Positions 1 through 24,000 of a stretch of DNA of 24,000 nucleotides are shown here, one piece after another. The notes below the pieces were generated by a model. It saw nothing but the letters and a program-made list of their open reading frames with translations, ran no database searches and was not told the origin of the DNA. The stretch is taken from assembly GCF_023612375.1 (NCBI RefSeq), contig NZ_CP076852.1, positions 517,475 through 541,474 of the forward strand, written 5' to 3'. How positions within the stretch are numbered: position 1 is the first letter of the stretch; each line of letters begins with the position of its first letter. The stretch comes from Mycoplasma sp. SG1 (GTDB taxonomy: Bacteria > Bacillota_I > Bacilli_A > Mycoplasmatales > SG1). Made by a program: the position numbers and the translations under genes.

Positions 1-3000
1 TTTTTATAAAAATCAATAAAAATATTATTAAAATTAAAATATAGATTATTAATAAATTGGGATAATTTTAAGGAAATAGGATCTATCTCGCTATACAATA
101 AAATAAAAAAAATGATTTCAATATCTTTTTCAAAAATTAATTGAAATGTATCCAAAATCTTAGAACAATGTTCTCTTCTTTCATCATCTTTTACATCATT
201 CTTTATGAGTAAACTCAATAGTATATTTTTTAGTTCTATAGATTTAAAGTAATAAATTATTAATGACACGTTCTGAGATGATTTTATTTGAAATAGGCTA
301 TCTTTTAACTTATGCTCATTTATCACGGAAATTAAACTTTTAAAATTAAAAGGAGAAAGTTCGTTGTTTTTTAAAAAATTATTTAAAAATAATATTTTTT
401 GTTTTGGACTATAATTTAAAAATTCTTCTTCTGTTGTGTTTATTACCATATAGTCTGTTAAATTATGGACAGATGAATCTGAATCAATTGTTGAAGCCCG
501 CGGATACACCGCCTCTAGTCCTTGATTAAACTCTTTTTCCGCGACATCATTTAAAATGTTATTGAACGGTTCGTAGGAATAAGAAACTTTTTTACTGTTT
601 ACTGATTGAAATATTTCTAAATAATTTTTGATTAGATATTTACGTTCATTTACATATTGCTGATTATGTATGTATATATATTTGATAGCTTCTTCAAAAC
701 TATACCAACTTAAATAAGTTGCTAATAAATAAATAAATTTTTTTGAAAAATAATAATATTCAAGTATTTTATTTGAAGATTTTTGATTGATTTTCTTAAT
801 TTGTTTTATTAATTTATCAAATAAATGTTGAAAAGTTTTAAAATTATTTTCTTTTTTTAAATCAATGGCAAAAATAATGAATATAAAATAATAACTAAAA
901 GAAAAATCTGACTGTTGAACAGGAAATTGATTCAATATAGAATCCTTTATTTCTTTTGTTATTTGATTTTCAACTTGTAAAAAATAAAAATAAATTTTAT
1001 AAATTAGAATATTGTTTCATCAATCGTTTAAATTGATAGTATTGTATTTAATAAATAGTTTGTCTATTCCTCCAAATCCAATCTTTTCAATGACTTTATT
1101 AATTTCTAAAAAATCATCAAAACTAATATATTTATTAATGTCTATATCTAGTTTAGTTGTGATAGAATAATTTAATTTACTTTTGTTAATAAATATATCA
1201 ACTTTTGTTATATTAAATTCTAATTTACCGCAATGAATATTTAAAATATTTATTGGTAATAAATAATAATTATCTAATTGTCATTTTGTATCATACTCTA
1301 TTAATAATCTGGTTAAAATCTGATAATATATTTTCTTAATGTCAATATTCTTCGTTTTAAAATTACGTAATCTATACAGTATAAACAAAAATGTTTCGGT
1401 GTTATATTTATCTTCATCTTTTTCAGCTTGATAATTTTTTGAAACGATTTTTATGTCTTCAAATCATGATTTTTCCATTTGATTATTGTGTTTTCGAAAA
1501 TAATAATCAAAAAATAATCTAAAATTTATATTCCCGCTTACAGTTAATATATTGGTACAATGATACATTTTTTTTAAGTTGTCCAAAAGTTTTTTACTTT
1601 TACTATTAATAACATAATTAAGAATATCAATAAATGATTTACTATTGCTAACAAAATTACGAATTTCAGAATTATCTAACTTATTATTAATAACAAATTT
1701 TCAAAATTTTTTCATAAATTTATAACACTCATTGTTAAAAAAATCTTTATTAATGATTTTTAATAAAGATTTTTTTTCATTAAATAGTGAAATAATAAAA
1801 ATGATCTCTTTCTTATTTAATTTATGAAAAAAATTTTTAGATTGGTTGCTTGATTTAGAAATTAAATTATTAAAGTATTTTTCGGTATTAAATAAGTTTT
1901 TATTATCTTTTTTATTTTTTAGAAAGATATATTCCGAAAATTTAATAGAATTAATATCATTTATCAAGCTACATTGTTCGCATAGATAGTTTATTAAAGA
2001 AAAAAATATTCATATATTTTTTTGTTTTGAAATTATTTTAGGTGTATCTTTGAATACGTTTAATTTAAGAAATTTAAAATTTTTCCGAGCTTTTGAAAGC
2101 GGTGGCAATTTCAATTCATCAACTTCTAAAGTGTTTGTTTTCGTGCATTTATTAATGTTGTCCCATAAAACATAAAATAATGTTTTTTCTTGATTTGAAA
2201 TATTTTGTGCTTGAAGAAAACCCGTTATCTCAGATAAAAGAAAATTATCATTAAAACTACACCCGATGAATAAAAATATATATTCTTTTTTAATACATTT
2301 TTTTATAAAATTAACGAAATTTTTTGAGAAGGACTTATCTGTTTTTCATTTTTCAGTTAACCGTCGATTGGTATCAATTATATGACTATCATCGTTAACT
2401 ATAGTCCCATGAATAGGAACTATAATTTTTTCATTATTTGTACGAGGTATTTTTATATTTTCTATATTTTCTTCGTATTTTCAAGCTAGTCTTAATTCTT
2501 TTCCATTATCATAATTAAATATATCATCATAATTAATAGTTAAAATGGTATTAAAATGTTGATTTATTAATGGTAATATATTTAAACTAATTCCGCTTTT
2601 AACATAATCTTTATTATCATTTATATGTGAAACTAGCGATAATTCTTTTTTATAAAGTTGATTTAATCATACTCTTTCTTTCTCATCGGTACATTCCAAT
2701 ATTATATCTAAAATCTGCGAAATTGGTTGTTGAAGACAATCTTGGTTTAACGCATCTAAGATATTTTGTAATTTTTTTTTATCTTGAGATGTTGTTCCGT
2801 TATATAATCTGTCCTTAGTAATTATTATTAATAAGTTTTTTAAATTTGGTAAGCCAAAATTAGAAGAAAACCCAGCGCCCAAAAATAAAATAACTTTGTT
2901 TTCTACTATTTTTTTACTAATTAATTTCAAGTCGACAAAATATTTTGAATTTTTAATCGTTTTTTTTATTTTAGAATGATCTTTGTTGAATATCTCTGGA

Positions 3001-3005
3001 AGCAT
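1..3005 (-). CDS. Giant SIR2-family (SIR2_2-like, NADase-type) protein with a long helical C-terminal region. DSR2-like architecture. 3' end lies beyond the window start (>=1001 codons visible).
   Basis: ATG at 3005..3003 is preceded by an in-frame TAA (3014..3012). I translated the frame codon by codon from 3005 to position 3. There is no TAA/TAG, only TGA (plus-strand tca at 2667, 2481, 2346, 2010, 1701, 1464, 1281, 1020, 1017). Track ORFs 2667..3005 and 1701..1967 are in this same frame. SIR2 motifs: LFLGAGFS (G43-A44-G45), ILTINYDD (N158/D160, nt 2526..2540), VPIHGT (H199, nt 2409..2411), FLFIGCSFND (aa 245-253). The remaining ~740 aa are K/N/I/L/F-rich, with no Walker A and no other motif I recognise. 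Confidence 0.85.
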
Positions 3006-3057
3006 ATATTTTTAAAAAATTTATAAAGATTAAATTTAAGATATTTTTAAAAGACTA

Positions 3058-3633
3058 TTATTTTATCGGTTCAGATTCTTTACTTATAACTAAATCAAAA
3101 ATTAAAATAATTAAAAAGTATCCTAAACCAGCGATAACAAAGCAATCTGCGATGTTAAAATAACCAGCATGTAAATTAAATAATTGAAGATAATCAACTA
3201 CTCCATGATATTGAAATCTATCTAATAAATTACTAAAACCACCAACAAAAATCATTCCACAAGATAATTTATGAGTAAAGTCTTTCGTGAAAATAAAAGC
3301 TAAAAAGAATCCAATAATAATAATGAAAAGAATTACATAAACAGGAGTGCTAAAATTTCATAAAATACCACCAGCTAAACCTTGATTTAAAGCAAAACCG
3401 AAATCAAAAAATGCTCAAAAGCCAGTTCTATTTTGATGTCCTTGTCACCCTGGTTGATGATTGTGAAAAATTAATGATTTTAATACTTGATCGATTATTA
3501 ATCCAAATAATAAAAATATAGAAAGAAAAATAAAACATAAATATTCTTTTTTTAAGTATGTTCAATAAGAAAAAAAATAAGATTCGATCTTTCCTTTAAA
3601 TGAAGAAAATTTTTTATTTATCGGTGTTGACAT
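3058..3633 (-). CDS. lspA: Lipoprotein signal peptidase II (LspA)
   Basis: ATG at 3633, TAA at 3060..3058, 191 aa after reading TGA as Trp. C-terminal part reads GGFSNLLDRFQYHGVVDYLQLF...FNIADCFVIAG, matching the conserved N-x-x-D-R and FN-x-AD LspA motifs. The rest is hydrophobic TM segments. Confidence 0.9.
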
Positions 3634-3651
3634 AAATTTTAGATTTTAAAA

Positions 3652-4506
3652 TTAAATTTTATATTTACCTTCTGCTTTAGTAAAACCAAAAGCATAAGGA
3701 TCTAAACCGTGTCTTTCGTTTTTATCTAAACTCTTAATTAATTGCATATCTCCATCACTAATAATAAAGTTATCTAAATCTTGATTTTCAAAAATTCTAT
3801 TTTCATGAACTGATTTAGGAATAATTATGATTCCCCTTTGATATGCTCAACGCAGTGCTAATTGAAAAGGTGTAACATTATATTTTTGAGCTAATTTTTT
3901 AATTTCTGCTACTTCTCCAATTTTTCCTTTCATGATAGTTTGTCATGAAGTAATTTTAATATTTTGACTTTTAGCAAATTGAACTAAATCATCTAATTGT
4001 AAGTGCGGATGTAACTCTACTTGATCAACCGCTGGTATAACTTCTACTTGTTGAATAAAATCTTGAAGTTGATCTTTCATAAAATTAGATACCCCAATCG
4101 CTTTAATGATACCTTTTTTATACAATTTTTCTAAACCTTTATAAACATTTACTGAACTAGGAGTTGGTCAATGAATTAAACATAAATCTAAATAATCGGT
4201 TTCAAGTTCTTTTAAAATTCTTTCAACAGCTTGAACTACTTCTGCGTCAGTTTCAATGTTACGTCAAATTTTTGAAGTTATAAAAATATCTTTTCGATCT
4301 ATTCCAGATTCTTGAATTGCTTTTGCTACAATATGATGATTTTTATAAAAATCTGCAGTATCAATTAATCTATAACCTATTTTTAAAGCGTATTTAATGG
4401 CATTAACTCCAATAATAGGATCTTCGATCATGTAACTTCCAAATCCTAAAGCAGGTATTTGTACCCCATTATTTAATGTTAATTTTTGATCTAATATTTT
4501 TTTCAT
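3652..4506 (-). CDS. Aldo/keto reductase family oxidoreductase (2,5-diketo-D-gluconate reductase-like)
   Basis: ATG at 4506, TAA at 3654..3652, 284 aa. Fragments 4264..4506 and 3943..4125 are in one frame joined by TGA codons. LIDTADFYKNH and ITSKIW supply the AKR Asp/Tyr/Lys residues. VSNF and the LQLD..VQFAKSQNI region are typical of the family. Confidence 0.85.
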
Positions 4507-4647
4507 ATCAATAACTTTTACATGGATTAGAGTTTTAACAAACCCTATTCATTTATATTATGTTTTTTAATTTTTTATATTTTATTAAAAAAATCATTCT
4601 TAATTAGATTAAAACAAATGAATTAACAAAATTAAAATTATCATTTT

Positions 4648-4706
4648 TTATTATTAAGATACATTTTAATAAAGCTAAGAATACGCCTTACTAATCTTAA
4701 TAATAA
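4648..4706. repeat. 13-bp perfect inverted repeat (ttattattaagat / atcttaataataa) with a 33-nt loop, in the intergenic region
   Basis: 4648..4660 is the exact reverse complement of 4694..4706. The loop contains an inner taag/ctta pairing. No flanking T-run on either strand. Confidence 0.6.
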
Positions 4707-4855
4707 TGTGATGGGAACGAAATTGTTCTTCATTTTTTGTTAATAATCATGATCTTAAAAAGATTGATCTATTTTTTATATATTATATAGATAATTAATT
4801 GATTAAAAATAGACTATGACTTTTAAATACTTAAAAGATAAAAAGATAGTATGCT

Positions 4856-4965
4856 AATTTAATGAATTAATAAAATCGGTAAAATGTTTTGGAAAAATTC
4901 TAATTTTTAAAATGTTTTGGAAAAATTCTAATTTTTAATATATTGTTATCTGACAACTAATTCAA
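4856..4965 (-). pseudogene. Decayed duplicate of the 3' end of rluD, retaining a terminal stop codon
   Basis: 4861..4895 matches 6632..6666 at 33/35 nt (offset 1771 bp). On the minus strand it reads LKIRIFPKHFTDFINSLN-TAG. The live gene reads LKTEFPKYFTDFINSLDLID and continues. Weaker, indel-containing similarity extends to about 4965 (gttatctgacaactaatt vs gttatcggatgaataaatt). Confidence 0.75.
4881..4936. repeat. Perfect 28-bp tandem duplication (2 copies) inside the rluD 3'-end relic
   Basis: aaaatgttttggaaaaattctaattttt at 4881..4908 is repeated exactly at 4909..4936. Confidence 0.95.
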
Positions 4966-4992
4966 TTTATTAAAATTTTACATTATTTTAAA

Positions 4993-7614
4993 TTAAAAGT
5001 TAAAAGAAGTTGGTAATTTTAAAATTGTTATATAGTTATAAAATCGGGGCAAATAAGTAATCATTCATCATAAAAAATTTTTAAAATATCTTAATTTTAT
5101 GTCATCTAAAATATCATTTAATGAAAGCGTGTTTTCTTTAGCACCTTTCTTGAAATGGAAATGAAAAAAAATATTTTTTGGTTTATAAAAATCTTTTAAA
5201 TTTTTATCTGAACATATATTTTTATCCATTTCAGAAAATCTATTTCTTATATGATCGTTTAGTATCTCTTTAAAAGAAATATCTAAATCATTAATATATA
5301 GTGTTGGAAAATTACAAATAAGGAAAAATTCTTTATCATTAGTTTTTAAATGTTTAAATGCCGCAAACTCATTAATCTTTTTTTCATAATCAATAAACTT
5401 TTTTAGTTTTTTAATAATTAATTCCTCAAAATTTAAGGACTGTAATAAAAATCAAATAGATCAGCTGGATCAACTGTTAATTTCATTACTTGTTCAAATT
5501 TTATTAATATTGTTCAAATATTCAAAAATAAAATCATCACTATGTTTATCCATGTCAAGTCTATCTGAGGCTTTGTTAAGGTTTTTAAGTTTTTTTAAAA
5601 TTTTTTTATATTGGGTTTTTTCTTTTTTATTAATTAAAAAAATAATTCCTTTGTTGTCATCAATATTTTGCGAGCTATAATCTTTCATCCATGGTTCAAG
5701 TAAATCTATTGATAATGAACATTTATTATTAAATTTAAATTTTTCTTTAAATTTTTCTAATGTATCAGAATTAATTTTACATCCTAATATAATTATTAAA
5801 TTTTTTGTTGTTTTTTTTAATTTTGTTAAAAACGCATGAGTTTCGTCTAATTGGTTAAAAATAAGCAGATAATCTAAAGAAACAATTTCAAACCCTAAAA
5901 TTCTTTTGTCGTTTGTTAAAATAAAATCTGGGGATTCGGATTTATAAATTCTATATTGATTAATATTTGATAATAAATGTTTGTTTGTTTTTAAAAAAGA
6001 ATACATTGGAATAAATTCATTGTTTATTGCTTTAACATAAGCTGAAACAGAATTATCATTAAACAATTTAAAACCTGATAATCCATTTATAGAATCTTCT
6101 AAAGGAAAAACAAATTCATCAAAAAAATTCTTTAAAAAGTCTTTATTAATTGATTCTTCATTTAACTTATTTAATAATTCATTACTTAATAACGGCTTGC
6201 AAATAAAATGCTTACCCTGTATATTAAAGTTTGGAGTAGTATAATATCGTGAAAATTTTATATCTTTTAAATAAGGATAAATTTTTTCAAAATCAAAAAT
6301 ATTTAAAGAATTAAAATATTTAATTTCATTGGAATTTAAATTTGATTTATCAAAAATTAAATAATATTTTTGATTTTTTATATCTTTAATTATTATTTTA
6401 ATGTTACACAATATATTTTTTACTTCTAAAAAGTATTCTTTATTGCTGATTAAACATAAAAAAGTGTTTAAAAGATTTAAAGGTTCATCTAAATCAAAAG
6501 ATTTATTACATACTTCGTTTTGGTATAAAATGGATGTATCGATTTGTTTTAAAAATCCTTTAAAAACAAAAATTTCTTTTCCTAGTTTAATATTAATTTG
6601 TTTTATTAGTTTATTTAAATCTATTAAATCTAATGAATTAATAAAATCAGTAAAATATTTTGGAAACTCAGTTTTTAATTCAAATGGTTTATTAGTTATC
6701 GGATGAATAAATTTTAAATAATAGGCGTGTAAAAATTGGCTATGATAATTTTCATCTCTTATTAATAAAATTTCATTTTTTATAAATAAAATGTTTTGTT
6801 TAAAAAATGGATTATAAACTTTATCAGCAAAAACAGGACAATTAATTGCTTTTAAATGAACCCTTATCTGATGAGTAGATCCTGTTTTTATTTCAGCTTC
6901 AACTAAAACCAAAGAATATGGTAAATCTTTAATCTTTTTAAAATAAGTAATTGATTGTTTACCTGTTTCAGCAACTATTTTTTTAGCAAAATTTCTTTTA
7001 TCATTGCTAATCGGCAAATTAACTTCAAGCGTGGAATTTTTAATTTTACCTTGACAAATTACATAATATTTTTTTTGAATTTGATGAGTTTTAAAATATT
7101 CAAAAAACTTTTCTGCAGCAGAATTGGTTTTTACAATAATCAATAACCCTGTTGTATCTTTATCAAGGCGATGAACTATTCCATCGCGATTTTGACCACA
7201 AATTTCAGCTAATGGTTTTTTTAAATAATAGAAAAAATAATTGTAAACCGTTTTAAGGGTCTTTAAATTAGGATCATAAACAATAATATCCTTTGGTTTA
7301 TCGATGATCAAAAAACTTTCATCTTCAAAAAGAATTTTAATTTCAAAGTTAGAAAAAATCTCATCCCAATTAATTTCTTTAGAATGATCAGGAATTAATT
7401 GATCATCTATCGTTCAATCTATCTTAATCGAATCATTTAAATTAACCAAAAAACTTGGAGTATTTTTTTGATTTTCATTTACCAAAACCCCATATGTTTT
7501 TATTCATTTAACAATTTGTGTTCTTGAATAATTTTTTAAAGTATTAAAGATTAACAAATCTAATCTAATTGATTTTTGATCTTCGTTTATAAAAGTTTTA
7601 TTAATCTGAATCAT
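4993..7614 (-). CDS. rluD: RluD/RluA-family 23S rRNA pseudouridine synthase (S4 + PUS domains, aa 1 to ~328) fused in frame to a ~545-aa extension of unknown function. 873 aa under code 4.
   Basis: ATG at 7614 with an upstream in-frame TAA. N-terminus reads IRLDLLIFNTLKNYSRTQIVKWIKTYGVLVN (S4-like). HRLDKDTTGLLIIVKT carries the catalytic Asp at nt 7162..7164. Also KTGSTHQIRVHL and LHAYYLKFIHPITNKPFEL. The frame stays open past the standard-code stop at 5494 (TGA) down to TAA at 4995..4993, with no TAA/TAG over 873 codons. Confidence 0.85.
6627..6666. repeat. Gene-internal copy of the direct repeat (partner of 4856..4895)
   Basis: Encodes FPKYFTDFINSL, the last conserved residues of the RluD domain. 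33/35 identity to 4861..4895. Confidence 0.8.
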
Positions 7615-7619
7615 TTATT

Positions 7620-7747
7620 TTAACATTGTCCGTGATGACAATGACTATCATCATTGTTATGACAACCTGCAAAAGTAACAACAAAAGCTGAAAATGTTAA
7701 AGGAATTAAAACTAATTTATAAAGTTTTCGTGATATTTTTTTTTCAT
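7620..7747 (-). pseudogene. Mini-lipoprotein ORF (42 aa if the A-tract were 10 nt). Out of frame with its ATG at the observed A9 tract.
   Basis: ATG at 7747 followed by A9 gives MKKKYHENFIN-TAG. With one extra A (or two fewer) it reads MKKKISRKLYKLVLIPLTFSAFVVTFAGCHNNDDSHCHHGQC-TAA. That is a basic n-region, a hydrophobic core, lipobox FAG|C, and a 14-aa Cys3/His4-rich mature peptide. The lipoprotein frame has no start codon of its own (TAA five codons upstream of the E-K-K). Confidence 0.55.
7736..7744 (-). repeat. Poly(A)9 homopolymer (T9 on the plus strand) directly after the ATG of the mini-lipoprotein ORF
   Basis: Counted directly: 7736..7744 are all t on the plus strand, followed by cat (7745..7747). 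Confidence 0.9.
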
Positions 7748-7758
7748 AATAACTATTA

Positions 7759-10506
7759 TTATTTTATAACTTTATGACAAGATTGACAAATTTCACCGAC
7801 CATTTCTGATGCTTTAAAATATTTTCAACAACGAAGACATTTTATTTTTTGACTATTTTTAATGTAAAAATAACAATTTGAAACATTTATGAATTTATCA
7901 TTTAAATCTGCTTCAGATTTAAAAAATATTTCTCTTACAGTTAAAATTTGTGAAAGATTATCAATTGATTGAATTTGATTAAATTTTTGATCTTTAAAAA
8001 TTACTTCAATTTCAGCTTCTTGTCAAACTTTAATAATTTGATTATTTTTAGCTTCTTCTAAAGCTTTATTTAATTCTTTTTTGAAAAGAATAAAATTGTC
8101 TCATTTTTGTTCATTAATAGAAACTTGAGGTAGTCTTAAATTAGCAAAAGTTTCTAAGAAAATAGTTTCTTTTTTATCTTCTTTTTGAAAGACTTGATAA
8201 AACTCTTCTGCTGTTAATGATAAGATTGGGGCAAGAAAAAGTAAAAAATGATCAAGAATATAGAAAAAGACAGTTTGAATTTGTCTTCGTCTTAAAGAAT
8301 CTTTGTTTTCAATATAAATAATATCTTTAGCAAAATTTAAATAAAAAGCGCTTAAAGTGGTTGAAAGAAAATTTTTTAACAATTTTAGATTTGAATTAAA
8401 AGCAAAATTTTGCATATTTGTTTGATAAAGATCTTTTAAATTTTTTAAATTAAATAAGATATATGTATCTACTTCTTCAAACTCAGTAACTAAATCACTT
8501 TTATAATCAAAATCAACTAAATTTGTAATTAAAAAACGAAGTGTATTTCTGATTTTTTGATAATCATTTTTAATAACTTTAGTTATTTCATCTCCTAAAC
8601 GAATATCAACTAAAAAATCAACTGATGCTGATCATAATCTTAATATATCAACACCGTTTTCTTTTAAGAAAGTTTCAGGAGCGATAATATTTTTTAGCGA
8701 CTTAGACATTTTATGCCCTTTGCTGTCTAAAACAAACCCATGTGATAAAATATTTTTAAAATTTATTTGCGTTTTAGAGTTAGTTTTATTTCAGATTGTA
8801 GAAGTAATTAAAGAGGAATTAAATCACCCTCTAAACTGATCATTTCCTTCAAGAATTAAATCAATATCAAGATTAGTTTTTGAATTAAGACTAAATAATA
8901 AAAAAAGAAAAGCAATTCCTGAATCAAATCAAACATCAAGAATATCTGTTTCTTTTTCAAGATCTTTATATTTAACTTTAAGTTGCTTTAAAGTTTTTGA
9001 ACTTAAAATATCTTCTATTTTGTTATTAAATCAAAATAATATCCCTTTTTCTTTGATAACTTCGATAATTTCACTAATAACATCTAAATCTAAAATTGCT
9101 TGTGTTTTATTTTTAGTAAACAAAATTGGAATCGGAAGGCCTCATTTTCTTTGTCTTGAAATACATCATGATTGTCTTTCTTTAATCATGTTTAATAACT
9201 TATTTTGACCTAATGGCGCAAAAAAATTAATTTTTTTAATTGTATCAAGAATCTGATCTTTAACCTTATTGATATCAATAAACCATTGTTCTTTAACTAA
9301 ATAAACAACCGGTTTTTTAGTTCTTCAATCGTGCGGATATGAATGATTAATCGTTTTAGATAAAAATAAAGTTTTGTTTGTTTCAAGGTGCTTTAAAATT
9401 TCTAAACTTGCTTTTTCATAAAATAAAGCATGAAAATGACTGTCAGGATAATGAATAAAACCGTGATCATCAATAACTGAAAAAATGTTCAATTTATGTT
9501 TTTTTGCTAATGAATAATCATCTTCACCATGTCCTGGAGCAATATGAACAATCCCTGTTCCTTCGTTTTCAACAACATGATGACTTAAATAAACTTTATA
9601 AATTTTCCTATCTATAGGATGATGATAAGAAAAAGTTAAGATATCTTTAATTGCGATATCTTTAATAATTTTTGTTTGATAAGATTGAAAAAGAGGATTT
9701 GAAGTAATTAAATTTTTATTAATAATAAAATAACCAAACTTATCATCTTTAACAAGACAATACTTAATTTTGTCATTAACAGCTAACCCTTGATTTCCTA
9801 ACAAAGATCAAGGGGTTGTTGTTCAAACAAGAAATGAAACTGCTTCATTTTTAAATCGAAAATTACTAATCTTAACTAAGAAAAAAAGCGAATGAGATGG
9901 TTTATTCAAATATTCAACTTCAGCATCCGATAAAACCGTTTTTGAAGATCAAGATCAATAAATTGGTCTTAGATCACGATATATTAATTTTTGTTGAACT
10001 AAAATTTTAAAAAAATCTAATTCATAAGAAATGTATTTTTGATCTATAGTTTGATAATATTTACTAAAATCGCTTAATAAACCAAGCTTTAAAAACTGTT
10101 CTTTTTGATTTTGAATTTGTTTTTCAACATAGCAATACGATGATGAAAAAAATTGTTCTAAAGAAAATGTTTCGCTTTTTAAATTATCTTTAACCTTTTG
10201 TTCAATTGGTAAACCATGACAATCCCAACCTGGTAGATAATTTATTTTTTTGTTATTTAATAACTGATAACGAAGAATAATATCTTTAAGAACTTTATTT
10301 AGCGCGTGACCAATGTGAATATCACCGTTTGCATAAGGTGGTCCATCAAGTAATGTATACTCTTTTCGCGAAGTAGTTTTTGATTTTAATAATTCTTGAA
10401 AATTGATTTTTTGATAATATTGAGCAATTCTTGCTTCAAGTTCAACTAATTTCGCTTTCTGATTGACAGGGGATGTAAAAATATTTAAGGTTTTAAAATA
10501 ATCCAT
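7759..10506 (-). CDS. ileS: Isoleucine--tRNA ligase
   Basis: ATG at 10506, TAA at 7761..7759, 915 aa. All four track fragments share one frame, and I scanned the gaps for TAA/TAG and found none. HIGH motif ([16 protein letters not shown]). KMSKS motif (HKMSKS near 8701..8718). C-terminal zinc-finger cysteines (CLRC..., CQSC). Confidence 0.95.
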
Positions 10507-10614
10507 CGAATTTAATCTAGAAAATTTAATGTATTTATAGTGCTTTATAAATTATAGATTAATACATAAGAAAAATATATAAAAATCATTTATAAAAGAA
10601 ACCAAAAACCTTAT

Positions 10615-10860
10615 TTATTTTTTTGGAAGTTTCTTAAGAAGGTCGTGATTTAGAAGTTTGGTTTCAATGCAATAATCAATGATTTTATTGACTTCATTTT
10701 GAATTTCATTGCTATTGATTAAAAGATCAATTCTTGTTAATTTTTTTAACTTTTCTTCTAGTTTAGAAATTTCTTCTTTTAAAATTTTTAGTTGATAATT
10801 ATGTTCAATAATTTTTTCTTCTAACTTGTTAAGCGCTGCTTTATTAGAAAAAATACCCAT
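10615..10860 (-). CDS. 81-aa coiled-coil protein of unknown function, translationally coupled to sepF
   Basis: ATG at 10860 lies 1 nt after the sepF stop; real TAA at 10617..10615. Heptad-like LNKLEEKIIEHNYQLKILKEEISKLEEKLKKL. Confidence 0.6.
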   Translation of the reverse strand: MGIFSNKAALNKLEEKIIEHNYQLKILKEEISKLEEKLKKLTRIDLLINSNEIQNEVNKIIDYCIETKLLNHDLLKKLPKK

Positions 10861-10861
10861 G

Positions 10862-11233
10862 TTAGTATTCTTTATCGCCTAAATATTGCGTATAACCAAT
10901 ATTGTTTGGTGAAAGAAGAAAAATTCCGCTTTCAATTTTGTTGATTTGTCCATCAAGTGAATAGATAATTCCGCTTAAAAAATTAATGATTTTAATGTAG
11001 TTAACATCTTTTTTATCAAAACGTGATAAATTGATAATAACACTTTTTTTATTTTTTAAGTTATCAGCTACTACGACAACATCATCAAAGCATCTTAATT
11101 CAAATGAAGATATTTGATGTTTAGATTTTTTTGAAAAAATTTTAAAACTGTTGTCGTGGGCACTTGATTTAGATCATGCTGTTTCTAGTGGTGTAAAAAT
11201 TGATTGATCATACTTCTTGTTAAAGATAGCCAT
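10862..11233 (-). CDS. sepF: Cell division protein SepF
   Basis: ATG at 11233, TAA at 10864..10862, 123 aa with one TGA-Trp, so it is absent from the track. Core FELRCFDDVVVVADNLKNKKSVIINLSRFDKKDVNYIKIINFLSGIIYSLDGQINKIESGIFLLSP matches the SepF/DUF552 pattern. Located directly after ftsZ. Confidence 0.8.
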
Positions 11234-11261
11234 ATTAACTCCTTGAAATTTTTAATTTTAT

Positions 11262-12515
11262 TTATCTTCTTAAAAATGATGGAATGTCATCATCTGCATC
11301 ATCAGATTCTACATCGTGATTATCTTGAGCATCAAATTGTGGTTCTTGTTTTGAATAAACATTCATTGGTCTTGTTCAATTTTGGTTTTGTTGTTGACTT
11401 GAACGAGATGCTCATGGACTTTGTTGTGGTTTGTATGAAGATTTATTGAATTGTTTTTTATTACGTGGTGAATTGATTAACTCTTTTCTTTTTTGTCTTT
11501 CTGCATAAATGTTATCATAGTTAGGATAAATAATTGCTGATTCATCAAAACCAGTAGCAATAACAGTCACAATTACTTCATCTTCTAAAGCATCATTAAC
11601 AGCGACCCCAAAGATAATATTTACATCATTTGAAGCAGTGTTTTTAATAATGTCAACCGCATCATTAGCATCAAATAAAGTCATCCCTTGACCGCCTGTA
11701 ATATTAACAATTGCATCTTTAGCTCCAACGATAGAAGCTTCTAAAAGAGGTGATGCAATCGCTTTTTTAGCGGCTTCTTCAGCTTTATTTTCGCCTTTAG
11801 CAGCTCCAATTCCAATTAAAGCATACCCTTTTTGTTCCATAGTTGCTTTTACATCAGCAAAGTCAAGATTAATTAAAGAAGGAACAGCAATTAAATCAGT
11901 AATTGTTTGAACCCCTTGTCTTAAGATTTTATCTGCTTCTTGAAAAGCTTCTTTTAGTGGTATAGTTCCGATAACTTCAAGTAATTTATCATTTGAAATT
12001 ACGATTAATGAATCAACATATGATTTTAATTCTCCAAGACCAAGTTCTGCATTATCAAATCTTGTTTTACCTTCAAAAGTAAATGGTTTGGTAACAATTC
12101 CAATTGTTAATGCTCCTGTATCTTTTGCTAATCTTGCAACTGTTGGCGCAGCACCTGTTCCAGTACCTCCACCCATTCCAGCAGCAATGAAAACCATATC
12201 TGCTCCTTTAACAGCTTTTTTAATTTCATCTTCTGATTCAATTGAAGCTTCACGTCCTTTTTCTGGATTTGCTCCTGCTCCAAGACCTTTTGTTACGTCT
12301 TTCCCAAGGACAATTCGATTACGAGCTTTTGAGGCTGAAATTACTTGTGAATCTGTGTTAACAACTCAAAACTCTACTCCTTGTACCCCTTCTTCGATCA
12401 TACGGTTAACAGCATTACAACCGCCGCCGCCTACTCCGAAGACTTTAATTGTAGCAACGCTTTCAAACGGATCGTATTGAATTACTTTGCTATCTATTTT
12501 ATTATCTGTTTTCAT
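11262..12515 (-). CDS. ftsZ: Cell division protein FtsZ
   Basis: ATG at 12515, TAA at 11264..11262, 417 aa. [16 protein letters not shown] and the tubulin signature [14 protein letters not shown]. After TGA read-through the C-terminus ends [10 protein letters not shown], the conserved FtsZ C-terminal peptide. Confidence 0.97.
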
Positions 12516-12535
12516 GGTTTTTTGTTTTTTTTAAT

Positions 12536-13816
12536 TTAATTCTTTCTTAATAATTGTTGAAATTTGTTGTTTTTTTGACTTAGTTTTAATATTTTTAGGT
12601 TTAAAGTGTTAAAAATTCGTTCTTTTAGTGATTTATGTTTTAGTGAATTAATTTTATGATCGCTGACATAATTTACCATATTTTGATATATACCAATCCC
12701 AACCACATTACAGTAAATAGGATTTTTTACACCAATATAAGTAGATTTATAAATTTTGTAATTAGTAAAATAATTTTCTTTTTCAAAAAAGCAATCTAAG
12801 CCTTTAATAGCACTTCCGCCCCCTGTAATAATGATTTTAAATTTATCACTATCACCATGTGTTAATTCTCTGATTAATTCTGTAATTTTATAGAAAATTT
12901 CTTTAGTTCTTCAATAAACTATTTCTTGCAATTTATCTTCATCAATTAATGGTTGTCCATCGGTTGAATATAAAACTTTGAAATCATTGTTCAAAAGAAA
13001 ACTATCTTTATCTTTATTGATATTTAAATAGCCAGCTTTTAAATCAGCATAACGAAGTTTTAATAATTCAATGTTTTTGTCACCAACGTCTTTTATTAAA
13101 TATTTGATATCTTTATTAATTGAATTTGCACCCATTTTAAGAACGCGATAATCAACTAATAAGTTTTGGTGAAATAAAGATATTTTAACAGACTCTGCTC
13201 CAAAATCTACGATTACACATCCATCTTTTAAATAAGTTTTGTTGGCTACTTCATAAGCGGTTGCGTATGCTTCTAAACAAAAATTTGAAACCGAAATTTT
13301 TGCTTTTTTAAAGATCTCAAGTAAACGATAATATGTTTTAAAATTACCTAAGTATACAAGAGAATTTAAATATAGTTTTTGGATTTTTTTACCAATTGGT
13401 GGGATCAGGGTTCTATGATGGTCATATTCATAACTTTCTGGAATCAAAGTCAAAAGGACATTATCATTTAAACCGTTTAGTTCCTGAGAATATCCAATTA
13501 ACTTCGCTACATCTTCAACTTCTAAAGTCTTGTTAATCAATATTCCACGTTTGCTCTGCTTTATTTTACAGTTAATCATTGGGAAGTTTAAAATTACATT
13601 ATCAACAGTATAGTCTAAAGTTTTTTCGCAATTTTTTACTGCATATTTAATAATCTCAACCAATAATTCATCATTGCAAATCTCGCCATTAACATTCATA
13701 ACTTTTGCTCTTTTATAGTATGTTAAGATTGGATCTACATGATTTTGAGAAATTTTTATTACAGCAAATTTAACACCGCTAGTTGAAATGTCAAATGTTG
13801 CATACATTTTATTCAT
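12536..13816 (-). CDS. ftsA: FtsA-like actin-fold cell division protein
   Basis: ATG at 13816, TAA at 12538..12536, 426 aa. Actin-fold motifs: FDISTSGVKFAV (phosphate 1), VDFGAESVKISLF (phosphate 2), IIITGGGSAIKGL (adenosine). Sits between rsmH and ftsZ. Confidence 0.8.
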
Positions 13817-13843
13817 AAATTCTCCTTTTTAATTCCTTCATTT

Positions 13844-14800
13844 TTATTTTAGTTTTTGAAAAGTTCATAACTTAGCTGAACTTGCTCTTTTGTTGGTGAT
13901 CACCTCGCTAAGAGATGGTAAAATTGGTTTTTTGTTAATAAGTTTATAACATTCAACTTCTTGATCTATAACTGGTAATTTATATAACTTTGGATTAGGT
14001 TTAAAAGCTTTAAAAAAGTTTTTTAAAACCCTTTCTTCCAATGAATGAAAAGTAATGACAATTAAAAGTCCTTTGTTTTTTAATAATTCTCAAATTCCTT
14101 TCAATCCATCTGAAAAGACATCTAATTCTTTATTAACTTCAAGTCTTATCGCTTGAAATAGCAACTTTACATACTTTTTAATTTGGACTTCAGAACCAAA
14201 AACAGTTTTTCGAACAATTTCAGTTAATTGTTCTGAACGAGTTATTCCCTCTGCTTTACGATAATGAATTATCTTATTCGCTAGTTTTGAACTAAAAAGG
14301 CCCAAACCATATTTTTTGAAAATTCCAATTAATCTTTCGTTTGAATATCTATTTAAAATATATTGAGCATTAACTTTGCTAGTAGTGTCCATTCTCATGT
14401 CTAACAAACAGTTTTGGTTGTAAGAAAAACCGCGCTTTAAATCATCAATTTGTAAACTTGAAACCCCTAAATCAAAAAAAGCAACATCAATTTTAAAAAT
14501 ACCCTGTCCTAATAAATAACTTTTGACATCAACATATGATTTGTTAATTAATTTAAAATTTGAAAATGGTAAATTAATTAAGTTCTCTGTGCAAACATCA
14601 ATTGCTTCTTTATCAAGGTCAAAACCAAAAAGAAATCCTTGATCATTAAGCTTTTCTAAAATTAATTTAGCGTGCCCTCCCAAACCTACTGTACAATCAA
14701 CAATTATTGGATCTTTATCAACTAAATTTTGGTTGAATAAAATATCCATAACTTCGTTTGTTAAAACTGGTACATGTCTTTTGTAATTGATTTGATTCAT
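13844..14800 (-). CDS. rsmH: 16S rRNA (cytosine1402-N4)-methyltransferase RsmH (MraW)
   Basis: ATG at 14800 overlaps the mraZ stop (TAATG). TAA at 13846..13844, 318 aa. HVPVL, VDCTVGLGGH, FDLGVSSLQIDD, and after a TGA ITFHSLEERV are typical RsmH motifs. Confidence 0.93.
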
Positions 14801-15291
14801 TAAAGATTTATTTTTTCTTCAATACTTTCAGCGTTTGATATTTCTTGTTTTTGAAGTTCAAGAAATTTAGATTTTTTAAATAACTGAATATAACTCCCCA
14901 TTCCGACAAAAACAAGATCTTTTTCAACGTCTAGTTCTAAACTTTTAAAAAAATTGTCGCTTAGAAGTAAACGATGTCTTTTGTCTAATGTCGCTTTTTC
15001 AATACTTCCGAAAAATGAACGTTTATATATTCTATTATTTTGAACATTTTCTGGTAGATCTGAAATTTGTTCACTTAATTCTTTGTATTTAATTTCTGGA
15101 AAAATATCAATACATTTATCAGAAGTTGCCCGAACTTTTAGAAAAAGGTTAATTTCTCTAGGTCCGTATATATGTGTTAAAGATTCATAGATTTTTTTTG
15201 GTAAATTAAATCTGTTCCGTTCATCTAAAACGCCATAATATGTTCCTGTTAAGTAAATTTTGTGATCTGACTCCTTTAAATTTATGCTCAT
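14800..15291 (-). CDS. mraZ: Transcriptional regulator MraZ
   Basis: 163 aa with two SpoVT/AbrB-like halves carrying the D-x-x-x-R motif (LDERNRFNLPKK and LDKRHRLLLSDNF). First gene of the dcw cluster. Confidence 0.9.
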   Translation of the reverse strand: MSINLKESDHKIYLTGTYYGVLDERNRFNLPKKIYESLTHIYGPREINLFLKVRATSDKCIDIFPEIKYKELSEQISDLPENVQNNRIYKRSFFGSIEKATLDKRHRLLLSDNFFKSLELDVEKDLVFVGMGSYIQLFKKSKFLELQKQEISNAESIEEKINL

Positions 15292-15342
15292 ATTAAATAT
15301 TTTAATTACCTAATGGTTTTTTGGAGCAATTTATTTCTATTT

Positions 15343-15369
15343 TGCCCATTTTTACCCATTAAGTACTTT
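15343..15369 (-). promoter_or_regulatory. Candidate MraZ operator: 7-mer boxes at 10-bp phasing upstream of mraZ
   Basis: The minus strand reads AAAGTAC-tta-ATGGGTA-aaa-ATGGGCA-aaa, 52-78 nt upstream of the mraZ ATG. TGGGN repeats at a 10-bp period are the known E. coli MraZ site. AAAGTG-like boxes with 3-nt spacers are reported for Mycoplasma gallisepticum. Confidence 0.5.
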
Positions 15370-15508
15370 AATTATTTTGAAAAACACATACAAAAAAATA
15401 AAAACTATAAAAAAAAGATAATAAATAAAAAAAAATTAATTAAAATAGTAGATAAATAGTAGATATTTTTTTCTAATAATTCATAATCCTAATAGACATA
15501 AAAAAAAT

Positions 15509-15535
15509 AAGCCCTATTTTTATAAAATAGGGCTT
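15509..15535 (-). terminator. Rho-independent terminator downstream of rpmF
   Basis: 12-bp perfect stem (aagccctatttt / aaaatagggctt) with a 3-nt loop. On the minus strand it is followed by TTATTTTTTTT. Confidence 0.8.
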
Positions 15536-15565
15536 GATATAAAAGTTAAGTAAAAATATTAAATT

Positions 15566-15760
15566 TTATTTTTTACTAGAAGTTTTATTTTGAATATTAA
15601 CTTTTTTGTTTTTGTAAAAACCACACTCTTGACAAACATAGTGAGTACGATGTAGCGCTCCACAGTTTTTACAAACTGCTATTGTTGGAGCTGTTAAGTG
15701 ATCGTGGGATCTTCTAAATCCTTTTCTGGTTTTTGAGGTTTTTCTAAATGGTACGGCCAT
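15566..15760 (-). CDS. rpmF: 50S ribosomal protein L32
   Basis: MAVPFRKTSKTRKGFRRSH... with the CxxC...CxxC zinc ribbon (CKNCG, CQECG). 64 aa. Confidence 0.95.
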   Translation of the reverse strand: MAVPFRKTSKTRKGFRRSHDHLTAPTIAVCKNCGALHRTHYVCQECGFYKNKKVNIQNKTSSKK

Positions 15761-15830
15761 AAAATAAATTTTTAAAAATAATTAAAAAATAACTAGATAA
15801 TTATATAACATTTAAAAAAAAGAATAAAAT

Positions 15831-17444
15831 TTATTCTTTTAATATTTCAACATCATTATTTTTTTCAATTTTGGCAATTGATGGTATTTCTTGTTCATCT
15901 TCATGATTATAATCATCGTTGTGAAAATGTTTAATTTTTCTTGAATGTTTTAACAATTTTTCCATCGTTAAATTTCGAACATTAAAATAAAAGTCAATCA
16001 TTACTACCAAAGCTAAAATAAAGTCAGTTGTTGGAAGGGAAAGAAAAATAAATAATTGATCTTTATCTCGAAAGATAAAGTAATAGATTAAAGAAACAGG
16101 TACATATAAAATAATAAAACGAAGAAAAGTAATAAAAATAGCTTTTTTGTAACGAAGGGTTGATTGATAATAAGAAATTGGAATAAAACTACATGAAATT
16201 AATGGGAAAAAAATAAAGGTATATCTTAATGCCTTCGTTGCATAATTAAAGACTACATCATTAGGATCAACAAAAATAGTTACTAAATAAGGAGCGAGTG
16301 CTAAAACCAAAATTTCAACAACAATTAAATAAACAAACATCATCGCAAACGAGATTGAAATTGATTTTTTAATTCTATCAAGATATTTTCTAGCTAAATT
16401 ATGTGATGTAAACATATTCATTCCTTGCAAGAATCCGAAAATAGAAATGGTGAAGAAAGTTAAAAATGGAGTTACAGCCCCAAAAATCGAAACAAGACTA
16501 TGATCAGGGAGTTTCGATCCCGCAATATTTTGCGACATATGCGATAAAATAATGTTAAAAATATAATACGCTACCCCTTGTAAAGAATTTCTAAACAATG
16601 ATGGAAGCCCAAAAATAATCAAAGTAATAATAATACTTTTTGAAATTTTTCAATGTCTGAAATTTATAGCATCGAAAAAAACTCATAAATCTTTTACAAT
16701 CGCACAATAAATTAAGGAAATAAAAAATTGCACAACTCAACATATTGCAGTCGCTATGATTGTTCCTAAAACCCCAGAATGAAAGACTTTTACAAATAAG
16801 ACATCTAAACCGATGTTCAGCAATGAACAGATTAAAGTTATAGACATAGAAACCATCATAAAACCTTTTGTTCTGATAGTTCAAATGATGATATTAGAAA
16901 CATAATAGAAAAAAATGCCAAATGTTCAAGTTCAACAAATTCATTTCGAAATACTTGCAAGTTCTAAATCTTTCGGATCAGATCCATTAATTTGTAATTG
17001 AATAAAAATCTTACTAAAGGATAAAGCAAAAATTAAGAAAAAGATAATAATAATTAAATTGATGAATAAACTATTACCCAAAGTTGAAACAGCATTTTTA
17101 CGATCTTTTCTACCAAAATGAAATGATAATGAATTAGAAAGACCCCCCGATGAAATAGCCAATCCTGCTACAATTAATGTATAGTATGGAAGACAAACTT
17201 GAATAATTGTTCGAATATCAGAAGAAGTTAAATCAAATCCATAACCACCTGCACCTCATTGTTTTCCAGGACCCAATTTAATAGCAATTATCTGATCAAT
17301 AATGGTATACAAACTGTATATCGCCATTGAAATAGATGCTGGGATAACTATTTTCAGAAGAGAAACTAAAACGGATTTATGAAAAAAAATATCTTCTGAG
17401 TTAGTTTTTTTTCTATATTTTAATTTATTTAAGCATTTAAACAT
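15831..17444 (-). CDS. MATE/MOP-superfamily (MatE-like) polytopic membrane transporter, copy 1
   Basis: Fragments 17256..17444, 16941..17162 and 15831..16622 are in one frame. I scanned the gaps and they hold only TGA. 537 aa, multi-TM. The N-terminus LLKIVIPASISMAIYSLYTIIDQIIAIKLG resembles the MATE N-terminal signature. Hydrophilic acidic C-terminal tail. Confidence 0.7.
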
Positions 17445-17659
17445 CGTAATCCTAACTCAAAATGATAAAAATTTAATTTTATCGATTAAATTTTAGGTTT
17501 AAATTTTATTTTAGTAATACATAAAAGTTTATAAACCATTTACATTTTATCGATCAATTAATGATATGAATCGTAAATGAAATATAAACTTTATAGTATA
17601 AATACAAGAATTATTATATTAAAAAATATTTTTAAAAAACAAATAATGCGCTTTATTTA

Positions 17660-19180
17660 TTAGTTTTCAATATCATCGTTTGGATGATGAAAAATAATAG
17701 ATTTTGTAACATTAACACTATCACTGATATTAATTTTATCAAAGATATTCATAAGTTTGTTAACTTGAAATTGACTAACATCAAAATAAAAAGGAACGAT
17801 ATAACAAAGAATAAAAATTAAATCACAGATTGATAATGATAAGAAAATAAATTTTAAAGACATAGATCCTGTAAATTGATTAACAACAAGTAAAAAAATT
17901 AACGAAATAACTAAAAAAATCATACAACGAACCGTGATTGTTCAAATTGATTTTATATAAAGAAAAATTGATTCATAGAATGAACTTATCAAGATCGTAA
18001 GACCAAACAACGGTAGTAAACAAAAAGAATAAATCAAAATACTTTGTGCATCATGTAAAGATTGATGATAATTACTTAAATTTGTATCTAAATAAATTGA
18101 TACAAAAAAATCAGAAAATCCAAGTAAAAAGGCTTCTATGATTAACGCTGAAATGATAATAAAAACGATTGATAACTTAGCAGCGTCCCTTACTCTTTTG
18201 CTTTTATTTCTGCCAATGTTTTGAATAATAAAAATATTAACCCCTTGCACAAAACCTGAAATATATCCCATGATCACAAACATGTAGGAAGAAACAATAC
18301 TAAATAAACTAATTCAATAAAGATTGGTATAAACGACAGTATGAGATATTGCTAAAATAATGTTGAAAAAAAATAAACAAGCCCCTAATCAAACATTTCT
18401 AATCAGCGATGAAATACCATATAAAAATGAATTTCATGACAGATTGTGATCTATTTTTAAATTATTGTTTAAAAAAGAACGACTTATATCATTTGTTTTA
18501 AGAAAGAAAAGAACTAAAATTGTTAAATAAAATTGAAAAATAATAGCAATCGCTGTTGCTATAGCTGTTCCAAAAAGGCCATACTTATAAACAATTAAAA
18601 AAACCAAATCTAAAGCTATGTTAATTGCAAAAGATACTGCTGGAACAAGTGAAGTTAAAATATTTCAGCCCCTAATTTTTAAAACAACTAAAAAAATATT
18701 GCTAAAAAACTGCAGAAAAGAAGTAATCGCTAAAAGTCATGCCATATATTTAGCAAGACCCAAAAGGACGGGATTAGTCAACCCTTGCATCTTTAAAAAA
18801 ATATTCATAAAACTGAAACTGAAAATAACATACCCAACCCAAATCATAAAATGGACCGTTATGCTATTACCAAGGTTTTTATAAGCTTTGCTTTTTTCGC
18901 CTTTTGATAAAGAAAGACCAAAACTGTTAGATAACGAAGTTGCTCCAGCGAATAAAATTGAAGTAATAAATAAATACAATGGGGTTAAAACTTGAATAAT
19001 ACCCCTTATTTCTTCTCCTGATAAGTTATAACCACTAATAATCAGTTGATGCTTACCGGTTCCGAATTTAATCGCTAAAATTTCATCAATAATCCCAAAT
19101 GCAGCAGCTAAAAAAGCAGATAATGCTGTGGGAAGAGAAACTCTTATTATTGATGATGCTACAGATTTTGTATGATACAC
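17660..19180 (-). CDS. MATE/MOP-superfamily polytopic membrane transporter, copy 2 (paralogue of copy 1). Start codon uncertain.
   Basis: Fragments 18737..19180, 17942..18283 and 17660..17923 share a frame; the 18284..18736 gap was scanned and is free of TAA/TAG. N-terminus SIIRVSLPTALSAFLAAAFGIIDEILAIKFG parallels copy 1. There is no in-frame ATG between the pheT stop (19237) and this region. The nearest start is GTG at 19180; ATT/ATA codons lie further upstream. Confidence 0.65.
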
Positions 19181-19236
19181 GCTAATATTTTCTCAATCTT
19201 TATTATGATTGGGTTTTGGTGTTATTATAAAAATAA

Positions 19237-21711
19237 TTACCGAATTAAATAATTTAGTTTTTTTGTCAAAACATCTATAACTTTATCTTCGATTTTTTTT
19301 ATTTTATCTCTGCTAAACGTTTCGTCAATTGGATAAATTGTAATTCGAATACTGTATGATAAATTATCTGTAGATGGTTTAAACAAATCAATTAATTTAA
19401 TTTTAAACTTATATTGAAGAACATTTTTTAAAATCTTATTAATTTCATCTAATGTTTCATTTACTGGTTTTCAAGGTTCTTCGCTTTTTAAGAAAAATGA
19501 AAAATCTCGATCTATAGAAGGCACCGATGGAAATGGAACAAACTCTTTATTATTAGAATCAGAAACACACTCTTCAATTAAAGATAAATTAAATTCAGTG
19601 AAAATAACTGCGTTTTGAAATAAATCTATTTTAGAAGATAAAGCGTTTGAAATTAAAACTTGTCCAATAATACCGATTAAAATATTGTTGTAATAAATAA
19701 AAATCCCACTTTTAAAATATTTTTTTAAATCTACTATTGTCTCTTTATTTTCTAAGAAAAAAGGTTTAACCGTTAATTTATTAATATCTAAATCAACAAA
19801 TTTACAATAATTTTTATAAATTGATTTTAACAAATAGGTATCAATGATTTGTGTTTTCTTAACTGGAGAAAAAGTATTAATTCATTCTCCATAACTAATA
19901 GTTGAAACTAAAGTATTTTTAACTATTTTGATTTCTGAAGCTTGATAGTAAATATCACTTATTTCAAAGATATTTAAATGATTAATCTTATTCGCTAAAT
20001 TGTAAACTAAAGTTTGGAAAAGAAAATGAAATAAAGATAGTCGATAATATTTTGAAACCGTTTTATTTTTAATTTTTAAAGGAATTAAAAAATTAAAAAA
20101 ATTAATAGTTGAACATTCATTTGAAACCAAAGAATAAGTAACAACTTCTGTAAAATTATTGGCAAGGAAAAAGTTTCTTGTTTTAGATTGCATTAATTGT
20201 TCATAATTTTGTTGATATGGAATAAAATCAAAACTTGGAGGCAGTGATTCAACTTTATTTAAATCGACAAGAAATCTAATTATTTCTTCAAAAAGATCAT
20301 TTTCGTTTTTAACATCCAAACGATGAACTGGAGGGGTAATTTTAAATCTAACATCTTTTGATTGGAGTTTTTTAATTTTAAAATTTAATTTATAAAAAAG
20401 ATCTCTAACTCTGGTCTGATCTAACTTACAATTAATTACCTGCTCTGCTTTATTTAAATTTAAAATAATTGGATCTTGATTTTTATCAATTGGTCTGTGC
20501 AGGGAATGAATAAAAATTCATGGTGAATAAATAGTAAAAGTTCTTAAATATCTTCTTAAGAAATATATAAAAATGCTATTTGTTAACTGATAATGAAAAC
20601 TATGGATAAAATGTTTAGTGTACATTGAATTACTATTTTTATTTTGATAAACAAAATAGTTTTTAACCGTTAAAGGATCTAATTCTAAGTATTCAAATAA
20701 AAAGGTATCACTTGCTAAGGTCGCTGCGCATTTATAGTTTAGATTTAGACCAGCTAAAGCAATCGGTGTTTGTTTGTTTTTAATCACTATACCTTGATTT
20801 AAACTGATCTTGTTTTCTTTTGAAATTTGAATCCATTCATCTGTTCTTTGAAAACTGATATTAAATGGTGAAGTTATTTTTTTAAAATCATAAACTTGAA
20901 TAGGAGAACCACCGATGAAAGATGCAATGGTTGCGATATCTGAAATAAAGTTATTTGGCGTAATATTATTATTTAGAAGAAGGATTTGAAGTTCTAATTT
21001 AGATCTAAAATTATTTTTTAATTCGATTAGTTGATAAATCACTTGACTACATTTTTTAGTTTTTAAATTAACGTTAAAATTAACATCTGGTTTTTGATAC
21101 AAACTAGGGAAGTTTTTTAAAGATTGAATAATTTTAGGAAATAAATATTCAGTATCCAATTTAACTGATAATTCGTGTGCTAGAACTGCAACTGCATTCA
21201 AATCAGGACGATTAGATGGATTTGAGAAAATAAAAATCGTATCTTCGAAATATTTTGGATTAATAATACTTCCGACATCTAATTTTTTATCTAAGATAAT
21301 AAAACTGTTCCATTTTTTATAAGTAATATTTAGATTTTTGAATGTTCCGATTTGAGCATCCACTTGTTGGTTATTTTTTAATTTAGATAAAGGGGTTGTT
21401 GTTTTATCTGTAATTAAAAGAAGAATTTTTTCATTTAAAATAAGCGAAATATCATCAACAGTATCATTAAAAAAATAAAAATTAACTTGTTTGTTTGATC
21501 CAATTTTAACAGTACAGTTATATAACTTTTTTGTCGCTTTTGATTTAGTGTAATTTATCAATTTCCCGATGATCAAATTGTTATTTAATGGCGATAAGGA
21601 AACTGTTTTTTCAAAATCAATCCCAAGACTGATTAATCCTTTAACAATTGTTTTATCAGAGATATCGTCAAGATCTAAGAAATAATTTAAAAGTTTTTTT
21701 GATACTAGCAT
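19237..21711 (-). CDS. pheT: Phenylalanine--tRNA ligase beta subunit
   Basis: ATG at 21711, TAA at 19239..19237, 824 aa. Three track fragments are in one frame, with the gaps checked. Immediately follows pheS (2-nt gap). Identification rests mainly on position, size and a typical PheT N-terminus (MLVSKKLLNYF...). Confidence 0.85.
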
Positions 21712-21713
21712 TT

Positions 21714-22715
21714 TTAAAATTGTATATTAAATCGTAAATTGTTTTTATAAAGAAATCGAATATCAGGAATCTTATGTTTAATCATAACCAATCGTTCTAC
21801 GCCTACTCCAAACGCAAAACCATTAACTTCATTAGGATCATGGTTGGTGTTAATTAAAACATTGGGATGAATAATTCCTGCTCCTAAAATTTCAATGTAT
21901 TTTGTATGTTTACAAACCAGACAGCCTTTTCCTTGACAATATGGACAAGGAATATCCACTTCAAGACTTGGTTCAGTAAAAGGAAAATAACTAACCCGAA
22001 ATAATGGGTTCATTTTCTTACCAAAAAAATATTCCAAAAATTGCGTAATTGTTCATTTTAAATGCGATAAATTTGTATCTTTGTTAACATAAACAACATC
22101 AACTTGAAAAAATTGACTTGAATGAGTTGGATCATCTTTATCATTTCGATATACCTTGCCAATACTCATTATTCTAACTGGTTGATTTGGTTTGCTTGCT
22201 AATAAACCACGAACTGTTAAATTTGTACAATGAGTTCTTAAAAGTAAATTATCAAAAGTTTTAACTTCGTTAGTTAGAAAAAAAGTATCATGTTCATTTT
22301 GTGCAGAATGAGCTGAATCAAAATTTAATAATTTAAAATTATTTTTTACATCATCAACTTCATAACCTTGGAGAATTTCATAATTTAAAGATGAAAAAAA
22401 ATTAATAATTTTTTGAACACTTTCTTGTAAAAGATGTTGATAACCTAATGTGTTTTCAATATCGATTGTTAAATCTGGACCATCAGCTAAAAAAACATCT
22501 TTAGAAGTTGCCTTTGTTGTTAATTTTGCTAAATGATCTTTAATTTTTAGTTTTAATTTATTAAATTCTAAACCGATAACTTTTCTATCAGATCCATCTT
22601 GATAAACCGATAATAATTTTTTAAATTGATGATTAACAGTACCTTTTTTTGATGATAAAAAATCATATTCAAGATTTTTGATATCTTCTTCTGTAATATC
22701 GGTATTTTTAAGCAA
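21714..22715 (-). CDS. pheS: Phenylalanine--tRNA ligase alpha subunit (start codon uncertain)
   Basis: Class II motifs: RIMSIGKVYRNDKDDPTHSSQFFQVD (motif 2) and GFAFGVGVERL (motif 3). TAA at 21716..21714. Start given as TTG 22715; see the finding on the out-of-frame ATG at 22779. Confidence 0.88.
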
Positions 22716-22995
22716 TGTATACTTTTTTAGAAAATCTTCTCAAATAAGCGATGTTGTAAACTTAATTTCTTTAATCATGAGTAAATATGAACAATTTATT
22801 TAAATATGAAAATAATTTCTGATAAATGTTTATTTTATTATAAACATCTTTGAGATTGATTATTATATTTATTTAAAATATTGTTAAAAAATATATAATT
22901 TTACAATTATTTAGTTATAATAAAACAGCAAAAAATAATCATAGTTTTTAACTTAAACGATTATTTATCATTCTGAAAAATCAAAATTATTTAAT

Positions 22996-23196
22996 ATGTC
23001 AAAATCAAATCAATGCTTTCTTCTTTCTGATAAAAAAAAATTATTCGGAAACTCGCGTAGTAATGCGATGAATGCTGTAAAAAGAAATTGAAAAGTAAAT
23101 CTTAAAAAGAAAAAATTAAAAATCAACGGCGTTGAAACTGTAGTCCATGTTTCTGTTCGTGGATTAAGAAATTTAAAAAAACAAATTCAAAAATAA
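22996..23196 (+). CDS. rpmB: 50S ribosomal protein L28
   Basis: MSKSNQCFLLSDKKKLFGNSRSNAMNAVKRNWKVNLKKKKLKINGVETVVHVSVRGLRNLKKQIQK, 66 aa. Contains one TGA-Trp, so it is missing from the ORF track. The only plus-strand gene in the window. Confidence 0.9.
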
Positions 23197-23197
23197 A

Positions 23198-23220
23198 AAT
23201 CTCTCTTTCATAGAGAGATT
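23198..23220. terminator. Bidirectional hairpin terminator between convergent rpmB and rmuC
   Basis: aatctctct (23198..23206) pairs with agagagatt (23212..23220) across a 5-nt loop. Flanked by an A-run upstream and T6 downstream. Confidence 0.8.
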
Positions 23221-23227
23221 TTTTTTA

Positions 23228-24000
23228 TTAATTATTTAAACCCGGTAAATTATTATCAATTTCTTCTGAATCGTTTTCTGGAACGGGATTATCTTTTGAA
23301 TCTAAAATATTTTTCTTTTCAAGTGTTTTTGAAAGTTTTAATTTTTCATCATCGATAATTAAACTTTTATTCTGAATTTTAACCAAGACTTCAGCAAATT
23401 TGCCTTCTGTTTTTTTAATTTTTCTTAAATCATTGCCCAACTTATCAGCATTATCAATTACTTTATCAAAATCTTTTTCAAATGCTTCAGCTAATTTAAT
23501 TCCTTCTTGAATTTTGTTTTTGATAAAATCAAAGTTTTTAGTTAAAATTTGCGATAATCTTTGCTCATTCGCTAATTTTGATAATCAAAATAATGTTAAA
23601 GCTAAAGTGGTTGGGGATAGAATTCAAATATTTTCTTTGAATGATTTTTGAAAGACAGGATTAATTTCTGGATTATTACATAATTCTGCAAATATTAATT
23701 CTGAAGGAATAAAAATTAAAACATGTGAAATATGATCTTTATTAATGTATTTTTTAACATTTTTAATATGCGCTTTAATATCTTCTTTTAGTTCCTTAGA
23801 AAAACGTTTTTTTTCTAATTCTGTTTCAGCAGTCTGAAGTTTTTGGAAATTTTCACAAGGAAATTTAGAATCAATAGCAACAAATTGTTTATCATTTTCG
23901 TTGTTTTTTAATTTAAAAATAACATCTGGTCGACTTTTATCGCTTAATTGTTTTTGTTTTTCTCAAATATATTCATTTTCACCAAAGATATTTGTTAAAA
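23228..24000 (-). CDS. rmuC: DNA recombination protein RmuC (3' part; 5' end beyond the window)
   Basis: TAA at 23230..23228. The upstream frame reads ...IDSKFPCENF...KKYINKDHISHVLIFIPSELIFAEL...SPTTLALTLFW..., matching the conserved RmuC core (DSKFP, FIPSE). Only part of the frame up to 24000 was translated. Confidence 0.8.

Follow-up and report, generated by a model that had tools for sequence, protein, structure and literature searches.

A SIR2-family protein of Mycoplasma sp. SG1 as a candidate fusion of an NAD+-depleting effector with a large, putatively sensing helical module

SIR2 NADases are among the commonest anti-phage effectors, and their gating is understood for few of them. It is known for DSR2, whose trigger is the phage tail tube protein, for ThsA, which responds to a cyclic ADP-ribose isomer signal, and for SIR2-HerA and SIR2-pAgo. 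In DSR2, which forms a tetramer, the SIR2 domain is followed by MID and an alpha-solenoid CTD. ThsA carries a SLOG/STALD ligand-binding domain at its C-terminus, and its partner is the TIR protein ThsB. The DSR proteins carry SIR2 at the N-terminus and NAD+ is depleted on infection (bioRxiv 10.1101/2021.12.14.472415; PMC10981675).

The gene described here lies at the left edge of a 24,000-nucleotide stretch of the Mycoplasma sp. SG1 genome (contig NZ_CP076852.1), which we call the window. Our literature search found no papers on Mycoplasma sp. SG1 or on SIR2 defence in Mollicutes or mycoplasma. With a probability of roughly 0.6, we read the gene product as a two-module immune protein in which a helical sensor releases a SIR2 NADase on invasion, the SG1 protein being a fusion of the effector and its partner. 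The features of the locus are collected in Table 1.

Table 1. Features of the SG1 locus, in window coordinates; P0001 is the full-length SG1 protein, and L001 and L008 are two loci that carry relatives of it
Feature	Position	Strand	Basis or remark
SIR2-family gene, codons 1-1001 of 1330	1..3005	-	Table-4 translation; 100% identity to P0001
Orphan helical module, aa 485-1001 in window (on to aa 1330 outside)	1..1553	-	Presumed sensor/scaffold
Fusion point, aa 482-484	1554..1562	-	L001 and L008 split here into two overlapping ORFs
Helical extension of effector module, aa ~327-481	1563..2027	-	AF2 helices; colinear with relatives
SIR2_2 (defence-type sirtuin / NADase) domain, aa ~26-320	2046..2930	-	Pfam, PADLOC, PDB profiles, AF2, Foldseek
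FIGCSFND, aa 246-253, fourth SIR2_2 motif	2247..2270	-	Aligns with ThsA 'FLFVGFSFTD'
PIHG, aa 197-200, catalytic-position H199	2406..2417	-	Invariant; aligns with ThsA 'YKMHGD'
TINYDD, aa 156-161, catalytic-position N158 and D160	2523..2540	-	Invariant in family
GAGFS, glycine-rich NAD-binding loop, aa 43-47	2865..2879	-	Read from sequence; invariant in family
Intergenic spacer, 52 nt, lspA to SIR2 gene	3006..3057	-	Terminator/promoter scan
lspA (signal peptidase II), upstream housekeeping neighbour, outside the system	3058..3633	-	Peptidase_A8, E=2.9e-19

Translated with table 4, the minus strand from 3005 to 3 gives 1001 codons free of TAA and TAG, starting with the ATG at 3003-3005. Under table 11, the same frame contains nine stops, every one of them TGA (codons 113, 175, 220, 332, 435, 514, 575, 662 and 663). 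Tryptophan is thus encoded nine times by TGA and twice by TGG in this part of the gene. Across the five remaining frames of this 3-kb stretch, TAA and TAG make up 8.0% of the codons, or one per 12.5, and the longest rival ORF has 119 codons. At that stop rate, 1001 stop-free codons would arise by chance with a probability of ~1e-36, which bears out the uninterrupted code-4 frame of at least 1001 codons described in a first-pass annotation made from the sequence alone. The nine TGA-Trp codons that it counted are also present, but they are not evenly spread as it had described, since none lies in the last third of the frame. The window translation is 100% identical to residues 1-1001 of WP_250328584.1 (URM53175.1; P0001), a protein of 1330 amino acids annotated as "SIR2 family protein" in Mycoplasma sp. 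SG1. The frame indeed continues past the left edge of the window, leaving 329 codons outside. The GC3 and TGA usage of the gene are host-like, in agreement with the earlier view that it is adapted to code 4. Because a frame of 1330 codons stays open in DNA of 20% GC and has host-like GC3 and TGA usage, the gene appears to be under selection.

The N-terminal part of the protein has intact catalytic motifs and a SIR2 fold. All four hallmark SIR2_2 motifs are found in the order and at the sites previously read from the sequence, and the numbering of N158 and H199 is correct. The Pfam family SIR2_2 (PF13289) matches residues 153-282 with 45.2-49.1 bits (E=1e-11 to 8e-13), above its curated cut-off of 24.5 bits. 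In alignments, GAGFS (G43-S47), N158, D160 and H199 are invariant across the family members and the ThsA-like protein P0006. Alignment of the family profile with PDB sequences pairs N158 and H199 with N112 and H152 of ThsA. N158 thereby falls on the Asn of the BcThsA sequence 'TTNYD', while the PDB entry 8bto reads 'TTAYD' and has Ala at this position. The counterpart of H199 in DSR2, H171, is needed for the NADase activity of that protein (PMC10981675). PADLOC matches the N-terminal part to its LmuA-SIR2 (PDLC03856, E=7.8e-13), ThsA (5.7e-8) and SIR2 (1e-7) models, and every match on residues 1-310 is the SIR2 effector of a defence system. The full 1330-residue protein is recognised by no PADLOC system model, a phmmer search with it against PDB sequences gave 0 matches at E<=10, and the NCBIfam profile search gave nothing above noise. 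By sequence, the SIR2 domain is nearest to the ThsA type, and its module is a predicted NAD+ glycohydrolase.

The AF2 model of the N-terminal module (pLDDT 62) contains Rossmann strands at residues 38-42, 153-156, 193-197, 243-247 and 277-281. Foldseek matches the model to ThsA, DSR2, KomC and SIR2-HerA with E-values of 4e-6 to 1e-4, the best match being ThsA entry 8bto. The comparison with ThsA and DSR2 structures that was proposed at the outset thus returns a defence-type SIR2 fold, and the modelled likeness to ThsA, DSR2, KomC and SIR2-HerA is about equal. AF2 also places helices at residues 327-481 (pLDDT 64-88). This stretch lines up colinearly with the final third of P0003 and P0005, and in the relatives it shares one ORF with the SIR2 domain.

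The position of the gene downstream of lspA, on the same strand, is as first described. Since the spacer between them holds neither a terminator-like site nor a convincing promoter, co-transcription with lspA is possible. None of the 14 SG1 neighbours on the upstream (window) side suggests a defence island, all of them being housekeeping genes, and the gene adjoins an ileS-rluD-AKR-lspA locus. Scans for tRNAs and Rfam families across the window returned nothing. These surroundings, the lack of a terminator and the native codon usage would suit a regulatory or housekeeping sirtuin-like enzyme that is expressed together with lspA and modifies cellular proteins, either as a protein deacylase or as an ADP-ribosyltransferase. 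We consider such an enzyme improbable, as the protein belongs to SIR2_2 and not to the canonical SIR2 family. PF13289 is the sole Pfam family reported at E<=10, with no match to canonical sirtuin PF02146, and the zinc-ribbon cysteines are absent, the single CxxC of P0001 (aa 342) not being conserved in its relatives. The gene is also missing from essentially all other sequenced mollicutes, and its relatives sit in unrelated contexts, one of them decayed.

The C-terminal module (the B module) is harder to place. Among 1.84 billion representative proteins, it is homologous only to P0002 (43% identity) and P0011 (36% identity), and it has no match in Pfam, PADLOC or the PDB. The earlier reading that the ~1000 residues after the SIR2 domain contain no P-loop or membrane segment was confirmed by a regex search for Walker A ([AG]x4GK[ST] or GK[ST]) in P0001, P0002 and P0011 and by a hydropathy scan, in which the top 19-residue value is 1.49. 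Pfam and other profile searches likewise found no housekeeping or other known domain there. The absence of Walker A led us to reject an SMC/LmuB-type or HerA-type ATPase as an identity for the B module. The region is predicted to be helical. DSSP assignment of the AF2 model gives 65% helix in 45 helices with a mean length of 12 residues and a maximum of 26, in a model that was built on a 2-sequence alignment and is unusable as a structure at pLDDT 37. Foldseek matches of this pLDDT-37 model to the HEAT-like proteins CAND1, CRM1 and mTOR are non-significant (E>0.004, TM<0.2) and were taken as non-evidence, and DSR2 is outside its top 50 matches. The suggestion of a helical repeat therefore stays plausible but unproven, given the pLDDT of 37 and a self-BLAST that found no internal sequence repeats.

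Mycoplasmas are host-associated, and other pathogens have NADase toxins. A host-directed NADase virulence factor would fit this lifestyle, but the N-terminus, MLPEIFNKDHSK, has no signal peptide or lipoprotein box, the hydropathy scan gives no membrane segment, and the protein bears no likeness to known secreted toxins. This role is highly improbable.

Searched exhaustively, the 1.84 billion representative proteins yielded only three relatives of the SG1 protein, each in a low-GC, code-4 assembly. Searches of JGI metagenomes and IMG/VR with B-module and SIR2 profiles gave no close relatives, just generic SIR2 domains of 22-27% identity, and neither the phage nor the plasmid collections gave a tblastn match. 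In two of the relatives, L001 and L008, the gene is split into a coupled pair, a SIR2 gene A (482/485 aa) and a helical gene B (845/851 aa), the L001 pair being P0003 (A) and P0002 (B). The third, L002, has decayed to a truncated relic with a frameshift. The L001 and L008 pairs are 54-59% identical, are split at the same codon and have both ORFs intact. In each, the stop of gene A and the start of gene B lie inside 'ATGTTTAA', and AGGAG is found 9 nt before the ATG of gene B. At the same point, the SG1 gene reads through continuously and AGGAG is absent. The shared split, the overlap, AGGAG and the intact ORFs suggest that the two parts work as partners, joined in SG1 as a 'Rosetta-stone' fusion. 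Since the modules are separate and coupled in related mollicutes, the SG1 protein can be read as an effector subunit fused to its partner subunit. The split also fixes the module boundary, and it qualifies the first-pass description of a single-gene system, which holds for SG1 but not for the two relatives with a two-gene operon. An artefact of the genetic code was rejected as the source of the split, which persists in table 4, has its own AGGAG and ATG and is common to two loci with 54-59% identity. Ordinary translational coupling is more likely than a programmed +1 frameshift at GTT-TAA, because AGGAG at 9 nt before the ATG has the spacing of an initiation site.

The gene is therefore not universally conserved, in keeping with the accessory status first supposed for it. 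With only three relatives, in differing contexts, it is rare and moves between contexts, and one copy has decayed. The three loci with known flanks have three different contexts. The L001 pair adjoins an OLD/AAA_21-TOPRIM ATPase and a truncated AlwI-type restriction enzyme, and this 10-kb contig is the sole basis of the defence-island argument; L008 is a 4.4-kb contig almost without flank.

The translationally coupled two-gene arrangement of the relatives, the patchy occurrence of the family and its decay, and the NADase-type catalytic residues would also be expected of an addiction or selfish module resembling a toxin-antitoxin pair, in which the SIR2 toxin is restrained by its helical partner and retained since its loss kills the cell. 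This is unlikely, as an antitoxin of 850 residues has no precedent and the covalent fusion in SG1 abolishes the differential stability that addiction needs. Moreover, the known SIR2 proteins with long extensions are infection sensors (bioRxiv 10.1101/2021.12.14.472415). The relic L002 and the lack of visible defence neighbours in SG1 raise the question of whether the SG1 copy is itself an intact-looking yet functionally inert remnant, heading for the same decay. An inert remnant is very unlikely, given that the 1330 codons are open where the other frames have a stop every 12.5 codons and that all of the catalytic motifs are intact. It is further opposed by the three independent intact copies, whose 36-59% identity points to long purifying selection.

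Under the two-module reading, the gene product would be a cytoplasmic immune protein. Its N-terminal module (aa 1-483) would be a ThsA-type SIR2 NAD+ glycohydrolase with a small helical domain, and its C-terminal module (aa ~484-1330) a large domain, all-helical and from a sequence family that had not been seen before. The helical module, to which we ascribe a sensor role by inference, would sense or bind a component of an invader, whether a phage or another mobile element, and free the NADase. The resulting NAD+ depletion would halt the infected cell, as in DSR2, DSR1, ThsA and SIR2-HerA. Both the defence function and the trigger are conjectural at this stage. We propose tentatively that the four mollicute-like loci represent an undescribed SIR2 immune system, whose ~850-residue new sensor family, separate or fused, recognises a component of a mycoplasma phage or integrative element. 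We know of no phage of Mycoplasma sp. SG1. If this proposal is true, no NAD-depletion abortive-infection system has to our knowledge been described before in wall-less bacteria of near-minimal genome, and the effector and sensor, as a compact pair that can be separated genetically, would lend themselves to work on the gating of SIR2 NADases.

The SG1 locus in any case adds a presumed sensor module without detectable relatives beyond its own family, and the fused and split forms mark a domain boundary and predict a physical complex of effector and sensor. The retention of a 4-kb accessory gene in a genome of ~620 kb bears on the immunity kept by near-minimal cells and is relevant to the design of mycoplasma chassis strains. 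Should the protein prove to have no role in defence, a giant ORF that is strongly conserved and built around an apparently active NADase, as predicted from its motifs, would still need explaining.

Among the described systems, DSR2 (Bacillus subtilis 29R; PDB 8wkx, 8wy8) is the one to which the first-pass annotation likened the gene product. Both proteins begin with a SIR2 module of the NADase type with equivalent catalytic-position Asn and His (N133/H171 in DSR2, N158/H199 in SG1) and continue in the same polypeptide with a very long, mostly helical stretch, which in SG1 is predicted. The SG1 SIR2 model matches DSR2 by Foldseek (E ~1e-5), and a sensor region that gates NAD+ depletion is proposed for SG1 as well. 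Membership in DSR2 is nevertheless not upheld. Neither the full SG1 protein nor residues 1-310 have a Dsr2 PADLOC match at E<=10, and the family's SIR2 sequence profile does not match the DSR2 PDB chains at E<=10. In addition, the SG1 protein has 1330 residues compared with ~1000, its C-terminal module is similar only to its own relatives, and the gene is split in two of them. DSR1 is also a single large protein with an N-terminal SIR2 domain, and its PADLOC profiles, with 1248-1275 positions, are nearer in length to SG1. The match is marginal, however, joining residues 35-256 to profile positions 20-223 of 1275 (E=0.0054), and the full-length SG1 protein is unmatched.

ThsA (Thoeris; PDB 6lhx, 7uxt, 8bto) has the closest SIR2 domain by sequence, with profile E-values of 6e-8 to 8e-6 and PADLOC ThsA E-values of 5.7e-8 to 2.9e-13 in the family, and it also gives the top Foldseek match. 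In contrast to ThsA, no PF18185 (SLOG) or other match follows residue 282 in SG1, where AF2 predicts a helical region. P0006, a true SIR2 plus SLOG protein, aligns with the family over the SIR2 domain only. No TIR gene lies beside L001 or L008, and the upstream gene in SG1 is lspA. The SIR2-type LmuA of Lamassu is the best PADLOC model for the N-terminal module, and Lamassu likewise comprises several genes, with a large protein as partner. The LmuA match covers mainly the SIR2 part (profile positions 5-214 of 433 for SG1, 4-300 for P0003). LmuB is SMC-like, unlike the B modules (P0001, P0002 and P0011), which have neither Walker A nor a PADLOC match. The predicted B helices are also short (mean as above, from the pLDDT-37 model), whereas LmuB forms a long coiled coil.

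SIR2-HerA and SIR2-pAgo (SPARSA) differ in having a HerA ATPase or pAgo/APAZ partner, whereas the B modules have no PADLOC or Pfam match and no P-loop. Canonical sirtuin deacylases are set apart by the PF02146 domain and the Cys4 zinc module, both absent in SG1. The SIR2-plus-helical proteins of L003-L006 (~950-1030 aa; Flavobacteriaceae and Clostridia) share the layout and a ThsA-type SIR2 domain (hhalign probability 97.7%, E=1.4e-12, aa 21-264), but the likeness stops there and their long C-terminal regions are unrelated at the profile level. Judged by these sequence comparisons, the SG1 protein appears to fall outside DSR1, DSR2, Thoeris and Lamassu, and it is most likely a previously undescribed variant of the SIR2 anti-virus systems.

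The open code-4 frame described in the first-pass annotation holds: translated with table 4, it runs for 1001 codons with no stop, and table 11 introduces nine stops, every one of them TGA. In the remaining five frames across these 3 kb, TAA or TAG occurs once per 12.5 codons, and the chance of such an open run is ~1e-36. The translation is 100% identical to residues 1–1001 of a 1330-aa protein (WP_250328584.1 / URM53175.1) annotated by NCBI as 'SIR2 family protein [Mycoplasma sp. SG1]' on a contig of 622,852 bp. The GC content of the window is 18–30%. Since the GC3 of the gene (0.16) and its TGA:TGG ratio (9:2) are like those of neighbouring genes, the gene has not been imported recently from a donor that uses the standard code, in line with the earlier claim that it is adapted to code 4.

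The four SIR2 motifs and the N158/H199 numbering of the annotation are also correct. Pfam SIR2_2 (PF13289) covers aa 153–282 with E=1e-11 (45 bits, cut-off 24.5). In PADLOC, aa 1–310 match exclusively SIR2 effectors of defence systems, namely LmuA-SIR2 (7.8e-13), ThsA (5.7e-8), generic SIR2 (1.2e-7), and Dsr1 (0.0054); Dsr2 gives no match to this segment. A profile built from three family SIR2 domains retrieves ThsA structures from the PDB (7uxt, 6e-8; 6lhx, 2e-6; 8bto, 8e-6), with 'TINYDD' aligned over ThsA 'TTNYD' and 'PIHG' over 'KMHG'. The ThsA Asn position equivalent to N158 is occupied by Ala in 8bto, which fits a residue mutated by the depositors. N158, D160, H199, G248, S250, and D253, with the catalytic N and H among them, stay invariant when two distant SIR2 proteins are added to the alignment (P0007, and P0006, which is a genuine SIR2+SLOG protein of the ThsA kind). 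That the domain belongs to a regulatory sirtuin-like enzyme is quite improbable; the SG1 protein has no Pfam match to the canonical sirtuin PF02146, and no zinc-ribbon cysteines are conserved in the family. In the AF2 model of aa 1–483 (6-sequence alignment; pLDDT 62, pTM 0.54), the Rossmann strands are found as expected, together with a helical bundle that spans aa 327–481. Foldseek matches this model to ThsA, DSR2, KomC, and SIR2-HerA in the PDB, all with E of 4e-6 to 1e-4 and TM of 0.3–0.44, so the predicted fold is that of a defence-type SIR2, the subfamily not being told apart by Foldseek.

Residues ~330–1330 have no Pfam match at E≤10, no PADLOC match, and no PDB sequence match, the family profile included. 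A Walker A motif, a membrane segment, and an internal sequence repeat have been looked for in this region and none is present; a secreted NADase is the least probable of the readings considered. The AF2 model of aa 480–1330, built from a two-sequence alignment only, has a pLDDT of 37 and is 65% helix by DSSP, with 45 helices that average 12 residues. Foldseek returns non-significant HEAT-type solenoids for it (CAND1, CRM1, mTOR; E>0.004, TM<0.2), and DSR2 is not among the matches. The module is predicted to be helical and is possibly a solenoid. The structural comparison proposed in the annotation matches the N-terminal module to ThsA and DSR2, but it did not discriminate the subfamily or link the helical module to DSR2. 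The kind of protein proposed there has stood: a predicted NADase of the defence-type SIR2 class, attached to a large partner region that is non-enzymatic as far as predicted.

An exhaustive phmmer search with aa 131–1330 against 1.84 billion representative proteins yielded only four proteins, the query's own and P0002, P0003, and P0004; P0005 was added by profile search. All relatives come from Logan assemblies with 20–24% GC in which TGA is read as Trp, and the DnaK from their contigs groups with no other protein at 90% identity. No relatives have been found in IMG/VR, JGI metagenomes, or phage or plasmid collections. Two relatives' loci, L001 and L008, carry the homologue as a gene pair: A (482 or 485 aa), with the SIR2 domain and helical bundle, then B (845 or 851 aa), with the remainder, jointly colinear with the entire SG1 protein. 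At both loci the stop of A and the start of B lie inside 'ATGTTTAA', with AGGAG 9 nt upstream of the ATG of B, in flanking DNA that has diverged (identity A-A 59%, B-B 54%). We read the pair as a conserved, translationally coupled operon; a programmed +1 frameshift at the overlap is less likely, and a toxin–antitoxin-like addiction module is an unlikely reading of the system. Sequencing error or a code artefact was rejected as the cause of the split, since both loci conserve it with the same overlap and AGGAG.

At the equivalent point (aa 482–484, nt 1554–1562), the SG1 gene is read through and has no AGGAG, which argues either that two partner proteins have been fused in SG1 or that the split forms arose from its gene by fission. 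Either way, the two modules would work together, and a module boundary is defined. The single-gene system claimed earlier holds for SG1 but not as a general property. As judged from sequence, the locus pairs a SIR2 effector with a helical module of ~850 aa that is an orphan; the two are joined in SG1 and separate in relatives. In the decayed copy at L002, a frameshift lies at the GAGFS motif and all sequence past aa ~380 is gone; for the SG1 gene, an inert remnant is less probable still than a sirtuin-like role. The catalytic N and H can still be read in the decayed copy.

Coordinates of the SIR2 gene, its relatives, and neighbouring features
Feature	Location	Strand	Remarks
SIR2 gene start ATG	window 3003–3005	minus	frame open to left window edge
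RluD-type pseudouridine synthase, 873 aa	window 4996–7614	minus	S4 + PseudoU_synth_2, aa 17–255
mraZ-rsmH-ftsA-ftsZ-sepF minimal division cluster	window 10865–15309	minus	then directly ileS, long rluD-like gene, aldo/keto reductase, lspA
MatE-family transporter, polytopic membrane protein	window 15834–17492	minus	E=8e-19
second polytopic membrane protein	window 17663–19282	minus	adjacent to MatE
truncated AlwI-type restriction enzyme	L001 194–1183	minus	with dinB, beside ATPase
AAA_21 ATPase (478 aa), then 304-aa protein	L001 2910–5497	+	just upstream of split SIR2 pair; OLD-type TOPRIM match weak
stop/start overlap ATGTTTAA	L001 7230–7237; L008 1829–1836		TAGGAGA in front, conserved at both
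decayed SIR2 module	L002 9850–10981	+	between clpB and mnmA; SIR2 fragment only
SIR2-plus-helical proteins, ~950–1030 aa	L003 10037–13129; L004 9992–13084; L005 10004–13090; L006 9846–12713

The SG1 neighbours on the visible side have been identified by Pfam after table-4 translation, and all are on the minus strand except rpmB. They are lspA, an aldo/keto reductase, a long RluD-like protein, ileS, sepF, ftsZ, ftsA, rsmH, mraZ, rpmF, a MatE transporter, pheT (called from ORF position and length alone), pheS, rpmB, and rmuC, and the SIR2 gene lies downstream of lspA in this housekeeping context. The division cluster has no intervening peptidoglycan genes, as expected for a wall-less mollicute. 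An ordinary RluD has ~300 aa; the ~550-aa C-terminal extension of the RluD-type protein of SG1 has no Pfam or PADLOC match, and the gene for this protein, just as the SIR2 gene, is unusually poor in GC (0.21). The membrane protein adjacent to MatE has no Pfam match at E≤1e-5 in a scan begun at an internal Met.

The three loci with informative flanks (SG1, L001, and L002) are three unrelated neighbourhoods; L008 is a 4.4-kb contig with flanks nearly absent. At L001 the neighbours are an AAA_21/OLD-TOPRIM ATPase, a 304-aa protein, the restriction enzyme (E=1e-64), and dinB. The ATPase matches the PADLOC models mad8, AriA, Old, GajA, and PtuA with E of 1e-4 to 2e-11, the 304-aa protein has no match, and the two may form another defence system, distinct from the SIR2 pair. 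An accessory immune gene would be expected to behave as this one does: it is rare, it changes position, one of its copies has neighbours like those of a defence island, and another is decaying. This excludes a core gene, by which the annotation's reading would have been refuted.

By analogy, the most economical reading (probability of about 60%) is that the helical module keeps the NADase inactive until an invader component is bound, and that NAD+ loss after release would arrest the cell. SIR2 defence is already known to be common, and the domain had been named by NCBI automatic annotation; what is new is the putative sensor family, and the fusion/fission relationship yields a testable prediction. 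No description of SIR2-effector and helical-module systems in Mollicutes has been found in the searchable literature.

In DSR2, DSR1, ThsA, SIR2-HerA, and SIR2-pAgo, the SIR2 domain depletes NAD+ upon infection (bioRxiv 10.1101/2021.12.14.472415). DSR2 requires N133 and H171, the equivalents of N158 and H199, for activity (PMC10981675), and the phage trigger is bound by its long C-terminal part (PMC10981675, PMC11850899). The SG1 protein is predicted to work like a DSR protein, yet it is not a demonstrable DSR2 or DSR1 member, and the DSR2-like label of the annotation does not carry over: the Dsr2 profile does not match it, and the Dsr1 profile reaches its SIR2 part only (E=0.005). Its SIR2 domain is nearer to that of ThsA, but the protein differs from Thoeris in lacking both a SLOG domain and a neighbouring TIR gene. 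Its best PADLOC model is the SIR2-type LmuA of Lamassu, whereas its partner region is not an SMC-like ATPase. The ~1000-aa SIR2-plus-helical proteins of Flavobacteriaceae and Clostridia (L003–L006, from Flavobacteriaceae and a Defluviitaleaceae MAG) have the layout in common with it but align over aa 21–264 only in profile–profile comparison. They combine a ThsA-type SIR2, the only part recognised by PADLOC, with long helical tails, and the 95% identity between the copies of a Flavobacteriaceae MAG and Algibacter sp. PT7-4 suggests recent transfer. They seem to be additional DSR-like proteins that are as yet unclassified.

Follow-up and report, generated by a model that had tools for sequence, protein, structure and literature searches.

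In Escherichia coli, prophage e14 and phage 21 integrate into the 3' end of icd and leave a displaced fragment, icdC, behind, and the element brings along an integrase as well as its own 3' end for the gene, stop codon included, so that a protein of normal length is made. Similarly, SCCmec elements of staphylococci integrate at the 3' end of rlmH (orfX), but they carry ccr serine recombinases, have repeats of about 15-20 bp and add no extension to the protein. In polymorphic toxin loci, C-terminal displacement is known from the 'orphan' ends of Rhs and CdiA. The rluD locus of Mycoplasma sp. SG1, located within the 24-kb window studied here (the whole stretch of DNA that was analysed, 24,000 nt in length), shares features with each of these systems. 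As in e14/icd, the apparent insertion lies within the terminal part of a housekeeping gene and the old 3' end is found as a non-functional direct-repeat copy on the far side; in contrast to e14, the insert comprises only about 1.7 kb, has no integrase, supplies no stop codon and carries an orphan ORF of 544 codons. With SCCmec, the locus has in common that a gene for 23S rRNA modification is targeted at its 3' end, that short direct repeats flank the insert and that the body of the enzyme is intact, whereas ccr recombinases and 15-20-bp repeats are lacking and the protein is extended. As at Rhs and CdiA loci, a new C-terminal module appears to be joined in frame via short homology while the former end downstream keeps a piece of the core; however, RluD carries no toxin but is a cytoplasmic enzyme, what was displaced as a 'module' amounts to one codon and a stop, and neither an immunity gene nor an Rhs or CdiA core is present.

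The gene in question is an ORF of 873 aa on the minus strand (4993..7614), obtained by an ORF scan and translation with table 4, in which an RluD-type enzyme is followed by an orphan extension. An exact protein look-up identified the product as WP_250328587.1, 'RluA family pseudouridine synthase' of Mycoplasma sp. SG1. The RluA/RluD-type part, as delimited by Pfam, TIGR00005 and alignment, spans residues 1-329 (6628..7614, minus strand). It contains an S4 domain (PF01479, residues 17-63, 25.2 bits at a cut-off of 22.8) and a PseudoU_synth_2 domain (PF00849, residues 101-255, 88.7 bits), and residues 12-328 match positions 2-297/298 of TIGR00005 with 208.2 bits (E 1.6e-61), which is above the curated cut-off of 192.7, as is typical of canonical members. 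The catalytic motif HRLDKDTTG occupies residues 148-156, and the stretch H148-G156 is among the 43 columns that are invariant across 14 aligned sequences, with H148, R149, L150, D151, K152, T154 and G156 unchanged throughout, in agreement with the catalytic Asp motif HRLDxxT(S/T)G. Judged by these domains and motifs, the N-terminal part of the fusion protein (residues 1-328) is a complete RluA/RluD-type pseudouridine synthase. In contrast to canonical RluD, the protein scores 167.6 bits, below the cut-off of 351, with NF008385, the RluD equivalog (23S rRNA psi1911/1915/1917 synthase), and the 14-sequence alignment revealed a lineage-specific insertion of about 14 residues in the catalytic domain (approximately residues 275-288). 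Since NF008385 is the best-scoring named equivalog, the label 'RluD-like' seems fair, with orthology uncertified.

The most conspicuous difference is length, 873 aa as opposed to the roughly 300 aa of canonical RluD. Thirteen aligned homologues end at, or a few residues from, the equivalent of L328; the best 120 protein matches range from 245 to 395 aa, and at 80 metagenomic RluD loci the match stops at query residues 309-347. The best match has a 302-aa form which ends in ...LPNYFIDVIKTLT* and adjoins lspA. No extension like that of the 873-aa ORF occurs among the RluA-family proteins listed. The long protein had been described in a preliminary description of this DNA as a derived chimera, with which the end of the TIGR00005 match at residue 328 and the ends of the homologues near L328 agree well. 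The homologue searches did not recover the 873-aa protein itself, because the database places it in a 90% cluster that is represented by a 52-aa peptide unrelated to it.

The point at which the homology ends coincides with one copy of a direct repeat. The upstream copy, R1, has its core at 6627..6666 (minus strand) and covers codons 317-329 (FPKYFTDFINSLD) plus 1 nt, and the downstream copy, R2, has its core at 4856-4895. As determined by a repeat search of the window and by local alignment, both cores are identical at 37 of 40 positions at a spacing of 1771 nt, with a longest exact common run, read off the repeat alignment, of about 21 nt. Thus, the 35-mer noticed earlier (33/35 identity, 1771 nt apart) widens to a 40-nt core, and R1 runs on in frame within the 873-aa table-4 ORF, as had been proposed. 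Beyond the core, about 13 more nt can be aligned with two small indels, possibly extending R1 to 6679 (6627-6679) and R2 to 4910 (4856-4910). In contrast, the about 70 nt of further indel-ridden similarity claimed before did not stand up, as at most these 13 nt align and the remainder is at the level of shuffled sequence: upstream of the extended repeats the score was reached by a fraction of 0.21 of the shuffles with and 0.43 without the tandem copy described below, and downstream of R1 and R2 by 0.41. It might be suspected that the R1/R2 match is due to chance or to a common low-complexity or dispersed repeat, as the genome has a GC content of 24% and the repeat search found the region to be full of short AT-rich pseudo-repeats. 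We regard this as hardly credible. The local alignment scores 67, while random 300-nt pairs drawn from the window average 25 and reach 46 at most; a 36-mer of the repeat, with up to three mismatches allowed, occurs in two copies in the 24-kb window of the 622,852-bp genome, with none expected from 100 shuffles, so that the dispersed repeat envisaged in the preliminary description was looked for and only two copies were found within this window; and R2 is in frame and provides the C-terminus of the family together with a stop codon.

R2 in its full length (4854..4895, minus strand) consists of 13 codons, FPKHFTDFINSLN, followed by TAG (4856..4854), and was accordingly recognized as the likely old C-terminus and stop codon of rluD, a view that our analysis bears out. 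Its stop stands exactly at the end-point of the family. RluD proteins commonly have about 300 aa and end just after ...P.YF..I..L; the 873-aa ORF continues beyond this point, while a virtual form terminated by R2 would end there. R1 retains a Tyr that is common in the homologues, and R2 has a His. R2 resides in an AT-rich spacer of 486 nt (4507..4992; GC 0.16-0.20) between the stop codon of the fusion and the start of an aldo/keto reductase gene (4506), in which neither a tRNA nor an Rfam family was found. The 5' part of R2 (in gene sense) and 12 nt upstream of it form a perfect tandem duplication of 2 x 28 bp (4880-4907 / 4908-4935; 100% identity), which had been reported before and is present. 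The spacer also holds a candidate third, much weaker copy of the R1 junction, R3 (4600..4638, minus strand), which reads ...FNFVNSFVLI* and sits 256 nt past R2. Its score of 38 is the highest among 260 window segments (the next being 32) and was reached by a fraction of 0.008 of shuffles with a 140-nt reference and of 0.07 with a 311-nt reference, and is thus statistically marginal. The locus is flanked by ileS and the aldo/keto reductase gene; a SIR2-like giant gene is located about 2 kb further on. A tblastn search with the RluD part against insert and spacer found R2 alone (residues 317-329, 84.6% identity, E 0.001), and the extension was therefore rejected as a decayed second copy of rluD. 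A tandem duplication of the locus was likewise excluded, as the extension is unlike anything else in the window and R2 is the sole RluD remnant downstream.

The extension comprises codons 330-873 (4996..6627, minus strand; stop codon at 4993-4995) and has a GC content of 19.2%, compared to 23-35% in the housekeeping neighbours. Its frame has no stop codon, while the other two frames have 56 and 63, and about 46 are found after shuffling; the density of out-of-frame stops is about 0.1 per codon. Since, in addition, GC1 > GC2 > GC3 and six of the seven Trp codons are TGA, the extension is coding and took shape in an organism that uses table 4. A start-codon scan found no ATG, GTG or TTG in the reading frame between residues 300 and 402, and expression would thus have to come via rluD. 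Signals for an own promoter or terminator were rejected, as their counts equal the shuffled expectation, and a single terminator-like site falls within the ORF. The extension thus reads as a coding, Mollicute-coded and start-less ORF that would be expressed solely as a fusion. No homologue was detected by a word-seeded search of 5.8 billion proteins or by an exhaustive phmmer search of 1.84 billion representative proteins. Likewise, there was no match in Pfam, NCBIfam, PADLOC or PHROGs, among PDB sequences at E values up to 10, by tblastn in phage and plasmid records, or in IMG/VR viral contigs. The sequence contains no Walker A, CxxC or PD-(D/E)xK motif; membrane segments were rejected at a maximum Kyte-Doolittle score of 1.17, and an AlphaFold2 model from the single sequence was unusable, with a mean pLDDT of 33.7 for the extension. 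Assuming that the event started with identical copies R1 and R2, an equal amount of neutral change would leave the extension open with a probability of 0.04-0.14 (2.5% substitution) or 0.001-0.02 (5% substitution). Based on this, we infer that the extension has been kept by selection, an argument which falls if the incoming copy of the repeat had already diverged before the event.

Alternatively, the long form might be old, with an extension gained by another route, and R2 would be a later and unrelated copy of about 40-55 nt that was placed about 100 nt past the stop codon by template switching or as a repair patch. In such AT-rich DNA a stop codon soon after the homology is not rare at about 0.1 per codon, the use of TGA for Trp and the host-like codon pattern fit a long residence, and the insertion of about 14 residues in the catalytic domain suggests that the lineage tolerates expansions. 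However, two independent events would be needed where a single insertion suffices, the copy would have to match exactly the terminal 13 codons of the family together with the canonical stop, and neither a listed RluA-family protein with such an extension nor a homologue of the extension was found; we thus think that this course of events is quite unlikely.

An artefact of assembly or consensus has also to be considered, i.e. a mis-join at the repeat or an indel error at the junction in a symbiont genome obtained from mixed DNA. Long-read indel errors concentrate in homopolymers, and the present sequence is homopolymer-rich. Moreover, the organism may be uncultured, SG1 being the name of a scorpion-gut Mollicute phylotype (PMC6326461), which we take as a lead only. 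An artefact nevertheless appears very improbable to us: the exact run of about 21 nt shared by R1 and R2 is short for a mis-join in the assembly graph, a serial threading of two haplotypes would have placed rluD sequence upstream of R2, where there is none, and 544 open codons past the junction are more than one indel error can bring about. In addition, the junction is open in table 11 as well, as part of a 605-aa ORF (5494..7311), and the NCBI annotation retains the fusion as a single intact CDS.

With regard to the agent of the event, several types of mobile element were considered. A transposon or IS element was rejected: the repeat of 40-55 nt compares to target-site duplications of 2-14 bp, among the 25 longest inverted repeats listed there is none that links the ends of the insert as terminal inverted repeats would, and no transposase domain was found in the extension. 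A group II intron or another structured mobile RNA was rejected as well, as no Rfam family reaches its gathering score in the window and no RT domain is present, and so was attachment at a tRNA or ncRNA, none of which is present. The topology, i.e. a direct repeat of 40-55 nt that stems from the target and brackets an insert in the 3' end of a gene, is that of integrating islands, and the locus might be the remnant of an integrase-driven island or prophage for which the 3' end of rluD served as attB and R1 and R2 represent attL and attR, with the integrase and most of the cargo later deleted and the leftover ORF in frame by chance. The insert's GC content, which lies below that of its housekeeping neighbours, would fit such an origin, and R3 could mark repeated use of the site. 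This scenario seems unlikely to us, though. Pfam, NCBIfam, PHROGs and PADLOC revealed no tyrosine or serine recombinase in residues 329-873, in line with the earlier statement that neither an integrase nor a transposase lies between the repeats, nor does the insert match an excisionase or phage family, and the flanks are ileS and the aldo/keto reductase gene. Such elements normally restore the end and stop codon of their target, which this insert does not; an ORF that is open up to the junction and has no start codon is unexpected for cargo behind an att site; and the signal of R3 drops to 0.07 with the larger reference. From the proposed att-site topology, the target-derived flanking repeats thus stand, while the integrase is absent and the stop codon is not restored; the resemblance is in topology only, and no other hallmark of a mobile element was seen.

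A single insertion-type event accounts for both the extension and the stranded gene end. Taking these findings together, we consider it rather probable that insertion-type recombination occurred at the 3' end of rluD and made use of another copy of roughly the last 40-55 nt of this gene. The starting state would have been an rluD of normal length, with about 329 codons and ending in ...FPK(Y/H)FTDFINSLN-stop. Recombination at the extreme 3' end may then have put about 1.73 kb between codon 329 and the former terminus, either by a single crossover of the Campbell type, with the segment of the rluD end borne by a circular molecule, or, equally possible, by a join with donor DNA, homologous at one side and illegitimate at the other, both of which would directly yield the order R1-insert-R2. 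A long incoming ORF without its own start codon would thereby continue the frame of rluD, and the cell would make, or at least encode, a protein of 873 residues consisting of an intact S4 plus pseudouridine-synthase enzyme and a C-terminal extension of 544 residues. R2 would have turned non-coding and later drifted (Tyr to His) and gained the 28-bp duplication by slippage. Both the direction of the event and the recombination route are what we infer from the present arrangement. In the protein, genome, metagenome and viral collections searched, neither a second long-form allele nor an empty site was found: a search of genome contigs returned solely a Bacteroidia RluD with 29% identity, and a first search of metagenomes was empty, while a profile-based search gave the 80 loci mentioned above, all with at most 36% identity. 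As no relative above 36% identity was found, the event's direction and age are argued from parsimony. A foreign origin of the insert, as assumed in the preliminary description, is a possibility only: no donor or homologue was found, and the use of TGA in six of the seven Trp codons argues against a recent donor using table 11.

The locus probably represents a one-off gene fusion by insertion and is a tidy single example of it; no novel mechanism or system emerges from it, and it is of limited significance for the time being. As a practical matter, the annotation '873-aa RluA family pseudouridine synthase' should be read with the caution that the protein is a chimera. It might be speculated, as an improbable reading, that the extension is a functional, start-less 'C-terminal cassette' which needs to be translated as a fusion with an rRNA-modification enzyme whose expression is constitutive and which was installed via about 40 nt of end homology. 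If so, the C-terminal displacement of polymorphic toxins would have a counterpart in a housekeeping gene, recombination could use R2, and perhaps R3 as well, to delete or swap the extension, and the orphan domain would be active on the ribosome or close to it, e.g. as a defence or regulatory module. If the insertion proposed here holds, the locus would provide an unusually legible record of a housekeeping enzyme gaining a large domain in one step, with a start-less donor piece, a continuous frame and the old stop codon still visible nearby. The 545-residue sequence, for which about 1.8 billion representative proteins yielded no detectable relative, would then be a candidate for a lineage-specific innovation in this deep and poorly sampled branch of the Mollicutes.

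The product of the 873-aa minus-strand ORF at 7614..4993 is, by exact look-up, identical to WP_250328587.1, annotated as 'RluA family pseudouridine synthase'. At the end of its RluA/RluD-type part (residues 1-329), the gene carries one copy (R1) of a direct repeat whose second copy (R2) resides in the 486 nt that separate the ORF from the reductase gene. What the preliminary description had observed here was largely confirmed: the 33/35 identity within a 35-mer extends to a 40-nt core on the minus strand (4856-4895 in R2, 6627-6666 in R1) with 37 identical positions at a spacing of 1771, and the perfect 28-bp tandem duplication is present at 4880-4907/4908-4935. The local alignment of R1 and R2 scores 67, whereas random 300-nt pairs drawn from the window average 25.2 and do not exceed 46, and when checked as a possible dispersed repeat, a 36-mer allowing up to three mismatches occurs within the window at R1 and R2 alone (0 of 100 shuffles). 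Two small indels stretch the alignment to 6627-6679 versus 4856-4910; past these points, upstream or downstream, similarity is no better than shuffled (0.21, 0.43 and 0.41 of the shuffles reach the score), and a proposed decayed similarity over ~70 more nt was thus not upheld. As described, R1 (codons 317-329, FPKYFTDFINSLD) runs on in frame, and R2 encodes FPKHFTDFINSLN followed by TAG at 4856..4854. By eye, a 9-nt tandem repeat, TAGATTTAA TAGATTTAA, is seen in the gene at 6615-6635 (minus strand, codons ~327-333), exactly where R1 ceases to match R2; it is translated as ...L D L I D L N..., TAG, TAA and TAG stops lie in the +1 frame, and it could be a trace of the original junction or of slippage.

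Commonly, members of the family end where R2 ends. The RluA family profile TIGR00005 (208.2 bits; cut-off 192.7) aligns residues 12-328 to profile positions 2-297 of 298, and Pfam places S4 at residues 17-63 and PseudoU_synth_2 at residues 101-255, with no domain past the latter in the 873-aa ORF. In an alignment with 13 homologues, which shows the HRLDKDTTG catalytic motif to be intact, the segment ...ELPKYFKDVIDKL aligned with EFPKYFTDFINSL; 11 of the 13 homologues end 0-3 residues after this terminal segment, one earlier and one ~9 residues later. The best 120 protein matches are 245-395 aa long, and at 80 metagenomic RluD loci the match stops at query residues 309-347. The best match is a 302-aa gene ending ...LPNYFIDVIKTLT and a stop, located directly after lspA on a contig with 26.8% GC and TGG as tryptophan codon. 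Profile, homologue and stop positions together strongly indicate that R2, as previously suggested, has the sequence and stop of the canonical gene end, and that the 873-aa form would be the derived state. A tyrosine common in homologues is kept in R1 and replaced by histidine in R2, which, at this one site only, fits drift in a dead copy. The gene also contains a lineage-specific insertion of ~14 residues in the catalytic domain (roughly ILFIKNEILLIRDE; ~6751-6792, minus strand, residues ~275-288) that none of the 13 aligned homologues shares, internal expansion being likewise tolerated by this housekeeping gene.

The extension (residues 330-873), searched as residues 329-873, had no match in 5.8 billion proteins (word-seeded search), among 1.84 billion representatives (exhaustive phmmer), in Pfam, NCBIfam, PADLOC or PHROGs, among PDB sequences, in phage and plasmid records (tblastn) or in IMG/VR. 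A single-sequence AlphaFold2 model was unusable (pLDDT 33.7), and a search for membrane segments, simple catalytic motifs, internal repeats and a paralogue within the window found none. Its frame has no stops, whereas the other two frames have 56 and 63 and shuffling gives ~46; its GC content is 19.2% (GC1 0.25, GC2 0.19, GC3 0.13), close to that of a nearby SIR2-like gene (20.7%), and six of its seven tryptophan codons are TGA, as in neighbouring genes. By these measures, the extension is a coding sequence that took its shape in an organism using table 4, and the TGA usage and coding pattern argue against the suggested other low-GC bacteria as a recent source. The open frame continues unbroken into the junction with R1, residues 300-402 include no ATG, GTG or TTG, and an ATG first occurs at residue 537; the fusion would be the only evident expression route. 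The junction is open in table 11 as well (605-aa ORF, 5494..7311). Assuming that R1 and R2 did not differ when the event took place, R2 subsequently gained three substitutions in 40 nt, indels and the 28-bp duplication. Under comparable neutral change, the 544-codon frame would stay open with a probability of only 0.04-0.14 at 2.5% substitution and of 0.001-0.02 at 5%, which suggests that the extension is maintained by selection, a reading that fails if the incoming copy had already diverged.

One event, placing ~1.73 kb between codon 329 and the old rluD end, would account at once for the extension, the loss of the stop and the stranding of the terminus. Such an insertion footprint is the best-supported reading and is rather probable, while the foreign origin and att-type mechanism originally put forward are unproven. 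A transposon target duplication would be far shorter than this repeat, and tandem duplication is excluded because the sequences after R2 and R1 are unrelated; tblastn of the RluD part against 4700-6630, addressing a hidden second rluD copy in the extension, finds R2 alone. Terminal inverted repeats, tRNA and structured RNA are absent, as are, in line with the preliminary description, integrase and transposase. Thus, recombination with a further copy of the rluD end remains, either a Campbell-type crossover in which the partner was a circular molecule, or a one-sided homologous and illegitimate join with donor DNA, each of which would give the R1-insert-R2 arrangement; sequence alone would distinguish neither route from the other, nor either of them from a junction produced by an integrase that was lost afterwards. 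Insertions displacing a gene's 3' end are of a known kind; here, in contrast, the insert brings an in-frame orphan ORF, with no stop and no recombinase.

The window (24.3% GC) can be read sensibly only with TGA as tryptophan, and four of its proteins were assigned by exact look-up to Mycoplasma sp. SG1 (taxid 2810348), on a contig of 622,852 bp. The strain name SG1 agrees with 'Scorpion Group 1', a phylotype from scorpion guts that is deep and isolated within the Mollicutes, its 16S being only 79% identical to that of a Spiroplasma (PMC6326461); this agreement is a lead to the strain's candidate identity. The minus-strand gene order is ileS, the 873-aa ORF, aldo/keto reductase, lspA and a SIR2_2-domain protein of more than 1001 aa, whereas on the contig of the best-hit homologue lspA is directly upstream of, and overlaps, the short rluD; the neighbourhood is rearranged, with the reductase gene now between rluD and lspA (3058-7614). 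The giant ORF (1-3005, minus strand, running off the window start) has an N-terminal SIR2-like domain (Pfam SIR2_2, E 1.3e-11; PADLOC SIR2, E 1.6e-06) and ~700 further residues without assignment; located three genes downstream of the fusion in this genome of 623 kb, it is a candidate for anti-phage defence. Two adjoining large membrane proteins of 537 and 506 aa (15831-17444 and 17660-19180, minus strand) look like a tandem pair, the former matching MatE (Pfam, E 7.8e-19). The 90%-identity cluster holding the 873-aa protein is represented by an unrelated 52-aa metagenomic peptide, so that representative-only searches cannot find this protein; this is a database artefact rather than biology.

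No RluD relative above 36% identity was found in protein, genome, metagenome or viral collections. Within the window, a weaker look-alike of the R1 junction (R3; 4600-4638, minus strand, ...FNFVNSFVLI and a stop) is the best of 260 segments compared with the last 140 nt of the gene (score 38, next best 32). This score is reached by 0.008 of shuffles with the 140-nt reference and by 0.07 with a larger one, and R3 is closer to R1 than to R2, including the 'LI' of the extension. That R3 is a decayed third copy of the junction between rluD end and extension is unproven and statistically marginal; a genuine copy would be a hint of repeated events at the rluD 3' end. The fusion would gain in interest with evidence, from a second genome, heterogeneity among reads or proteomics, that it is functional or switchable.
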